A DNA stretch of 64,000 bases, taken from Tepidiformaceae bacterium (GTDB lineage: Bacteria > Chloroflexota > Dehalococcoidia > Tepidiformales > Tepidiformaceae). Below the pieces are notes generated by a model. The model had not been told where the DNA came from and made no database searches. It saw only the letters and a program-made list of their open reading frames with translations. Below are positions 1 to 64,000 of this stretch, one piece after another. Location of the stretch: positions 2,525,153-2,589,152 of the forward strand of contig OZ252025.1 in NCBI GenBank assembly GCA_965247675.1, read 5' to 3'. The stretch's first letter is position 1, and every line of letters starts with the position of its first letter. The position numbers and the translations under genes were made by a program.

Positions 1-1
1 C

Positions 2-115
2 GCCATCCTCCTCGTCGAGCTCACCGCGGCGGGCGTGGCCGGCTACGAACTGGTCCCGGTCACCATCGTCGACGGGATTCCCCTGCTCGCCGAGGCCGGG
101 GAAGGCGGCCCCTGA
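2..115 (+). CDS. C-terminal end of a CDS entering from the left edge, product unknown
   Basis: Frame 2 is open from the edge (...AILLVELTAAGVAGYELVPVTIVDGIPLLAEAGEGGP) with TGA at 113-115. Too short to assign a family. Confidence 0.3.
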   Translation, partial: AILLVELTAAGVAGYELVPVTIVDGIPLLAEAGEGGP

Positions 116-137
116 GCCTTCCCGTATCGTGAACGCC

Positions 138-926
138 ATGCCCTACCGGCTCGCCGCCTTCGACATCGACGGCACCCTCGTGGGTCAGAGCGGCAGGCTC
201 TCGCCCGCGACGATCGAGGCGGTCGAGTGGCTCGCGGAGCGGGGCGTACGCATTGCGGTGGCCACTGCTCGTCCCTACGAGCTCGCCCTGCCCACGGTGG
301 CGCCCCTGGCCGGCGTCATCACCGCCGTCGTCGCCGCCGCCGGGGCCGACATCCGCCGCGCGGACGGCGAGCCCATCGCCCAGACCACGCTCCCAGCGGA
401 GGCCGCCCGCGCCATCGCCGAACTCTGCGACGCGCAGGACTGGCGTGTCGTGACGGGTACCGCGGCGGGAGCGTTTCGGCGGCTGCCTACGGGGGAAGCA
501 CGGGGACCCGCCGCCACCGTCGCCAACCTGACCGACGTCGCCTTCGACCGGGTCTACGTGATTGCACCGTTCACGAGTCCCGACGACCCTGCCTTCGCCG
601 CCCTTGAGGCAACCGTGAAGGATGCGGGCCTGCGCGCCGAGCGTGCGCTCACCAGTTCCGGGCGCGAGATCGTAGCCGTCACGAGCGCCGCCGCCGGCAA
701 GGGCCCGGCCCTCCAGCGCCTCTGCGACGCCTTCGGCATCCCGCTCGCGGAAGCGGTCGCGTTCGGCGACACGGAGGTGGACCTGCCGATGATCGAGGTC
801 GCCGGATACGGCGTCGCCATGGGGGACGCGCCCCCCTCCCTGAAGGCGGCGGCAGACCTGGTAACGGGCACGGCCGCCGAGGACGGCGTCGCCACCGCCA
901 TCCAGCACATCTGGGGCGAGCACTGA
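138..926 (+). CDS. HAD-superfamily hydrolase, Cof-like (HAD-IIB) phosphatase
   Basis: ORF track 129..926. Motif I DxDGT (AAFDIDGTLV) and motif IV GDxxxD (AFGDTEVDLPMI). ATG 138 lies 7 nt after a TATCGT -10-like hexamer (125-130), so it is preferred to GTG 129. Confidence 0.85.
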   Translation: MPYRLAAFDIDGTLVGQSGRLSPATIEAVEWLAERGVRIAVATARPYELALPTVAPLAGVITAVVAAAGADIRRADGEPIAQTTLPAEAARAIAELCDAQDWRVVTGTAAGAFRRLPTGEARGPAATVANLTDVAFDRVYVIAPFTSPDDPAFAALEATVKDAGLRAERALTSSGREIVAVTSAAAGKGPALQRLCDAFGIPLAEAVAFGDTEVDLPMIEVAGYGVAMGDAPPSLKAAADLVTGTAAEDGVATAIQHIWGEH

Positions 927-947
927 GCCGCTCTCGCGGGAAGGGGG

Positions 948-1478
948 ATGGAAACACGCTTGTATTTCTGTATGCTTGGAGAAAACATACGAACAGTTCC
1001 GCGCGGGTTCGCGGGCGCGATCCGGGGGCCGCAACTGGAACAACCACAGGATCGGGAGTCGATATGGAGCGTCAGAAGGCAGACGAGGGAGACCTACTTT
1101 GTCGTCTTCATCGCCCTGTTCTTCCTGGGCATGGGGCTCGCGTCCCTGCGCGCCTTCCACGACGGCGGCACCCTGCTCGACACGACACTTGCGGTATGGT
1201 CGGATGCAGCGCCGCTGACCATCACGGCAGCGGCGGCCGCACTGGCGCTGACTGAGATCGGGAGGAGCCTCATGGTTATCGCACGACGGCTGGAAGAGGG
1301 TCTGGAGCGGCTCCGCGAACGACGCCGGGCTGAAGGCCGGGCCGAGGGGCGCGTCGAAGGCAGGGCCGAAGGGCGCGCCGAAGTGAACCGCGCATGGCGG
1401 GCGTGGAACGGAAGACGGCTCGAAGCAGAGGCGCGCGGAGAGCCGTTCACCGAGCCTCCTCCGAAGTACTCGGACTAG
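948..1478 (+). CDS. Hypothetical two-TM membrane protein with a charged C-terminal (AEGR)n / RAWRAW..PFTEPPP module
   Basis: ORF track. Two hydrophobic helices (YFVVFIALFFLGMGLASL, LTITAAAAALALTEIG). The C-terminal ~55 aa are paralogous to the N-terminus of the next gene. Start uncertain (948 or 972). Confidence 0.5.
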   Translation: METRLYFCMLGENIRTVPRGFAGAIRGPQLEQPQDRESIWSVRRQTRETYFVVFIALFFLGMGLASLRAFHDGGTLLDTTLAVWSDAAPLTITAAAAALALTEIGRSLMVIARRLEEGLERLRERRRAEGRAEGRVEGRAEGRAEVNRAWRAWNGRRLEAEARGEPFTEPPPKYSD

Positions 1479-1508
1479 GCTCACCTCGGGCACGGAGATC
1501 GGGAATCC

Positions 1509-1913
1509 ATGGTTCTTGCCGAGCGCCTGGAAGACTTCTTCGAGCGGGGGCGGCGAAGGCGGAGGGCCGAAGCCCGGGCCAAGGGCATGGCCGAGGGTAA
1601 GGCGGAGGTCCACCGTGCGTGGAGAGCCTGGCTCATGCGCCTCGAAGAATCCAAAGCACAGGGTAGGCCGTTCACCGAGCCTCCACCGGTCTTTCCGGGG
1701 GTGGAGACAGAAACTGGCCTCCCGATGAAGATCCACTACAACCGAGAAACCGACACACTACGAATTGTCCTTCGCGATGACCCCGTGGCCGACAGCTACG
1801 AACCCGTCGCCGGCCTAATCCTCGACCTCGACGGTGAGCAAGAAGTCATTGCCATCGAGCTTCTCGATGCCTCAAGAAAGACCAGCCTGGAACTCGGCAT
1901 CGACATGGCCTAG
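1509..1913 (+). CDS. DUF2283-domain protein with an N-terminal RAWRAW..PFTEPPP module
   Basis: The C-terminal 60 aa (MKIHYNRETDTLRIVLRDDP...IAIELLDAS) look like DUF2283. The N-terminal 60 aa are paralogous to the tail of 948..1478. An internal ATG at 1725 is an alternative start. Confidence 0.6.
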   Translation: MVLAERLEDFFERGRRRRRAEARAKGMAEGKAEVHRAWRAWLMRLEESKAQGRPFTEPPPVFPGVETETGLPMKIHYNRETDTLRIVLRDDPVADSYEPVAGLILDLDGEQEVIAIELLDASRKTSLELGIDMA

Positions 1914-1940
1914 GGCGTAGTGCCGCAGGTCCAGAGCGCG

Positions 1941-2435
1941 CTACGCCTCCGCCACCCACTCCCCACTCTTGCCGCCCCGCTTCTGCAGCAGGCGCACGCC
2001 CTCGATGCGCATCCCCCGGTCGACGGCCTTGCACATGTCGTAGACCGTCAGGGCGGCCACGCTGACCGCCGTCAGCGCCTCCATCTCGACACCCGTCCGC
2101 CCCTCCGTCCGCACCGTCGCCTCGACGCGCATGCGTTCGCCGTCCACGGGTTCGAGCGCGACCGCGACCGCCGTGATGGGCAGGGGGTGACACATCGGGA
2201 TGAGCTCGCTCGTGCGCTTCGCCGCCTGGATTCCCGCCACGCGCGCAACGGCGAGGACGTCCCCCTTGGGGAGCCCCCCCTCCTGGATGAGCGCGAGGGT
2301 CTCGGGGCGCATCGCGACGAACCCCTCCGCCAACGCCTCCCGCGCCGTGACCGCCTTGCCGGAGACATCGACCATGCGCGCGCCACCGCGCTCGTCGAGG
2401 TGCGAGAGGCGCTGCTCTTCGCGCTCAGACGCCAT
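1941..2435 (-). CDS. moaC: Cyclic pyranopterin monophosphate synthase MoaC
   Basis: Full-length similarity to MoaC ([18 protein letters not shown]..., [49 protein letters not shown]). Confidence 0.95.
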
Positions 2436-2643
2436 GGTTCCGCCGCCACATCAGGGTCTCGTAGGCGAAGACGATGCCGTAGGCCAGCAGACCACCCACG
2501 ATCCCGCCGGCCACACCCAGCTGGGGCGCTATCCACATGTCCGCGGCGATGATGCCCGCGCCCCCACCGGCAAGGGCGGCGAAGAACGCCGAGCGCCGCC
2601 GCTCACTGGCGAAGCGGTCTCGCAGGGTTGGCTCCGCTTCCAT
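2425..2643 (-). CDS. Small hypothetical membrane protein upstream of moaC
   Basis: 72-aa ORF with two Gly/Ala-rich hydrophobic segments. It overlaps the moaC start by 11 nt. ATG 2643 lies 6 nt downstream of TATACT (reverse complement of 2650-2655). Confidence 0.5.
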
Positions 2644-2724
2644 GCGAGCAGTATAGGACGTCCCTCCCCCGCGGCCCCCCGTGGCGGTTGGGCGCTACGC
2701 GGGACGGCCCGCATAATCGGGCGC

Positions 2725-4065
2725 ATGCCGAACGCCGCTTCCCTCGACGCCCTGCCCTACCGCCACGTGCTCCCCCACACCAGCGCCCTCTCCCCCGCCG
2801 GGCGCCTGAGCATCGGCGGCTGCGACCTGCGCGAACTCGCCGAGATGTACGGCTCGCCCCTCTACGTGTTCGACGAAGCGGACTTCCGCGAGACCGCACG
2901 CGAGTTCCGCCGTGAGTTCGAGTCACGCTGGCCCGAGGTCTCCGTGCTCTACGCGGCCAAGGCCTACCTCAGCCTGCCCCTCGCCGCCATCGTGGCCGAG
3001 GAGGGGCTGGGCATGGACGTGGTCAGCGGCGGCGAGCTCGCGATCGCGCGGGCGGCGGGCTTCCCTTCCTCGCGCCTCTACTTCCACGGCAACAACAAGA
3101 GCGCCGAGGAGCTCGAGGCTGCCGTCAGCGGGGACCCCGTCGGCCGCGTCGTCGTCGACAACTTCCACGAGCTCGCCGAGCTCGACCGCATCGCGGGCGA
3201 GCGGCGGGCGCGCCAGCCGATCCTCCTGCGCATCTCCCCCAACGTGGACCCGCACACCCACGCCAAGACGACCACGGGCGTGCTCGACTCCAAGTTCGGC
3301 TTCGCCATCGCCAACGGCGACGCCGAGCGGGCCGTGGCGGTGGCGACGGCCGCCCCCAACATCGACCTGCGGGGGCTGCACGTGCACCTCGGCTCCCCCA
3401 TCTTCGAGGTGGAGCCGTACGAGCAGGCCAGCGACGTGATGTGCGCCTTCGCCGCGCAGATGGGCGACACCCACGGGTTCAGCTTCGACGAGTACAGCCC
3501 CGGCGGCGGCTTCGCCCTCGCCTACACCCGCGCCCAGCACGCCCCCGCCATCGCCGAGTACGCGGAGCGCGTGGCGCGCTCGATGGAAGCCGCCCTCGCC
3601 GAGCACCGCCTGGACCAGCCCTCCCTCCACATCGAGCCGGGCCGCTCCCTCATCGGGCGCGCCATGGTGGCGGTCTACACGGTGGGCGCGCGCAAGGAGA
3701 TCCCCGGCGTGCGCACCTACGTCTCCGTCGATGGCGGCATGGCCGACAACATCCGCCCGGCCATGTACGGCTCCGGCTACGAGGCCGTGCCCGTCGACCG
3801 GCCCCTCGAGGAACCCACGGAAACAGTCACGGTCGCGGGGAAGTACTGCGAGAGCGGCGACATCCTCGTGCGCGACGCCGAGCTGCCGCGCCTCGAGGCG
3901 GGCGAGCTCGTCGCCCTGCCGGCGAGCGGCGGCTACAACCTCGCCATGTCGAGCAACTACAACATGGCCCTGCGCCCGCCCGTCGTCGCCGTCCTTGACG
4001 GCGAGCCGCGCCTCCTCCAGCGCCGCGAGACGGTCGAGGACCTGGTCGCGCGGGACGTGCAGTAG
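2725..4065 (+). CDS. lysA: Diaminopimelate decarboxylase
   Basis: Inner part of ORF 2200..4065. PLP-fold III decarboxylase motifs (YAAKAY, HVHLGSPI, SPGGGF, CESGDIL, SGGYNLAMSSNYN). ATG 2725 lies 7 nt after CATAAT (2712-2717). The upstream part of the ORF is antisense to moaC. Confidence 0.93.
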   Translation: MPNAASLDALPYRHVLPHTSALSPAGRLSIGGCDLRELAEMYGSPLYVFDEADFRETAREFRREFESRWPEVSVLYAAKAYLSLPLAAIVAEEGLGMDVVSGGELAIARAAGFPSSRLYFHGNNKSAEELEAAVSGDPVGRVVVDNFHELAELDRIAGERRARQPILLRISPNVDPHTHAKTTTGVLDSKFGFAIANGDAERAVAVATAAPNIDLRGLHVHLGSPIFEVEPYEQASDVMCAFAAQMGDTHGFSFDEYSPGGGFALAYTRAQHAPAIAEYAERVARSMEAALAEHRLDQPSLHIEPGRSLIGRAMVAVYTVGARKEIPGVRTYVSVDGGMADNIRPAMYGSGYEAVPVDRPLEEPTETVTVAGKYCESGDILVRDAELPRLEAGELVALPASGGYNLAMSSNYNMALRPPVVAVLDGEPRLLQRRETVEDLVARDVQ

Positions 4066-4077
4066 GAGTTATCCGGC

Positions 4078-4533
4078 CTACCCGAACCGCTCCCGCAGGA
4101 CCTGCTTCCGGAACTCGAAGATGGCGCGGACGCGGGGGCGGACGGCCAGCTGGGCGACGATGTCGCCGAGGGGGCCGAAGGGGACCGCATAGTGGACGGT
4201 GTCGCGCACCTCGGCGCCGCCCTCCACCTCGCGGAAGTCGTGCTGGTGATGCCAGAGGCTGTAGGGACCGATGCGCTGGTCGTCCACGAATCGCACCCGG
4301 TCCTCGACGTGCGTGATCTCCGTCGCCCAGGGCAGCGGCAGGCCCAGGAAGGGCCGCACGTTGTAGGTGATGATGAGCCCGGGGTACATCTCCTCGGGCG
4401 GGTCGGAGGTCACCTCGAGCGCCAGCCAGGGCGGGGTGATGACGGGCAGGTTGCGCGGGTTCGAGAAGAACGCCCAGGCCTCGTCCAGCGACACCGGAAC
4501 GACCTGGCTCGCGGCCATGCGGTAGATCGCCAT
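4078..4533 (-). CDS. SRPBCC-family (cyclase/dehydrase-like) protein
   Basis: 151-aa ORF with an SRPBCC-like sequence (VPVSLDEAWAFFSNPRNL..., GPYSLWHHQHDF). It sits in the common pairing immediately downstream of a TIGR01777-type epimerase. Confidence 0.75.
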   Translation of the reverse strand: MAIYRMAASQVVPVSLDEAWAFFSNPRNLPVITPPWLALEVTSDPPEEMYPGLIITYNVRPFLGLPLPWATEITHVEDRVRFVDDQRIGPYSLWHHQHDFREVEGGAEVRDTVHYAVPFGPLGDIVAQLAVRPRVRAIFEFRKQVLRERFG

Positions 4534-4538
4534 CGCCG

Positions 4539-5432
4539 CTAGCCTCCCCGCAGCAGGGTGCGCAGCGCGCCTTCGACCTCGGGCTGCGAAAACTCGAAGC
4601 CATCCGCCGCGAGCCGCTCGGGGATGACGCGGTTGCTCGCGAAGAGGAGCGAGTCCGCCAGCTCGCCCATGACGAGGCGCATGGCGAACTGCGGCGCCAT
4701 CATGAACGCGGGGCGGCGCAGCACCCGCCCGAGCGAGCGCGTCAGGTCGGCGTTCGTGATGGTCACGGGCGCGACCACGTTCACGGGGCCGGTCGTGTCG
4801 CTGCCGAGCAGATGGGTGGTGGCGGCCACCGCGTCATTGAGCGTGATCCACGGCATCCACTGCTGCCCGCTCCCGAGCCTGCCGCCGACGCCGAGGCGGA
4901 AGGGCAACGTGAGCCGTTTGAAGGCCGGAGCCTCGTTGGCGAACACCACGCCGTAGCGCGCCATCGCCGTGGGGATGCCGGCCGCGTTCGCCTTCTCCGC
5001 CTCCGCCTCCCAGTCCGCGGTCATGTCCGCGAGGAAACCCTGGCCCCGGGGTGACTCTTCGGTAAGCGTCTCGCCCCCGCGGTCACCGTAGAAGCCCACC
5101 GCGGAGGCGACGATGAGGCGGCGGGGTTTCGGGTCGAGCGCCGCCAGGTGCGCGACGAGCACGCGCGTGGTGTCGATGCGGCTGGAGCGCAGCTCGGCCT
5201 TGCGGGCGGGAGTCCAGCGACCCTCGCCGACGGAGGCGCCGCTCAGGTGAACGACGGCGTCGCAGCCCTCGAAGACGCTCTCGCGGACCCAGCCCTCGGC
5301 CGGCGCCCAGTCCACGCCCTCCGCGCCGGCGGCCCCCCGCGCGATACGCACGACCTCGTCCCCACGCCCCTCGAGGCGGCGCGCCAGCGCCCCCCCGACC
5401 AGTCCCGTGCTTCCAGTGATAGCGACCTTCAT
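4539..5432 (-). CDS. TIGR01777-family NAD-dependent epimerase/dehydratase (DUF1731 C-terminus)
   Basis: Rossmann start MKVAITGSTGLVGGAL. GGAGG Shine-Dalgarno (SD) 7 nt upstream of ATG 5432. C-terminal DUF1731-like RVIPERLAADGFEF. The ORF track's extension to 5522 has no support. Confidence 0.85.
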   Translation of the reverse strand: MKVAITGSTGLVGGALARRLEGRGDEVVRIARGAAGAEGVDWAPAEGWVRESVFEGCDAVVHLSGASVGEGRWTPARKAELRSSRIDTTRVLVAHLAALDPKPRRLIVASAVGFYGDRGGETLTEESPRGQGFLADMTADWEAEAEKANAAGIPTAMARYGVVFANEAPAFKRLTLPFRLGVGGRLGSGQQWMPWITLNDAVAATTHLLGSDTTGPVNVVAPVTITNADLTRSLGRVLRRPAFMMAPQFAMRLVMGELADSLLFASNRVIPERLAADGFEFSQPEVEGALRTLLRGG

Positions 5433-5546
5433 CGGCGAACCTCCCAGGGGTCTCTCACCCTCTTCAATCCACCTTACCCTGACTTCGTGAAAAATGGCAC
5501 AACCGCCCCACGCCACATGCAAGCACCCTTACACGGGCGGCGCGAG

Positions 5547-5843
5547 TCAGGCTCGCGGCTTCACCTTCGCGGGGATCTCGTCGCCCGACTCGATCTGGGC
5601 GACGCGCAGTTCGTAGGTCTGCTGAAGGCTCATCCAGAACTCGGGTGTCGTGCCGAAGTAGCGGGCCAGGCGCAGGGCGGTGTCGGCTCTGACACCACGC
5701 TGGCCCTTGAGGATTGCGGTGATGCGATTCGTCGGGACGGCCAGGCGCCCGGCGAGCGCATTGGCCGACAGGCCAAGCTCATCCAATTCGTCCGCCAGGA
5801 TCTCCCCTGGATGAACCGGCGGCATTCCGTTGCGCACCCGCAT
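5547..5843 (-). CDS. HigA-family antitoxin (XRE helix-turn-helix), no cognate toxin adjacent
   Basis: VHPGEILADELDELGLSANALAGRLAVPTNRITAILKGQRGVRADTALRLARYFGTTPEFWMSLQQTYEL is the classic HigA/VapI pattern. GAGGAG SD 7 nt before ATG 5843. Confidence 0.85.
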   Translation of the reverse strand: MRVRNGMPPVHPGEILADELDELGLSANALAGRLAVPTNRITAILKGQRGVRADTALRLARYFGTTPEFWMSLQQTYELRVAQIESGDEIPAKVKPRA

Positions 5844-5987
5844 TTCGGTTCTCCTCGGCTCACGGGGCGCAAGCGCACCCACTTGCAGAACGCAATAACG
5901 AGAGACCACCACGACCGTCTGCGACGGTGGGATTGCGGGGGGAGTCCCGCGATGAGGTGGTGCTTCAACTGACCGTCCGGACCGCCA

Positions 5988-6296
5988 TTAAGACGATGGG
6001 TCGGGGCAGGCCCGTGGCTGCACCTGAGCGTTGATGTCGTCGCCGAACTCGACTTCGGCGGCGTGCAACTCGAAGTTCTGCTGAAGGCTCATCCAGAACT
6101 CCGGCGTCGTGCCGAAGTAGCGGGCCAGACGCAGGGCGGTTTCCGCGCTGACGCGGGTGCGACCCTTGAGGATCGCGGAGATGCGGCTCACGGGAACAGC
6201 CAGCTGGCTGGCAAGCGCCTTGGCGGTCAGGCCAAGGTCATCCAGGTTCTCCGCCAGGACCTCCCCTGGCTGCACCGGCCGCCTACCGTTACGCAC
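5988..6296 (-). CDS. HigA-family antitoxin (XRE helix-turn-helix), second tandem copy
   Basis: VQPGEVLAENLDDLGLTAKALASQLAVPVSRISAILKGRTRVSAETALRLARYFGTTPEFWMSLQQNFEL. GTG start at 6296. Confidence 0.85.
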   Translation of the reverse strand: MRNGRRPVQPGEVLAENLDDLGLTAKALASQLAVPVSRISAILKGRTRVSAETALRLARYFGTTPEFWMSLQQNFELHAAEVEFGDDINAQVQPRACPDPSS

Positions 6297-6317
6297 GTCA
6301 CACCGCCTTTCTCTGGT

Positions 6318-6788
6318 CTAGCCACCCTCCATGGCGACTACAAACAGGAACTCGACCTCGACGGGAACGCCGAGCGGGAGCGAGGCCATGCCGATGGCCA
6401 CGCGCGCGTGGCGGCCCGGCTCCCCGAAGATGTCGATGAGCAGCTCCGAGGCGCCGTTCACGACCGCGGGGTGTTGGGTGAAGCCGGCCGCGGCGGCCAC
6501 GTAGCCCCCCACCCGCACCACCCCGGTGATGCGGTCGAGCGAGCCGAGCGCAACGCGCGCCGCGGCGAGCCCGTTGAGGGCGCACTGGCGGGCGAGGGCA
6601 TAGCCCTCCTCCACGGTGACATCGACACCGCACCGACCCGTCGGGAGCGGCTCGCCGGGCGTGACCGGAAGCTGCCCCGAAACGGCGAGCAGGTCGCCGT
6701 GACGGCGGGCGGGGACGTAGGACCCGGCGGGCGCCGCCGGCTCCGGCAACTCAATGCCCAACTCTCGCAGACGTTCCTCGGCGCTCAT
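6318..6788 (-). CDS. RidA/YjgF-family protein
   Basis: 156-aa ORF with RidA-family features (LLAVSGQLP..., ARVAIGMASLPLGVPVEVEF). GGAGG SD before ATG 6788. Confidence 0.8.
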   Translation of the reverse strand: MSAEERLRELGIELPEPAAPAGSYVPARRHGDLLAVSGQLPVTPGEPLPTGRCGVDVTVEEGYALARQCALNGLAAARVALGSLDRITGVVRVGGYVAAAAGFTQHPAVVNGASELLIDIFGEPGRHARVAIGMASLPLGVPVEVEFLFVVAMEGG

Positions 6789-6923
6789 CTCGCGACCTCC
6801 TCATCCTTGCGCGACGGAATCGATACCATGTCGCGTTTTCCACCCACGGCCACCGTAGCGCAACCTGCCAGGGGCGTACGTAAAGGCCGGGAGCGTGCGT
6901 AAAGACTACGTAGGGTCAGTCTC

Positions 6924-7796
6924 TCAGAGCGAGAGCAGCTTGCTCGCGACGGCCTCGAGCTCCTCGGCGCTGTACGTGTCGACCACGATGCGGGCGCCGC
7001 CGCTCCGCTGCGACGTAACGGTCACGCGCGTGCCGAGCGAGCGGCGCAGGTTCGTCTCGAGGTCGCGCAGGGGCACGTCGCGACCGGCGGAGGGCGGCAG
7101 TGCGGCCCGGCGCTCCTCGCGCGGCGACAACGCGCGGCGCACGGCCGCCTCCGTCTCGCGCACGCTCAGGCCGCGGCGCGCGGTCTCGCGCCAGACCTCG
7201 AGCCGCGCCGCCCCCTCGGGCATGCCGAGGAGGGCGCGGGCGTGTCCCTCGCGGATCTCGCCAGCCACCAGGCTGCGGCGGATCTCCGCCTCCAGCTGGA
7301 GGAGGCGGATGGCGTTCGCGACGGCGGCGCGGCTGCGACCCACCCGTCGCGCGACCACCTCCTGGGTGAGCCCGTACTCGCTGAGGAGGCGGCGGTAGGC
7401 GAGCGCCTCCTCGATCGCGTTCAGGTCCGCGCGCTGGATGTTCTCCACCAGCGCCAGTTCCAGCAGCTCCGAGCCGTCCACCTCGCGCACGACCACGGGC
7501 ACGGTGGGGAGGTCGGCGAGACGCGCCGCCTGCAGCCGTCGTTCGCCCGCGATCAGGCGGTAGCCACCCTCGACCTCCAGGCTCACGACGAGCGGCTGGA
7601 GCACGCCGTGCTCGCGGATCGAGTCCGCCAGCTCGCGCAGCTGCTCGGGCGGGAAGTTGGTCCGCGGCTGCTCCGGGTTGGGCGCGATCAGATCGATGTC
7701 GATCTCCTGCGCTCTCCCCGGCAGGGGAGCTTCCCCGCCGCCGCCGGGCAGGAGGGCATCAAGCCCTCGGCCGAGTCCTCGTCGTGGCTGTGTCAT
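6924..7796 (-). CDS. parB: Chromosome partitioning protein ParB (Spo0J)
   Basis: MTQPRRGLGRGLDALL..., ParB box IAPNPEQPRTNFPPEQLRELADSIREHGVLQPLVV and GERRLQAARLA. ATG 7796 overlaps the parA stop (ATGA). Confidence 0.93.
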   Translation of the reverse strand: MTQPRRGLGRGLDALLPGGGGEAPLPGRAQEIDIDLIAPNPEQPRTNFPPEQLRELADSIREHGVLQPLVVSLEVEGGYRLIAGERRLQAARLADLPTVPVVVREVDGSELLELALVENIQRADLNAIEEALAYRRLLSEYGLTQEVVARRVGRSRAAVANAIRLLQLEAEIRRSLVAGEIREGHARALLGMPEGAARLEVWRETARRGLSVRETEAAVRRALSPREERRAALPPSAGRDVPLRDLETNLRRSLGTRVTVTSQRSGGARIVVDTYSAEELEAVASKLLSL

Positions 7797-8563
7797 GCGC
7801 GCACCCCCACGCGTTCCGTGAGCTCGACCGCCAGCCTGCGATAGGCGGTCGCGGCGCGGCTCCCCGGCCTGTACCGGAAGATCGACTGCCCGTAGCTCGG
7901 CGCCTCGGCAATGCTGACGGCGCGCGGAATCACGGTGTTGAAGGTCTCCCTGGGGAAGTGGATCATCACGTCGGCGGCGACTTCGCGCGCCAGGCGCGTA
8001 CGCCGGTCGAGCATCGTCAGCACGAGGCCGAGGGTTCGCAGCCGGGGGTTGAGGCTCCCCCGTACGAGCGCGAGCGTCTCCATCAGGTGCGCGAGCCCCT
8101 CCATGGGGAGGTACTCGCACTGCACGGGAACGACCACACTCGTGGCCGCCGTGAGGGCGTTCACGGTGAGGATGCCGAGCGACGGCGGGGAGTCGATAAA
8201 CACCCAGTCGTAGTCGTCCACGATAGGGGCGCAGACGTTCTTCAGGCGCTGCTCGCGGGCCATGGTGGGGGCCAATTCCACCTCCGCGCCCGAGAGTTCC
8301 CGCGTCGCCGGCAGGAGGTCGAACTTCTCCTCCTCGAGCCGCACCACGCAGTCGCGCGCCTCCGCTTCCAGCATGAGCGCGTCGTAGATCGAGGGTCCCT
8401 CGACCACGCAGCCGGACGCGCTCGTGGCGTTCGCCTGCGCGTCAAGGTCGATGAGGAGGACACGGTCGCCATTCCGCCCGAGGGCGGCCGCCAGCGAGAC
8501 GGCGGTGGTTGTCTTGCCCACGCCACCCTTCTGGTTCACAAAGGCGATCGTCTCACGCACCAT
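7793..8563 (-). CDS. parA: ParA/Soj partition ATPase
   Basis: Deviant Walker A (IAFVNQKGGVGKTTTAVSLAAAL). Full-length ParA similarity. GAGGAG SD before ATG 8563. Confidence 0.93.
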   Translation of the reverse strand: MVRETIAFVNQKGGVGKTTTAVSLAAALGRNGDRVLLIDLDAQANATSASGCVVEGPSIYDALMLEAEARDCVVRLEEEKFDLLPATRELSGAEVELAPTMAREQRLKNVCAPIVDDYDWVFIDSPPSLGILTVNALTAATSVVVPVQCEYLPMEGLAHLMETLALVRGSLNPRLRTLGLVLTMLDRRTRLAREVAADVMIHFPRETFNTVIPRAVSIAEAPSYGQSIFRYRPGSRAATAYRRLAVELTERVGVRA

Positions 8564-9404
8564 CCGCCGCTCCTCGCCGCACGCGGGCGTCGACTTCCTT
8601 ACGCGACGGCATCTCCAGCAGACCGCTCCGTTCGACCACGAGAGAGCCCATCGCATTTGCGAATGTACACGATTCGAACAAGTCCCCCGTCTCCACCAGC
8701 CGGATCACGAAGGCTGCGACGAAGCCATCGCCCGCTCCCGTCACGTCGATCACGTTCGTGGAGAAGGCCGGGAGCCCGCTGCGGGAGCCCCGGCGGTAGA
8801 GCCAGGCGCCGCGGTTGCCTCGCGTCACAACCGTCGCACCCCGCAGGGAGAGCGCCGTCGCCAGGCCCGGCGGGCCGTCCGCGTCTTCATCGCTGAAGAC
8901 GGCGATCACGCCCGGCGGCTGCAGGTCCCGCGCCCGCGCGACGGCCTGGGGGGCGCGGCGCACGGGGCGGTTGGGCAGCGCCGAGCGGAGCACCCCCTGG
9001 AGCGACACCACGCGCACCGGCGCCTCGATGGGGGGAAACTCCGTGAGCTCATCCAGCACGGGGGCGGCGATGACCGCGTCCGCGCTCAGGCCCGCGGGCA
9101 GGTCGCCGGCGGCGATAGGCTCGCCCGCCTGGTGCAGCAGCTGGCGGCGGAGTCCGCCCTTCGGGTAGCTGTTCTCGAAGCGGGGACAGCGTTCCGCGGG
9201 CAGCGCCTTCACGGTCAGTCCCTCGAACCAGCGTTGGGCGTAGTGCCCCGGCACGCGACTCACCAGCGTCACCTCCGCGCCCAGCGCCGCTGCCGCGCGT
9301 GCGCTGTAGAGCGCGGGACCGCCCGCCGTCCAGGTGCATTCGGCCGTCAGATCCTCGGTCACGTTCCCAACGATTACGATTCTCGGCGCGGGCGACTGGC
9401 TCAT
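8553..9404 (-). CDS. PfkB-family carbohydrate kinase
   Basis: Ribokinase-like fold with PfkB signature 2 (VIDVTGAGDGFVAAF). It occupies the position where rsmG often sits. Confidence 0.8.
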   Translation of the reverse strand: MSQSPAPRIVIVGNVTEDLTAECTWTAGGPALYSARAAAALGAEVTLVSRVPGHYAQRWFEGLTVKALPAERCPRFENSYPKGGLRRQLLHQAGEPIAAGDLPAGLSADAVIAAPVLDELTEFPPIEAPVRVVSLQGVLRSALPNRPVRRAPQAVARARDLQPPGVIAVFSDEDADGPPGLATALSLRGATVVTRGNRGAWLYRRGSRSGLPAFSTNVIDVTGAGDGFVAAFVIRLVETGDLFESCTFANAMGSLVVERSGLLEMPSRKEVDARVRRGAADGA

Positions 9405-9410
9405 TTCCTC

Positions 9411-10517
9411 TCAATCCTCCAAAAGACTGATCACGACCTTGCGGCTGTCTCCCTCGCCGATGCTGTTCGTCTCGAGCTCGGGGTCGTCGGCGAGGGACAG
9501 GTGAACGAGGCGCCGCTCCGCCGCGGACATCGGCTCGAGCGTGATCGGCTCGCCGCTCTCCCGCACAACCTCAGCCATACGCTCGGCCAGCGACATCAGT
9601 TGCTCTTCTCGGCGCCGTCGGTACTCCTCGACGTCGACCGTCACGGAGCCGCGCCCGGGAAAGCGGCGGGTTATCACAAGGTTCACGACGTACTGGAAGG
9701 CCAGCAGGCTCTCGCCCCGGCGCCCGATCAGCATCCCCAGGTCCTCCCCGGAGATGTCGATGACGGCGCGGGCGCTGCCCAGCCCGTCGCCGGGCGTAAC
9801 GGGCTCGCGGATGTTGATGTCGGCGTCAATGTCGAGAATCTGGAGGATCGAGTCGACCACCTCGGCCGCGAGATCGACCTCTTCGGCGTTGATGTCGGGC
9901 TCGATGTGCTCCTCCTCCCGGCGCCTGCGCGGACGGTCGCGCCGGGGAGGACCGCCGGAGCCGCCGCGAGGCGACCCACCGGAGCCGCCGCGAGGCGACC
10001 CGCCAGAACCGCCGCGAGGCGACCCACCAGAGCCTCGGCTCGGTGCAGCTCGGCCCGGCGCGGGAGCGGGCGGCGCCGCGCCATCGCCGAAGAAGTCCTG
10101 CTCGGTCAGCTCGGGCGCTCGTTCGACGCGAGGGCCACGCTGGCCGCCCGAACCGCCCCGCTCGCCCCCGCGGCCGCGTCCACCACCGCCACTGCCGCCA
10201 CCGCGGCGGCCCCGGTCGCGGTTTCCACCGCCGCCAGCGCCGCCACTGCCGCCACCGCCGCGGCCACTGCCGCCCCGGCCACCGCGTCCGCGGGGGATGG
10301 TGGTATCGGGCGGTTCGGGGGTCCGTTCGCGCCGCCCGTCGGAGCGGCGCTCGACCCGGACGACGGCGTCGCGGGAGCCGCGTCCGAAGAGGCGGCCCCC
10401 ACGCTGGCCCTCGTCGAGGACGGTTATCTCGACTTCATCGACGGTAGCGTTGAGCTTGGTCAGCGCCGCTCTAAGCGCGACGTCGACGGTTTTTCCGTTT
10501 GCTTCGGCGTGTTCCAT
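9411..10517 (-). CDS. khpB: RNA-binding protein KhpB/Jag (Jag_N + KH + R3H) with a long Arg/Gly-rich insert
   Basis: Jag_N (GKTVDVALRAALTKLNATVDEVEITVL). KH (ISGEDLGMLIGRRGESLLAFQYVV). R3H (MSAAERRLVHLSL). About 150 aa of RGG/SPRGG low complexity lie between Jag_N and KH. Confidence 0.9.
   Translation of the reverse strand: MEHAEANGKTVDVALRAALTKLNATVDEVEITVLDEGQRGGRLFGRGSRDAVVRVERRSDGRRERTPEPPDTTIPRGRGGRGGSGRGGGGSGGAGGGGNRDRGRRGGGSGGGGRGRGGERGGSGGQRGPRVERAPELTEQDFFGDGAAPPAPAPGRAAPSRGSGGSPRGGSGGSPRGGSGGSPRGGSGGPPRRDRPRRRREEEHIEPDINAEEVDLAAEVVDSILQILDIDADINIREPVTPGDGLGSARAVIDISGEDLGMLIGRRGESLLAFQYVVNLVITRRFPGRGSVTVDVEEYRRRREEQLMSLAERMAEVVRESGEPITLEPMSAAERRLVHLSLADDPELETNSIGEGDSRKVVISLLED
9949..10031. 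repeat. 24-bp tandem repeat (about 3.5 units) inside khpB, encoding (PRGGSGGS)n
   Basis: Units GCCGCCGCGAGGCGACCCACCGGA at 9960-9983, 9984-10007 and 10008-10031, with a partial unit before them. Confidence 0.85.
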
Positions 10518-11427
10518 GAGCAGATGTCCTCAATTCGCGGGAGGGCCGGCGGCGAGATCCGCTCGTGCCCTCCGAAGATACTGTTGCTGCCGCCTCGACC
10601 ACGGGCCGGGGCGTCGGTGGCCCCACCAGCGGTTGAATGTTGAGCAGGGGGAAGCCGTACGTGACGATGTTGAACCCCACGCTCACGAACGAGGTGACGA
10701 CCCAGTAGAGACTCACTCCACTGGGGAAGCTGAAGGCGAAGAACATGAACATGATGGGCAGCATCCACTGCATCATCTGTTGCTGCGTGCGCGCCCGGTC
10801 GTCGGTAGCGACGGTGACCGTCGTCTTCGATTGCGCCCACGTGGAGATGCCGACGAGGGCGACCATGATCATGTGGGACTCGGCCAGGTTCATCCCCAGG
10901 AAGCTCTCCTCCAGGGGAATCGCGCGCTGGATGTAGTCCCACGAATAGAGGTGCCCCGAGAGGTTGTCGAGCGCCTCCGGAGAGATCGCGAGCGTCTGGC
11001 GGATGGCGTAGAAGAGCGCGATCAGGACGGGGAACTGGAGGACGAGCGGCCCGAGGCAGCCAAGCGGATTGACGCCCGCCGCGCGGTACGCCTTCATCAT
11101 CTCTTCCTGGCGCCGCTTCGGATCGTTGAACTTCTTCTGAATCTCCTGCACGTGCGGCTGCAGCGCCTGCATCGCGCGGGTCTGCTGCAGCTGGCGCAGC
11201 GTCAGCGGGAACGTGACAAACCGGACAAGAATCGTGAAGGCGATGACGGCCAGCCCGAAGCTGCCCCAGAGCGCGTTGTTGAGCACGACGAGCAGATTGA
11301 TCATCGGGTCGAGCAACCCGACCGTGAAACTGTGCGTGAAGCCGAACGTGGCGATGACGAAGACGAGAGCGACGCCGCCGATCAGGGCGACACCGAGCCC
11401 GGCCCTCTGCGGTACGTTGCGAATCAC
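10471..11427 (-). CDS. yidC: Membrane protein insertase YidC (short, Oxa1-like form)
   Basis: FVTFPLTLRQLQQTRAMQALQPHVQEIQKKF..., GCLGPLVLQFPVLIALFYAI, SGVSLYWVVTSF and a basic C-tail. GTG 11427 overlaps the upstream stop (GTGA). Confidence 0.92.
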   Translation of the reverse strand: MIRNVPQRAGLGVALIGGVALVFVIATFGFTHSFTVGLLDPMINLLVVLNNALWGSFGLAVIAFTILVRFVTFPLTLRQLQQTRAMQALQPHVQEIQKKFNDPKRRQEEMMKAYRAAGVNPLGCLGPLVLQFPVLIALFYAIRQTLAISPEALDNLSGHLYSWDYIQRAIPLEESFLGMNLAESHMIMVALVGISTWAQSKTTVTVATDDRARTQQQMMQWMLPIMFMFFAFSFPSGVSLYWVVTSFVSVGFNIVTYGFPLLNIQPLVGPPTPRPVVEAAATVSSEGTSGSRRRPSRELRTSAHGTRRSKRKNRRRRA

Positions 11428-12584
11428 GGCAGGCCTCGCACTACGCGCTCAACCACCGTGAGGGTCTGCGGGTCGGCCTCGTACAGCTTCCCCTTCGTGC
11501 CGAGTACCCAGGCGTAGCCGTCTTTTTCCACCAAACCTGCTCGAATCTTCCCTGCGTCATCAAGCTTGACGGTATTTTGGCGCGCGCCGGTTGCCAGATC
11601 GAGGAAGTGCACCGAGCCGCCTTCATCCGCCACGATAAGCGTTTCGTCGATTATGACGCCCTGGGCCTTCACCTTGTCGCCGGCTTCATAGGGGACCCAC
11701 CGCGCGCGGCCGGTCCCCAGATCCATCGCGTGAACGAAACCCTCGAAGTCTCCGAAGTAGGCCACGCCGTTGCGGACCGCCGGCGTCGTCCACACCCATC
11801 CCTCCGCCTGATACGCATCGCGGAGAGCGCGGCCGCTCTCCGCATCGACGAGCCACACCTCGCCCCCGAGCGTCGGGACAAACAACACCCCATCCCCGAT
11901 GTAGGCCAGATCCGCGATTGCGCCCTCGGCGTCGAAAGGCTCCGGCCACAGTTCCTGCCCCGTCTCAAGGTTGAAGGCGTACAGGTTGCCGTCCATCGTC
12001 GGCACGTAGAGGACGCTCCCGACGACCACCAGTTGAGACCATATCTCACCTTTGAGCTTCAACCCATCGAGAGGCCACGCCGCCACGGCGCCGCCGTCCG
12101 CGACACTCCGTACGTAGAGGCGCTCCTCCGTCGTGCCGAATGCGAATACGTCCCCCGCGAGCACGGCTCCGCCCACGATGCTGCCCTTCACATCATCACG
12201 GCTCCAGCTCCCCCGACCCTGGCCGAGCCGCCCCTCCCGGGAGATGGCCACGATCTCCCCCGAGAACGCCGCGAGGATGATGCGGCCGCCGGCGAACAGC
12301 GGCGCTCCGTAGACAGCTTGGAGATCGAGGTCGTCCTCGGCATCAATATCGTTGTCGGGGAAGTACCAGCGGGCCTCGCCTCCGAGTTCGTCGAGCGTCA
12401 CGGCCACGAATTCCTCGCGGTCGGTGAAGACGTAGACGGTATCGCCCTCGAAGACGGGCTCAGCCCAGCCCCGGGGTTCGGAGAAGCCGACGCACGCCGT
12501 CGACACAAAAGCGACAGCAAGGATCACGGGAAGGAGGACTTTGCCAAGGCGCACGATCGGCATCGTAGCAGCAACCGATCTCAC
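11424..12584 (-). CDS. PQQ-like (BamB-like) beta-propeller repeat lipoprotein
   Basis: Signal peptide plus lipobox (AVAFVSTAC). Repeated ...G.LYA.D..TG...W motifs (DGNLYAFNLETGQELW, GEVWLVDAESGRAL, GFVHAMDLGTGRARW). GTG 12584 lies 8 nt after TATGTT. ATG 12563 is an alternative start. Confidence 0.75.
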   Translation of the reverse strand: MRSVAATMPIVRLGKVLLPVILAVAFVSTACVGFSEPRGWAEPVFEGDTVYVFTDREEFVAVTLDELGGEARWYFPDNDIDAEDDLDLQAVYGAPLFAGGRIILAAFSGEIVAISREGRLGQGRGSWSRDDVKGSIVGGAVLAGDVFAFGTTEERLYVRSVADGGAVAAWPLDGLKLKGEIWSQLVVVGSVLYVPTMDGNLYAFNLETGQELWPEPFDAEGAIADLAYIGDGVLFVPTLGGEVWLVDAESGRALRDAYQAEGWVWTTPAVRNGVAYFGDFEGFVHAMDLGTGRARWVPYEAGDKVKAQGVIIDETLIVADEGGSVHFLDLATGARQNTVKLDDAGKIRAGLVEKDGYAWVLGTKGKLYEADPQTLTVVERVVRGLP

Positions 12585-12604
12585 GGTCAGCGAACATAGA
12601 ACTC

Positions 12605-12620
12605 TGTTTCACGTGAAACA
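12605..12620. promoter_or_regulatory. parS: parS site 1 (ParB-binding centromere-like palindrome)
   Basis: Perfect 16-bp palindrome TGTTTCACGTGAAACA, the consensus parS. It lies 6 nt upstream of the TATGTT -10-like hexamer (reverse complement of 12593-12598) of the 11424..12584 gene. Confidence 0.85.
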
Positions 12621-12752
12621 GGCCGTTTTCGGGACCCGTCACACCGTTGCCCGCTTTGCGCGGGGCTCCTGGAAGCCCTTCCACCCATGCGCACAAGCCC
12701 TTTAGCAATTCTCTTGAAGGGACCTGCCCGAGCATTTACGCCGCTGCCCGGT

Positions 12753-12768
12753 TGTTTCACGTGAAACA
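12753..12768. promoter_or_regulatory. parS: parS site 2
   Basis: Perfect TGTTTCACGTGAAACA. Confidence 0.85.
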
Positions 12769-13210
12769 TCGCCCTTGCTGCGCTTTCACCCGCGTCGGGG
12801 CTCCGGCACCGACCGCAGGACCCTCCTCTGCGTGGTGTTTCCCGTCCTATGTCGGGTACGAGCGTTCCCCGGCCCCTTCCTGCCCCCGCCACGCTCTTCG
12901 CTCCCTTCTCTGGTCATCCTTTGCCTCGAGGCCCTCCCCCGCCGCCCTCGAGTGCGCTGGAAGGCGGCTCGCCCCGCCAACCCACCGTGGTCGAGCCCCT
13001 CCCTGGTCCCTTTCCGTCCCATTTCGCGGGATCGCTTTCGTTAAAGCCACGGGGGGACGAGGAACCAGGCCCCCAGCCGGTCCCCCCACGCCAACCGACA
13101 GCCACTCAAGGGTCCCTCGCCCGTCATGGGGTTGTTTCCCGTGCGCAGCAAGGGTTCGACCATCGATCCGCCGCTCCGCAGGCAGGCTCTCCCATCCACG
13201 ACTCCCGCCC

Positions 13211-13234
13211 GGAATGTTTCACGTGAAACATTCC
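13211..13234. promoter_or_regulatory. parS: parS site 3 (extended 24-bp palindrome)
   Basis: GGAATGTTTCACGTGAAACATTCC. The core 16-mer is at 13215-13230, 10 nt downstream of the yidD stop. Confidence 0.85.
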
Positions 13235-13239
13235 CGCCC

Positions 13240-13452
13240 CTAGTCAGGCACAGGATCATAGCCGTACCCACCTCCGGGACGGCACCTCAAGAGCCTCTTC
13301 ACCGTGAGCCATGCTCCCCCCAGGACGCCGTGCCTGGCCAGGGCCTCTTCCGCGTAGCGCGAACAGCTCGGCTCGAACCGGCAGCTGTTCATGAATAGCC
13401 CCGAAAGGGTGACCTGGTACACGCGAATCATGCCGACCAGCACCCACCTCAC
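13240..13452 (-). CDS. yidD: Membrane protein insertion efficiency factor YidD
   Basis: CRFEPSCSRYAEEALARHG...RLLRCRPGGGYGYDPVP. GTG start overlaps the rnpA stop (GTGA). Confidence 0.92.
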   Translation of the reverse strand: MRWVLVGMIRVYQVTLSGLFMNSCRFEPSCSRYAEEALARHGVLGGAWLTVKRLLRCRPGGGYGYDPVPD

Positions 13453-13787
13453 TCGTCCCCACCCTCCAGAAGCAGGCCCGCCCTGCCCAGCAGCGACCGC
13501 GCATCCTCTCGGAGGGCCGCGAAGGCCTCCGTCTGCGCCGACCGGCGAGCCAGCACAACCACGTCGTACCCGTCCCGGATCGCGACAGGCCGCAACGCGT
13601 GTCGCAAACGGCGCCGTACCCGGTTGCGGACGACGGCTCGCCTGTCCAGCCGCTTCCCGACCGCGAACCCCACCCGCGCCGGCCCTTCGCCGCGCGCAAG
13701 GAACCTGAGCGCAAGCGAGCGCCCACCAACAAACCGACCCGATGCGAACACTTGTTCGAAGTCTGTGCGCCGCCGCAGTGACTCCAC
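13449..13787 (-). CDS. rnpA: Ribonuclease P protein component
   Basis: LRRRTDFEQVF...RVGFAVGKRLDRRAVVRNRVRRRLRHAL matches the RnpA pattern. Position between rpmH and yidD. Confidence 0.9.
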   Translation of the reverse strand: MESLRRRTDFEQVFASGRFVGGRSLALRFLARGEGPARVGFAVGKRLDRRAVVRNRVRRRLRHALRPVAIRDGYDVVVLARRSAQTEAFAALREDARSLLGRAGLLLEGGDE

Positions 13788-13801
13788 CGCGCGCTCCCCG
13801 C

Positions 13802-13945
13802 CTAGACGACCGTCAGTCGACTCCGGCCCTTCAGACGCCGCGCCTTCAGCACCGCCCGACCCGCACGCGAGGCCATCCGCCGGCGAAAACCGTGACGGCG
13901 TTGACGCGGGCGGCGATGCGGTTGATACGTTCGTTTTGGTGACAC
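13802..13945 (-). CDS. rpmH: 50S ribosomal protein L34
   Basis: Not in the ORF track (47 aa). My translation of the minus strand from GTG 13945 is (M)[46 protein letters not shown], with TAG at 13802-13804. Confidence 0.9.
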
Positions 13946-13982
13946 GGCTTTTTCCCGGTCCCTAAGCTACGACGCCAAACCG

Positions 13983-16235
13983 CTATCCGCCAGCCCCTTC
14001 CCCGTAGAGCGCCCGGTACCAGGCGTAGTGCTCCATGACCAGTTGCACGTACGCCCGCGTCTCCGCGAAAACGACCGCCTCGACGAAGTCGGCGGGCGGC
14101 CACGAGGCCGCTGCCGCCCAGCGGCGCACGTTCTCCGGACCGCCGTTGTACGCGGCCAGGGCCTGGTGCACATCGCCGAAATCACGCAACTGCACGCCCA
14201 GGTAGTACGAACCGAATTCGATCGACACCGCCGGCCTGAACAGATCCCCGAGGGCGAAGTCCCGCACCCCCCGCCGCTCCGCGATCCACGTCGCCGTTGG
14301 GGGAATGACCTGCGTCAGCCCCATTGCCTGCGCGACCGACACCGCCTCCGCGTCCCAGTGGCTCTCCTGGTGGATCAGGGCCGCCAGCAACAGGGGATCG
14401 AGGCCGTTCGCCTTCCCCGCCTCCTCCAGCAGCGTCTCGTACGGCAGCGGGTAGCGAAGGCGCGCAAGGATGTCCGGTAGGGCTTCACTTCTGATACCCA
14501 GTATCTCTTGGAGCCTCGCTGCGAGAGCCGAGACTTGCTGCGGCAACCCCGACCGCCACGCCGACCGCGCTAGCGACAGCAGCACCCACGGATCGGTGGT
14601 TCGCGCCGCGGCCAGCGCGATCGCCTCCGACGCGCGACCGCCGAGCCCCGCCAGCGCGAGCTCCGGCGCCTCCGGCGCGACAGCCTGGAGCGCGCCCGGG
14701 CGGCGCCCCGACAGCCACTCCGCGAGCTCGTCCCAGTCGGGCGCGGGCTGGGGAGGGAGGGGCCGGTAGTCGCCGTCCCCACCCGGATCGATCCCGAGGG
14801 CGCGGCGCGCTTCGAGCCCGTGGAAGGAGCGAGGTTGCAGCGCCAACGCCTCCCGGAAGGCCCCCTGCGCTGGCTCCCCATCGCCCAGCTCCTCGTACGC
14901 GCGACCCAACCAGTACTGCGTCCGCGCGGCGGCGCCTGTCAGCGCCTCCCAGGCCTCGACCGCGCCCTCCACGTCACCCGCCCGCAGCCGGGCGAAACCG
15001 CTCCGGAAGGCGGCCTCCTCCGCGAACTCTCCCCCCGCCTCCTGCGCGACCACGTCGTAGCGCTGGGCGGCTTCCTCGTAGCGCCCTGCGCTCTCCAGGG
15101 CGCGCGCCGCCCAGTACCTCGACCGATGCCCAAAGATGCCCGCTTGCGGCATGGCCGCCACCGCGTCGTAGAGCGCCACCGACTCCACGTAGAAGCCGTC
15201 GTCGTCGTACGAGGCGGCAAGGAAGTAGGTGCGATAGACCAGCGCGTCGGCCGTCAGCTCCGGCTCTTCGATGGCGGGCACGAGGACGGCCCGCGCCTGG
15301 GCGAACGCGTGGCGCCGGTAGAGCACGTACCCCTCGTCGCCCGCGTCGACCGCGTAGCCCGCGTCGCGCAGGTCGCGCACGGAGAAGAGCGCCTCTTCGG
15401 CCGAGGGGCTCTCGACGATGATGGCGCGCAACTGCGCCTCGAACAGGTCGAGGTCGCCCAGCAGAAACCCCACGGCCGCGAGCTCGTGGCGCACCACCGG
15501 GTCGCCCGTGAGCGCAGCGAGCTCCCCCAGCCAGCGGCGCCGGGCCTCCAGGTCGCCGGCGACGCGGGCAATGGCCGCCCGCTGCCGCAGGATGGGGAGC
15601 CGCAGCTGCTCCCCCAGCCCCGGCGTCGCCAGCAGCGACTGCCAGACCGTCTCGGCGCGCTCCACGTCGCCGTTGGCGGCGAGGGCGCGGGCGTACTCCG
15701 AGACGATGGCGGGCGCGAGCGCGAGTCCGCTCCCGAGCACGGCGTGGGGTCGCAGCAGGGCCACCGCCTCGGCGAAGGCGCCCCCTTCGTTGAGTCGCAC
15801 ACCCAACAGGTACACGGCCCGCGCCTCCTCCGCTGTACCGTCGATCGCCGCAGCCACTGCCAGCCGCAGCAGCGACCGCGATCGACCGGCATCGCCCAGT
15901 TCGTACACGGCCACCGCCTCCCCCAGCCGCGCCGCCGAGACATCGGACGGTTCCGTGGCCACCTCGGCAACGTTCGCGAACGCCGCCGTCGCCTCGCCGT
16001 ACTGACCCCCACGGAGCAGCGCGTACGCCTCATCAAGGAGCACCGCGGGCGGGGGCGTCGGGGAAGGGGTCGGCGTGGCGGTTGGAACCCCTGCCGGCGA
16101 AGGCGAGGGCGTCGCCGGAGGCGGCTCCTCGCCGCCACAGGAGACGAGCAGGAGGGCCAGCAGGAGGGCAGCCAGCGCACCCTGCCGCACGCCGCTCAGC
16201 GGGCGGCCGCCGGGCCGGTTGCGTCTGGCGTCCAC
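13983..16235 (-). CDS. Soluble lytic murein transglycosylase (SLT domain) lipoprotein with a TPR-like superhelical N-domain
   Basis: Lipobox LLLVSCGG and a PT-rich linker. C-terminal SLT catalytic region (LLAALIHQESHWDAEAVSVAQAMGLTQVIPPTA, AAYNGGPENVRRW). Confidence 0.88.
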   Translation of the reverse strand: MDARRNRPGGRPLSGVRQGALAALLLALLLVSCGGEEPPPATPSPSPAGVPTATPTPSPTPPPAVLLDEAYALLRGGQYGEATAAFANVAEVATEPSDVSAARLGEAVAVYELGDAGRSRSLLRLAVAAAIDGTAEEARAVYLLGVRLNEGGAFAEAVALLRPHAVLGSGLALAPAIVSEYARALAANGDVERAETVWQSLLATPGLGEQLRLPILRQRAAIARVAGDLEARRRWLGELAALTGDPVVRHELAAVGFLLGDLDLFEAQLRAIIVESPSAEEALFSVRDLRDAGYAVDAGDEGYVLYRRHAFAQARAVLVPAIEEPELTADALVYRTYFLAASYDDDGFYVESVALYDAVAAMPQAGIFGHRSRYWAARALESAGRYEEAAQRYDVVAQEAGGEFAEEAAFRSGFARLRAGDVEGAVEAWEALTGAAARTQYWLGRAYEELGDGEPAQGAFREALALQPRSFHGLEARRALGIDPGGDGDYRPLPPQPAPDWDELAEWLSGRRPGALQAVAPEAPELALAGLGGRASEAIALAAARTTDPWVLLSLARSAWRSGLPQQVSALAARLQEILGIRSEALPDILARLRYPLPYETLLEEAGKANGLDPLLLAALIHQESHWDAEAVSVAQAMGLTQVIPPTATWIAERRGVRDFALGDLFRPAVSIEFGSYYLGVQLRDFGDVHQALAAYNGGPENVRRWAAAASWPPADFVEAVVFAETRAYVQLVMEHYAWYRALYGEGAGG

Positions 16236-16242
16236 CCCACGG

Positions 16243-16272
16243 ATGCTAGGCCCGTCCTCGCAGGCGGGTCAA
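16243..16272 (-). promoter_or_regulatory. Sigma70-like promoter of the SLT gene (TTGACC, 18 nt, TAGCAT), probably leaderless
   Basis: On the minus strand, TTGACC is the reverse complement of 16267-16272 and TAGCAT of 16243-16248. The spacer is 18 nt. The GTG start at 16235 is 7 nt after the -10. Confidence 0.5.
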
Positions 16273-16298
16273 AGCCTCGCCCTGGGAAGGGGGCCACC

Positions 16299-17495
16299 GT
16301 GCCAGCCAGCACTCCTGCAGCCAGCGACACCGCCCTCGCCGGAGCCACCAGGGCGCTTAACGCCTGGATCGAACTCGACCTCGACGCGCTCGCGAACAAC
16401 GCCCGCGTCCTGCGCGAAACCGCCGGCGAGGCCACCGTCATGGCCGTCGTGAAGGCGAACGCCTACGGGCACGGGGCGAGCATCATCGGACCCGCGCTCG
16501 AAGCGGCTGGGGTCGAACGCTTCGCCGTCGTCTTTCTGCCCGAGGCGGTCGCCCTGCGCGAGGCAGGCGTCACGAGACCGGTGCTCGTCCTCGGCCACTC
16601 CTTCCCCGAGGACGCCGAGGCCGCGGTCGCGGGCGACATCACCCTCACGGTCGATACCGAAGCGCTCGCCGAGGCCCTCTCCGGGGCCGCCCTGCGCGCA
16701 GGCAAGGCGCCCGCGCCCGTGCACATCAAGGTCGATAGCGGCATGCACCGCTTCGGCCTGACGCCCACCGAGGTGGCCGCCCTCGCCGAGCGCGTGCGCA
16801 CCCTGGAGGGCGTCACGCTCGAAGCGATCTGGACCCACCTCGCCAACGCCGACCACGCAGACGACTCCTTCACCGTCGAGCAGGACGCCGTCGTCTCGGA
16901 GGCGATCCGGCTGGCGGGGCCCGTGCCCATGCGCCACATCGCCAATACCGCCACGACGATCCGCCACCCCGAGTTCCGCTATGACGCCGTGCGCACGGGG
17001 CTCGGGCTCTACGGCGCACTGCCCGGCCACACCCCCAACCCCGGCGTGCGGCCAGTGCTCAGCATGAAGGCGCGGCTTGCGCGCGTGTTCAATGTCGCCC
17101 CCGGCGAGGGCGTCAGCTACGGCCTCACCTGGCGCGCCCAACGCCCCTCGCGTGTCGCGCTCGTGCCCATCGGTTACGCCGACGGCTACCACCGCGCCCT
17201 CAGCAACCGCGGCCAGGTCCTGGCCGGAGGCCAGCGCTGCCCCATCGTCGGCCTCATCTGCATGGACCACTTCCTCATCGACGTGACCGATGTCCCCGGT
17301 GCGGCGGCCGGCGACGAGGCCGTGCTCATCGGCGAGCAGGGCGGCGAGACCATCACGGCGGCCGAAGTCGCCGACACCATCGACACCATCAGCTACGAGG
17401 TGCTCGCCGGCCTCAACCGCCGCCTCCCCCGCGTGGGCCACCGCAACGGCGTGCTCGTTGGGACATTTCAAGGACCTCGTTCTTCTTCATCCTAG
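16299..17495 (+). CDS. alr: Alanine racemase
   Basis: C-terminal part of ORF 14820..17495. PLP site VVKANAYGHG. Full-length Alr similarity. First in-frame start after the SLT region is GTG 16299, preceded by a GGAAGGGGG SD. Confidence 0.9.
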   Translation: MPASTPAASDTALAGATRALNAWIELDLDALANNARVLRETAGEATVMAVVKANAYGHGASIIGPALEAAGVERFAVVFLPEAVALREAGVTRPVLVLGHSFPEDAEAAVAGDITLTVDTEALAEALSGAALRAGKAPAPVHIKVDSGMHRFGLTPTEVAALAERVRTLEGVTLEAIWTHLANADHADDSFTVEQDAVVSEAIRLAGPVPMRHIANTATTIRHPEFRYDAVRTGLGLYGALPGHTPNPGVRPVLSMKARLARVFNVAPGEGVSYGLTWRAQRPSRVALVPIGYADGYHRALSNRGQVLAGGQRCPIVGLICMDHFLIDVTDVPGAAAGDEAVLIGEQGGETITAAEVADTIDTISYEVLAGLNRRLPRVGHRNGVLVGTFQGPRSSSS

Positions 17496-17574
17496 GGGTG
17501 AAGGTTGCTACTAGCACACAGGCCGGCAGTAGGGTACTCTTCACCCAAGGGCTGAAGGGTTACGAGCGCTGGAG

Positions 17575-17868
17575 GTGCACTCCGCCAGTAACGCCCTCCG
17601 CCGCCAGTACGAATCCCGGAAGGAGGCAGCGAAGAAGTACGGTCCCGACCGGGGACGACGATACATCCAGCGCGTGACCGCTCTCTACGACGCCGAGGAC
17701 TGGGGTGCGATTCAACAGATTCACTCGCTTCGCGCACACCCACTCAGGGACAACCGAGCCGGTCAGTGGGCCATCGTCCTGCAGGGGAGATGGCACCTGA
17801 TTGTGGAAGTCGGAGAGGACGAACGGTCCGTCCCGATCCGGGGGGTATCAAATCACTATGGCAACTAA
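17575..17868 (+). CDS. higB: HigB-like toxin (plasmid maintenance system killer, RelE/ParE superfamily)
   Basis: KKYGPDRGRRYIQRVTALYDAED...LRAHPLRDNRAGQWAIVLQGRWHLIVEV matches the HigB/killer family pattern (PF05015-like). GTG start. It overlaps the next gene by 11 nt. Confidence 0.75.
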   Translation: MHSASNALRRQYESRKEAAKKYGPDRGRRYIQRVTALYDAEDWGAIQQIHSLRAHPLRDNRAGQWAIVLQGRWHLIVEVGEDERSVPIRGVSNHYGN

Positions 17869-18958
17869 CACAGCTGAACGTCTTTGGCCCGACATCGCGA
17901 TACCTCCAGGCGAGCTCCTGGGCGAGGAGTTGGATGCGCGCGGGATGAGTCAGCAAGAGCTCGCCCGTCGCATGGGGCGACCGCCACAGATGGTCAACGA
18001 GCTCATCCACGGCAAGAAGGTCCTCACCGCCGAAACGGCGCTTGGCCTGGAGAAGGTGCTAGGCATTCCGGCGAGCTTCTGGACGAACTCGGAGAGCAGC
18101 TACCAACTCATCAAGAGCCGCATCGAGGAACGGGAACGGCTCGAAGAGGAGGCCCCCTGCTGGCTTCCCGAGTTTCCTGTCGCCGACCTGATCCGAAGGC
18201 AGGTGTTACCGGTGCGGTCGCACGCGAAGCCCTGGGAGAAGGCGCACGCGTTGCTCCAGTTCCTCGGCTTCAGCAGTTTCGCGCAGTGGGAAGCCCAGAC
18301 TGCAACGGCCGCCGGCTTGCGGGTCACAGATCCGAAGCGCGCTTCGCGAGGCGCACTCGCCGTCTGGCTAAGGCAGGGCGCGCAAGATGGCCACGAGCAG
18401 GAGGCCGAGCCCTACAACGAAACGCGCTTCCGAGAGGTGCTGCAGACGCTGCGCGCCTACACCACCAGCGAGCCTGAAGTCTTTTCGGCGGAGATGCGCG
18501 ACCGATGCGTTGCCGCGGGAGTGGCCGTCTCCTTCATCAAGGAATACCCAAAGGCGAACGCCACGGGCGCCGCGCGCTGGCTCCAGGCAGACAAGGGACA
18601 CATCCAGCTTAGCCTCCGTCACAAGACCGCCGACATGCTCTGGTTCAGCTTCTACCACGAAGCAGAGCACCTTCTCGGGAAGCGTTTCAAGGGCGCGCGT
18701 GTCGACGGGATGCGCGGAATCGACCAGGACGCCGAAGAAGAGGCAGTCTGTGACGCCTTCGCCCGGGATACGCTGATTCCCAGCGACATCTGGGAAGCGT
18801 TCACCTACAAGGAGTGCTTCTCGGAACGTGATGTCCGTGAGTTCGCAGGGGAATCTGGCATCCACGCGGGAATCGTAGCTGGCCGCCTCCAGCACGAGCA
18901 CTTCATTCCCCATCACAGCCTCAACGACCTCAAAATGCGGCTGGAGTGGAGGGACTGA
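17858..18958 (+). CDS. HigA-like XRE antitoxin fused to an ImmA/IrrE (COG2856) HExxH metallopeptidase domain
   Basis: The N-terminus (IPPGELLGEELDARGMSQQELARRMGRPPQMVNELIHGKKVLTAETALGLEKVLGIPASFW) is HigA-type. The C-terminal domain carries FYHEAEHLL (HExxH) as in ImmA/IrrE. ATG 17858 is in frame within ORF 17801..18958. Confidence 0.8.
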   Translation: MATNTAERLWPDIAIPPGELLGEELDARGMSQQELARRMGRPPQMVNELIHGKKVLTAETALGLEKVLGIPASFWTNSESSYQLIKSRIEERERLEEEAPCWLPEFPVADLIRRQVLPVRSHAKPWEKAHALLQFLGFSSFAQWEAQTATAAGLRVTDPKRASRGALAVWLRQGAQDGHEQEAEPYNETRFREVLQTLRAYTTSEPEVFSAEMRDRCVAAGVAVSFIKEYPKANATGAARWLQADKGHIQLSLRHKTADMLWFSFYHEAEHLLGKRFKGARVDGMRGIDQDAEEEAVCDAFARDTLIPSDIWEAFTYKECFSERDVREFAGESGIHAGIVAGRLQHEHFIPHHSLNDLKMRLEWRD

Positions 18959-18968
18959 CGCACTGCCG

Positions 18969-19998
18969 CTAGCAGGGTGCTGAAGAAACGGCCTCGGGCG
19001 GAGCGGGCCTGCCCGCTCCGCGCTATCGGCGCGTTTCGGGGCGGGTTTCAGGGGCTTCGGAGTGCGCCCGTCGATGGCGCTACGACGCCCACGCTCGTTG
19101 CGGGCCACGTGCGGCGTCACCCCACGGGCGCGCACCGCCGCCACGACGTCGCGCGTGTCGTAGCCCCGGTCCGCCCCCTGGGTCGCGCGACTGCGTACGC
19201 TCCGCGCCAGCATCGGAAGGGCCGCCTCCCGCTCGCCATGGCCGTCCGCCTCGCTCAGCTCCACGTCCACCACCAGCCCGTGGCGGTTCTCACTGAGGAC
19301 GTGCCCCAGATAGCTCAGCTTCGCCTCCTGCTGCGGCCCCTTGCGATACAGCCGCGCCTCCGCGTCCGTGCGCGAGACGTGCGTCTCGCGGCTGCGCCGC
19401 CGACCCTGGAAGTCCCCCTCGGCGTTGCGTCCACCCCCGGAAGGCGGCGCCCGCTCGTCCCGCGGCCGGTAGCCCTTGAGCGAGGCCCACGCTTCCAGCA
19501 GCGGCCCGTCGACCGTGAAGTGCTCGTCCAAGAGCAACCGGCGGCGGCCCGCCTCGGCCACCACCTCGGTGAAGAAGGCGCGCGCCACCTCCCCTCCAAC
19601 ATGCGCTCGCGGTTCTTGGAGAAGGTCGTCGCGGCAAAGGGCTCATCGTCGACGTACAGGTCGAGGAACCGCTTGGAGAGCAGATTGTAGCGCACCTGCT
19701 CGCAGAACTGGCGCTCGCTGCGCACCGAGTAGAGGGCGATCAAGAGGCTCCCCTTGAGCAGGTGCTCGGGCGGGATCGAGGGACGACCGTGGTTGGCGTA
19801 CATCTCCTTGAAGCGTGGCGACAGCCGCGTCAGGCACTTCGTCCACCAGGGGCTTGATGCGCCGCCGGGGGGTGGTCGTCGGGGACGAACGCCTCCGGCG
19901 TCACCGCCAGCTTGATGTTGGCCTGCCGCTCTCGCTCTCCGCGCATGGGGAACCTCCACAGTCCGCTCCCAGCCCAAGCCTTTTCAGCACCCTGCTAG
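18969..19998 (-). mobile_element. Decayed IS5-family insertion sequence (copy A) with both terminal inverted repeats
   Basis: Left end CTAG+CAGGGTGCTGAAGAAA (18969-18988). Right end TTTTCAGCACCCTG+CTAG (19981-19998). Only 1030 bp, inserted 11 bp after the stop of the HigA-ImmA/IrrE fusion gene (17858..18958). Confidence 0.8.
19060..19946 (-). pseudogene. IS5-family (DUF772 + DDE) transposase, multiply frameshifted and C-terminally truncated
   Basis: Three segments lie in different frames: MRGERERQANIKLAVTPEAFVPDDHP; MYANHGRPSIPPEHLLKGSLLIALYSVRSERQFCEQVRYNLL; and DAEARLYRKGPQQEAKLSYLGHVLSENRHGLVVD...GADRGYDTRDVVAAVRARGVTPHVARNERGRRSAIDGRT. The usual C-terminal end is missing. Confidence 0.8.
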
Positions 19999-20157
19999 TC
20001 AAAACTCTGCCTTGGGGACCTCACCTGTGCGAATTCCATGTCCTCGCTGACGGCGTGAACGATCAGTCTCTCCCATTGGCAGTTTGGCGGCGCTACGGGG
20101 ACTCGGCCCCCGTTCCCACTGGGTTCCCGCGCCTTCGGAGACGCACGATGCCGGGGC

Positions 20158-20634
20158 TCACCCCCAGTCCAGACCCGTGAGGACCCAGTAGACAAGAAGA
20201 GATAGCCCGTTCAGCACCAAGAGCGCAACACCCATCCAAGTGCCGATCGAGAAGAAGACCTCTCCCCAGTCCATCTCTCGGACGGGAGCCCACCGCACCC
20301 GGGAAGTCCTCGTGAGAAGCACCGTGGCTGCGACGAAAGATGACAGGCCCAGTGCCGCAATTCCGGGGCTGTGCCGCTCCCACTGGGTACCGACGGCGAG
20401 CACTCCAACCCCGATCACCGCAACGGGCAGACCCCAACCAACAAGGTTGTGTTCCAACTGGGGGAAGCGGAGTCCTGACAACCCCGTTCCGACCGTCAAC
20501 ACGGCAACCACCAACACCCACCACAGGTAGGGTGACTCGCGAGCCAGAAGAGCCAGCAGCACGAAAGCGACGAGCGCACTGAGCATTCCCGCAGAGCGCC
20601 GCGTCACCAAGGCATCGAGTGCAGGCAAAGCCAC
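20158..20634 (-). CDS. Hypothetical multi-pass membrane protein (cargo between the two IS remnants)
   Basis: 158-aa ORF with 4-5 hydrophobic helices. G+C is visibly lower and there are more T-ending codons than in neighbours. No recognisable family. Confidence 0.5.
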   Translation of the reverse strand: MALPALDALVTRRSAGMLSALVAFVLLALLARESPYLWWVLVVAVLTVGTGLSGLRFPQLEHNLVGWGLPVAVIGVGVLAVGTQWERHSPGIAALGLSSFVAATVLLTRTSRVRWAPVREMDWGEVFFSIGTWMGVALLVLNGLSLLVYWVLTGLDWG

Positions 20635-20705
20635 GGAACCGCCTTACCTGAATTCTATCAAACAGACCGATGCCGCCAGAAGTCGTCGGCTACCCTTGGG
20701 GGACG

Positions 20706-21173
20706 AGAGCAACCGGCGGCGGCCCGCCTCGGCCACCACCTCGGTGAAGAAGGCGCGCGCCATCTCCGCCTCCAACAGGCGCTCGCGGTTCTTGGAGAAG
20801 GTCGTCGCGGCAAAGGGCTCATCGTCGACGTACAGGTCGAGGAACCACTTGAAGAGCAGATTGTAGCGCACCTGCTCGCAGAACTAGCGCTCGCTGCGCA
20901 CCGAGTAGAGGGCGATCAAGAGGCTCCCCTTGAGCAGGTGCTCGGGCGGGATCGAGGGACGACCGTGGCTGGCGTACATCTCCTTGAAGCGTGGCGACAG
21001 CCGCGTCAGGCACTTCATCCACCAGGGGCTTGATGCGCCGCCGGGGGTGGTCGTCGGGGACGAACGCCTCCGGCGTCACCGCCAGCTTGATGTTGGCCTG
21101 CCGCTCTCGCTCTCCGCGCATGGGGAACCTCCACAGTCCGCTCCCAGCCCAAGCCTTTTCAGCACCCGGCTAG
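20706..21173 (-). mobile_element. Truncated IS5-family copy B (right-end ~468 bp only), transposase pseudogene
   Basis: Near-identical to 19535-19998. It ends in TTTTCAGCACCCGGCTAG (21156-21173). It carries an in-frame TAG (SERQ to SER*) plus the same frameshift after LVDEV as copy A. Confidence 0.8.
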
Positions 21174-21811
21174 GGGCGCTTGCGCACCAGCACCGAGACC
21201 CTCGGAATCGGGGGGAGGGCGAAGGGGCCCAGCTCCACCAGGTCGATCGCGTCGAAGCCGCACTCCGTCAGGAGGGCCGCCAGCCGCCCCCAGCCGCGCA
21301 GGTCCACCCGTGCGCACCCGCCCGAGACAGCGAGCCGGTGGAGATTGTCGAGCCGCCCCCAGCGCACCGGCGCGAACTCGACCAGCAGCGCTGCTCCGCC
21401 CGGCGCCAGCACGCGCGACACCTCCTCGGCGAAGCCGTGCACGGCATCGTCGTCGAGCGCGCGCAGCACGTGCAGCGCCGTGATCGCCTCGAACGAGGCG
21501 TCCCGGAAGGGCAGCCGCTCCGGCCAGGCGACGAGGTCGACGGGTTCGCCACGCTTCGATACGTCCATCACGACGGGCCGGGCGGGCGAGCCCGCGCGCG
21601 CCGCCAGCAGCTCGGCGAAGGCGCCTCCGCCGTAGCCGACATCAAGATAGGTGCGGGCCGTGTCGAGCTCCAGCAGGTCGATCATCGTGTTGGCGCGGGG
21701 AAAGAGCGCTGCGCGCGCGGGCTGCGAATCGAGCGCGCGGGCGAGTGCGGCCTGCGGACCCGCGAGCCAGCGTTCCCGCGCGCTGATAGCTTCCCGACGG
21801 CGTCGAATCAC
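21170..21811 (-). CDS. Class I SAM-dependent methyltransferase
   Basis: Motif I YLDVGYGGGAF and a Methyltransf_11-like body. The TAG stop (21170-21172) lies inside the CTAG at the IS end. Confidence 0.75.
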   Translation of the reverse strand: MIRRRREAISARERWLAGPQAALARALDSQPARAALFPRANTMIDLLELDTARTYLDVGYGGGAFAELLAARAGSPARPVVMDVSKRGEPVDLVAWPERLPFRDASFEAITALHVLRALDDDAVHGFAEEVSRVLAPGGAALLVEFAPVRWGRLDNLHRLAVSGGCARVDLRGWGRLAALLTECGFDAIDLVELGPFALPPIPRVSVLVRKRP

Positions 21812-22233
21812 AGCTCGTAGGTTAGGCGCACGAGCCGCTTGGCGCGCCCCGCGCGTTCGGCGACGGCGCGCAGGGCCGCGGCCTCCGCGGCCAGGGTCTC
21901 CGCCCCCGCGCGCCGCACGAACACGGCCGCGCGCTCATCGCCGGCCAGCACCGTGGCGAGCGCGTCGAGGCTGGCGGCGAGGGGGTCCGCCTCCTGCCAG
22001 GCGCGTTCGAGGTTCGCCTCATCCTCCGCGTCCTCGGGCAGGCGCTCGTAGAACGTGGTGAGCGGCCACAGGCGCACGCCCAGCTCGGCGACGCGCTCGG
22101 CGAGCGCGATCAAGGGGTGGCGCGCCCCGAACCCGCGCACCGCCGCGAACGACATGAACGCCACCAGCGTCGCGCCCTCGCCCGGAAGCGCCGCCGCGCC
22201 GCCCTCGCCCTCCACCTCGACCGTGAGTCGCAT
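21808..22233 (-). CDS. Hypothetical protein
   Basis: 141-aa GC3-rich ORF, translationally coupled (GTGA overlap) to the methyltransferase. No family recognised. Confidence 0.5.
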   Translation of the reverse strand: MRLTVEVEGEGGAAALPGEGATLVAFMSFAAVRGFGARHPLIALAERVAELGVRLWPLTTFYERLPEDAEDEANLERAWQEADPLAASLDALATVLAGDERAAVFVRRAGAETLAAEAAALRAVAERAGRAKRLVRLTYEL

Positions 22234-22236
22234 CGC

Positions 22237-23244
22237 CTAGAACCCGTTCCGTCCGTCGATGAAGCGCACGGGGTCGACGAGGACGCCGTGCACGGAGACC
22301 TCCCAGTGCAGGTGGGGAGCCGTCGAGAGCCCGGAGTTCCCGACGAAGGCGATCACCTCGCCCTTCTCGACCTCCTGCCCCTCGGCCACCGCAAAGGCGC
22401 CCAGGTGGGCGTACCCGGAGAACACGCCACCGCCGTGGTCGATGATGACCATGTTCCCGCGAAGGGCCAGCTGCCGCGCGAGCGCCACGCGACCGCTGTT
22501 CGCGGCCATCACGGGCGACCCCTCCAGCACGCCGAAGTCGGTGCCGCCGTGGTTGCCGCCCAGCGGTCCGTCGTTGAACGAGCGGCGCTCGCCGAAGCGG
22601 CTGGAAATGCCGGCGACGCCCCCCCCCACGGGTGTCCGCCAGCGCCCCTGCCACAGCTTCTCCGGCGTCTCCAGTGCGTAGGTTTCGGCCAGCAGGGCGT
22701 CCTCGCGATCGCGCTCGGCGTTATCGAGCACGGGGTCGCCCGCGCCCTCGACGTAGTAGAGCCTGGCAACATCCCACTCCGTCTCGCTCACCGTGATCGT
22801 GTGCTCGAAGCTCCCGACTGAGCCGTTCGCAAGCGTGAGCTGCACGCGCATCGTGTGCGTTCCCGGCGCATCGAAGACGCCGATGCCCACGTAGGTGTAC
22901 TTGCTGAAGTCGCCCTGCGTGAGGGGATAGCGCCGGCCGAGGAACTGGACCTCGCCCTCCGTCACGCTGCCGGTGACTGACACGAGGATGGCGCTCCCCT
23001 GCGCCACCTCGGCCACGGAGACGATCAGCTCGGGGGGCTCGATAACAACCTCCCTGGCCGCGACTCCCACACGCTCGGCCTTCGACTCCGCGGAGACGGG
23101 CGTCACCGTCTTCACCTCCACCCCCGGTCGGTCCCCGCCGCACCCCCCTGTCAGCAGCGCCAGCGCCGCCACCACAAGACCCAGCCGTACGCGCGCGAGA
23201 GCCACGCCCCAAGGGTGCGACAGGCGCTCCCCAGCGTCGACCAC
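22237..23244 (-). CDS. M23-family (LytM-like) metallopeptidase, secreted
   Basis: HxxxD (GGNHGGTDF) and HxH (APHLHWEV) motifs. N-terminal signal/lipobox LALLTGGCGG. Confidence 0.88.
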   Translation of the reverse strand: MVDAGERLSHPWGVALARVRLGLVVAALALLTGGCGGDRPGVEVKTVTPVSAESKAERVGVAAREVVIEPPELIVSVAEVAQGSAILVSVTGSVTEGEVQFLGRRYPLTQGDFSKYTYVGIGVFDAPGTHTMRVQLTLANGSVGSFEHTITVSETEWDVARLYYVEGAGDPVLDNAERDREDALLAETYALETPEKLWQGRWRTPVGGGVAGISSRFGERRSFNDGPLGGNHGGTDFGVLEGSPVMAANSGRVALARQLALRGNMVIIDHGGGVFSGYAHLGAFAVAEGQEVEKGEVIAFVGNSGLSTAPHLHWEVSVHGVLVDPVRFIDGRNGF

Positions 23245-23279
23245 GCCCTCACTCCCCGCACCCTGCTACCATCCCGCCC

Positions 23280-23684
23280 ATGTCAGCGTCACACGTCGAG
23301 GAACGCCCCTTCGCCCTGCGCCGCACCGCCGCCTACGAGTTCATCGAGGGCCTGAACCGCACGAAGGAGGCCCTGCACGAACAGGGCTTCGACATCGCCA
23401 CCACCTTCGATACCGGGGGAGCGCTCGGCGGCGCCTGCACCATCCTCGGGGTCTGTGACGCGGACCTGCTGCGCCGCGCCATCGAGGCCGACGCCGAGGC
23501 GGGCGTCTTCCTCCCCTGCAGCGTCGCCGTGCACGAGAGCGAGGAGGGGATCGTCGTCGAGGCGGTCGACCCCAGGGCCACGGTGGGCGGGGCGGGCAAC
23601 GAGGCGCTCGTCGCCATCGCCGCCGAGGTCCGCGAGCGCCTCGTGAAGGCCCTCAACCGGCTGCCCCCCGGCAGCCGGCGCTAG
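23280..23684 (+). CDS. DUF302-domain protein
   Basis: ILGVCDADLLRRAIEADAEAGVFLPCSVAVHE matches the DUF302 pattern. ATG lies 7 nt after TACCAT (23267-23272). Confidence 0.7.
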   Translation: MSASHVEERPFALRRTAAYEFIEGLNRTKEALHEQGFDIATTFDTGGALGGACTILGVCDADLLRRAIEADAEAGVFLPCSVAVHESEEGIVVEAVDPRATVGGAGNEALVAIAAEVRERLVKALNRLPPGSRR

Positions 23685-23743
23685 CGCGGCCTGCCGGGCG
23701 AACGCGGCAACAACCGCGAAGGTTCACCAGACCCGGGAAAAAC

Positions 23744-23820
23744 TGGTCGGGGTGCCCGGATTCGAACCGGGGACCTCTTCGTCCCGAACGAAGCACTCTA
23801 CCTGGCTGAGCTACACCCCG
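23744..23820 (-). tRNA. tRNA-Pro (anticodon CGG), CCA encoded
   Basis: Reverse complement reads CGGGGUGUAGCUCAGCCAGGUAGAGUGCUUCGUUCGGGACGAAGAGGUCCCCGGUUCGAAUCCGGGCACCCCGACCA. Cloverleaf with a 7-bp acceptor stem, anticodon loop UUCGGGA and T-loop GGUUCGAAUCC. Confidence 0.93.
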
Positions 23821-23922
23821 AGGAACTCACAGAATAGCGCCGCCGCCCCCAACCGTCAGCGCCCCCTTCGCGCCCGCCTCTCCTACACTACGCCCGCGGG
23901 CCAGCAGCCCCGGGAGGACGCC

Positions 23923-24300
23923 ATGAGCGAACGCGCAGCAGACGAGCGCCTGGAAAGCACGAGCGAGCGCGCAGCAGACGAGCGCCTGGAGAACACGAGC
24001 GAGCGCGCAGCAGACGAGCGCGGAAACACGAGCGAGCGCGCAGCAGACGAGCGCCTGGAGAACACGAGCGAGCGCGCAGCAGACGAGCGCGGAAACACGA
24101 GCGAGCGCGCAGCAGACGAGCGCCTGGAGAACACGAGCGAGCGCGCAGCAGACGAGCGCGGAAACACGAGCGAGCGCGCAGCAGACGAGCGCCTGGAGAA
24201 CACGAGCGAGCGCGCAGCAGACGAGCGCGGAAACACGAGCGAGCGCGCAGCAGACGAGCGCGGAAACACGAGCGAGCGCGCAGCAGACGAGCGCGGAAAC
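23923..24300 (+). repeat. 11-unit tandem repeat of 36- and 33-bp units, in frame with the downstream SDR
   Basis: Units are ACGAGCGAGCGCGCAGCAGACGAGCGC followed by CTGGAGAAC or GGAAAC, encoding TSERAADERLEN / TSERAADERGN. Order is LES, LEN, GN, LEN, GN, LEN, GN, LEN, GN, GN, GN. There are no stops. Confidence 0.95.
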
Positions 24301-25077
24301 ATGAGCAAGCGCTTCGAAGGCAAAGTCGCCGTCATCACCGGCGCGGCCGGCGGCATCGGCCGCGCCACCGCCGTGCGGTTGGCGCGGGAGGGCGGGCGCG
24401 TCGTCGCCGTCGACCTGCCGGGGAGCGACCTCGCCGGCGCCGTCGCGGCGGTCGAGGAGGCCGGGAGCGAGGCCCTCGCCGTCCCCGCCGATGTGACCAG
24501 CTGGGCCGACCACGAGCGCTACGTGAGCGAGGCCGTCGAGCGCTTCGGCGGCATCGACGCGTTCTTCAACAACGCCGGCATCGAGGGCGTGGTCACCCCC
24601 CTCACGGACTACCCCGAGGACATCTTCGACAAGGTCATCGATGTGAACGTGAAGGGCGTCTGGCTCGGCCTGAAGGCCGTTGGCCCGGCGATGCGCGCGC
24701 GGGGGGGCGGCGCCATCGTCAACACCGCCTCGACGGCCGGCCTGGGGGGCACGCCCCACCTGGTCGCCTACGGGGCGAGCAAACACGCCGTCATCGGCAT
24801 GACGCGCACGGCCGCGCTCGAGTTCGCGCGCGACAACATCCGCGTGAACGCGATCTGCCCGGCGCCCATCGAAACGCGCATGATGCGCTCCATCGAGCGC
24901 GGCGGCGATCCCGACGACCCGGAGGGGCGCTACCGCGAGATCGCCGCCGGTCTGCCCCTGCGCCGCTACGGCCAACCCCACGAGGTCGCCGCCCTCACCG
25001 CCTTCCTGTTGAGCGACGAAGCGTCCTTCATGACCGGCGCCTACTACCAGGTCGACGGAGGCTCGAAGGCCCGCTAG
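23923..25077 (+). CDS. SDR-family oxidoreductase (FabG-like) with a possible 126-aa SERAADER-repeat N-terminal extension
   Basis: SDR motifs TGAAGGIGRA, NNAG and YGASKHAV. A GGAGGA SD lies 4 nt before ATG 23923. The catalytic domain proper starts at ATG 24301 (MSKRFEGKVAVITG), which has no SD. The ORF-track start at 23752 overlaps the tRNA and is spurious. Confidence 0.8.
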   Translation: MSERAADERLESTSERAADERLENTSERAADERGNTSERAADERLENTSERAADERGNTSERAADERLENTSERAADERGNTSERAADERLENTSERAADERGNTSERAADERGNTSERAADERGNMSKRFEGKVAVITGAAGGIGRATAVRLAREGGRVVAVDLPGSDLAGAVAAVEEAGSEALAVPADVTSWADHERYVSEAVERFGGIDAFFNNAGIEGVVTPLTDYPEDIFDKVIDVNVKGVWLGLKAVGPAMRARGGGAIVNTASTAGLGGTPHLVAYGASKHAVIGMTRTAALEFARDNIRVNAICPAPIETRMMRSIERGGDPDDPEGRYREIAAGLPLRRYGQPHEVAALTAFLLSDEASFMTGAYYQVDGGSKAR

Positions 25078-25084
25078 CGGGCGG

Positions 25085-27628
25085 CTACTCCGCCCCGTCC
25101 TCGAAGGTGATCTTCCAGATCACGTTGTCGCCAATATCCGTGACGAGCAGGGCGCCGGCGGCGGTAGCGACGATGCCCTGCGGCTTGCCCAACCCCTCGG
25201 CAACAACCGAGAGGACCCCGTCGCGAGTGACCCGAACAACCCTGCCATAGTCCTGGTCGGCGACGAAGAGGGCGCCATCGTGGCCGACCGCTATTCCGGC
25301 GATAGAGGGCGAGAGCGCGCCACCGTAAGGGTTTCGGGGGGTCCTGAGCACGGTTGAGACGAACCCGTTGCCATCAATAGCGCGGATGGGGTTCCAGCGC
25401 TCAGTGAAGAAGATGTTGCCTTCGCCGTCGACAGCGATACCCTCGGGAGAGAAGAACAGCGCCCTGTCGCCCGGACCGTCCACACTCCCCACCCATGCCG
25501 GCCTTTTTTCGGGTGAAGGAACGAACCTTCCACCTGCGACTGTCGAGACTTCCCCATCGGGGGAGAGCAGGCGCACCAGGCTATTGCCTCGTTCGGCAAT
25601 CAACAGATTCCCTTCGTGGTCGAATGCCAGCGCGGCAGGATCGCGGAACCGCGCCTCGGCGGCCAGGCCATCCCGGTAACCACCCCATTGGCCCTCCGCT
25701 GCCAGGGATCCGCCTCCCGCGACCGTCGTGACCGCACAGTCCGGCCCGATCCGACGAATGCGATTCGCGCGTGAGTCAGCGAGGTAGATAGAGCCGTCCT
25801 CGGCGACGGCAACGCCCTGCGGCCGCGCGAACTGCGCCTCGTCGCACGGCCCGTCGCGAGAGCCCTCTCCCTGGCCGCCGGCAATCGTCGTGACGGTGCC
25901 GTCCGGGGCGATACGGCGGATGGCGTGGTTCCCCGAATCGGCGACGATGACGTTGCCGTCGGTGTCAAGCGCCATTGCCCATGGCTGGTCGAATAGCGCC
26001 TCGCGGGAAGGGCCGTCCCTGAACCTCGGCTCTCCCTCGACCTTGGGCCCGGCCTTGCCGGCGAAGATCGAGACAGTGACGCCCTGCATTCGTGGAATGC
26101 CGAGGTCTCCGGCCAACCGAAGGCCTGGCGTACCCAGCCTGTTTCGTCCCAGGGTTATGCGGCGAATGACGCCATTGCCTTCGTCGGCCACCACAAGAGA
26201 GCCATCGTCCATGATCGCGATCCCGCCCGGGCGGTCGAACGCAGCCCCGTCGAGCGGGCCGTCTGCGTACGCACGATCTCCCGTGCCCGCTACCGCGCGC
26301 AGCTCCCCATCACTCGTCAGCCTCACCAGTTGGTGGCGCCCGGTGTTGGCAATATAGATGACACCATCACTCGTGACGGCGAGCCCCCGTGGATGCCCGA
26401 GCGTTAGCCCCGAGACCTGGTCAGTTTCCCGAAAGAGGGTGGACACCAGGCCGTCGGCCGTGACAGTGCGCACGGCGATGCCAGGGCCGGCTAAAGAATC
26501 GGTCCCTTCGACGACGTAGATGGTGCCACTGGAGTCGATTGCGATGGCGAGGATCTCAAAGAACCGCGCCCGTCCCGCAGGACCGTCGCGATAGCCAAGA
26601 CGAGAACTGCCTGCAAAGGTCGAGACCCACCCCGCCGGAGAAACGCGCCTGATCCGCTGATAGTCCTCCGCGACATAGAGGTCCCCGTACTGGTCGATCA
26701 CGATGCCGTGAGGAAAGCTGAATCTCGCTTCCTCCGCGGGACCATCTCGAAAGTCCCCCCACGCGGCCGCGTCATTTGAGAGGCCGGCAATGGGGCCCCC
26801 GCCAGCTACGGTCGTAACCATCCCATCGGGCGCGATTTTGCGGATGCGATGGGCATCCCTGTCGGCCACGTAGATCGAGCCGTCGGGAGCAATGGCCACG
26901 TCCTCCGGGCCAGCGAATTGCGCAGTGGCAGCGGGTCCGTCGCGCACTCCCTCCCCATTGCCGCCCGCGATCGTCGTCACCGTGCCATCCGGCAGGATGC
27001 GCCGGATGGCATGGTTCTCGCTGTCCGCCACGACCACGCTCCCGTCGCGGTCGCCCTCGATCCCGAGGCCGAAGAAGGACCGACCGAAGAGGGCCTCCTC
27101 GCCCTGCCCATCCTCATACCCGCGCAAATCCGGATGCCCCGCGAGCGTGGTGACCCTGGCCTCCTGCAGGGGAACGCCGAGGCTGATGTCTCCGAAGCGC
27201 CACTGCCTGTCGAAGCTGAGGCCCTCATCCAGTGGTAGCCGCACGGTCCCGAGCGTGTCCCACTCGCCCAGCGAATCGCGCGCGCTGATGTAGATGTTCT
27301 GGTCGTCCCGTACGTCCTGCCAGACCCGCACCTCGACTATCAGCGGCGAGGACCGGTTCGGGAGCCTGATATCAACGGAGATGTCCCCATAGCGGTACCA
27401 GCCGCGGGGACTGAATCCATCGTCGAGCGCCAGGGGGATTCTCCCCAGCGTCTGCCACAAGCCGTCCGCCGGGCGGGCGCCGATGTGGATCTCGCGGCCG
27501 TCCTCCACGCTCTGCCAGACCCGCACCTCCACCCGTACCGTCGCCTCACCTTGCGCCGCACCCGTCGCCACAACCGCCAGGCCGAGCACCGCCGCCAACG
27601 CCACCGCCACCAAGGTCAATCTGCGCAT
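25085..27628 (-). CDS. Secreted NHL-repeat beta-propeller protein, paralog 1
   Basis: Signal peptide MRRLTLVAVALAAVLGLAVVATGAAQG. Two copies of a ~58-aa module (VRVEVRVWQ...YRYGDISVD). More than 12 NHL-type repeats (HAIRRI.PDGTVTTIAGG..G.RDGP...AQF..P.GVA...DGS.YVAD). Confidence 0.85.
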   Translation of the reverse strand: MRRLTLVAVALAAVLGLAVVATGAAQGEATVRVEVRVWQSVEDGREIHIGARPADGLWQTLGRIPLALDDGFSPRGWYRYGDISVDIRLPNRSSPLIVEVRVWQDVRDDQNIYISARDSLGEWDTLGTVRLPLDEGLSFDRQWRFGDISLGVPLQEARVTTLAGHPDLRGYEDGQGEEALFGRSFFGLGIEGDRDGSVVVADSENHAIRRILPDGTVTTIAGGNGEGVRDGPAATAQFAGPEDVAIAPDGSIYVADRDAHRIRKIAPDGMVTTVAGGGPIAGLSNDAAAWGDFRDGPAEEARFSFPHGIVIDQYGDLYVAEDYQRIRRVSPAGWVSTFAGSSRLGYRDGPAGRARFFEILAIAIDSSGTIYVVEGTDSLAGPGIAVRTVTADGLVSTLFRETDQVSGLTLGHPRGLAVTSDGVIYIANTGRHQLVRLTSDGELRAVAGTGDRAYADGPLDGAAFDRPGGIAIMDDGSLVVADEGNGVIRRITLGRNRLGTPGLRLAGDLGIPRMQGVTVSIFAGKAGPKVEGEPRFRDGPSREALFDQPWAMALDTDGNVIVADSGNHAIRRIAPDGTVTTIAGGQGEGSRDGPCDEAQFARPQGVAVAEDGSIYLADSRANRIRRIGPDCAVTTVAGGGSLAAEGQWGGYRDGLAAEARFRDPAALAFDHEGNLLIAERGNSLVRLLSPDGEVSTVAGGRFVPSPEKRPAWVGSVDGPGDRALFFSPEGIAVDGEGNIFFTERWNPIRAIDGNGFVSTVLRTPRNPYGGALSPSIAGIAVGHDGALFVADQDYGRVVRVTRDGVLSVVAEGLGKPQGIVATAAGALLVTDIGDNVIWKITFEDGAE

Positions 27629-27654
27629 TGGGGCCCGCCACTCACCACGCCGCG

Positions 27655-27684
27655 ACCTTAACAGACGGAAAGTCGAATTACCCC
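27655..27684 (-). promoter_or_regulatory. Bipartite upstream motif copy 1 (GGGGTAATTC, 14 nt, TAAGGT)
   Basis: On the minus strand, TAATTC is the reverse complement of 27675-27680 and TAAGGT of 27655-27660. It lies upstream of paralog 1 (ATG 27628). Confidence 0.45.
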
Positions 27685-27759
27685 ACCCGCCTCAGGCGAC
27701 CGGTCATGTGTCGCTGGCGCCCCCGACGACGGCGGTTCGAAGGCCCGCTAGGCCAGGTG

Positions 27760-30103
27760 CTACTCGAATGTGATCTTCCAGATCGCGTCGATGGTAGAGA
27801 CGAGCAGGCTGCCGTCGGGCGTGACGAGAATCCCCGTTGACTGCTCGTTTCGGTCCGGGGAGTACACGCTGTGCTCGACCACGATCGCGACGGCGCCATC
27901 CGGCGATATCCTCACGACGTGGCCGTACCCCGTGTCGACGACGTAGAGCGTCCCGTCGGGCGCGACGGCGATGCCCCCGATGGAAAGCGTTAGAACCCCG
28001 CCGTGGTGTTCCTGGCGGTCCTGAAAAGCCGTCGAGACATCTCCATCTGGCGTGACCTTCACGATGATGGCTCTCCCCTGCCGCCACGTCATGAGGTAGG
28101 CGTCACCCCCTTCGCCCACGGCAATCGCTTGAATGAACTCGAGTCCTGCTGCGAGGAGGGTCCAGGTCTCTCCGTCAGCGGACACCCGGTAGAGGCGGCC
28201 GGGAAACGCCTCGGCGATGAGCAAGTTGCCGTCGTCATCGAAGGCCAATGCCTGGGGACGCCGAACCTCGAAGCCATCGGCGGGGTCGACCGTCGTGACG
28301 GAACCATCGGGTGAGACCTTGCGGATGCGGTCGTTACCGTAATCCGCGACATAGAGGGAGCCATCGGCGTGGACGGCAATCCCCCTGGGCCGCTTGAACT
28401 GCGCTTCGTCGCCTGGGCCGTCACGGAATCCAGCCCCGTTGGCCCCGGCCAGGGTCGTCACCGTGCCATCCGGCGAGACGCGACGGACAGAGTTGTATTG
28501 AGCGTCCGCGACTACCACATTGCCAGTTGAATCCAACGCGATGAGCTCCGGCGTGAAGGGCAAGTCCCGGGCGAAGATGCTGGCGCGCACGCCCTCCACC
28601 CGGGGCACCGGCTCCCCGCCCGCAAGCGCGATGTCGGTGGAGTCGGAGCCGCCTGGGTCGGGAGCAATCACGCGGAGCAGACTCTCTGCCTGATCGGTCA
28701 CCACGAGGGAACCATCGGGCAGCACGGCAAGCGAGCCTGGCAGGCTCAGGGCGGCCGCGCCCCTGGGGCCATCTACATACCCATCCTCCCCGGCCGGCTA
28801 CTGCCTCCAGCGTGCCGTCGGCAGTGAGCCTGACTATCTGGTGCCGGCCCGTATTCGAGATGAGGATCTCGCCGTCATTTGTCACGGCCAGCCCCGCAGG
28901 CCCGGCCAACACGCCCCCGGAAAAGGGCGACTCGCTCCGGAAGAGCGTGGTGACCACGCCATTCGTGTCGACCTTGCGGATAGTGGCGAAGGAACCGACC
29001 TCACCCGGAACAAAGACCCAGTCGATCACGTAGACGGTACCCGCATCGTCCACCGCGAGGTCTTCCAGCCAGGTGAACTGGGCCTGCGCCCCCGGGCCGT
29101 CGCGATAGCCGCGCCCACCTCCGCCAGCGAGGTGCGTGACCCACCCCGATGACGAGATCCGTCTGATCTGGTACTGCTCCATAACGTAGAGGTCGCCCTC
29201 TGGGCTCAGCGCGGTCCCCCTGACACTCCTGAAATACGCCTCTTCCGCGGGCCCGTCGGGCGGGATTTCGAAGGGCGCGCCCTCGGGACCGCCCCCGGCG
29301 ACGACGCTGGTCACCCTTCCGTCTGACGAGAACTTGCGGATAAGGCCGCCGGCCCAGGCGGCGGCCACGTAGATGTTCCCCTCCGCATCCACAGCAACAT
29401 CGCTGGGCGGGGGCAGAGCGCTCCTGTTGCCGCCGGCGATGGTGCTCACCGCGCCATCCGGCGCGACGCGTCGAACTGCACCATGCGCCCGGTCTGCCAC
29501 GATCACGCTCCCGTCGGGCGCCGCGGCCAGCCCCAGGTCCCTGATAATTGACGCCCACTGCTGACCGAAGCGTGCTTCGGTCCCGGGTCCATCCGCGTAG
29601 CCCCACTCGCCCGCCCGGCCCGCGAGCGTGCTGACCGCCTCCGTGGGTAGCGGCGCCTCAAGCCTGACATCGCCGAAGCGGAGGGTACGGTCGGGGGTGA
29701 GGCCGTCGTCCAGCGGGAGGGAGATGGTCCCCAGCGTGTCCCACTCGCCCAGCGAACCGCGCGCGCTGATGTAGATGTTCTGGTCGTCCCGTACGTCCTG
29801 CCAGACCCACACCTCGACGGTCACCGGCGAGGACCGGTTCGGGAGCCCGAGGTCAACGGAGATGTCCCCATAGCGGTACCTGCCGCGGGGACTGAATCCA
29901 TCGTCGAGCGCCAGGGGGATTCTCCCCAGCGTCTGCCACAAGCCACCCGCCGGGCGGGCGCCGATGTGGATCTCGCGCCCGTCCTCCACGTTCTGCAAGA
30001 CGCGCACCTCGACCGTAACCGTTGGCTCGCTCTGGGCGCCGCTCGCCGGCGCCACAACCAGGCCCAGCAAAGCGGCCAGCGCCGCGAACGCCAGTCTCCT
30101 CAT
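27760..30103 (-). pseudogene. Secreted NHL-repeat beta-propeller protein, paralog 2, interrupted by one frameshift
   Basis: ORFs 28421..30142 and 27760..28725 are two halves of one gene. Homology switches frame at the C/G run near 28787-28792 (AVAGRG | EDGYVDGPRGAAALSLPGSLAVLPDGSLVVTD). ATG 30103 is preceded by a GGAAGGAAGG SD. Confidence 0.8.
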
Positions 30104-30128
30104 CCGCCTTCCTTCCTCATGCACGGCG

Positions 30129-30157
30129 ACCCTAGCAGACAACCCTCCGACTACCCC
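30129..30157 (-). promoter_or_regulatory. Bipartite upstream motif copy 2 (GGGGTAGTC, 14 nt, TAGGGT)
   Basis: TAGTC is the reverse complement of 30149-30153 (one base shorter than TAATTC). TAGGGT is the reverse complement of 30129-30134. Confidence 0.4.
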
Positions 30158-30229
30158 GTCCGTTCAGCGCTACGTGTCATCCTTCGTGACCGGCGCCTAC
30201 TACCAGGTCGCCCGCGGCTCCAGGCCCTG

Positions 30230-32806
30230 CTAGTCCCAGGTTGCGTCATCGACCGGCTGGGCCGGCTCATCCGCGACCGGCTCGTCCTCAGCCGGCTCAT
30301 CCCCGAACGTGATCTTCCAGATCACATTCGCGACGGTGTCGGAGACGATGAGGTCGCCGTTCGCAGCGACCAGGATCCCGTGGGGCTCGTACAGCCGCAC
30401 GGTCGAGGGCGGACCACCCGCGGGAGCGGCGCGGAGCGTACCGGGGGACGGCCTTCCAGCCACCACCAACACCTCCCCGTCCAGCGTGACCCTGAGCACG
30501 CGTCCGTAGTAGCTCTCCGTCACGTAGAGGGCGCCATCGGCGCCAAGGGCAATCCCGTCCGGAGCCGAGAGAATCCCGCCCACGCCGGGCAGGGGCCGCT
30601 CCAGGAGGGCTGAGACGTTGCCCTCGGCGTCGATCACGAAGAGGCCGTCTTTCTCAACGACGAAGACGTTGCCCTCGTCGTCGAGCGCGATCGCTTCTGG
30701 ATGCTCGAAGGGGTGGCCCTGTCCGCGCCCCTCGAACGTGGAGACCCGACCGTGCGGCGAGAGCAGCTTGATGCGGTGGGCCCCCCGGTCGACGATCAGG
30801 AGTCTCCCCTCACCGTCAAAGGCGAGCCCAACGGCCTTGGTGAATCCACGGGCGACGACGGTGGTGACGGTACACAGTGGGCTGATGAGGCGGATGCGGC
30901 GACCCCCCTCATCGGCGACCACGATGTCACCACCCGGTGCGACAGCGACGGCCTGAGGGCTCCAGAACTGCGCGCTCGCACATGATCCGTCGCGCGTCCC
31001 CGCCCCATTGCCGCCGGCCAGCGTCGTCACGGTGCCATCGGGGGCGATGCTGCGAATCGCGTGGTTCGCCGAGTCGGCGACCAGCACATTGCCCTCGCCA
31101 TCGAACGCCATGCCCCGGGGCTCGCCAAAGGCCGCCTTGTGCCCGGGCCCGTCCGCCAGTTCCGGGTCCCGTCCACCCCAACCTGCCAGGATCGTGACCT
31201 CGCCCACGCCGGCCAGGTAGGGAGGGGCAACTCCGCCCACCACAGCCAACTCGCCGCTGTCCGCATCGGGGGCAATGCGGCGGATGATGTGGTTGCCCTC
31301 ATCGGCCACCACGAGCGTTCCGTCATCAGCGATGGCGATCGAGGCCGGCTCGTTGAACAAAGCCTCGGCGGGGTCGCCCTCGATGTAGCCCCGCTCGCCC
31401 GTGCCCGCCACGGCCCGCAGCACGCCCTCGGGCGTGAGCGCCAGGATCTGGTGGTGGAACGTGTTTGCCAGGTAGACCGTGCCGTCGTTCCCAAGCGCAA
31501 GACCGCGGGGGTAGGCGAGCTCCCCACCAAGCCCCGGCCCCTCGCTCCGGAAGAGCGTCGACACGGTGCCTGCGGGGTCGATCACCCGAACGGCAAAGAA
31601 ACGGCCGCTGCCGATCTCACCGCTCTCGTCGAGCACGTAGACCTTTCCCGCGTCATCAACGTCGATTGCCCGCGGGTGAAAGAACTGGGCCTGCGCAGCC
31701 GGTCCGTCGCGATACCCGAATGCATCGGTTCCGGCGAAGGTCGAGACCCAGCCCGTCGGGGAGAGGCGCCGGATGCGCCTGTTCCACTCGGCGATGTAGA
31801 GGTTGCCGGCCTCATCGATGGCGAGAGCCCGGGGGAAGGAGAATTTCGCACTTGCCGCAGGACCATCAACAACGCTCCCCTGCGTGTGGGCCTGCAGGGG
31901 ACCGCCACCGGCCACGGTCGTGACCATCCCGTCCGGGGCGACCTTGCGGATGCGGTGCCCATCCGAGTCCGCGACGTAGATGGACCCGTCGCTGGCGATG
32001 GCCACGTCGGTCGGCCCGGCAAACTGCGCCGACGAGCCAGGCCCGTCACGAACGCCGCGCCCGTTGCCGCCGGCGATGGTCGTCACCGTCCCGTCGGCGG
32101 CGATCCGCCGGATAGCCCGGTTTGCTTGATCCGCCACCACGACACTTCCGTCGCTATCGAACTCCAGTCCGAGACCGAATGCCTTCCCGCCACGTTCGAA
32201 GAGCGCCTGGCTCCCCTCGCCGTCGCGGTAGCCCTGCACCCCCGGAATGCCCGCAAGCGTTGTCACGCCCACGTCGGGCAGCGGCACATCCAATGCGATG
32301 TCGCCGTAGCGGAACGTGTCGGTGTCATCGAATCCGTCGTCCAGCGGCAGGGACCTGGTCTCAAACGACGCCCACAGGCCCCTCGACCCGCGCGCACTGA
32401 TGTGGACGTTGCGGTCGTTCCGCACGTGCTGCCAGACGCGCACCTCGACGGTCACCGGCGAGGCCCAGTTCCAGAGCGGCACGTCGAGCGCGATGTCGCC
32501 GTAGCGGAACGTGTCGGTGGGGTCGAATCCATCGTCCAGCCGGAGCCGGCGCGTACCGAACGTTCGCCACAAGCCACCCTCCGGCCGGGCGCTGACGTGG
32601 ATGTTCTGGCCGTTTTCCACGTGCTGCCAGACGCGCACCTCCACCCGTACCGTGCCGGGGTCGTACTCCGCCGTCCCGGCGCCGCCCAACCCCACGAGCC
32701 CGAGCAGCGTGGCAATCGCCGCAGCGGCAACCGCTCGCGCGGGCCATCCCCAGATGGCCGTCCTCGCAGGGACGGGTCCGAAGCCTTTCGACCCTGGCAC
32801 GCGCAT
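30230..32806 (-). CDS. Secreted NHL-repeat beta-propeller protein, paralog 3
   Basis: Same architecture: twin VRVEVRVWQH...FRYGDIALDV modules followed by NHL repeats, with an acidic C-tail. ATG 32806 lies 6 nt after TACGGT. The ORF-track start at 32875 would include the promoter motif. Confidence 0.82.
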   Translation of the reverse strand: MRVPGSKGFGPVPARTAIWGWPARAVAAAAIATLLGLVGLGGAGTAEYDPGTVRVEVRVWQHVENGQNIHVSARPEGGLWRTFGTRRLRLDDGFDPTDTFRYGDIALDVPLWNWASPVTVEVRVWQHVRNDRNVHISARGSRGLWASFETRSLPLDDGFDDTDTFRYGDIALDVPLPDVGVTTLAGIPGVQGYRDGEGSQALFERGGKAFGLGLEFDSDGSVVVADQANRAIRRIAADGTVTTIAGGNGRGVRDGPGSSAQFAGPTDVAIASDGSIYVADSDGHRIRKVAPDGMVTTVAGGGPLQAHTQGSVVDGPAASAKFSFPRALAIDEAGNLYIAEWNRRIRRLSPTGWVSTFAGTDAFGYRDGPAAQAQFFHPRAIDVDDAGKVYVLDESGEIGSGRFFAVRVIDPAGTVSTLFRSEGPGLGGELAYPRGLALGNDGTVYLANTFHHQILALTPEGVLRAVAGTGERGYIEGDPAEALFNEPASIAIADDGTLVVADEGNHIIRRIAPDADSGELAVVGGVAPPYLAGVGEVTILAGWGGRDPELADGPGHKAAFGEPRGMAFDGEGNVLVADSANHAIRSIAPDGTVTTLAGGNGAGTRDGSCASAQFWSPQAVAVAPGGDIVVADEGGRRIRLISPLCTVTTVVARGFTKAVGLAFDGEGRLLIVDRGAHRIKLLSPHGRVSTFEGRGQGHPFEHPEAIALDDEGNVFVVEKDGLFVIDAEGNVSALLERPLPGVGGILSAPDGIALGADGALYVTESYYGRVLRVTLDGEVLVVAGRPSPGTLRAAPAGGPPSTVRLYEPHGILVAANGDLIVSDTVANVIWKITFGDEPAEDEPVADEPAQPVDDATWD

Positions 32807-32812
32807 CGCGCG

Positions 32813-32842
32813 ACCGTAACAGACAAGGCTCCGAATTACGCC
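32813..32842 (-). promoter_or_regulatory. Bipartite upstream motif copy 3 (GGCGTAATTC, 14 nt, TACGGT)
   Basis: TAATTC is the reverse complement of 32833-32838. TACGGT is the reverse complement of 32813-32818, 6 nt before ATG 32806. Confidence 0.45.
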
Positions 32843-32881
32843 ATACCGCCGCCCACGCCCGTCGCCATCTATCATGGGCGC

Positions 32882-33625
32882 GTGGCCATCGAGGAACCGC
32901 TGACGCCGCCTGCTCCCTCGCGCCGCCGGCTCGTCGCGCCCATGCTCGCCGTCGTCCTGGTGCTGGCGCTGCTCGTCGGGGGTGGGGCCGTCGCCTTCAT
33001 CGTTTCGCAGTCGGCCGGCAGCGACGCGCCCCCGGAGGCGGGGCCGTTCCTGACGCCCGCGGCCGCGCGCCCCGCCGCCATCTTCGACGTGCGCGAGGCG
33101 AACGGCCCCTCGCTCACGCTGCTGCCCGCCAACATCGAGGGAGAATCACTCACCGTCACGCTCGCCGCCGGAGTCGTGTTCGAGGCGCTTGTGCCCGGCC
33201 TGCCCTCGCGCATCGAGCCGGGGCAGTGGCTCACCTTCATCGGCGAGCGCGACCCCGTGCGCAACTTCGTCATCCGCCAGGTCATCGCCATCACCGAGCC
33301 GGGCGCCCCCCAGGCCGACGGCCTGGCGCGCTCGCCCGCGGGCTTCACCGGCGCCGAGCTCGTGAGCAACCCGGACCAGCGCCCCGTCCTCTGGGGCCGC
33401 GTCGTGTCCGTCACCCAGCAGACGAGCGAGGGCGGGGCCGAGATCACCCTCGCCGGACCGGACGGTCCCATCACGGTGCATATCTTCGCGGCCATGCCCC
33501 TCTTCTTCGTCGAGCCCTACGACGGCCCCATCATCGACGGCGACCGCATCGCCACGCGCGCACCCGCCGGCACCAGCCCCGCCAGCGCCGGGGTCGTGCT
33601 CGTCGCCCCCCAGGGCGCCCGCTAG
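32882..33625 (+). CDS. Hypothetical membrane-anchored protein
   Basis: C-terminal part of ORF 31061..33625. GTG 32882 lies 6 nt after TATCAT (32870-32875). One TM helix (LVAPMLAVVLVLALLVGGGAVAFIV). The TAG stop lies inside the CTAG at the MITE boundary. Confidence 0.55.
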   Translation: MAIEEPLTPPAPSRRRLVAPMLAVVLVLALLVGGGAVAFIVSQSAGSDAPPEAGPFLTPAAARPAAIFDVREANGPSLTLLPANIEGESLTVTLAAGVVFEALVPGLPSRIEPGQWLTFIGERDPVRNFVIRQVIAITEPGAPQADGLARSPAGFTGAELVSNPDQRPVLWGRVVSVTQQTSEGGAEITLAGPDGPITVHIFAAMPLFFVEPYDGPIIDGDRIATRAPAGTSPASAGVVLVAPQGAR

Positions 33626-33780
33626 CAGGGTGCTGATAAAGTCCGCAGCGGTCGTTTTGGGCTGATTTTGCGCCGTTCGCGAAATCGAAAAGGCCAATGT
33701 TTCTGGGCTCTACGAGAGACTGCCGGATGGTCAGTCAGGGCCTCAGGCCCAGGATCATGCATTTATCAGCACCCTGCTAG
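33622..33780. mobile_element. 159-bp MITE with the same terminal inverted repeats as the IS5-like copies
   Basis: CTAG+CAGGGTGCTGATAAA (33622-33640) and TTTATCAGCACCCTG+CTAG (33762-33780). There is no coding capacity, and the interior is AT-richer. Confidence 0.8.
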
Positions 33781-33973
33781 GGGGCAGGAGCTGGCGCCGC
33801 GGTCGGTGCGGGTGTCGGGCTGGGCGTGGACGTGGGCGACATTTCGGCGGTCGCCGTAGGGGCTGATGCGCCGGACCCGAGGCGGGAGGGATCATCTCGC
33901 CGCCGCACGCCGCCGCTGCGAGGGTGAGCAGGCAGGCGAACAGCACGAGAAAGGCACGGGCCCGACGCATCAT
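33781..33973 (-). pseudogene. 5' fragment of a paralog of the 34045..35349 lipoprotein, truncated by the MITE
   Basis: MMRRARAFLVLFACLLTLAAAACGGEMIPPASGPAH is nearly identical to the N-terminus of the next gene. The PT-linker is out of frame. The reading frame runs into the MITE inverted repeat. Confidence 0.75.
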
Positions 33974-33979
33974 GGCCAA

Positions 33980-34009
33980 ACCCTAGGGACGAAAACTCCG
34001 AATTACCCC
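33980..34009 (-). promoter_or_regulatory. Bipartite upstream motif copy 4 (GGGGTAATTC, 14 nt, TAGGGT)
   Basis: TAATTC is the reverse complement of 34000-34005. TAGGGT is the reverse complement of 33980-33985, 6 nt before ATG 33973. Confidence 0.45.
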
Positions 34010-34044
34010 GTCCGTTTCGAGGGAATTTCGGCCAATTTCCCGCC

Positions 34045-35349
34045 CTACTCGGGCGCGGGCCGGGCGGCGAAGAGGCCAAGAAGGCCCCGGGTCCCCGGAA
34101 ACGCTTCATCGAGCCCAACAACCTCGTGAACGCTTCGCGTCTCCAGGTCCACGAGGACCGTGGCGCGCATGGGCCCGCAGGCGTCTATTCCCAACAGCCC
34201 CACGAAGAGCTCCCCACCCAGGTGATCTATCAGCTCAAGAGGCTTCGGGTCTTCCCATGAATACGCCCCCAGAATCACGCCCTGTTCATTGATGGTGAAG
34301 AAACGATCGGGCTCGATCGGCGGATACCCGCGGTGCGTGCTCCACAGGAGAGTGCCGCCAGGCAAACTGACCGTTGGCCACCAGAACGAGCCCGAGGCGG
34401 TGACTTCGCCCCCGGGAGGCTTGCCCAAGAGACCGCCAGATGCATCCACGAAAGACGTATTCGGATTGTCCGACCAGCGTGGACGGTCCGACCAGACCGG
34501 ATTTAGTCCGTCCCCGCTAACTCGCCATGCCGCCATATATGGGGAATCAAGCCCTTCTGGAGGCGTCAGTTGTTCGCCCGAGCGGAACCACCATGCCCGT
34601 CTCAACTCCTCCTGCCCGGAACTCACCTTGCGGGCGAACAGGGCCACATCATCGTCCGTGACGGCAAGAATTTGCACCGACGCCCCAACAACCGGGACCT
34701 CACCCCACGTCTCCCACGTCTCCCACGTCTCGCCGCCATCCTCCGACACCCAGAGCGCCGAGACGGCATGCCCGTCCGGTCCATCGATCGTCCAGCAGAA
34801 TCCACGTTCACACCGCAGGGCCGCCAAGGTCTGGCCGCTCGCGCTCACCCCATAGACCACCACATCCGCGCCGGGATGAGACTGCTCGTCGAAGAAGGAC
34901 AGCGGGCGGTCGACCCGGAACTGGGCTGCGTCCGCTTGGGCAATGACTCTGTGCGTGTCCCAAGCACCCTCGCAGTGGTGTTCCAGGTAGTACAACGCCA
35001 TCCCCGCCGGCAGCGCCCGGGGCTCGCCCATGGTGAGCGGCAGGTACTCAGTGGCGGGCGGCGGCGTGGGAGTTGCCGTCGGTTCGGGCGCCGGGGCCGG
35101 GGTCGGTTCCGGCGAGTGAGTGGCAGTGGCAGCGGGCGAAGGGGTGGGGGTGGGAACGGGTGTGGGGGTGGCGGTGACAGTGGACGCAGCGGTCGGGGTG
35201 GCCGTCGGCGAAGGTTCCGGCGATTCGGTGGCGGTGGGGGACTGATGCGCCGGACCCGGGGCGGGAGGGATCGTCTCGCCGCCGCACGCCGCCGCTGCGA
35301 GGGTGAGCAGGCAGGCGAACAGCACGAGAAAGGCACGGGCCCGACGCAT
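34045..35349 (-). CDS. Lipoprotein with a Pro/Thr-rich linker and an Asp-box (BNR-like) containing globular domain
   Basis: Lipobox LTLAAAACGG and ~80 aa of PT-rich linker. SEDGGETW matches the SxDxGxTW Asp-box. No specific family recognised. Confidence 0.75.
   Translation of the reverse strand: MRRARAFLVLFACLLTLAAAACGGETIPPAPGPAHQSPTATESPEPSPTATPTAASTVTATPTPVPTPTPSPAATATHSPEPTPAPAPEPTATPTPPPATEYLPLTMGEPRALPAGMALYYLEHHCEGAWDTHRVIAQADAAQFRVDRPLSFFDEQSHPGADVVVYGVSASGQTLAALRCERGFCWTIDGPDGHAVSALWVSEDGGETWETWETWGEVPVVGASVQILAVTDDDVALFARKVSSGQEELRRAWWFRSGEQLTPPEGLDSPYMAAWRVSGDGLNPVWSDRPRWSDNPNTSFVDASGGLLGKPPGGEVTASGSFWWPTVSLPGGTLLWSTHRGYPPIEPDRFFTINEQGVILGAYSWEDPKPLELIDHLGGELFVGLLGIDACGPMRATVLVDLETRSVHEVVGLDEAFPGTRGLLGLFAARPAPE
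34705..34731. repeat. 9-bp tandem repeat x3 (CCACGTCTC) encoding ETWETWETW directly after the Asp-box
   Basis: Three exact units at 34705-34713, 34714-34722 and 34723-34731. Confidence 0.8.
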
Positions 35350-35358
35350 CAGGGCCTC

Positions 35359-35388
35359 ACCCTAGACGCGCGAGGGCCGAATTACCCC
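35359..35388 (-). promoter_or_regulatory. Bipartite upstream motif copy 5 (GGGGTAATTC, 14 nt, TAGGGT)
   Basis: TAATTC is the reverse complement of 35379-35384. TAGGGT is the reverse complement of 35359-35364, 9 nt before ATG 35349. Confidence 0.45.
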
Positions 35389-35467
35389 GTCCGTTTTCCG
35401 CAAAATTCCAACTCAGCCGCGCGCCAGTGCGGCGCTCCACTCAGCCGCGCGTCAGCCCGGCGTTCTC

Positions 35468-38400
35468 CTACTCCGTCCGCAACACCGCCGCGTCGGACGT
35501 GCGCGCGAGGGCCCGGACCGTGGCCGCAAGAGCGATGGCGAAGACGGCCGCCACCACCGCCGCCCCGACCACGACGTAGGCCCAGTCCGTCTGCAGGACA
35601 AAGCCCGGTTCGACGGGCAGGCCCGCCTCCGTCACGTCGAGGAAGGAGAGCATGCGCCGCCCCACGAACTGCCCCACAAGCACGCCCGCGGCGATGCCCA
35701 CCACCCCCACGATGGCGTACTCCAGCCCCAGCACGGCCATCACCTGGCGCCGCGTCAGCCCGATCGCTCCAAGTACGGCGAACTCGACGCGGCGACGCTG
35801 AATCGCCATCCACAGCGAGACCAGCAGCGCCACCGCCACCAGGACCAGCGTCGCCACGAACGAGACCGAGAGGATGCCCGTCCCGCTGGCCGCGATCAGC
35901 GGGTTCGAGCGCACCGAAGCGAGGGTCGCCTCCCGATCGACGACGCGGCGCAGGCCGAACCCGTCCAGCGCCTCCACGATGAGCTCGCGATCGGCGTCGG
36001 GCGCGAGGTCGAGCCAGACTTCGTTGGCGCGGGAGAGGGCGCCCGGGGCGGTGCTGACCATGTACCCCCAGCGCAGCAGCTGGTCGCGATTGAGCACGAC
36101 CGAGGGTCCTTTCAGCGCAGGCAACGTGGGGAAGCGCTCGTACACGCCGCGCACGACGATGGGCACGATGATGCCGTCGATCTCGATCAGGTCCTCATCG
36201 CCGATCGCCAGCCGGTTCTCCGACAGGAAGGACTCGCTCGCGAGGAGCGGCAGGGGGATGCCGCGGTCGGCCGGGAAGAGCCCCCGGCGCTCGCCCGTGG
36301 TGCCACGCCGGAAGCCAAGGCGGGCCGCCTGCGACCCCGTGCGCACCTCTTCACGGCTCAGCTGCAGGTTGTCGACATCCCGCTCGGCGCTGGGGACCGG
36401 CTCCCAGCGCACCACCCCCTCGAAGCCCTCCAGCAGGTTGAGGGTTCCGTCCGGGTCCACCGACGAGAGGTCGTCGATGTAGACGGGTTCGTTGCTCGCG
36501 TTGAACTGGTTGATCGGCTCCGTGAGGATGAGGGCGATCAGCGAGAGCGGCTCCACCAGGGGCCGGAAGCCGCCGCCCTCAATGGGCGCGCGCAGCTCGC
36601 GCCAGCCGCGGAAGTCGAGCTTCCCGAAGGGCAGCAGGCCGTGCCGGCCGGTGGCGTCGCGAACGCGCCCCCAGATCGTGACCGTGCTCCGATCGAGCGC
36701 CGGGTTCACCCACACGGAGAGCTCGGCCGAGCCCAGCGGGATGGGTATGCCCATCAGGATCTCGCCGCTGTCGACGCGGTCGAGGATGGCCGCGAGCGGA
36801 ACCTCGGCGAAGTCGTCGCGCCACCAGAGGAGGTCGCCGGCTTTCGCCGAGACGGCGAGCACCGCCACCTCCGGGCCGGAGCTGTTGGGCGTAGCGATCT
36901 CCCCGTCCAGACGCATGACGGCCAACCCCTCCTCCACGCCCTCGACGGCGGCCAGCGCGCCCTCGAGCTTGGCCGGGTCGGCGGGCAGGAAGGTGGCGTC
37001 GCCCGCGCTCGCGCGCAGCTCGACACCCGACACGAAGCGGGCGCGATCCTCGTAGGAGCGCTCGGTCGTGCTCGTGTAGCTGGCCGCGAAGATACCAACG
37101 GCCACGGCCATCATGAGGAGCAGGGCGAGCTGCGTGTACGGTCCCGGGCGCCGCACCAGCTGCCACAGCCCCATGACCACCGCCACCCCGGCCACGCGCC
37201 CCACCACCCGCACGATCACGCGCAGCACGATCGGGTAGAGCCGCGCCAGCACCGCCGCCGCCGCCGCGATGATCAGCGCCGGCGAGGCGAGCAGGAGCGG
37301 GTCGCTCGAGACACCCCCCGTGGCCGACGGCGTGTAGACCGAGTCGCGCTCGTTCAGCTCCCACAGGGCCAGCAGCGCGAATCCCACCAGCACGACATCG
37401 AGGTAGTAGCGCTGGAGGAAGCCGGCAGTGGGACGCGCCAGCGCGCGGCGCTGCCCCTGCGGCCCGCGCCGCGCCACCACGAAGGCGGGCGCCGTGAGCG
37501 CCACGATGGAGAGCAGGGCGCCGAGCGCCGCCAGCGGGAAGGCAAGTGGCTCGAAGGTGACCGGCAGCAGCTCGCCGCCGGAGATGTCGCTGAACACGGG
37601 CGTGAACCCGAGCAGGGCCGTCACCCCGCCGGCGATGAAGGGCGCCACCAGAATCGCGGGCAGGCCCAGGGCGAGCCCTTCCAGCGCGTAGAGCGCGACA
37701 ATCTGCGCCGTGCTCGACCCGCGCCCCCGCAGCAGCGCGATCTGCTCCCCCTGGCGCTCCACCACGGCCACCGAGATGAGGGCCACGTAGAAGAGCGCGA
37801 TGGCCGCGATCTGAACGAGCAGGATCGTCAGCGGCGCACGCTGGAAGTCCGCGCTCCGCCCGAAGGCAGCAAGCGTGACCGTGAGCGGGCTGGTGGCGTA
37901 GCCGCGGTAGACGCGCAGGTCCTGGTTGAGCCCGATGATGTCGGCCCGCGCCCGCTGGAAGTTGCCCTGGTCGAGCTGGTCGACGTCGGCGAAGACGTTC
38001 CAGCGAAGGATGAGGCGCTGGCCCGGGTAGCGCACGGCCAGGTCGCCGAGGAGGGCATCGACGTGCGCGACCATGGGCGCCACGAGCCCCGAGTCCGCCA
38101 GGGGCGCGCTCGGCATCACGTAGCGTCTGCTGACCGACGCCCAGAAGGAAGCGTCCTCGTTCTCGATCGAGATGAGGCCCGTGAGCACGGCGGGCACGCT
38201 GTAGCGCACGAACATCGTCAGGTCGCAGGGAAGCTGTGGCTGGAGGCCCTGCGGGATGATGCGGTCGCAGTTGTCGACCTCTTCGATGAGCAGGAAGCTG
38301 TCGCCCACCTGCAACCGCGCGAGGGCTGCGGCGCGCGGGCCCATCGCCACCTCGATCGGCCCGTCGGGGCCGGTTGGCACGGGCAGGCGCCCCTCCTCGA

Positions 38401-38818
38401 GCGACACATGCCGCTCGAATCCCTCAAGCGCGTAGAGCACACCCAGCGTGGTCCCGGCGCGCGGCTCCTCGCCTGTCTGCCCGACCGTGAGCCGCGCCGA
38501 CTCAACCACGACGGAGCGGCCAAGCGCGAACCAGCCGAGCCGCTCGTCGATGCGCCGCTCGACGGCCTCGCGCACGGCCAGGGAGTCGGGCGTGGCCAGC
38601 TGCTGCGCCTCGATGCCGGCGCGGATGGAGGGCTCGCCGCGGAGCTCGTCGCGCACGGTGAACTTGAGGCCGAGGTCGGCCATGGCGCGCGCGTAGATGG
38701 GCGCGCTCGCCAGCAGCGTCGAGGCCACGAGCACGCCCAGCGTGAGCACGCCCAGCATGCGCCAGCTGGCCGCGCCGTGACGCAGCAGCAACCCCCAGAG
38801 GACGGCCAGGTTCCCCAT
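35468..38818 (-). CDS. Large ABC-transporter permease with two FtsX (MacB-type) domains
   Basis: 1116 aa. N-terminal TM helix, large extracytoplasmic domain and FtsX 3-TM bundle, with this arrangement repeated. Paralogous to 39792..43154. ATG 38818 lies 9 nt after TACCCT (reverse complement of 38828-38833). Confidence 0.85.
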   Translation of the reverse strand: MGNLAVLWGLLLRHGAASWRMLGVLTLGVLVASTLLASAPIYARAMADLGLKFTVRDELRGEPSIRAGIEAQQLATPDSLAVREAVERRIDERLGWFALGRSVVVESARLTVGQTGEEPRAGTTLGVLYALEGFERHVSLEEGRLPVPTGPDGPIEVAMGPRAAALARLQVGDSFLLIEEVDNCDRIIPQGLQPQLPCDLTMFVRYSVPAVLTGLISIENEDASFWASVSRRYVMPSAPLADSGLVAPMVAHVDALLGDLAVRYPGQRLILRWNVFADVDQLDQGNFQRARADIIGLNQDLRVYRGYATSPLTVTLAAFGRSADFQRAPLTILLVQIAAIALFYVALISVAVVERQGEQIALLRGRGSSTAQIVALYALEGLALGLPAILVAPFIAGGVTALLGFTPVFSDISGGELLPVTFEPLAFPLAALGALLSIVALTAPAFVVARRGPQGQRRALARPTAGFLQRYYLDVVLVGFALLALWELNERDSVYTPSATGGVSSDPLLLASPALIIAAAAAVLARLYPIVLRVIVRVVGRVAGVAVVMGLWQLVRRPGPYTQLALLLMMAVAVGIFAASYTSTTERSYEDRARFVSGVELRASAGDATFLPADPAKLEGALAAVEGVEEGLAVMRLDGEIATPNSSGPEVAVLAVSAKAGDLLWWRDDFAEVPLAAILDRVDSGEILMGIPIPLGSAELSVWVNPALDRSTVTIWGRVRDATGRHGLLPFGKLDFRGWRELRAPIEGGGFRPLVEPLSLIALILTEPINQFNASNEPVYIDDLSSVDPDGTLNLLEGFEGVVRWEPVPSAERDVDNLQLSREEVRTGSQAARLGFRRGTTGERRGLFPADRGIPLPLLASESFLSENRLAIGDEDLIEIDGIIVPIVVRGVYERFPTLPALKGPSVVLNRDQLLRWGYMVSTAPGALSRANEVWLDLAPDADRELIVEALDGFGLRRVVDREATLASVRSNPLIAASGTGILSVSFVATLVLVAVALLVSLWMAIQRRRVEFAVLGAIGLTRRQVMAVLGLEYAIVGVVGIAAGVLVGQFVGRRMLSFLDVTEAGLPVEPGFVLQTDWAYVVVGAAVVAAVFAIALAATVRALARTSDAAVLRTE

Positions 38819-38931
38819 GCGCGCACAAGGGTAGCGGTCTCAGGCCCCCACGCGCTCGCCCACCCCCACACCCTCCCCTGGCAACGGTTGTGCCGGCGGC
38901 GACGCTGGGCCTGCCGGTTGGTGCTGCTGCC

Positions 38932-38978
38932 CCCCATCGTTCTCCACCTTCGTGGTGAATGCGCGGGGGCTTCTTGGG
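38932..38978 (+). repeat. Intergenic repeat R1 (~46 bp)
   Basis: CCCCATCGTTCTCCACCTTCGTGGTGAATGCGCGGGGGCTTCTTGGG is about 75 percent identical to R2. It contains a small hairpin (CACC..GGTG). Confidence 0.6.
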
Positions 38979-39052
38979 CGGTCCCCAGCGAGTGTGACAT
39001 CGCCCCCCGACCCACCCCCAACCCCCCACATCCGCCAGCCCGGCGAGTACGC

Positions 39053-39082
39053 TTGACAAATTTTGCTGAAGCAAGGAATAAT
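39053..39082 (+). promoter_or_regulatory. Near-consensus sigma70 promoter (TTGACA, 18 nt, AATAAT) with an inverted repeat in the spacer
   Basis: TTGACA at 39053-39058 and AATAAT at 39077-39082. The spacer contains TTGCT-GA-AGCAA (39063-39074). It stands out as an AT-rich island. Confidence 0.55.
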
Positions 39083-39108
39083 GGGGCTTGCCCGATAGGG
39101 CGAATATT

Positions 39109-39154
39109 CCCCGTCGTTCTCCACCTCGGTGGAAAACTGGCGGGGGTTCTCTTG
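39109..39154 (+). repeat. Intergenic repeat R2 (~46 bp) in the putative 5' leader of the NYN gene
   Basis: CCCCGTCGTTCTCCACCTCGGTGGAAAACTGGCGGGGGTTCTCTTG. Hairpin TCCAC-CTCG-GTGGA. It ends 5 nt before ATG 39160. Confidence 0.6.
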
Positions 39155-39159
39155 TCACC

Positions 39160-39795
39160 ATGACCAACCGCATCGCCGTTTACATCGATGCCCAGAACTT
39201 TTATCAGGGCGCCCGGGCGCGCTTCTTTGCGCCAGGCGCTCCTCGACGCAGGGGGCAGATAACCCCGCTGGAGCTCGGCAGGCTTCTCTGTACCCGCCGC
39301 AGGAATCTTGTAGAGCGCACGCTTGAGCAGGTGCGCATCTACACCGGGCGCCCAGACCCGCTCAGGGACCCGAGGACTTACGCCGCCCACATGCGCCAGT
39401 GCCACACCTGGGAGCGTTCGGGCGCCGTCGTCATCACCCGGCCCCTCAGGTACCCGCGCGATTGGCCCCGGGCCCGCGCCCAGGAGAAGGGCATCGACGT
39501 GCAGCTCGCCATCGACTTCGTCGCCGGCGCCATCGACGACGCCTACGACACCGGCATCATCTGTTCGACCGACACCGACCTGCTCCCGGCGCTGGAGTTC
39601 GTCGCAACCCGCTACGGCCGCGAGCGCGCCGAGACCGCCGCCTGGCTCGCGGGCGGCAAGGGCAGCGAACTCCGCCTCAGGCGCCCTTCGACCTGGCGCC
39701 ACCGCCTGAGCTTCCCGACACTGAGGCCGTCCGCGACCCAACCGACGACGCGCGATAGCAGGGCGCTCTCCTGTACGCTGACGCGCACTCCATGA
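39160..39795 (+). CDS. NYN-domain (PIN-like, LabA/DUF88-type) putative ribonuclease
   Basis: MTNRIAVYIDAQNFYQGAR... and EKGIDVQLAIDFVAGAIDDAYDTGIICSTDTDLLPALEFV are the NYN acidic motifs. The stop overlaps the permease ATG (ATGA). TTG 39088 is an alternative start. The C-terminal ~30 aa may be frameshifted. Confidence 0.7.
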   Translation: MTNRIAVYIDAQNFYQGARARFFAPGAPRRRGQITPLELGRLLCTRRRNLVERTLEQVRIYTGRPDPLRDPRTYAAHMRQCHTWERSGAVVITRPLRYPRDWPRARAQEKGIDVQLAIDFVAGAIDDAYDTGIICSTDTDLLPALEFVATRYGRERAETAAWLAGGKGSELRLRRPSTWRHRLSFPTLRPSATQPTTRDSRALSCTLTRTP

Positions 39796-42700
39796 ACAGC
39801 TTCGCCTCGCTCCTGCGCATCATCGCCCAGCGAAGCCTCGCAAACTGGCGGCTGCTCGCCACCGTCATCTTCGGCATGGTGCTCGCAGCCGCCCTCATGT
39901 CGAGCGTCATCCTCTACGCCGACGCCGTGCGCGACCTCGGCCTCAGCTTCACCCTGCGCCAGCAGGAACCGCTCGACCTCGACCTCAAGGTAGTCAGCAA
40001 CAGCCAGCCCGCCGAGCCCGCCATCTACCTGGAGCGCCGCAACGCGACGTTGGACCTCCTCCGCCGCTACGGCGGCGGGCTCATCGAGGGGACCGGCGTC
40101 TACGGGCGTACCTCCACCTTCTTCCTGACCGACCCCGGCCAGCCCGTCGAGAAGGAGGACGACCTGCGCGCCCGCGCCCATTTCCTCTTCTTCTCCGACG
40201 TCAGCGCCCACGTCACGCTCGTCGAGGGCGCCCCCGCCGCCCCCTCGCCCGCCACCACCGACCCCACCCGACGCCCCAGCATCGAGGTCTGGCTCAGCGC
40301 AACCGCCGCCCGCCAGCTCGGCGTCGCCCCCGGCGAGACGTTCGACGTCCACCCCTTCTGGCGCGACGACGTGGACCCCGTCGAGATCACGATCGTCGGT
40401 CTGATCGAGCCCAACGACCCGTCCGAGGACTACTGGTTCGGCAACGCCCACCGCCTGGTCGTCGGCAAGACGCGCTGGCCCACGTACCCGTTCGTCATCG
40501 ACGAACGCACCCTCGTCGAGGTTATCGCCCCCTACCTGCCCTCGATCGACGGCACCTTCGAGACCTTCGCATTCGTCGACAGCAACCGCGTCAACAGCCG
40601 CAACGCCGAGCAGGTCGAGCTCAACCTGCGCGCCCTCGAGAGGGCCGTGCGCGCCCAGCTGGAGCTGTCCTCGCTCAGCTCGGAGCTGCCGGACGTGATC
40701 TCCGAGTACCAGGAGAAGCTGTTCTTCACGCGGTTGCCCCTCTTCGCGCTCATGCTGCTCATCGTGGGCATCGCCCTGTACTACCTGGTGCTGGTCTCGA
40801 CGATGCTGGTGGAGCGCCAGACGGGCGAGATCGCGCTCCTCAAGAGCCGCGGCGCCGGCCTCGGCCAGATCATGACCGTCTACCTGATCGAAGGGCTGGC
40901 GCTCACCGTCTTCGCCGTCGTCCTGGGACCGCTGCTGGCCTCGGGCATGATCCGCCTGCTCGGTCCCACGCCGCCGTTCGCCGACCTGAGCCAGGGCGAA
41001 CTGCTGCAGGTCACCCTCACGCCGGAGGCGTTCGGCCTGGCCGCGCTGGGGGCGGCGCTCGCCCTCGCCGCCCTGCTCTGGCCCGCCTACCGCGCCTCCG
41101 AGGCGACCATGGTGCACTACAAGCAGAGCCTCGCCCGCCCCGACCGGCAGCCTCTCTTCCTGCGCTACTACCTCGATCTCGTGCTCATCGGCGTGGGCGC
41201 GTTCCTCTTCTACCAGCTGCGCCAGCGAGGCTCGCTCGTGACCGAGAACCTCTTCGGCGACCTCTCCGCCGACCCCCTCCTGCTCGTCTCCCCCGCGCTC
41301 TTCATGCTCATGATCGCGCTCGTCTTCCTGCGGCTCTTCCCGGTTGTGCTGCGGGTGGCCTCGTGGGCGCTGCGCGGGCTGAGCGGGGCGACAATCCTGC
41401 TCGGGCTCTGGCGCATGGTGCGAAGCCCCCTCCACTACAGCCGCCTCATCCTCCTGCTCCTGCTGGCGACCTCCGTGGGCATGTTCGCCGCCGGCTTCCG
41501 CGCCACGCTCGACCGCAGCTTCGAGGACCGCGCCGCCTATGAGGCCGGCGCCGCCGCCCGGCTCGTCGATATCCGCTCTCCCTCCCGCCTCTCGCCCGCG
41601 CGCCTCGAACAGACGATCGAGTCGATCGACGGGCTCGACGGCGCCAGCGCCGCCGCCCGAATCGAGGTGGCCTACTCCCCCCTCACCGGACGCTCGGTCC
41701 AGGCCGAACTCCTCGGCGTGGGCGAGAACTTCTCCGACGTGGCCTACTGGCGAAACGATTTCGGCGGCGACCTCGACGCGCTGCTCGCCGATCTCCAGCC
41801 CGAGGCGGAGGCGGACCTGCCCGACGGCGCTCTCATCCCCGCGGGCTCACGCGCCATCGGCATCTGGACGCGCATCTCCCTGCCCCCAACCGCCGCCCGG
41901 CCCGGCGTGCGCCTGCGGGACGAGAACGGCCTCTTCTACGAGTACATCTTCGCGACCGACGCCGTCGATGAGGACGACGGCTGGCTCCTCTACGTCGCCG
42001 ACCTTACCCGTCCCTTCAGCCCTCGCAACAACGGCCCCCCCCTCGACGCCACCCTGGAGGTCGAATCCGTCTTCCTCAGCGTGCGCCGCTACGCCGCCGC
42101 CCCTGGACGCATCGCGGGCGTCCTCGACCACCTCGTCGCCTACCCCGAGGGCGGCGGGCGCGACAGCGCCGTCGTGGTCGAGCCCTTCGAGTCGCTCGAC
42201 CGCTACCAGTCCATCACCGGCGCCTCTGGATCTGCGGAGACGACCATCACGCGAGCCGACGTCGACAACGCGCGCGGCCGCTACGCCGCCCAGATCACGT
42301 TCAACTACGACGCCTTCTCGACGAGCGCCGTGGGCCTGCGCCTGCGCCGCTCGCCCGCCCCCCTGCGCGTGCTCGCCAGCGAGTCGTTCCTGGAGGCCAC
42401 GGGCGCCAGTCCGGGCGACACCTTCCGCCTGCGGGTGAACCGCCAGGTGGTGCAAGCACAGATAACCGGCGCCTTCGAGCTCTTCCCCGGCTTCTACCCG
42501 GGCCCGCGCGACCACCTGCTGGTGGCCGACCTCGCCGCCCTCAGGGGGGCGGGCGCGGGGCTGCCGCGCATGGCCGGGGGCATCAACGCCAACGAGATCT
42601 GGCTGGGGGGCGTCGAGGGCGTCGAACTCACGACCGAGTGGCTCGAGGAGCAGGGCATCCGCGCCCGCTGGGTCTACGACGAGGGCGCCATCCTCGCCCT

Positions 42701-43154
42701 TGAGTCCTCCGACCCGCTCGTGGCCGCCAGCTGGGAGGGCATCCTCTTCCTCTCCTTCGGGGCGGTGCTGCTGCTCACCGCCCTCGGCTTCATCGTCTTC
42801 TCCTACCTGGCCGCGCAGACGCGCTCGCTGGAATTCGCCATTCTCCGCACGATGGGCTTCTCGGGACGGCAGATCGTGGGCGTCGTCGCCTTCGAGCAGC
42901 TCTTCGTGATCGTCGCGGGCGTGGCCGCGGGCACCGCCCTCGGTTTCCCCCTCGGACGCCTCATGATCGGCGCCCTCGCCCTCACCGAGGACGGCAGTGA
43001 CGTGGTGCCACCCCTGCTTTCGCAGGTAAGCTGGGAGACCGTGCTCTCCGTTTACGGCCTGCTGGCCCTCGTCTTCATCGCCACCGTGGCCGCCCTCACG
43101 CGGCTCTACTCGCGGCTGGCCCTGCACCGCGCCCTGCGCATCGGCGAGCTTTAG
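39792..43154 (+). CDS. Large ABC-transporter permease with two FtsX (MacB-type) domains
   Basis: 1120 aa with the same architecture as 35468..38818. N-termini align: WRLLATVIFGMVLAAALMSSVILYADAVRDLGLSF versus WRMLGVLTLGVLVASTLLASAPIYARAMADLGLKF. Confidence 0.85.
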   Translation: MNSFASLLRIIAQRSLANWRLLATVIFGMVLAAALMSSVILYADAVRDLGLSFTLRQQEPLDLDLKVVSNSQPAEPAIYLERRNATLDLLRRYGGGLIEGTGVYGRTSTFFLTDPGQPVEKEDDLRARAHFLFFSDVSAHVTLVEGAPAAPSPATTDPTRRPSIEVWLSATAARQLGVAPGETFDVHPFWRDDVDPVEITIVGLIEPNDPSEDYWFGNAHRLVVGKTRWPTYPFVIDERTLVEVIAPYLPSIDGTFETFAFVDSNRVNSRNAEQVELNLRALERAVRAQLELSSLSSELPDVISEYQEKLFFTRLPLFALMLLIVGIALYYLVLVSTMLVERQTGEIALLKSRGAGLGQIMTVYLIEGLALTVFAVVLGPLLASGMIRLLGPTPPFADLSQGELLQVTLTPEAFGLAALGAALALAALLWPAYRASEATMVHYKQSLARPDRQPLFLRYYLDLVLIGVGAFLFYQLRQRGSLVTENLFGDLSADPLLLVSPALFMLMIALVFLRLFPVVLRVASWALRGLSGATILLGLWRMVRSPLHYSRLILLLLLATSVGMFAAGFRATLDRSFEDRAAYEAGAAARLVDIRSPSRLSPARLEQTIESIDGLDGASAAARIEVAYSPLTGRSVQAELLGVGENFSDVAYWRNDFGGDLDALLADLQPEAEADLPDGALIPAGSRAIGIWTRISLPPTAARPGVRLRDENGLFYEYIFATDAVDEDDGWLLYVADLTRPFSPRNNGPPLDATLEVESVFLSVRRYAAAPGRIAGVLDHLVAYPEGGGRDSAVVVEPFESLDRYQSITGASGSAETTITRADVDNARGRYAAQITFNYDAFSTSAVGLRLRRSPAPLRVLASESFLEATGASPGDTFRLRVNRQVVQAQITGAFELFPGFYPGPRDHLLVADLAALRGAGAGLPRMAGGINANEIWLGGVEGVELTTEWLEEQGIRARWVYDEGAILALESSDPLVAASWEGILFLSFGAVLLLTALGFIVFSYLAAQTRSLEFAILRTMGFSGRQIVGVVAFEQLFVIVAGVAAGTALGFPLGRLMIGALALTEDGSDVVPPLLSQVSWETVLSVYGLLALVFIATVAALTRLYSRLALHRALRIGEL

Positions 43155-43162
43155 GACACCGC

Positions 43163-44080
43163 ATGACTACCTTTCTCGACACCGAGACCGAGGCGCCTCC
43201 CTACATCCTCTGCGAGGACCTCTTCAAGATTCACAAGAGCGAGGACCTCGAGGTCGTCGCCCTGCGCGGCCTCGACCTGAAGGTCCGCGGGGGCGAGCTG
43301 ATGGCCATCGTCGGCGCCTCCGGCTCGGGCAAGAGCACCCTGCTCAACATCCTCGCCGGGCTCGACCAGCCCAGCGCCGGGCGCGCCTTCGTGGGCGGAC
43401 GCGACCTGCTCACCCTGACCGAGCCCGAGATGGTGCGTTACCGCCGCAGCTCCGTCGGCTTCATCTGGCAGCAGACCGGCCGCAACCTCATCCCCTACCT
43501 GACCGCCACCCAGAACGTCGAGCTGCCCCTCATGCTCGATGGCGTCGAGTCGCGCGCCGCCCGCGCGCGCGCCAACGAGCTCCTCGAGGCGGTCAGCCTG
43601 GGCCACCGCCACGACCACCACCCCGAGCAGCTCTCGGGCGGCGAGCAGCAGCGCGTCTCCATCGCCGTGGCGCTCGCCAACCGCCCGCCCCTGCTCCTGG
43701 CCGACGAGCCCACCGGCGAGCTCGATGCTATCGGCGCCGACAGCGTCTACGAGGTCCTCGGCGACCTGAACGCGCGCTACGGCGTCACCATCATCATCGT
43801 CACCCACGACCCCGAAATCGCCTCCCGCGTCGACCGCGTCGTCGCCATTCGCGACGGCCGCACGAGCATGGAGATCTTCCGCCGCGTGGAGAAGACGGGC
43901 GGCGTCACCCACGTCGTGCACGACGAGTACGTGCTCGTCGATTCCGCCGGCCGCCTGCAGGTGCCGCGCGAATTCCTCGACCGGCTCAGCATCCGCGAGC
44001 GGGCCAAGCTCTTCCTGGGCGATGGCCGCGTCGAGGTGCTGCCCGACACCGTTCGCCGCGTGCCCGTGGAGGAAAGCTGA
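43163..44080 (+). CDS. ABC transporter ATP-binding protein (MacB/LolD type) with a C-terminal AbrB/SpoVT-like extension
   Basis: Walker [10 protein letters not shown], signature LSGGEQQRV and Walker [13 protein letters not shown]. The tail [38 protein letters not shown] resembles a swapped-hairpin domain. Confidence 0.88.
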
Positions 44081-44958
44081 TGGCCGGCGCTTCGGTCGAG
44101 CTACGCAACGTCTCCCGCCGCTTCCAGCTCGGGTCGGAGGAGGTGTGGGCCGTTCGCGGCGTCACCCTCTCCATCGAGCCGGGCGAGTTCCTCGCCCTGA
44201 TCGGACGCTCCGGCTCCGGCAAGACGACCCTGCTCAACACCATCGCCGGGCTCGACCGCCCCACCGCCGGCGAGGTCGAGATCGACGGGGTGCGCGTCGA
44301 CACGATGCGCGAGTCCGAGCTGATTTCGCTGCGCCGCCAGAAGCTGGGCTTCATCTTCCAGTCGTTCGGATTGCTGCCCCTCCTCTCCGCCCAGGAAAAC
44401 GTGGAGCTACCCCTGCGCATCGCCGGCGTGCAGCGCGCACGCCCCGCCCGCGCCCGCGAGGTGCTGGAGCTGGTGGGGCTCGAACGGCGCGCCCACCACC
44501 GCCCCTACGAGCTCTCCGGAGGCGAGCAGCAGCGCGTCGCCATCGCCCGCGCGCTCGTCACCGAACCCACCCTCGTGCTCGCCGACGAGCCCACCGGCGA
44601 ACTCGACTCCGCCACCGCCACCGCCGTCTTCACCCTCATCCGCGACATCTGTCGCGAGCGCGGCGTCACCATCATCACCTGCACGCACGACCGCCTCGTG
44701 ATGGAGATGGCCAGCCGCGTCGAGGAACTGGAGGACGGCCGCCTCGCCACGGGCCACAAGGGCGATGTCTGGGGACGGGTGCAGTCGCGCGAACGCACCC
44801 CCTTCGAAGCGCCCGAGGGCGAGAGCCAGGAGAGCCAGTCGCTCCCCTCCCTCATCGGCGCCGACACCCGCAACTTCGGTCCCCGCGAGCCCGAGCCCAG
44901 GCCGGAGCCAGAGGAAGTCGAGGACATCCCCGAGGGCCGCTGGTCCCGGCCGGAGTAG
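44080..44958 (+). CDS. ABC transporter ATP-binding protein (MacB/LolD type) with an acidic disordered tail
   Basis: Walker A GRSGSGKTT, signature [15 protein letters not shown] and Walker [13 protein letters not shown]. The start overlaps the upstream stop (TGATG). Confidence 0.9.
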   Translation: MAGASVELRNVSRRFQLGSEEVWAVRGVTLSIEPGEFLALIGRSGSGKTTLLNTIAGLDRPTAGEVEIDGVRVDTMRESELISLRRQKLGFIFQSFGLLPLLSAQENVELPLRIAGVQRARPARAREVLELVGLERRAHHRPYELSGGEQQRVAIARALVTEPTLVLADEPTGELDSATATAVFTLIRDICRERGVTIITCTHDRLVMEMASRVEELEDGRLATGHKGDVWGRVQSRERTPFEAPEGESQESQSLPSLIGADTRNFGPREPEPRPEPEEVEDIPEGRWSRPE

Positions 44959-44992
44959 GGGACTCGCTGGCACCGCATACGGTGTCAGCGCC

Positions 44993-45367
44993 ATGCAAAC
45001 CGTTGACTACCTGGAGCTCCCATACCACCGCATCATCCAGCCGGGTGAGGGCGGCTACTGGTCCGCCCACGTGCTGGAGCTCGACGGCGTGTTCAGCGAG
45101 GGTGGGAGCGCTGCCGAAGCGGCCGAGAACCTGAACCTCGCGATGGGCCTCTGGATCGACCACGAGCTCGCAGAGGGCCACCCCATCCCCCAGCCCTGGG
45201 GTGCCGACCGCTCCGGCGACATCCGCCTGCGCCTGCCTCGATCGCTGCACGCCAATGCAGCCCTGCGGGCCAAGATCGAAGGGGTCTCACTCAACTACCT
45301 GATCGCTACTGCCCTCACGGCCTATCTCTCCCAACCAGTGGCGGCAGGCGAAGCCGCCAACCGATAG
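44993..45367 (+). CDS. hicB: HicB-family antitoxin (HicB N-domain + RHH-like C-terminus), no HicA adjacent
   Basis: YHRIIQPGEGGYWSAHVLELDGVFSEGGSAAEAAENLNLAMGLWIDHELAEGHPIPQP followed by RLRLPRSLHANAALRAKIEGVSLNYLIATAL. ATG lies 9 nt after TACGGT. Confidence 0.8.
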   Translation: MQTVDYLELPYHRIIQPGEGGYWSAHVLELDGVFSEGGSAAEAAENLNLAMGLWIDHELAEGHPIPQPWGADRSGDIRLRLPRSLHANAALRAKIEGVSLNYLIATALTAYLSQPVAAGEAANR

Positions 45368-45374
45368 CCTTCGC

Positions 45375-45707
45375 TCAGGGCGGGGGTAGCACAACCGCCA
45401 CCTGCCGACCGTCGTCGCCCAGTTCCCGCTTCAGGTAGAGGCACGCCGCCGCCAGCGAGTCCACCCGGGCAGTCCCGACGAGCTCCCACCCCTCTGCCCC
45501 AAGCGTCCCGAGGATCCACGTCGTGTGAACCTTCTCAGGGTCGAAGTGAATGGAGGTCGGGGTCTGGCTCGTGGCTCGGTCGGCGTGGAGCCCGAGGCTG
45601 GCCGCATCCTGCTCGTGGCTGAACAGAATCCAACCCCGCGCCGGCTTCTCGTCGGCGATGTACAGCAGCGCGTACTCCCACTTCACCGGCCGCATGCTAT
45701 CCGCCAC
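45375..45707 (-). CDS. Hypothetical small protein (DUF4177-like WEY...GAEGWELVG pattern)
   Basis: 110-aa ORF. GTG 45707 lies 8 nt after TAGAGT of motif copy 6. ATG 45695 is an alternative start. Confidence 0.45.
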   Translation of the reverse strand: MADSMRPVKWEYALLYIADEKPARGWILFSHEQDAASLGLHADRATSQTPTSIHFDPEKVHTTWILGTLGAEGWELVGTARVDSLAAACLYLKRELGDDGRQVAVVLPPP

Positions 45708-45715
45708 ATGGTTTC

Positions 45716-45745
45716 ACTCTAGCGACCCCCCGACCGAATTACCCC
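45716..45745 (-). promoter_or_regulatory. Bipartite upstream motif copy 6 (GGGGTAATTC, 14 nt, TAGAGT)
   Basis: TAATTC is the reverse complement of 45736-45741. TAGAGT is the reverse complement of 45716-45721. Confidence 0.45.
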
Positions 45746-45759
45746 ACCCGCTCAACCCC

Positions 45760-45893
45760 GCATCGCGAGCGCGCAGCAGTCGAGCGCAGACCTTAAAGCC
45801 CACCGCTCTCCTCCCCCCTCAGGCACGCATCGCGAGCGCGCAGCAGTCGCGCGCGGAGAACCTCGCGCGGCGCTCTCCTCCGGTACACTCTCC
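45760..45893 (+). repeat. Two tandem ~67-bp units, each containing the GCGAGCGCGCAGCAGNCGNGCGC motif also amplified at 23923-24300
   Basis: GCATCGCGAGCGCGCAGCAGTCG starts at 45760 and again at 45827. The second unit continues ..GCGCGGAGAAC, matching the 36-bp SDR repeat unit. It ends at the TACACT -10 (45884-45889). Confidence 0.75.
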
Positions 45894-45895
45894 CC

Positions 45896-46321
45896 ATGCC
45901 CGTTTTCCCTTCCACCGAGTGGTTCCAGGAGGCGGCCGACCGCCTCAACGCCTCCGACAGCTTCGACCGCCTCGGAAACTGCGACGCCGCCGTCGGCGTG
46001 CGCGTGGGCGACCGCTGCTTCGCCATCACCTTCGACGCGTTCGCTATCACCGACGTCGCCGAGGTGCCCTGCGACGCCCCGGGGGATCTCGACTTCACGC
46101 TGCTGCAGACGCCGGAGGCCTGGCGCGCGATGCTCGAGAACATCAAGGAGAACGGTCAGGCGGACGCACTCTTCACCCTCAACTCGCTCGACCTCTCGAC
46201 CTCCGACGGCCTCGCCACGGGCGAGGACTACCACCGCCGCGACCTCCTCTACCGCTACAACCAGACCTTCCAGGAATACTTCGACATATCCGCGGAGATG
46301 GACACGACCTTCGCGCCATGA
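45896..46321 (+). CDS. SCP2 (sterol-carrier-like) domain protein
   Basis: MPVFPSTEWFQEAADRLNAS... is the typical N-terminus of actinobacterial SCP2-domain proteins. ATG lies 6 nt after TACACT. The stop overlaps the next ATG (ATGA). Confidence 0.6.
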   Translation: MPVFPSTEWFQEAADRLNASDSFDRLGNCDAAVGVRVGDRCFAITFDAFAITDVAEVPCDAPGDLDFTLLQTPEAWRAMLENIKENGQADALFTLNSLDLSTSDGLATGEDYHRRDLLYRYNQTFQEYFDISAEMDTTFAP

Positions 46322-47634
46322 CCGCAACACCGCCCTTCCTCACGCGTGTTCGCATCAAGAACTACAAGAGCATCGCGGCATGCGATGTGAAGCTGGGGAA
46401 CCTGGCCTTTTTGGTCGGCCCCAACGGCTCCGGTAAGAGCAACTTCCTCGACGCCCTCCGCTTCGTAGCCGACGCGCTTGACGACTCGCCCAGCCCGATC
46501 GAGCCGGATCAGAATGTCGTGCACATCACGCCCGGGAAGGTTCCAGACACACCTCTGGGCCGCGCGCTCGAAGTCCGTGGAGGCATCCGCCTAGTTCACC
46601 AGCAGATGGGCCCACTCGGATTCTCCTTCGGGATCCGGCTTGACTTCCACACTCGGGACGGCCGGCGCGGCCACTACAGCCTGCAGATTGGCACGAACGA
46701 AGCGGCTCAGGTGAGGCAAGACGAGCCACAATTCACTGTCGAGCGAGAGGAATGCGACCTTGGCGGCGGTGCGTCCTTTTCCATCGACAAATCCACTGTT
46801 GATGGATTTCCGCCGCCCCCGTTCCCTCCCGACAAGTCGCTACCCTGCGTCGACCGCTCCGATCTCTATCTGCGAAGACTGGCCCTCGATCACGACAGCC
46901 CACCGACACTGTTGCCCTTCCGGGACGCTTACAGCGCCCTGGTTCGTATGCGTTCCTACAGCCCCAGGCCCGATTCGATGCGCAAGCCCCTAAAGCCAGA
47001 CGAGAAGGGGCTTTTGCAGCACGACGGCGAGAACATTTGGGCCGTGCTCCAGAACCTGCAGGCGGTCAGTCCAGACACGTTCAGCCAAATCGAGGATTAT
47101 CTGGAGCTTGTCGTCCCGGGTCTGTCACTTGAGCCGTTTCTCCTCAGCCCTACCGACGCCGCCTACGCGGAGTTTCACGAGGATGTCCCTGGCCGGACCT
47201 ATCCCAGAAAGCTCCCTGCGAGGTCGATGTCGGACGGCACCCTACGAGCCGTCGGAGCACTCACTGCCCTGTTTCAGGAGGACGAAGCCGGGCCGCCAAC
47301 ACTTGTGGCGATCGAGGAGCCTGAGACGGCCCTTCACCCTGCAGCCGTGGGTGTCCTTCTCGGGGCCATGCGCTCCGTCAGCGACCACACCCAGGTGCTT
47401 GTCACGACGCACTCGCCAGAGCTTCTTCACTCCGATGACGTGCGGACGGACGAACTGCTCGCCGTATCGGCAGAGACCGGCGTGACCGTGATCGGCGGCA
47501 TTGACGTAGGCTCCCGCGATATCCTGGCGGACCGGCTGTTCTCGCCTGGAGAGCTCTTGCGCCTCGACCAGCTCGAGCCGGACAGCGCCGCTCCTCCGGC
47601 TGCCTGCGACGAAAGCGACCTTTTCGAACTCTAG
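46318..47634 (+). CDS. AAA_15/AAA_21-type (ABC/SMC-like) ATPase
   Basis: In frame within ORF 45550..47634. RIKNYKSI...LVGPNGSGKSNFLDALRF (Walker A), MSDGTLRAVG, and LVAIEEPETALHP...VTTHSPELL (Walker B / D- and H-loops). Confidence 0.85.
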   Translation: MTATPPFLTRVRIKNYKSIAACDVKLGNLAFLVGPNGSGKSNFLDALRFVADALDDSPSPIEPDQNVVHITPGKVPDTPLGRALEVRGGIRLVHQQMGPLGFSFGIRLDFHTRDGRRGHYSLQIGTNEAAQVRQDEPQFTVEREECDLGGGASFSIDKSTVDGFPPPPFPPDKSLPCVDRSDLYLRRLALDHDSPPTLLPFRDAYSALVRMRSYSPRPDSMRKPLKPDEKGLLQHDGENIWAVLQNLQAVSPDTFSQIEDYLELVVPGLSLEPFLLSPTDAAYAEFHEDVPGRTYPRKLPARSMSDGTLRAVGALTALFQEDEAGPPTLVAIEEPETALHPAAVGVLLGAMRSVSDHTQVLVTTHSPELLHSDDVRTDELLAVSAETGVTVIGGIDVGSRDILADRLFSPGELLRLDQLEPDSAAPPAACDESDLFEL

Positions 47635-48221
47635 ATGCGGCAGATCGTGCCAATCGTCGAGGGTCACGGTGAGCTGCGCGCAATTCCCATCCTTGTCCGC
47701 CGCGTCCTGGAGGCACAGGGCATCCTCACCAGTGTCCAGGTTTCAAGGCCATCCGCGAGCGCAGGGGCACTCTGCTGAAACAGGGCGGTGTCGAACGCCT
47801 CGCGCAGGCTGCCCGACGGAAGGCAAGGAGCGAGGCACGGGTTCTCGTTGTCCTTGACGCAGACGACGACTGTGCCGCGACCTTAGGGCCGCAACTCCAA
47901 GGGCGGCTGGAACGGGAACTCGGAGACAATGCGGGGGCCGCAGTGCTGCCGGTACGCGAGTACGAGAGCTGGCTGATCGGCGACGCACCCTCGCTCAGCC
48001 GGGATGGAGCCTTCCGAGACAACATCAGGCCGCAGGGGAACCCCGAGTCCGTCCTTGACGCCAAGCGATGGCTCAACGACCGGCGTACGGCCAAACATCG
48101 CTATGACCCTGTCAAGGACCAGGCCCGCCTCACCGAACTCGTAGACCTCGAAATTGTCCGCCAGCGGTGCCCATCCTTCGACAAGTTCTGGCGCGAGGTC
48201 GAGCGACTCGCGACTTCCTAG
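47635..48221 (+). pseudogene. DUF4276-family protein, split by a single frameshift
   Basis: ATG 47635 gives MRQIVPIVEGHGELRAIPILVRRVLEAQGILTSVQ, then stops at 47776. The family-like sequence continues without stops in another frame from about 47736: FKAIRERRGTLLKQGGVERL...VLVVLDADDDC...REYESWLIGD...CPSFDKFWREVERL. Confidence 0.7.
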
Positions 48222-48739
48222 CGCCTCGCTCGACGGTGCCAGCGACGACCGCGCCCTGACCCGCCGTGCCTCGCCGGTGCGGGCGTGGGGGCGAGGGTGG
48301 CGGCCCCCTTCTCGATGATCGGGTGCAGCACCGTCATCGCGCGGGCGACCTCGCCCGCCACCTCGTTCGCAAGCTCGACCGTGAGGCGCTCGAAGGGGAA
48401 GGGGCGGTGCAGCCGCCGCCAGGTCGAGGTCCACTCCTCCAGCTCCCAGGAGGGGCCAAGCTCCCCGAGAACGTCAGCGGCGTTCGCGGCCAACAGCTCC
48501 ACCCAGGCGTCGTTCGCCTCGACCGCGCCCTCGAAGTGCAGCCCCGCCTCCACCACGCCCCGCCCCATCTGCGGCTGCAGCTCGAAGTGCACGTGCTCGT
48601 CGCCGAAGTGCAGCTGCAGCATCGTCCAGCGCACACGGTGCTCGGGCGGGGGGATGGCGGGCGGCAGCTGCGTCAGGATCTGGTCCTCGCAGAAGAACAC
48701 GAACTCGCGCGCCTTGAGGGAACCGTCCGGTTTCGGCAT
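48218..48739 (-). CDS. Hypothetical protein
   Basis: GC3-rich ORF (track 48218..48748). ATG 48739 lies 8 nt after TACAGT (reverse complement of 48748-48753). No family recognised. Confidence 0.55.
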   Translation of the reverse strand: MPKPDGSLKAREFVFFCEDQILTQLPPAIPPPEHRVRWTMLQLHFGDEHVHFELQPQMGRGVVEAGLHFEGAVEANDAWVELLAANAADVLGELGPSWELEEWTSTWRRLHRPFPFERLTVELANEVAGEVARAMTVLHPIIEKGAATLAPTPAPARHGGSGRGRRWHRRARR

Positions 48740-48791
48740 CGTCCCCAACTGTAGCGAACCCCGTCGCCATGGGGACTACACTTCCGTACAG

Positions 48792-49157
48792 ATGACCTCC
48801 CGGACGGAAGAAGACGGCGCCACCATCGTCGCCGAGGCGCGCGACATTGCCGAGGCGCACATCTGGATCCACGCCCTCCGCGACGAGGACATTGAGGCCG
48901 CCTTCCTCGAGCGCGGCCCGGGCGGCGCCTTAGGCGGCGCCAGCCTCTTCGGCAGCTCCTACGCCGTGCTCGTGCCCCGCGCCCGCATCGGCGAGGCCCG
49001 CAGCGTCATCGCCGAGCTCGGCGGCGGCCGCGCCCTCGTCGCCTATCGCACCGCCGAGGAGGAGCGGGAGCGCGCGCGCCGCGTCTTCCTCACGGTGGCG
49101 GGAGGGGTTTCACTCGTGGCGGTCGCCGTCGTCGTCCTGCGCTTCGCCCTGGGCTAG
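48792..49157 (+). CDS. DUF2007-like small protein with a C-terminal TM helix
   Basis: In frame within ORF 48285..49157. ATG lies 9 nt after TACACT (48777-48782). AEAHIWIHALRDEDIEAAF...YAVLVPRARIGEARSVIAEL resembles DUF2007. Confidence 0.55.
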   Translation: MTSRTEEDGATIVAEARDIAEAHIWIHALRDEDIEAAFLERGPGGALGGASLFGSSYAVLVPRARIGEARSVIAELGGGRALVAYRTAEEERERARRVFLTVAGGVSLVAVAVVVLRFALG

Positions 49158-49161
49158 CGGC

Positions 49162-51201
49162 TCATTCGCCCAGGATCAACGACAGCACCCGGGCGCGCGT
49201 GCCGCGCGTCATCGCCAGCGTCAGGCGATCGCCCCGGCGCAGCACGGCATTGCCCGCAGGCGCCGAGAGGCGGCCGCGGTGCTCCATCGTCAGCACGCGG
49301 ACACCTTCGGGGAGGCCCGCGTCCGCCAGCGTCTTGCCCTCAACGGGCGCGCCCGCCGCCACCGTCAGCTCCATGGTGCTGATCTCCTCGTCGACGGGCG
49401 TAAGCGGCCGTACCTGCTGTTGCACCGCGCGCCGGTACGAGCGCACCAGCGCGCGCGCATCGATGGCGCCGAGCACGGGGCCGTCGCTCCCGTCGAGCAC
49501 GGGCAGCCAGCGGCGATCGTGGCTGGCGAGGCGGTCGAGCGCCTCGTCCAGGGGGGTGTCGGCGAGGACGACGGCGGGAAGGTCGCTCGCGAACCCCTCG
49601 ACCGGCGCTCCCGCATCGGGAACGGCGCGCAGTTCCTCGCTGGTGATCTCGCCCACGAGCCGCCCTCGTTCGTCCACCACCACACCCTCAGTGCTCCCCC
49701 GCCGCTCCAGGCTGGCGAGCGCGTCGGCCACGGTGGCGGTGTCGCGCACGGTGGCCAGGCGCACCACTGCGCGCTGGGCGGGCAGGGCGTCGAGCAAGGG
49801 GAAGGCGAAGCGATGGCGGTGCGCCATCGAGTCGGCGCGCGTCGGGACCTGGCTGCGGTAGATGGTGGTTTTCCCCACAAGCAGGGTGGCCACCGCCACG
49901 GTCACCATCGCGGGGGCCAGCAGCGAGAGGTTTCCCGTCATCTCGCCGACCATCAGCATCATCGCGAGGGGGGCGTGGGCGATGCTGCCGAAGACCGCGA
50001 TCATGCCGATGATCACGAGCGGCGCCGGTTCCGCGGGGAAGCCGGGCAGGTCGTGGAAGAGCCGCCAGAAGAGCGCCCCCAGCATGCCCCCGGCCACCAT
50101 CCCGGGGGCGAAGATGCCGCCCGCCGCGCCCGACCCCACCGTGAGCACCCCCGCAAGGATTCGCAGCAGCGGCAGGGCGATGATCAACCAGAGGGAGAAG
50201 TCCATCACCTCGTCGGGGGTGAGGGATTGCTGCACCCAGCCGTACCCGATGTGGATGGCTTCCGGGGCGAACATCGCGATGCCGCCGACGAGCACGCCGC
50301 CGATCGCGGGCTTCACCCAGCGCGGGCCGGTAAGTCTCGCGAAGAGCACCTGCGCGCCCTGCAGCCCGCGCGCGTAGAGGATGCCGAGCAGCCCGCAGGC
50401 CACGCCCAGGGCGAGGTAGTACGGCAGCTCCTCCGGGTGGGTGAAGGAGAATCCCGCCGTACCGCCGAAGATCGGCGTGTAGTCGTACCAGGCGCCGTAG
50501 ACGGCGAAGGCCACGATCGAGGAGATGAGCGAGAGCAGGATCGCGTCCGCCTCGAAGTCGTCGCGGTAGAGGGCCTCGGCGGCCATCATCGCGCCGCCCA
50601 GGGGAGCGCGGAAGATGGCGCCCACACCCGCCCCCATCCCGGCTACCAACGCCCGCCGGCGCTCGACCGCGTCCAGCCTCAGGAGGTCGGCGATCACCGA
50701 GCCGATGCCTCCCGAGATCTGCGCCGCCGGCCCCTCCCTCCCGGCTGCCCCACCGCTGCCAATCGTGATGGCGGAGGCGATCAGCTTCACCGGAATGACG
50801 CGCAGGCGCATGCGCCCGCCGCGCTGGTGGAAGGCGTCGATCACCTGGTCGGCCCCGGCCCCCTCCGCCTCCGGCGCCAGCGCATAAACGAGGATCCCCG
50901 AAGCGAGCGCCCCCAGTCCCACCACGATCGGGAGCATCCAGACGCGCGTCGGGCGGGAGGGTTCGCCGCCGCCCTCGCCCAGGGGATGGGGAGGCGCGTA
51001 GCCCGTCAGCTCGGTGAGGATGTAGCGAGTGGAGAAGTCGATCGCCTCGAAGAAGAGGATCGCCGCCACCCCGGCCACCACCCCGATGAGCGTGCCCAGC
51101 CAGAGCGCGCGCACGACATCCTGGGTCGTTACGCGCCCGAGGCGGCGTCGCAGGCGGCCACCGGCCCGCCTTCTCCAGCGACGCTTACGCGCGCGCCTCA
51201 T
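49162..51201 (-). CDS. ClC-family chloride channel/antiporter with C-terminal CBS pair and TrkA-C (RCK_C) domain
   Basis: GSGGAAGREGPAAQ, GAIFRAPLGG and GGIFAPGM selectivity motifs. A CBS-like region and a C-terminal VEGKTLADAGLPEGVRVLTMEHRG. Start is ATG 51201 or GTG 51207, which lies 6 nt after TACGAT. Confidence 0.88.
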   Translation of the reverse strand: MRRARKRRWRRRAGGRLRRRLGRVTTQDVVRALWLGTLIGVVAGVAAILFFEAIDFSTRYILTELTGYAPPHPLGEGGGEPSRPTRVWMLPIVVGLGALASGILVYALAPEAEGAGADQVIDAFHQRGGRMRLRVIPVKLIASAITIGSGGAAGREGPAAQISGGIGSVIADLLRLDAVERRRALVAGMGAGVGAIFRAPLGGAMMAAEALYRDDFEADAILLSLISSIVAFAVYGAWYDYTPIFGGTAGFSFTHPEELPYYLALGVACGLLGILYARGLQGAQVLFARLTGPRWVKPAIGGVLVGGIAMFAPEAIHIGYGWVQQSLTPDEVMDFSLWLIIALPLLRILAGVLTVGSGAAGGIFAPGMVAGGMLGALFWRLFHDLPGFPAEPAPLVIIGMIAVFGSIAHAPLAMMLMVGEMTGNLSLLAPAMVTVAVATLLVGKTTIYRSQVPTRADSMAHRHRFAFPLLDALPAQRAVVRLATVRDTATVADALASLERRGSTEGVVVDERGRLVGEITSEELRAVPDAGAPVEGFASDLPAVVLADTPLDEALDRLASHDRRWLPVLDGSDGPVLGAIDARALVRSYRRAVQQQVRPLTPVDEEISTMELTVAAGAPVEGKTLADAGLPEGVRVLTMEHRGRLSAPAGNAVLRRGDRLTLAMTRGTRARVLSLILGE

Positions 51202-51340
51202 CCGCACGCCTAAATCGTACGCCTCTGGTCCCCTCGGGCTACTCCGCCTATTTCGGGCACTCTTTGCTCCCCGCTCAGCCACCGCCCGTCGCGCGCACTG
51301 GGCACGACGGTGCGCGCCCTCGCGGCCCAGGGCTACCCGG

Positions 51341-51380
51341 AAAAGCCACAGAGCGCGGCCCCCGTAAGGGGCCACGCTCT
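51341..51380 (-). terminator. Rho-independent terminator after the groES-groEL-small-ORF unit
   Basis: Minus strand reads AGAGCGTGGCCCC-TTACG-GGGGCCGCGCTCT followed by GTGGCTTTTCC. The stem is 13 bp with one mismatch. Confidence 0.6.
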
Positions 51381-51404
51381 GTCAAAGGTGCTGATGGAGG
51401 CTGA

Positions 51405-51524
51405 CTAGGCCTCTTCGGAGGTCTCTCCGCCCATGAACCTTCGGATGACCACGAAAAGCAGGCCAAGAAGGACGATGGGGAACGCGATGTACTTGATGGG
51501 GCCGGTGCGAAGCCGATCCAACAT
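51405..51524 (-). CDS. Possible 39-aa single-TM protein immediately downstream of groEL
   Basis: My translation is MLDRLRTGPIKYIAFPIVLLGLLFVVIRRFMGGETSEEA. The ATG is 3 nt after the groEL stop. It is too short to appear in the ORF track. Confidence 0.35.
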   Translation of the reverse strand: MLDRLRTGPIKYIAFPIVLLGLLFVVIRRFMGGETSEEA

Positions 51525-51526
51525 GA

Positions 51527-53149
<1,623 letters not shown>

Positions 53150-53173
53150 TCAGGGTCCTTCCCGTGCGCTCCC

Positions 53174-53488
53174 TTAGGAGACGAGCTTGCAGAGGATGTC
53201 CTTCTCGTTCAGGACGATGTAGTCGATGCCGTCGAGCTTGATGTCCGTGCCGGCGTACTTGGCGTAGAGAATGCGGTCGCCGGACTCAAGATCGATGGGC
53301 TGATGGGCGCCACTGTCGTCGCGCTTGCCGGGGCCCACGGCCATGACCTCGCCCTGCTGCGGCTTCTCCTTGACGGTGTCGGGAATGATGATGCCGCTGG
53401 CGGTCTCTTCTTCCTGCTTCAGCGCAGTCACGACGATGCGGTCGGCCAGGGGCACGAGTGTGGTCTTGGTTGCTGTCTTTGCGGGCAC
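53174..53488 (-). CDS. groES: Co-chaperonin GroES
   Basis: [10 protein letters not shown]...[25 protein letters not shown]...[13 protein letters not shown] 53488 is preceded by GGAGGA with a 6-nt spacer. The ORF-track start at 53533 would include the CIRCE flank. Confidence 0.93.
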
Positions 53489-53534
53489 GGATTTTCCTCC
53501 AACGCTTTCTTTGAATTTGAGCGTGCCGAGCATG

Positions 53535-53561
53535 TTAGCACTCTCCCCGCGAGAGTGCTAG
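53535..53561. promoter_or_regulatory. CIRCE operator (HrcA binding site)
   Basis: TTAGCACTC-N9-GAGTGCTAG matches the consensus TTAGCACTC-N9-GAGTGCTAA in 17 of 18 positions. It lies directly upstream of groES. Confidence 0.9.
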
Positions 53562-53650
53562 CAAGGCCGTTCATGCGGTTTCCTGCGGCGGGCCAATTTC
53601 ACCTACGCGTGAGGGTGTGGTAGCTTCTGAACCTCGAAGGAGAACCAGCG

Positions 53651-55525
53651 TTGCGCATTCTGCTGCGCGTTGGCGGCTACGCCGTCCCCTACCGGAAGAT
53701 GCTCACCCTCGGCCTGGTGTCGATGTTGGGCGCCGGCCTGCTCGGCATCCTCTGGCCGATCTTGCTCCAGCTCGCGATCGACCGGGGCCTGCGCCCCATA
53801 CGCGACGAGGCCACCGAGGCCATCGTCGCCTTCGATGGCAGCGTGCTCACGCTCGTGCTCTTCTCCCTTGCCATCGTCGGCTTCGCCGTCGGCCGCGGGC
53901 TCAGCGCCTTCACCCAGACCTACATCTCCGAGAGCCTCGGCCAGCGCGTCGCCTACGACCTCCGCAACAACATCTACGACACCGTCCAGCGCCTCAGCTA
54001 CGCCTACCACGACAGGGTGCAGACCGGACAGATCATGTCCCGCGCCACCCAGGATGTGGAGGCCATCCGCATGTTCATGTCGATGGCCTCGCTCCGCCTG
54101 ATGATGATCATCGTGATGATCATCGTCGGCGTCGGCTGGATGTTCATCGCCAACTGGCAGCTCGCCCTCATCAGCTGCATCACCCTCCCCTTCATCGCCT
54201 GGCGCTCGTGGGCCGTGCATCGCGTGATGCGACCCCTCTGGGTCGAGATCCAGGCGAGCGAGGCGCGCATGACGGAGGTGGCCGACGAGGGCCTGGGCGG
54301 CATCCGCGTCGTCAAGGCCTTCAGCCGCGAACCCGTCGAGGCCCACAAGTTCGCGAACGCCGCCGGGGAGCAGCGCAACCTCCAGCTCACGCAGGCGACC
54401 TTAATGGCCCGCCACGCCCCCCTCCTCCAGGGCCTTGCCGGCATCCAGCAGGCAGCAACCCTCGGCTTCGGCATCTGGCTCATCGTCGCTGGCAACCTCA
54501 CCGCCGGCGAACTCCTCTCCTTCATCTTCATCCTCGCCCTCCTGCAGGGGCCCGTGCGCATGCTCGGCTTCATGGTCACCAGCTTCTCGCGCGCCATCGC
54601 CTGCGGCACGCGCGTCTTCGAGCTGCTTGATGCACGCTCAGCCGTGCAGGAGCGCCCCGGCGCCGTGCCTCTTGGCGACGCCCGGGGCCACGTTCGCTTC
54701 CGCGACGTCTCCTTTGGCTACGACAACGTCAGCGCGGTGCTCCGCGACATCGAGATCGACGCGCCGCCGGGCAAGATCATCGCCCTCCTCGGCCCCACCG
54801 GCAGCGGCAAGTCCACCATCGTCAACCTGCTGCCCCGCTTCTACGACGTGACCGAGGGCTCCATCTCCATCGACGGCGTCGACATCCGCAACTACCAGCT
54901 GGAGTCCCTGCGGGCCAGCATCGGCTCCGTCCAGCAGGATGTCTTCCTCTTCGTCGGCACCATGCGCGACAACATCGCCTACGGACGGCCCGAGGCCACG
55001 CAGGAGGAGATCGAGACGGCCGCCAAGGCATCCCGCATCCACGACTTCATCATGAGCCTGCCCTACGGCTACGACGAGTGGGTGGGCGAGCGCGGCGTCA
55101 CCCTCTCCGGCGGCCAGCGCCAGCGCGTCGCCATCGCCCGGACGCTCCTGCTCGACCCGCGCGTCCTCATCTTCGACGACTCGACCGCGAGCGTGGACAC
55201 GCAGACCGAGTTCCTTATCCAGCAGGCCCTCGCCATGCTCATGGAGGGCCGCACCACCTTCGTCATCGCCCAGCGCCTACGCACCGTGATGCGCGCCGAC
55301 GAGATCCTCGTGCTCGCGGACGGCGCCATCGTGCAGCGCGGCAGGCACGAGGAGCTGCTGGAAGAGGACGGCCTCTACCGTTCGATCTACGACCTTGAGC
55401 TGCGCGACCAGGAAGAGGCGCTTGGCGAGGCCGGCTCGGTCCAGTCCCCCACCTCGACCGAGCCGGCGCCCGCGCCAGAACCCGCCGAACTGACCGAGCC
55501 GGCGGGCGAAAGCGGAGGCGCCTGA
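53651..55525 (+). CDS. ABC exporter, fused permease/ATPase subunit (MdlA/MsbA-like)
   Basis: Six-TM ABC_membrane domain followed by GPTGSGKST, LSGGQRQRVAIAR and LIFDDSTASVD. TTG start with GAAGGAG SD. Confidence 0.9.
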   Translation: MRILLRVGGYAVPYRKMLTLGLVSMLGAGLLGILWPILLQLAIDRGLRPIRDEATEAIVAFDGSVLTLVLFSLAIVGFAVGRGLSAFTQTYISESLGQRVAYDLRNNIYDTVQRLSYAYHDRVQTGQIMSRATQDVEAIRMFMSMASLRLMMIIVMIIVGVGWMFIANWQLALISCITLPFIAWRSWAVHRVMRPLWVEIQASEARMTEVADEGLGGIRVVKAFSREPVEAHKFANAAGEQRNLQLTQATLMARHAPLLQGLAGIQQAATLGFGIWLIVAGNLTAGELLSFIFILALLQGPVRMLGFMVTSFSRAIACGTRVFELLDARSAVQERPGAVPLGDARGHVRFRDVSFGYDNVSAVLRDIEIDAPPGKIIALLGPTGSGKSTIVNLLPRFYDVTEGSISIDGVDIRNYQLESLRASIGSVQQDVFLFVGTMRDNIAYGRPEATQEEIETAAKASRIHDFIMSLPYGYDEWVGERGVTLSGGQRQRVAIARTLLLDPRVLIFDDSTASVDTQTEFLIQQALAMLMEGRTTFVIAQRLRTVMRADEILVLADGAIVQRGRHEELLEEDGLYRSIYDLELRDQEEALGEAGSVQSPTSTEPAPAPEPAELTEPAGESGGA

Positions 55526-57480
55526 TGGGCATGTGGGGCGGCGGCGGAGCAGGCGGCTACAGCTCCGGCATCGGCGGCCAGCGCGGCATGAACCGGGGTG
55601 GCAACCGCGGGCACGATGGCTGGGACGAGGAGTACCTGGGCAAGCCCTACGACGCCGATGTGATCCGCAAGATGGTGCCCTACCTGCGGCACCGCTGGCG
55701 CGCCGTCAGCCTCGCCTTCGTCTGCATGTTGCTGGTCTCCGTCTCGGTCTATGTGCCCTTCGCCATCGTTGGACGCGCCATCGGCGACGCGACCGAAGGG
55801 AACACCGGGCGGCTGCCGCTGTGGATCGGGCTCGTTGCCGGGCTGGCCGTGACCGGCTGGCTCGCCGCCATGGCCCAGCAGCTCATCATGGCTCGCGTGG
55901 GCACGCAGCTCCTCTACGAGCTGCGCACCAAGATGTACGAGCACATGCAGGGCCTCTCCCTCTCGTTCTACGACGAGATGGAAGTGGGCCGCATGATCAG
56001 CCGCCTCACGAGCGACGTGACCGTCATGCAGGAGTTGCTCAGCACGGGCTCCCTCACCTTCGCCGCCGACCTCGTCGGCATCGCCATCGCCGTCACCATC
56101 CTCATGCAGGCCGACTGGGTGCTCGCGCTCTACACCTTCGCGGTCGTGCCGCCCCTGATCGTCGTCCTCATTATCTGGGCCCGCTACGCGCGCGAGGCCT
56201 TCATCAACGTGCGTATCCGCATCAGCGAGCTCTACGGCAACCTCGGCGAGAGCCTCGCCGGTGTGCGCACCGTGCAGTCACTCAACCGCGAGGACGAGAA
56301 CGCCCGCCGCTTCGACGTGATGAACCAGAACAACCGCAACGCGAACATCTGGGCGGGCACGCTCACCGCCCTTGTCGCGCCCGTCATCGAGATGTGCATC
56401 GCCATCTCCATCTGCGCCGTGCTGGTCGTGGCCGGCATGCGCGCCCTCAGTGGCGACGGCGTCGACATCGGCGCCACCTTCACCATCATCGGCATCTTCG
56501 TCGGCTTGGTGCTGCGCTTCTTCGAGCCCATCCGCGACATCATCATGCAGTACACGATGCTCCAGCGCGCCATGGCCGGCGGCCAGCGCATCTTCGAGGT
56601 GCTGGAGACCGTTCCCCGCATCCGCGACCGCGAGGACGCCATCGAGCTCGAGGCCGTCGAGGGCAGAGTGGACTTCGACAACGTGCAGTTCCACTACGTC
56701 GAAGGGGTGCCCGTCCTCCAGGACTTCGACCTGCACGTCGAGCCCGGCGAGACGATCGCGCTCGTGGGCCACACCGGCTCGGGCAAGACCACCATCACCA
56801 CCCTCATCAGCCGCGGCTACGACGTCTCCGACGGCTCCATCCGCATCGACGGCCAGGACGTGCGCGACATCAAGCGGCGCTCGCTCACGCAGTTCATGGG
56901 CGTGGTCCTGCAAACCCCATACCTCTTCAGCGGCACCATCCGCGAGAACATCGAGTACGGGAAGCCGGGCGCCACCGACGCGGAGATCGAGGAGGCATCG
57001 ATAGCCGTCGGCGCCCACGACTTCATCTCCCACCTCCCCGGTGGCTACCACCACGAGCTGCACCAGCGCGGCCAGAACATCTCCGTGGGCCAGCGCCAAC
57101 TCCTCAGCTTCGCCCGCGCCGTGCTCGCCGCCCCCCGCATCCTCATCCTCGATGAGGCCACCGCCTACGTAGACACGCAGACGGAGGTCATCATCCAGCG
57201 CGCCCTGCGCCAGCTCCTCCAGAACCGCACCTCCTTCGTCATCGCCCACCGCCTCTCGACCATCCGCGAGGCCAGCCGCATCGTCGTCCTCGAGAACGGG
57301 CGCATGGTCGAGATCGGCAGCCACGAGGAACTGCTCGCCTCCGACGGCGTCTACTCGCGCCTCTACAAGATGACCTACGAGCAGGAGCAGGACGCCTCCC
57401 TCGGCGAGGACGAGGCCGTCAGCCGCCGCCGCCGCGGCGACCTCGGCGAGGCCGCCCCCCAGCCCGCCGGCGGCAAGTAG
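55525..57480 (+). CDS. ABC exporter, fused permease/ATPase subunit (MdlB-like partner)
   Basis: Gly-rich N-tail, six-TM domain, then GHTGSGKTT, ISVGQRQLLSFARA and LILDEATAYVD. The start overlaps the upstream stop (TGATG), implying a heterodimer. Confidence 0.9.
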   Translation: MGMWGGGGAGGYSSGIGGQRGMNRGGNRGHDGWDEEYLGKPYDADVIRKMVPYLRHRWRAVSLAFVCMLLVSVSVYVPFAIVGRAIGDATEGNTGRLPLWIGLVAGLAVTGWLAAMAQQLIMARVGTQLLYELRTKMYEHMQGLSLSFYDEMEVGRMISRLTSDVTVMQELLSTGSLTFAADLVGIAIAVTILMQADWVLALYTFAVVPPLIVVLIIWARYAREAFINVRIRISELYGNLGESLAGVRTVQSLNREDENARRFDVMNQNNRNANIWAGTLTALVAPVIEMCIAISICAVLVVAGMRALSGDGVDIGATFTIIGIFVGLVLRFFEPIRDIIMQYTMLQRAMAGGQRIFEVLETVPRIRDREDAIELEAVEGRVDFDNVQFHYVEGVPVLQDFDLHVEPGETIALVGHTGSGKTTITTLISRGYDVSDGSIRIDGQDVRDIKRRSLTQFMGVVLQTPYLFSGTIRENIEYGKPGATDAEIEEASIAVGAHDFISHLPGGYHHELHQRGQNISVGQRQLLSFARAVLAAPRILILDEATAYVDTQTEVIIQRALRQLLQNRTSFVIAHRLSTIREASRIVVLENGRMVEIGSHEELLASDGVYSRLYKMTYEQEQDASLGEDEAVSRRRRGDLGEAAPQPAGGK

Positions 57481-57726
57481 CCCGTTCGGAAACCGGTTCG
57501 GAAACCGTGCGGAACCCCGTCCGCTTCCTGGCGGTTCAGTGCGCGCCGCGCCGCTCCAGCGGGAAGCCGCACACCTCCGCACACGGCTTCCCACCCCGCT
57601 TCCACGCACGCTGGACCCGCCAGAAACACGGCAACGCCGCGCTCGTTGCCGTGAATCCGTCCCTTTCCGCACGGCTCACCACCACCATCATCCCCACTAC
57701 TCCCACCTTCGCTACGATCGGGTCCG

Positions 57727-58986
57727 ATGTTCGATAGCGTTCGGATCACAGTCGAAGGCGGAATCGGGGGTGGCGGCGCAGCGACGTTCCACCGGGAGAA
57801 GTTCGTCCCGCTCGGAGGCCCCGACGGGGGCGACGGAGGGCGCGGAGGGCGCGTCCTGCTGCGGGCCGTTGACGATAGCTACACGCTTGAGCGCTTCCGC
57901 AGCCGCCGCCGCTTCCGCGCGGGGAACGGCGGACCGGGTGGCCCGAAGCTCCGTACGGGCCCCCAGGGCGAGGACCTCACGCTCGACGTGCCCGCCGGGA
58001 CCATCGCCTTCGATGATGAGAGCGGCGAGCCCCTCGCGGACCTCGCGCAGCCGGGGGAGACCGCGCTTGTCGCCTGGGGTGGCCGCGGCGGCTGGGGGAA
58101 TAAGCGGTTCGCGACCAGCACCAACCAGTCGCCCCACTACTCCCAGCGTGGCCACGCGGGCGAGTCCGTCTCCCTACGGCTCGACCTGCGCCTGCTCGCC
58201 GATGTGGGGCTGCTCGGCCTCCCCAACGCCGGCAAGTCCACGCTGCTCGCCGCCGTCTCGCACGCCAGGCCGAAGATCGCCGAGTACCCCTTCACGACGC
58301 TCGAGCCGATGCTCGGTGTCGTCGGCGTGGGCTACGAGCGCTTCACCCTCGCGGACCTGCCCGGGCTCATCGAGGGGGCCAGCGAGGGCTACGGCCTCGG
58401 CTTCGAGTTCCTGAAGCACGTGCGCCGCTGTCGCGTGCTCCTGCACGTGGTCGACTGCAGCTCGATCGACCCCGTGACCGACTACGAGCTCATCGAGTCC
58501 GAGGTGCGCGCCTACGACGATGCCCTCGCCGCCATCCCCCGCGTAATCGCCGTGACAAAGGCGGACCTCGACGAGGAGGTGGCACGCGATTCCGCGGCCA
58601 CGCTCGAGGCCCACGTGGGTGCACCCGTCGCCGTCATCTCGGCGCTGGAGGGCGTGGGCGCCGACGCCCTGGTGGCGCAGCTGATGGCGCTCGTTCGCGA
58701 CGAGCGTGAGCGCGCCGCCTCCAGGCCTCCGGAAGTCCTGCCTGTCGTCCGTCCCCAGCCCGAGGAGCGCTTCACCGTCGCAAAGCGAGGGCCCGGACTC
58801 CTCGTGGTCGAAGGGCAACGCGTCGTGACCTTCCTGGAGATGATGGACCTGGAGATGGAGGGTGCGCGTGACGAGGTCGACCGCCGCCTGACTCGCTGGG
58901 GCGTGGCCCGTGCCCTCCGCCGCGCGGGCGTCGCCGAGGGTGACACCGTGCGCTTCGGTGAGGTCGACCTCACCTGGCGAGAGTGA
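57727..58986 (+). CDS. obg: GTPase Obg/CgtA
   Basis: Obg fold (MFDSVRITVEGGIGGGGAATFHREKFVPLGGPDGGDGGRGG), G1 GLPNAGKST, and a C-terminal OCT-like domain. ATG lies 8 nt after TACGAT (57713-57718). Confidence 0.95.
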   Translation: MFDSVRITVEGGIGGGGAATFHREKFVPLGGPDGGDGGRGGRVLLRAVDDSYTLERFRSRRRFRAGNGGPGGPKLRTGPQGEDLTLDVPAGTIAFDDESGEPLADLAQPGETALVAWGGRGGWGNKRFATSTNQSPHYSQRGHAGESVSLRLDLRLLADVGLLGLPNAGKSTLLAAVSHARPKIAEYPFTTLEPMLGVVGVGYERFTLADLPGLIEGASEGYGLGFEFLKHVRRCRVLLHVVDCSSIDPVTDYELIESEVRAYDDALAAIPRVIAVTKADLDEEVARDSAATLEAHVGAPVAVISALEGVGADALVAQLMALVRDERERAASRPPEVLPVVRPQPEERFTVAKRGPGLLVVEGQRVVTFLEMMDLEMEGARDEVDRRLTRWGVARALRRAGVAEGDTVRFGEVDLTWRE

Positions 58987-59034
58987 CCGCGGTCCCGCGC
59001 TAGAATGGCCTCCCCTGCCCGAAGGAGGGCTGCC

Positions 59035-59820
59035 ATGTCCGAGACCGTGCGCTACGAGACCGACGGCGCCATTGGCGTCATCACCCTGAACCGGCCCGAC
59101 GCCCTCAACGCCATGAGCGGTGAGCTGCTCGACGCCCTCGTCGCGCGCGGCCACGAAGCGGCCGGCGACGAGGCGGTGCGCTGCGTGGTGGTGACGGGCG
59201 CGGGGCGCGCCTTCTGCTCTGGGGGCGACCTCAGGGGCATCGGCACGGGCGATGAGCTCGACCCGCTCGCGAGCACCGCCCAGCTGCGGCGCTTCGAGGA
59301 GATCTCGCGGCTGCTGGCGGAGATGCCCAAGCCCACCATCGCGGCCGTGAACGGCGCCGCCGCGGGCGCCGGCTTCTCCCTCGCGCTGGCCGCCGATATC
59401 CGCCTCGCGGGTGCAGGGGCGCGCTTCGTCACCGCTTTCGGTCGCGTCGGCCTCACGGGAGACTTCGGCGGCAGCTGGCAGCTCGAACGGATCGTGGGGG
59501 TCGCCAAAGCCAAGGAGCTCTACCTGCTCGGCCCGCAGATCGACGCCGCCACGGCGCTCCGCCTGGGCATCGTCAACCGCATCGTGCCCGACGGCGCCCT
59601 GCGCGACGAAGCGATGGCCCTCGCCGGCAAGCTCGCCGCCGGCCCCACCGCCGCCTTCGGGCGCATGAAGCGCAACTTCGCCTACGGCGCCACCCACACC
59701 TTCTCAGAGACCCTCACCTTCGAGGCGGGCAACATGATCGCGGCCTCGAAGAGCGAGGACTTCAAGAACGCAGCCGCCGCCTTCCTCGAGCGCCGCGAGC
59801 CGGAGTTCAAGGGCCGCTAG
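59035..59820 (+). CDS. Enoyl-CoA hydratase/isomerase (crotonase) family protein
   Basis: GVITLNRPDALNAM and VVVTGAGRAFCSGGDL. GAAGGAGGG SD before ATG 59035. TAGAAT -10-like hexamer at 59001-59006. Confidence 0.88.
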   Translation: MSETVRYETDGAIGVITLNRPDALNAMSGELLDALVARGHEAAGDEAVRCVVVTGAGRAFCSGGDLRGIGTGDELDPLASTAQLRRFEEISRLLAEMPKPTIAAVNGAAAGAGFSLALAADIRLAGAGARFVTAFGRVGLTGDFGGSWQLERIVGVAKAKELYLLGPQIDAATALRLGIVNRIVPDGALRDEAMALAGKLAAGPTAAFGRMKRNFAYGATHTFSETLTFEAGNMIAASKSEDFKNAAAAFLERREPEFKGR

Positions 59821-60149
59821 GGGCGCAACCTGGCGGCCCTGGCGACGAGTTCGTCGGCAAGGTCCTCCAGGGATGCGGCGAGGTCGTGCACGAGCTGGTC
59901 GGCGCGCGCTGTCATGACGCGCCTCTCCCGTGGGGCGCCTGCAGAGATCGCTTCCAGCCTGACGGAGTGGACACGAAGCCAGCGCGCTACCGTGCGCCAC
60001 TTCATCTGCGTGGCTGCAAGCTCCCTGGCGAACTCCACTATCTCCTCGTTCGAGGCGGCAAGGATTCGGCCGTTCAGGGCCAGGAACAGGAATGTCGTCG
60101 CCAGACCCATGCGCTTGTTGCCGTCGACGTACGGGTGGTTCTTGACCAT
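59817..60149 (-). CDS. doc: Doc-family (Fic-fold) toxin; the conserved region extends upstream of the annotated ATG
   Basis: Fic/Doc motif HPYVDGNKRMG. The same frame is stop-free back to about 60359 and encodes Doc-like LSVEHIGQRLALRFFANYGSALPSYRANLARPEALESALGLTRQPYYRDVFEKAGALLRS, but it contains no ATG, GTG or TTG. Confidence 0.65.
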   Translation of the reverse strand: MVKNHPYVDGNKRMGLATTFLFLALNGRILAASNEEIVEFARELAATQMKWRTVARWLRVHSVRLEAISAGAPRERRVMTARADQLVHDLAASLEDLADELVARAARLRP

Positions 60150-60361
60150 CGACCGAAGCAGGGCTCCTGCCTTCTCGAAGACATCCCGGTAGTAAGGCTG
60201 TCGCGTGAGCCCAAGCGCAGACTCAAGCGCTTCCGGCCGTGCGAGGTTCGCGCGGTAGGAGGGGAGTGCGCTTCCGTAGTTGGCGAAGAATCGGAGCGCT
60301 AGCCGCTGCCCGATGTGCTCGACGCTGAGAGGGCTGAGGTGGCGGAGCCGTCGAGGCAGCG

Positions 60362-60493
60362 CTAAGTCCGTTCGAGCGCCTTGATCGCGGGTGTGTACAT
60401 CTCTTTGAAGAGGTCCGCGATCGTGTCAAACGCCTTCTTCTCGATGGCGCTCAACTCGCGCTCGTCCCTGAACCTGTCGCTGCGGGTTGTCAT
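60362..60493 (-). CDS. Putative 43-aa antitoxin partner of Doc
   Basis: My translation is MTTRSDRFRDERELSAIEKKAFDTIADLFKEMYTPAIKALERT. GAGGGA SD 9 nt upstream. The stop abuts the Doc-like frame. Not in the ORF track. Confidence 0.4.
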   Translation of the reverse strand: MTTRSDRFRDERELSAIEKKAFDTIADLFKEMYTPAIKALERT

Positions 60494-60574
60494 CTGGGCC
60501 ATTCCCTCAGCCTCTCGTCGCTCCACCTTAGGGCGGGGCTTGAGTCGCGCGCAAGGGTCGGCCCGGGCGACCCC

Positions 60575-61618
60575 CTAGAGCCCCTCGTTGATCTCCGCCA
60601 GGCCGATGTCGAAGTACTCGTTCAGGTTCGTGACCGTGCCCGCCAGCAGCAAGGCGCCGAGGGCGATCAGCATGCCCGCGCTCACCACCTCGATAACCGG
60701 CATGAAGCGCTGCATCTTCCGCACCGCGCGGGTGGCGTCGCCCACGGCCAGGCCGGCGAGCAGGAAGGGGATGCCCAGCCCGGCCGAGTAGAAGGCCAGC
60801 AGGTAGGTGCCCGTGACCGCGTCCCCGGAGGTGGCGGCCAGCGTCAGGATGAACCCCAGGACCGGCCCCACGCAGGGCGACCAGCCGATCGCGAAGCCCC
60901 CGCCCACCATCGCCGAGCGCGTGTAACCCACGCTGCGCGTCCCGCCGAAATCGGCCTTGAGCGTGCGCTGCAGCAGGTTGAACTGGATGTAACCCGAGTA
61001 CTTCGCCCAGGCTACGAGGCCCGCCAGCCCCAGCAGCACCATCCGCCAGGGCTCATCGCGCAGTTCCGCCAGCTCGACGATGCCGAAGAAGGCCGCCGCC
61101 GTGAGCGCCAGCGCGAGCGCCGCCAGCAGCGGCGGCTTCCGTCCGAACGAGGGGATGAGGAGCGAGCCCAGCACGATGAGCAGCACGCCCGCCGCCGTTT
61201 CCATCTCGGGCTGGTAGTCGAGCAGCGCCACGCCGAAGAGGCCGGCGCTGGCGCCCAGGGCGATGAACACCGCGCTCAGCCCGATGACGAAGGCGACCGC
61301 GTGCGTGAATGTCTTGCGGCGGGCGGCGCGGACTTCGCCCCGCTCCACCGTTGCGCCGGCCAGGTTCGTCAGGTAGATGGGCACGATCGGCAGGACGCAG
61401 GGCGAGAGGAAGGACAACATGCCCGCGGAGAAGGCGATGAAGGGACCGCCCGCTCCCATGAGCGTCTCGCGGGGATTGACGTCCACGCCGCCCACCGTGA
61501 ACACGAGGAACGGCGTGGCGACAAGCAGGGCGAACGCCAGGTAGAGCACCCACGCCCGTCCGCCGCGCAGCCCACGCCGTCCGAGGGAACCTGGTCTCGC
61601 CGTCCGCCCGGTCGCCAC
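60575..61618 (-). CDS. ccdA: Cytochrome c biogenesis / thiol-disulfide transporter CcdA (DsbD-family membrane protein)
   Basis: FLSPCVLPIVPIYL and GWSPCVGPVLG CxxP motifs. Polytopic. GTG start with GGGAGG SD. Confidence 0.82.
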   Translation of the reverse strand: MATGRTARPGSLGRRGLRGGRAWVLYLAFALLVATPFLVFTVGGVDVNPRETLMGAGGPFIAFSAGMLSFLSPCVLPIVPIYLTNLAGATVERGEVRAARRKTFTHAVAFVIGLSAVFIALGASAGLFGVALLDYQPEMETAAGVLLIVLGSLLIPSFGRKPPLLAALALALTAAAFFGIVELAELRDEPWRMVLLGLAGLVAWAKYSGYIQFNLLQRTLKADFGGTRSVGYTRSAMVGGGFAIGWSPCVGPVLGFILTLAATSGDAVTGTYLLAFYSAGLGIPFLLAGLAVGDATRAVRKMQRFMPVIEVVSAGMLIALGALLLAGTVTNLNEYFDIGLAEINEGL

Positions 61619-61711
61619 CGCGCCCTCCCGTCAGGCCATTATCGACCCACCCCCCTTCCGTGTCAGAGGGCCGGGGTAAAGGGGCGGCCGTGCTTCGCGG
61701 GTGAGCCGCCC

Positions 61712-62971
61712 CTACTCGCGCGCCGCCAGGTCGACCGTCTCGGTGCCGAGGGTGACGGCGTTCCCCCCGTCTGCCCACGTGTGAATGCTGTAGACGGCGA
61801 CCGTCGGATCACCCTTCGGGCTGAGGTTGATCGGCCCGCTTACGCCGCTGTAGTCGATGTCCTGCCCCTCGTCGATGAGGGCGGCGCACTCGCCGTAGCT
61901 GCCGCAGGCGACGCCCTCGTGCGTGAGGCCCGTGATCGCCTCCATCATCGCCTCGCCATCGCTGGGGTCCCCAACGATGCGGGCCGCCAGGGCCAGCAGG
62001 ATGACGCAGTCGTATCCCTCGGCGCCGTAGGCCAGGTAGTCGCCTGCCTCGGCCCTGAGCCGCTCCTGGAAGGCCTCGTTGCCCTTCGCCGTCTGCGAGA
62101 TGCCCAGCATCCCATCGAGTACGGACGGGTTGGAGGCGTCGACTGACTCCCACAGCGTCGTCCTGTAGAGCCCGGTGGCCGCCAGCTGCCGCTCCGGCCC
62201 GATGCCGGACTCGAGCAGCTGGCGCACCGTCTCGGAGCCGTCGCTGCTGAAGCCGAGGTTGATGACCATGTCCGGCTCGTAGTTCACCACCGCCGTGACC
62301 TCGGCGCTGTAGGAGGCTGTCTCGGGGTCGTAGAGGACGGACAGCGTTTCGGCGCCGAGCTTGTCGAATTCGTCGACGAGCAGCGATTCGAGCGCGTTCC
62401 CCCAGGCGTCCGCGCGGCCGATGATGGCGATGCGCGTCGCCCCCCGCGAGACGACCACGTCGGCGATGACGGGCGCCATGGCGGTGTCGGGCGGGATCGT
62501 GCGGAAGTAGTAGGCGGCGTTCTCCTGCGTGGTGAACACGGGCGAGGTGTTCGAGGGCGAGCACTGCGGGACCTGCTCGTCGAACAACGTCTGCACGAAC
62601 GCCTGCGAGACGGACGAGGCACCCGCCCCGACGATGACGTGCGCGCCCTCGCCGAGCAGCCGCCGGGCGCCTTCGAGGCCGGTCGCGGGGTTTGTGCCGG
62701 AGTCGGCGAGCGTGAGCGTGACCTGCCCGCCCTGGGCGTTCACGTCCTCCACGGCCAGCCGCACGGCGGCGATGATGGGCACGCCCAGGAACGCCAGCGA
62801 CCCCGTCTCGGGCAGAACCGCGCCGATGTGCAGCGCCACCGGCTCGCTGCTCTCGGCCGGGGCGCGGGGCCCCTCATCCCCACCACTCCCGTCACCTCCG
62901 CAGGCCGCGATGACCAGCGCGAGAAGCGCCGCTCCCGTGACGACGGCGAGCCACCGTCCAGCTGGTCGCAC
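61712..62971 (-). CDS. ABC transporter substrate-binding lipoprotein, LivK/Peripla_BP_6 (branched-chain amino acid type)
   Basis: Lipobox LALVIAACGG. IGAVLPETGSLAFLGVPIIAAVRLAVEDVNAQGG is typical of the family. GTG 62971 is preceded by GGAAGGA. The upstream part of ORF 61712..63400 is antisense to the SDR. Confidence 0.8.
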   Translation of the reverse strand: MRPAGRWLAVVTGAALLALVIAACGGDGSGGDEGPRAPAESSEPVALHIGAVLPETGSLAFLGVPIIAAVRLAVEDVNAQGGQVTLTLADSGTNPATGLEGARRLLGEGAHVIVGAGASSVSQAFVQTLFDEQVPQCSPSNTSPVFTTQENAAYYFRTIPPDTAMAPVIADVVVSRGATRIAIIGRADAWGNALESLLVDEFDKLGAETLSVLYDPETASYSAEVTAVVNYEPDMVINLGFSSDGSETVRQLLESGIGPERQLAATGLYRTTLWESVDASNPSVLDGMLGISQTAKGNEAFQERLRAEAGDYLAYGAEGYDCVILLALAARIVGDPSDGEAMMEAITGLTHEGVACGSYGECAALIDEGQDIDYSGVSGPINLSPKGDPTVAVYSIHTWADGGNAVTLGTETVDLAARE

Positions 62972-63092
62972 CGGTACCGTCCTTCCCGGCCGCCAGGCCA
63001 CTCCAGGACCGAACAGCCTGGACGATACCAGAGCGTGCCCGCTCAACCGGTCCGGTTCTCCGATAGACTGCGCGCCGCAACGGAGGTACCGC

Positions 63093-63893
63093 GTGAACGA
63101 GTTTCGGGGCAAGACAGCAGTCGTGACGGGAGGCGCCGGGGGCATCGGCCGCGCCATGGCGCTCACGTTCGCGGGCGAGGGCATGAACGTCGTCATCGCC
63201 GACGTGGAGATGGATACCGCGGCGGCCACGGCCGCCGAGATCGAGGCCAGGGGCGTCCGCTGCATCACGGTCGAGACGGACGTCTCCAGCCGCGCCTCGG
63301 TGGGCAACCTCGCCGACCGCGCCTTCGACGAGATGGGGGGCGTGCACGTCCTCTGCAACAACGCCGGCGTCGTCTCCATGGGCCCCTCCCACCTGCTCAC
63401 CGATCACGACTGGGACTGGGTCATCGGCGTCGACCTGCTCGGCGTCATCTACGGCATCCAGGCGTTCCTGAAGCGCATGGTCGACCAGGACGAGGAGTGT
63501 CACATCGTCAGCACGGCCTCGATCGCCGGTCTGGTGGCGCATCCCGGCATCGCGCCCTACAACGTCGCCAAGTTCGGCGTCGTCGCCCTCACGGAGTCGC
63601 TGCGGCTGGACCTCGCGCAGACGAAGGTGAGCGCCTCCGTCCTCTGCCCCGGCGGCGTGCGCACGCGCATTATGGAATCGGATCGCAACCGCCCGCAGGA
63701 ACTCGGCGGCCCGGGCGACTTCCAGGCGCGCGCGGGGGCAATGCCCCCCGCCCCCATCGACCCCATGATCGTCGGCCAGCGCGTCCTCGACGCCATCCGC
63801 GCGGATGCGCCCTACATCGTCACCCACAAGGAGCAGAAGGCGATGGTCGAGGGCCGCTTCAACCCCATCCTGGAGGCTTTCGACCGGCTGTAG
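63093..63893 (+). CDS. SDR-family oxidoreductase
   Basis: In frame within ORF 62529..63893. GTG 63093 follows a GGAGG SD. Motifs TGGAGGIGRA, NNAG and YNVAKFGV. Confidence 0.85.
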   Translation: MNEFRGKTAVVTGGAGGIGRAMALTFAGEGMNVVIADVEMDTAAATAAEIEARGVRCITVETDVSSRASVGNLADRAFDEMGGVHVLCNNAGVVSMGPSHLLTDHDWDWVIGVDLLGVIYGIQAFLKRMVDQDEECHIVSTASIAGLVAHPGIAPYNVAKFGVVALTESLRLDLAQTKVSASVLCPGGVRTRIMESDRNRPQELGGPGDFQARAGAMPPAPIDPMIVGQRVLDAIRADAPYIVTHKEQKAMVEGRFNPILEAFDRL

Positions 63894-63932
63894 GGATGTA
63901 CCGGCATCGGCCAGTCGTTGTAAGCTGACAGC

Positions 63933-64000
63933 ATGAGCCATCGGGCCCAGGTCACCCTTACCGATGAGCAGTACGCTCGCCTGTGCGACGAGGCGCGGCG
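63933..64000 (+). CDS. 5' end of a small CDS, possibly a ribbon-helix-helix antitoxin (runs off the window)
   Basis: ATG 63933. MSHRAQVTLTDEQYARLCDEARR resembles RHH/CopG-type N-termini. Only 22 codons are visible. Confidence 0.3.
   Translation, partial: MSHRAQVTLTDEQYARLCDEAR

Follow-up and report, generated by a model that had tools for sequence, protein, structure and literature searches.

Genes and features of the locus

The window (the whole stretch of DNA that was analysed, 64,000 nt from a Tepidiformaceae bacterium) contains three tightly joined genes on the forward strand, followed by a convergent gene. The three comprise gene 1, whose product has a predicted SCP2-like fold; a gene for an ABC-type ATPase; and a DUF4276 gene whose reading frame is broken. 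The features of the locus, in coordinates of the window, are:

45884..45889, + strand: -10-like hexamer TACACT, 6 nt before the ATG of gene 1 (45896)
45896..46321, + strand: gene 1, 141-aa conserved core protein, host flank of the insertion (from homologues, GC3 and predicted fold)
46315..48216, no strand assigned: 1.9-kb segment missing from 'empty' relatives (blastn breakpoints against L006 at 46314 and 48217)
46318..47634, + strand: HEC-01A, ABC-type (AAA_15/AAA_21) ATPase, 438 aa, intact (PADLOC, Pfam, motifs)
46417-46440, in the ATPase gene: Walker A GPNGSGKS, aa 34-41
47230-47241, in the ATPase gene: signature-like motif SDGT, aa 305-308
47302-47325, in the ATPase gene: Walker B LVAIEEPE, with the catalytic Glu, aa 329-336
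47404-47415, in the ATPase gene: H-loop TTHS, aa 363-366
47635..47778, + strand: 5′ part of the DUF4276/HEC-01B gene (36 native codons, 11 out-of-frame codons, premature stop)
47742..47743, + strand: site of the DUF4276 frameshift, one C missing relative to L001 and L009
47743..48221, + strand: 3′ part of the DUF4276/HEC-01B gene in the -1 frame (HEC-01B profile PDLC04196, positions 53-192, 6.7e-40; Pfam DUF4276, 6.1e-15)
48218..48748, - strand: convergent conserved gene, 176 aa, right-hand host flank and usual neighbour of gene 1 (from gene order in genomes); no Pfam or PADLOC family matched it

The ATPase and DUF4276 genes as a HEC-01 pair

All four motifs of an ABC-type ATPase were found in the ATPase, including the catalytic Glu after Walker B, and its N-terminus agrees with those of homologues. 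Profile searches agreed with the families named in the first-pass annotation: in Pfam, the ATPase matched AAA_21 (3.9e-30, profile positions 1-303 of 304) and AAA_15 (5.1e-21), and the DUF4276 protein, after repair of its frame, matched DUF4276 from end to end (6.1e-20). The best PADLOC profile for the ATPase was HEC-01A (PDLC04178, 1.9e-120, 400.6 bits; the best stretch spans profile positions 57-389 of 399), and the runner-up profiles were HEC-01A as well. The repaired DUF4276 protein matched HEC-01B (PDLC04196) at 1.5e-57 over positions 1-192 of 197. Both genes lie next to each other on one strand, with the stop codon of the first (TAG, 47632-47634) directly followed by the start of the second (ATG, 47635), and the same pairing was present in all 16 related loci examined. 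Judged by these matches, the two genes represent HEC-01, a candidate anti-phage system of two genes that has already been catalogued; in this copy the B gene is cut to 36 native residues. For the ATPase and DUF4276 genes, the defence-like architecture proposed earlier is borne out by these profiles and by relatives of the pair that lie amid defence genes.

HEC-01 (Hma-embedded candidate 01, an ABC ATPase plus TOPRIM pair) is included in PADLOC-DB v2 (Payne et al., bioRxiv 10.1101/2024.01.29.577857). Its biology is so far poorly characterised. The representative of Payne et al. gave no phage protection when tested (10.1101/2024.01.29.577857), and a HEC-01 from a cold seep gave E. coli B protection against one or more of T4, T5, and T7 (10.1101/2024.09.26.614923). 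DUF4276 is a member of the Toprim superfamily and a homologue of Mad4 (PMC12065111). Systems that join an AAA15/21 ATPase to a Toprim protein include PARIS, AbiL, and MADS3-4; in PARIS, a trigger causes AriA to release AriB (PMC11464382).

We compared the pair with its known relatives. (i) It shares with HEC-01 the two adjacent, co-oriented genes (AAA_15/21 ATPase and Toprim-like DUF4276), and the profiles are matched over nearly their full length; here, however, the pair is outside any Hma or defence operon, is squeezed in between two core genes that converge, would be expressed via the leaderless promoter of a host gene and stop-start coupling, and has a frameshifted effector gene. (ii) With PARIS it shares superfamilies and logic, an AAA15/21 ABC ATPase with a small Toprim effector, but the effector is DUF4276 instead of DUF4435, no AriB or DUF4435 match was obtained, and AriA profiles fit the ATPase far more weakly than HEC-01A (1e-30 versus 1.9e-120). 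(iii) In MADS, the DUF4276 homologue is Mad4 and the AAA15/21 ATPase is Mad3 (PMC12065111, PMC11464382), yet the ATPase scored 113.7 bits on NCBIfam MAD3, which has an equivalog cut-off of 420, and no methyltransferase or other mad genes adjoin the pair. A PADLOC mad3 match was rejected as evidence for MADS, as this model matches the ABC-transporter ATPases of the window just as well, at about 1e-30. (iv) OLD and Gabija GajA likewise combine an ABC ATPase with IEEPE in Walker B and a Toprim nuclease, although both are fused there and encoded by separate genes here, and by sequence they match in the P-loop region only.

A frameshift in the DUF4276 gene had been noted before, and we confirmed it: the frame breaks after codon 36, and the rest follows in the -1 frame. 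Where the window reads GGTT-TCAAGG, L001 and L009 read GGTTCTCAAGG; loss of one C at 47742/47743 turns GGTTCTCAAGG into GGTTTCAAGG. With the C put back in silico, a 195-aa DUF4276 protein is obtained. The 5′ part contains the Toprim Glu in IVEGHGE and matches HEC-01B PDLC04196 at positions 1-40 (5.4e-10), and the 3′ part encodes the DxD motif (VLDADDD) and REYESW. In the DUF4276 alignment A3, residues E9, D75, D77, and E109-E111 do not vary; the Toprim residues E9 (IVEGHGE) and D75-x-D77 (VLDADDD), both encoded here, are invariant or nearly so in alignments of 9 and 32 sequences. The structure of an intact homologue of 86% identity was modelled with a pLDDT of 92.2. Its top Foldseek match in the PDB was the C-terminal Toprim region of OLD (6njv), a weak match (E 3.4e-3, probability 0.82, TM 0.33), with 6nk8 at rank five, and a profile search with the DUF4276 alignment against PDB sequences gave chance matches only. 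Since the 1-nt deletion truncates the putative nuclease before its DxD metal site, the HEC-01 module is most likely inactive in this copy as assembled.

The deletion at 47742/47743 may instead be an error of assembly or consensus, which would leave the organism itself with an unbroken, working module; this is a real possibility, though a somewhat doubtful one. The relatives come from long-read metagenome assemblies, judged by coverage tags in contig names, and breaks occur in the same genes there (a split ATPase in L096 at 2x coverage, and at least two shifts in L009); moreover, the catalytic residues downstream of the shift are all still encoded, and the repaired gene shows no sign of decay (dN/dS 0.18). 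An error is less readily reconciled with the absence of a long homopolymer at the deletion (TTCTC to TTTC), or with the neighbouring genes in about 20 kb, which match the lengths of their homologues (FtsX, 1120 aa; ABC, 305 and 292 aa; GroEL, 539 aa). Defence genes are, besides, often pseudogenised. Two metagenome DNA-pattern scans, an exact-protein look-up of the ATPase of the window, and a scan of viral contigs yielded no independent assembly of the same allele. Programmed frameshifting was rejected, given that relatives have a continuous ORF one base longer and that there is no slippery heptamer.

The neighbourhood had been described as rich in toxin-antitoxin genes. Its hicB gene at 44993 held up (HicB, 4.3e-08), but the 'Doc' gene at 59817 matched only 22 residues of the Fic/DOC profile. 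The claim of richness is weak. A defence island or toxin-antitoxin-rich neighbourhood was rejected after about 30 kb had been annotated; the neighbours in the window are housekeeping genes instead (GroEL/ES, Obg, a CLC channel, ABC transporters, and enoyl-CoA hydratase), and Rfam and tRNA scans found nothing close to the locus. These surroundings, the negative phage test of Payne et al., and matches of the ATPase to the N-termini of SMC_N and RecF would suit a pair that is not immune at all and serves in housekeeping or in the maintenance of a mobile element, for instance in DNA repair, with an SMC/RecF-like ATPase joined to a Toprim nuclease, or as an addiction module. We regard this as very unlikely: the SMC_N and RecF matches are limited to the P-loop region, one HEC-01 did protect against phage, relatives of the pair are found inside a type I R-M operon or beside type II R-M, McrBC-like, and SIR2 genes, and the locus displays the presence/absence polymorphism, mosaic alleles, and excess dS typical of immune loci (see below).

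Gene 1 and its expression signals

Gene 1 is a core gene of Tepidiformaceae/Dehalococcoidia and not a component of the cassette, to which it would lend its promoter, its leaderless start, and the stop/start overlap. It has 240 homologues at 58-98% identity and 163 genome matches, a mean column identity of 74%, and a flank-like GC3 of 0.92, and it is under strong purifying selection. Every genome of the lineage carries it at some position; in the MAG of L095, for example, it lies on another contig (L025). As for the 'SCP2-like' label given to it earlier, the predicted fold supports it and sequence profiles do not. The AlphaFold model (pLDDT 90.7) gave SCP2 folds for 12 of the 12 top PDB matches in Foldseek (AF1534, UbiJ-SCP2, and human SCP2; probability 0.96-1.0, TM 0.41-0.65), and sequence searches returned no SCP2-family match in Pfam (E <= 1), NCBIfam, or PDB sequences, and no PADLOC match. 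The assignment thus appears to hold at the level of the fold only.

The tight arrangement of the three genes and the single leaderless-type promoter reported in the first-pass annotation were both recovered. The spacer between TACACT and the ATG of gene 1 is CTCCCC, and 31 related loci keep TA[C/G]ACT-N6-ATG despite variable flanking bases; no sigma-70 -35/-10 consensus site was found. TACACT is likely to be the promoter of a leaderless mRNA that carries gene 1, the ATPase gene, and the DUF4276 gene. The stop of gene 1 and the start of the ATPase gene overlap in ATGA (46318-46321), an overlap that recurs in 10 of the 11 loci with the pair after gene 1, and in each of the 11 copies of this HEC-01 clade found downstream of gene 1 in Tepidiformaceae, the pair sits right at the gene 1 stop codon. 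From this arrangement we infer that the pair is transcribed from the gene 1 promoter and translationally coupled.

Part of this arrangement is also found where the cassette has been relocated. In L086, L095, and L089, the ATPase gene is preceded by a mini-ORF that keeps the -10 box, the spacer, and the start. It consists of the first 6 and the last 12 codons of gene 1 (18 codons), still overlapping the ATPase start, with codons 7-129 deleted. When L086 and L095 were compared with an in-silico deletion of gene 1, 59 of 87 ungapped positions matched; the maximum among shuffled sequences was 43, and none of 5000 reached 59. Relocated cassettes keep only the promoter and the end codons of gene 1, so it is the expression signals of gene 1, and not its protein-coding body, that appear to move along with the cassette.

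The pair follows gene 1 in 4 of 72 informative species genomes; in the other 68, no ATPase or DUF4276 gene lies within 8 kb of gene 1. Presence or absence of the pair shows no link with gene 1. In five contexts of the pair away from gene 1, no gene 1 homologue was present, and three of the five retain only a relic of 18-21 codons. Pairs lacking gene 1 occur in Iamia, where the pair lies inside a type I R-M operon, as well as in Cystobacter and elsewhere in Dehalococcoidia, and HEC-01 pairs in many other phyla likewise have no neighbour of the gene 1 type. The idea that gene 1, the ATPase gene, and the DUF4276 gene form one functional three-gene defence cassette, with the SCP2 protein as lipid or membrane sensor or targeting partner, could draw on the tight ATGA coupling with no separate ATPase promoter evident, on the invariable position of the 11 copies at the stop codon, on the predicted fold, which is real, and on the ubiquity of gene 1 in the lineage, which would allow action in trans; it is nevertheless largely refuted by these co-occurrence data. 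The strong purifying selection on gene 1, its host-like GC3, which the pair does not share, and the loss of codons 7-129 on relocation also speak against it, and we give it very little weight. Lack of conservation of the SCP2-like gene beside such pairs in other genomes had been named in the first-pass annotation as grounds for refutation, and this lack was observed.

A separate thought, which we consider a long shot, is that the HEC-01 pair in Tepidiformales is wired to the SCP2-fold gene beyond accident. HEC-01 synthesis would be locked to the transcription and leaderless translation of gene 1, a coupling that outlasts relocation in the form of the 18-codon relic, and the gene 1 protein might then function in trans, either as a guarded host factor or as co-sensor with the ATPase.

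The insertion site and its alleles

Where the site is empty, the stops of gene 1 and of the convergent core gene lie about 8-10 nt apart, and the pair fills exactly this gap. The empty site reads ...ttcgccTGAgccccgcCTAGcgcc... in the arrangement TGA-N7-CTAG, and the TAG stop of the DUF4276 gene (48219-48221) lies within the palindrome CTAG (48218-48221), which it has in common with the convergent gene. GC3 is 0.74 in the pair versus 0.92 in the flanks. The 72 informative species loci comprised 4 that are occupied, 37 with the convergent neighbour directly downstream (at most 400 nt), and 31 with other genes downstream. No terminal repeats, target-site duplication, or recombinase were found at the insertion. 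Transposition or site-specific integration was rejected as the route, for want of terminal inverted repeats, target duplication, and recombinase; homologous exchange via the conserved flanks and the cassette ends fits better.

Diverged alleles occupy this site in otherwise similar sequences. L001 and L002 have flanks that are 99-100% identical, share 34-71% identity over 46353-47969, and differ by 30-66% in the ATPase; the window and L002 are 99% identical only over 47970-48119, against a background of about 89%. ATPase alleles at the site are 50-79% identical to that of the window and interleave with alleles from other sites. The alleles at the gene 1 site are mosaic and polyphyletic. Most of the variation falls in the middle of the ATPase (aa 61-300). 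Relative to the flanks, allele dS is raised 2- to 3-fold, and dN/dS is about 0.2 (about 0.18-0.21 for the ATPase). Positive selection behind the divergence was rejected, the low dN/dS and raised dS pointing to old alleles and not to fast protein evolution.

Defence hotspots flanked by core genes hold variable immune cargo between conserved genes. The present site displays the same presence/absence polymorphism, with near-identical strains carrying diverged alleles. It differs in that HEC-01 was the only type of system in every occupied locus seen, and in that the cargo is fused to the stop codons of the flanks at both ends (ATGA and CTAG). It has largely been shown that the gap between gene 1 and the convergent gene is a lineage-wide, recombination-driven hotspot of HEC-01 alleles, from which cassettes are exported along with the leaderless promoter and coupling ORF that they have captured.

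Taken as a whole, the locus very probably represents a horizontally acquired HEC-01 module in the gap between two convergent core genes, living on the expression signals of gene 1 and with alleles exchanged at the hotspot. The module would lack both a promoter and a ribosome-binding site of its own. Transcription would come from the leaderless promoter of gene 1, and translation would proceed by stop-start coupling, first at ATGA and then at TAGATG. Diverged HEC-01 alleles would be swapped at the site by homologous recombination, and a cassette that moved elsewhere would retain the -10 box, start, and end codons of gene 1 as a mini-ORF. For the defence mechanism, PARIS is the likely model, in which a scaffold ATPase senses a phage protein and releases a nuclease. 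PARIS, OLD, and Gabija suggest by analogy that the ABC-type sensor ATPase may hold the nuclease inactive until a phage trigger is sensed; it would then release or activate the DUF4276 Toprim-family nuclease, which, once freed, would cut host or phage nucleic acid and cause abortive infection.

The tempting reading as a new three-gene defence system is thereby struck off, the pair being HEC-01 and the SCP2-fold gene a bystander. Intact alleles are found in L001, L002, L094, and L098; these are suggested as orthologues for cloning, and the upstream mini-ORF is worth keeping in expression constructs. At least 11 HEC-01 alleles form a natural series at one chromosomal site, with clear signs of cassette exchange. 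The locus is also a clear-cut case of a defence operon that would run on the leaderless promoter of a host gene and on stop-start coupling; on moving, the cassette appears to take these expression signals with it in the form of a mini-ORF.

Layout and assignment of the ATPase and DUF4276 genes

Every sequence feature described in the first-pass annotation (the TACACT hexamer, the ATGA overlap, the abutting ATG, and the broken third frame) was found in the window.

Features of the gene 1 locus in the window
45884-45889: −10-like hexamer TACACT, from sequence reading, followed by 6 nt (CTCCCC) and the ATG at 45896
45896-46321 (+): gene 1, 141 aa
46318-46321: ATGA overlap, opening the 438-aa ATPase ORF that closes at TAG 47632-47634
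47635: ATG of the DUF4276 gene, abutting TAG 47632-47634 with no gap
47635-47778: 5′ ORF of the DUF4276 gene, 47 codons; the remainder is in a different frame and ends at TAG 48219-48221
48218-48748 (−): convergent gene

The assignment of the ATPase was backed by the Pfam profiles AAA_21 (3.9e-30, whole profile) and AAA_15 (5.1e-21), and its Walker A, SDGT signature-like, IEEPE Walker B, and TTHS H-loop motifs are intact. In PADLOC-DB, it matched the HEC-01A model (PDLC04178) at 1.9e-120, with the AriA, Old, GajA, AbiLi, and mad3 profiles far below. With the NCBIfam MAD3 model, the score was 113.7 bits (cut-off 420). Since PADLOC mad3 (PDLC04135) also matches both ordinary ABC-transporter ATPases encoded in the window (43163-44958; 6e-32 and 1e-29), at a strength equal to that on the HEC-01 ATPase, the mad3 match carries no weight, and this model alone is not specific. 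The ATPase family has >7,700 members in many phyla.

The two DUF4276 fragments aligned to positions 1-40 and 53-192 of the HEC-01B model (PDLC04196). Alignment with the related loci L001 and L009 confirmed the frameshift noted earlier, one C being absent between 47742 and 47743. When the C was put back, the resulting 195-aa protein matched the full DUF4276 profile (6.1e-20) and HEC-01B (1.5e-57). The DUF4276 assignment holds and, by the PADLOC check, so does the reading of the two genes as a defence pair. The repaired protein has a conserved Glu (IVEGHGE) and a DxD (VLDADDD), which are invariant or nearly so among homologues. DUF4276 has been placed in the Toprim superfamily (10.1101/2024.01.29.577857; PMC12065111). 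For the AlphaFold model of an intact homologue (86% identical to that of the window; pLDDT 92.2), the closest PDB match, although weak, was the Toprim-containing C-terminal region of the OLD nuclease (6njv, E 3.4e-3, TM 0.33).

The DxD lies beyond the stop of the nuclease encoded in the window, which retains 36 native residues. The module is probably dead here, unless the single-base deletion is an assembly artefact and not a mutation; breaks in the same genes of related long-read assemblies favour an artefact, but the genes neighbouring the pair are intact. The pair of L009, a species-representative genome (L009:8423-10330), is interrupted by two or more frameshifts, which affect both the ATPase and the DUF4276 gene, and the ATPase is split on a contig of 2x coverage (L096:3723-5000). 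The cause of these interruptions is either repeated pseudogenisation or consensus errors of long reads.

Gene 1 and the insertion site of the pair

Gene 1 had no match in Pfam, NCBIfam, PADLOC, or PDB sequences, but the top dozen Foldseek matches of its predicted model (pLDDT 90.7) were all SCP2-fold proteins (probability about 1, TM 0.41-0.65); its earlier label "SCP2-like" therefore applies at fold level only. Its family (240 matches, 58-98% identity, mean column identity 74%) is essentially restricted to Tepidiformaceae and other Dehalococcoidia. We classified 80 gene 1 loci of species-representative genomes, of which 72 had at least 1.5 kb downstream. The ATPase-DUF4276 pair directly followed gene 1 in 4/72 loci (L009, L028, L030, and L064), the convergent 170-176-aa gene in 37, and other genes in 31; no ATPase or DUF4276 relatives were found within 8 kb at the remaining surveyed loci. 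The conserved convergent protein, a habitual neighbour of gene 1 across Tepidiformales, had no family match. The stops of the two genes lie about 8 nt apart, and they may form a functional pair.

At empty sites, which have gene 1 and the convergent gene without the pair, roughly 7-10 nt separate the stop codons (...TTCGCC TGA gccccgc CTAG...). The 1.9-kb pair occupies exactly this gap (blastn breakpoints against the related locus L006: 46314 and 48217). In the window, its ATG overlaps the TGA of gene 1, and its last TAG sits within a CTAG that also contains the stop of the convergent gene. By composition the pair is foreign: its GC3 is 0.74, whereas gene 1 and the flanks have 0.92. It was also found without gene 1: inside a type I restriction-modification operon in Iamia, alone in Cystobacter, and in further cases adjoining McrBC-like genes, type II restriction-modification genes, or SIR2 and relaxase genes. 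The proposed three-gene cassette with an SCP2 partner thus did not survive the comparison of gene neighbourhoods across genomes.

Nor is the neighbourhood rich in toxin-antitoxin genes, as had been suggested. The surroundings are housekeeping genes (FtsX/ABC transporters, CLC channel, GroEL/ES, Obg, enoyl-CoA hydratase, and DsbD) and not a defence island, the exceptions being an orphan HicB-like gene and, at a distance of 12 kb, a short ORF resembling Fic/Doc. The HicB-like gene (44993-45367) was upheld, with no hicA partner evident in the window; the "Doc" ORF (59817-60149, minus strand) matches the Fic/DOC profile over only 22 residues (1.5e-06), also partially matches PADLOC PDC-S23, and may be a fragment. 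A second variable spot (44948-45452), between an ABC-transporter gene and a 110-aa minus-strand ORF, contains the HicB-like gene, which is missing in L002 and has a 276-aa gene in its place in L001; in L096 a 47-aa ORF lies just 5′ of hicB. An NYN-domain gene (39088-39795, plus strand) 5′ of the FtsX/ABC operon, with a partial PADLOC HEC-09 match (2.9e-11, 50 residues), is probably resident, because it is syntenic in relatives (L002).

Promoter, coupling, and gene 1 relics

The arrangement TA[C/G]ACT-N6-ATG is kept in 31 close-clade loci. Distant gene 1 relatives (L032-L085, e.g. L050:7940-8000) carry a conserved GGTAGACT about 45-55 nt upstream of a GGAGG-led start, the GGAGG ribosome-binding site following a leader of about 40-50 nt behind the box. 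Together, these arrangements support reading the hexamer as a −10 element and the close-clade mRNA as leaderless. In that clade this box lies 6 nt from the ATG, suggesting a leadered-to-leaderless switch within one gene family. Upstream of the gene 1 promoter, the window has a tandem direct repeat (45747-45790 and 45814-45857; 67-nt spacing, 44 nt, 86% identical, core GCATCGCGAGCGCGCAGCAGTCG), of which relatives appear to carry one copy. Neither HEC-01 gene is preceded by a Shine-Dalgarno sequence or a gap, as read from the sequence.

Cassettes at other genomic sites (L086-L088, L095, and L089-L090) have GTACACT-ctccac-ATG and an 18-codon ORF just 5′ of the ATPase ATG. The L086 mini-ORF (MVLLPSDVSAHMETAFAP, then stop) corresponds to codons 1-6 of gene 1 joined to its last 12 codons, with the same ATGA overlap at its end. 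This relic of gene 1 (−10 box, 6-nt spacer, start, and mini-ORF of 18-21 codons) lies at L086:4930-5004, L095:4930-5004, and L089:4920-5004, and also occurs in L087, L088, and L090. Compared with an in-silico deletion of the window gene 1, L086 and L095 were identical at 59/87 ungapped positions (shuffles: mean 30, maximum 43), and no other segment of these loci scored as high. The L089 mini-ORF, with 21 codons, is more diverged (39/87 positions, equalled by 20/5000 shuffles). The mobile unit thus lacks the SCP2 body but retains promoter, start, and coupling, and the relocated cassettes are the strongest evidence that the pair depends on the expression signals of gene 1.

Allele exchange at the gene 1 site and proposed mode of action

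With metagenome contigs included, the pair follows gene 1 at 11 loci (the window, L001, L002, L009, L028, L030, L064, L094, L096, L097, and L098). Where measured, ATPases at this site share 50-79% identity with that of the window, and in a distance tree they interleave with ATPases of other genomic sites; the window ATPase is 70% identical to that of L086 (other site) but 50-56% to those of L002, L028, L030, and L064 (same site). L001 and L002, from one sample, have flanks of 99-100% identity; from about 35 nt inside the ATPase gene as far as the middle of DUF4276, their identity is only 34-71% (window 46353-48119, set against L001:6458-8220 and L002). Against a background of about 89%, the window reaches 99% identity with L002 solely over 47970-48119 (3′ half of DUF4276) and 93-95% identity with L001 over 47372-47819. 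Judging from these alignments, the alleles form a recombination mosaic. They also appear old, under purifying selection, and not decaying (dN/dS about 0.2 for ATPase and DUF4276 alike; dS 0.55-0.87 for the pair versus 0.24-0.39 for flanking genes). No terminal repeats, target duplication, or recombinase were found at the locus; the simplest route of exchange would be homologous recombination by way of the conserved flanks and the ends of the cassette.

HEC-01 membership, intact ATPase motifs, Toprim-type catalytic residues, and the operon layout were established here, and a mechanism can be proposed from PARIS, OLD, Gabija, and statements by Payne et al. (10.1101/2024.01.29.577857; PMC11464382). 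By analogy, sensing and scaffolding would fall to the ABC ATPase, with the trigger set by its variable middle part. The ATPase would then release or switch on the Toprim nuclease, and this enzyme would damage nucleic acid and abort the infection. Experimental support for HEC-01 as a defence system is thin and mixed: the HEC-01 tested by Payne et al. gave no protection (10.1101/2024.01.29.577857), and another protected against one or more of T4, T5, and T7 (10.1101/2024.09.26.614923). The pair in the window is a newly found member of this already known candidate system, in a probably inactivated copy; what is new, on a small scale, is the allele hotspot at a single site, together with the captured, putatively leaderless promoter and its mini-ORF.
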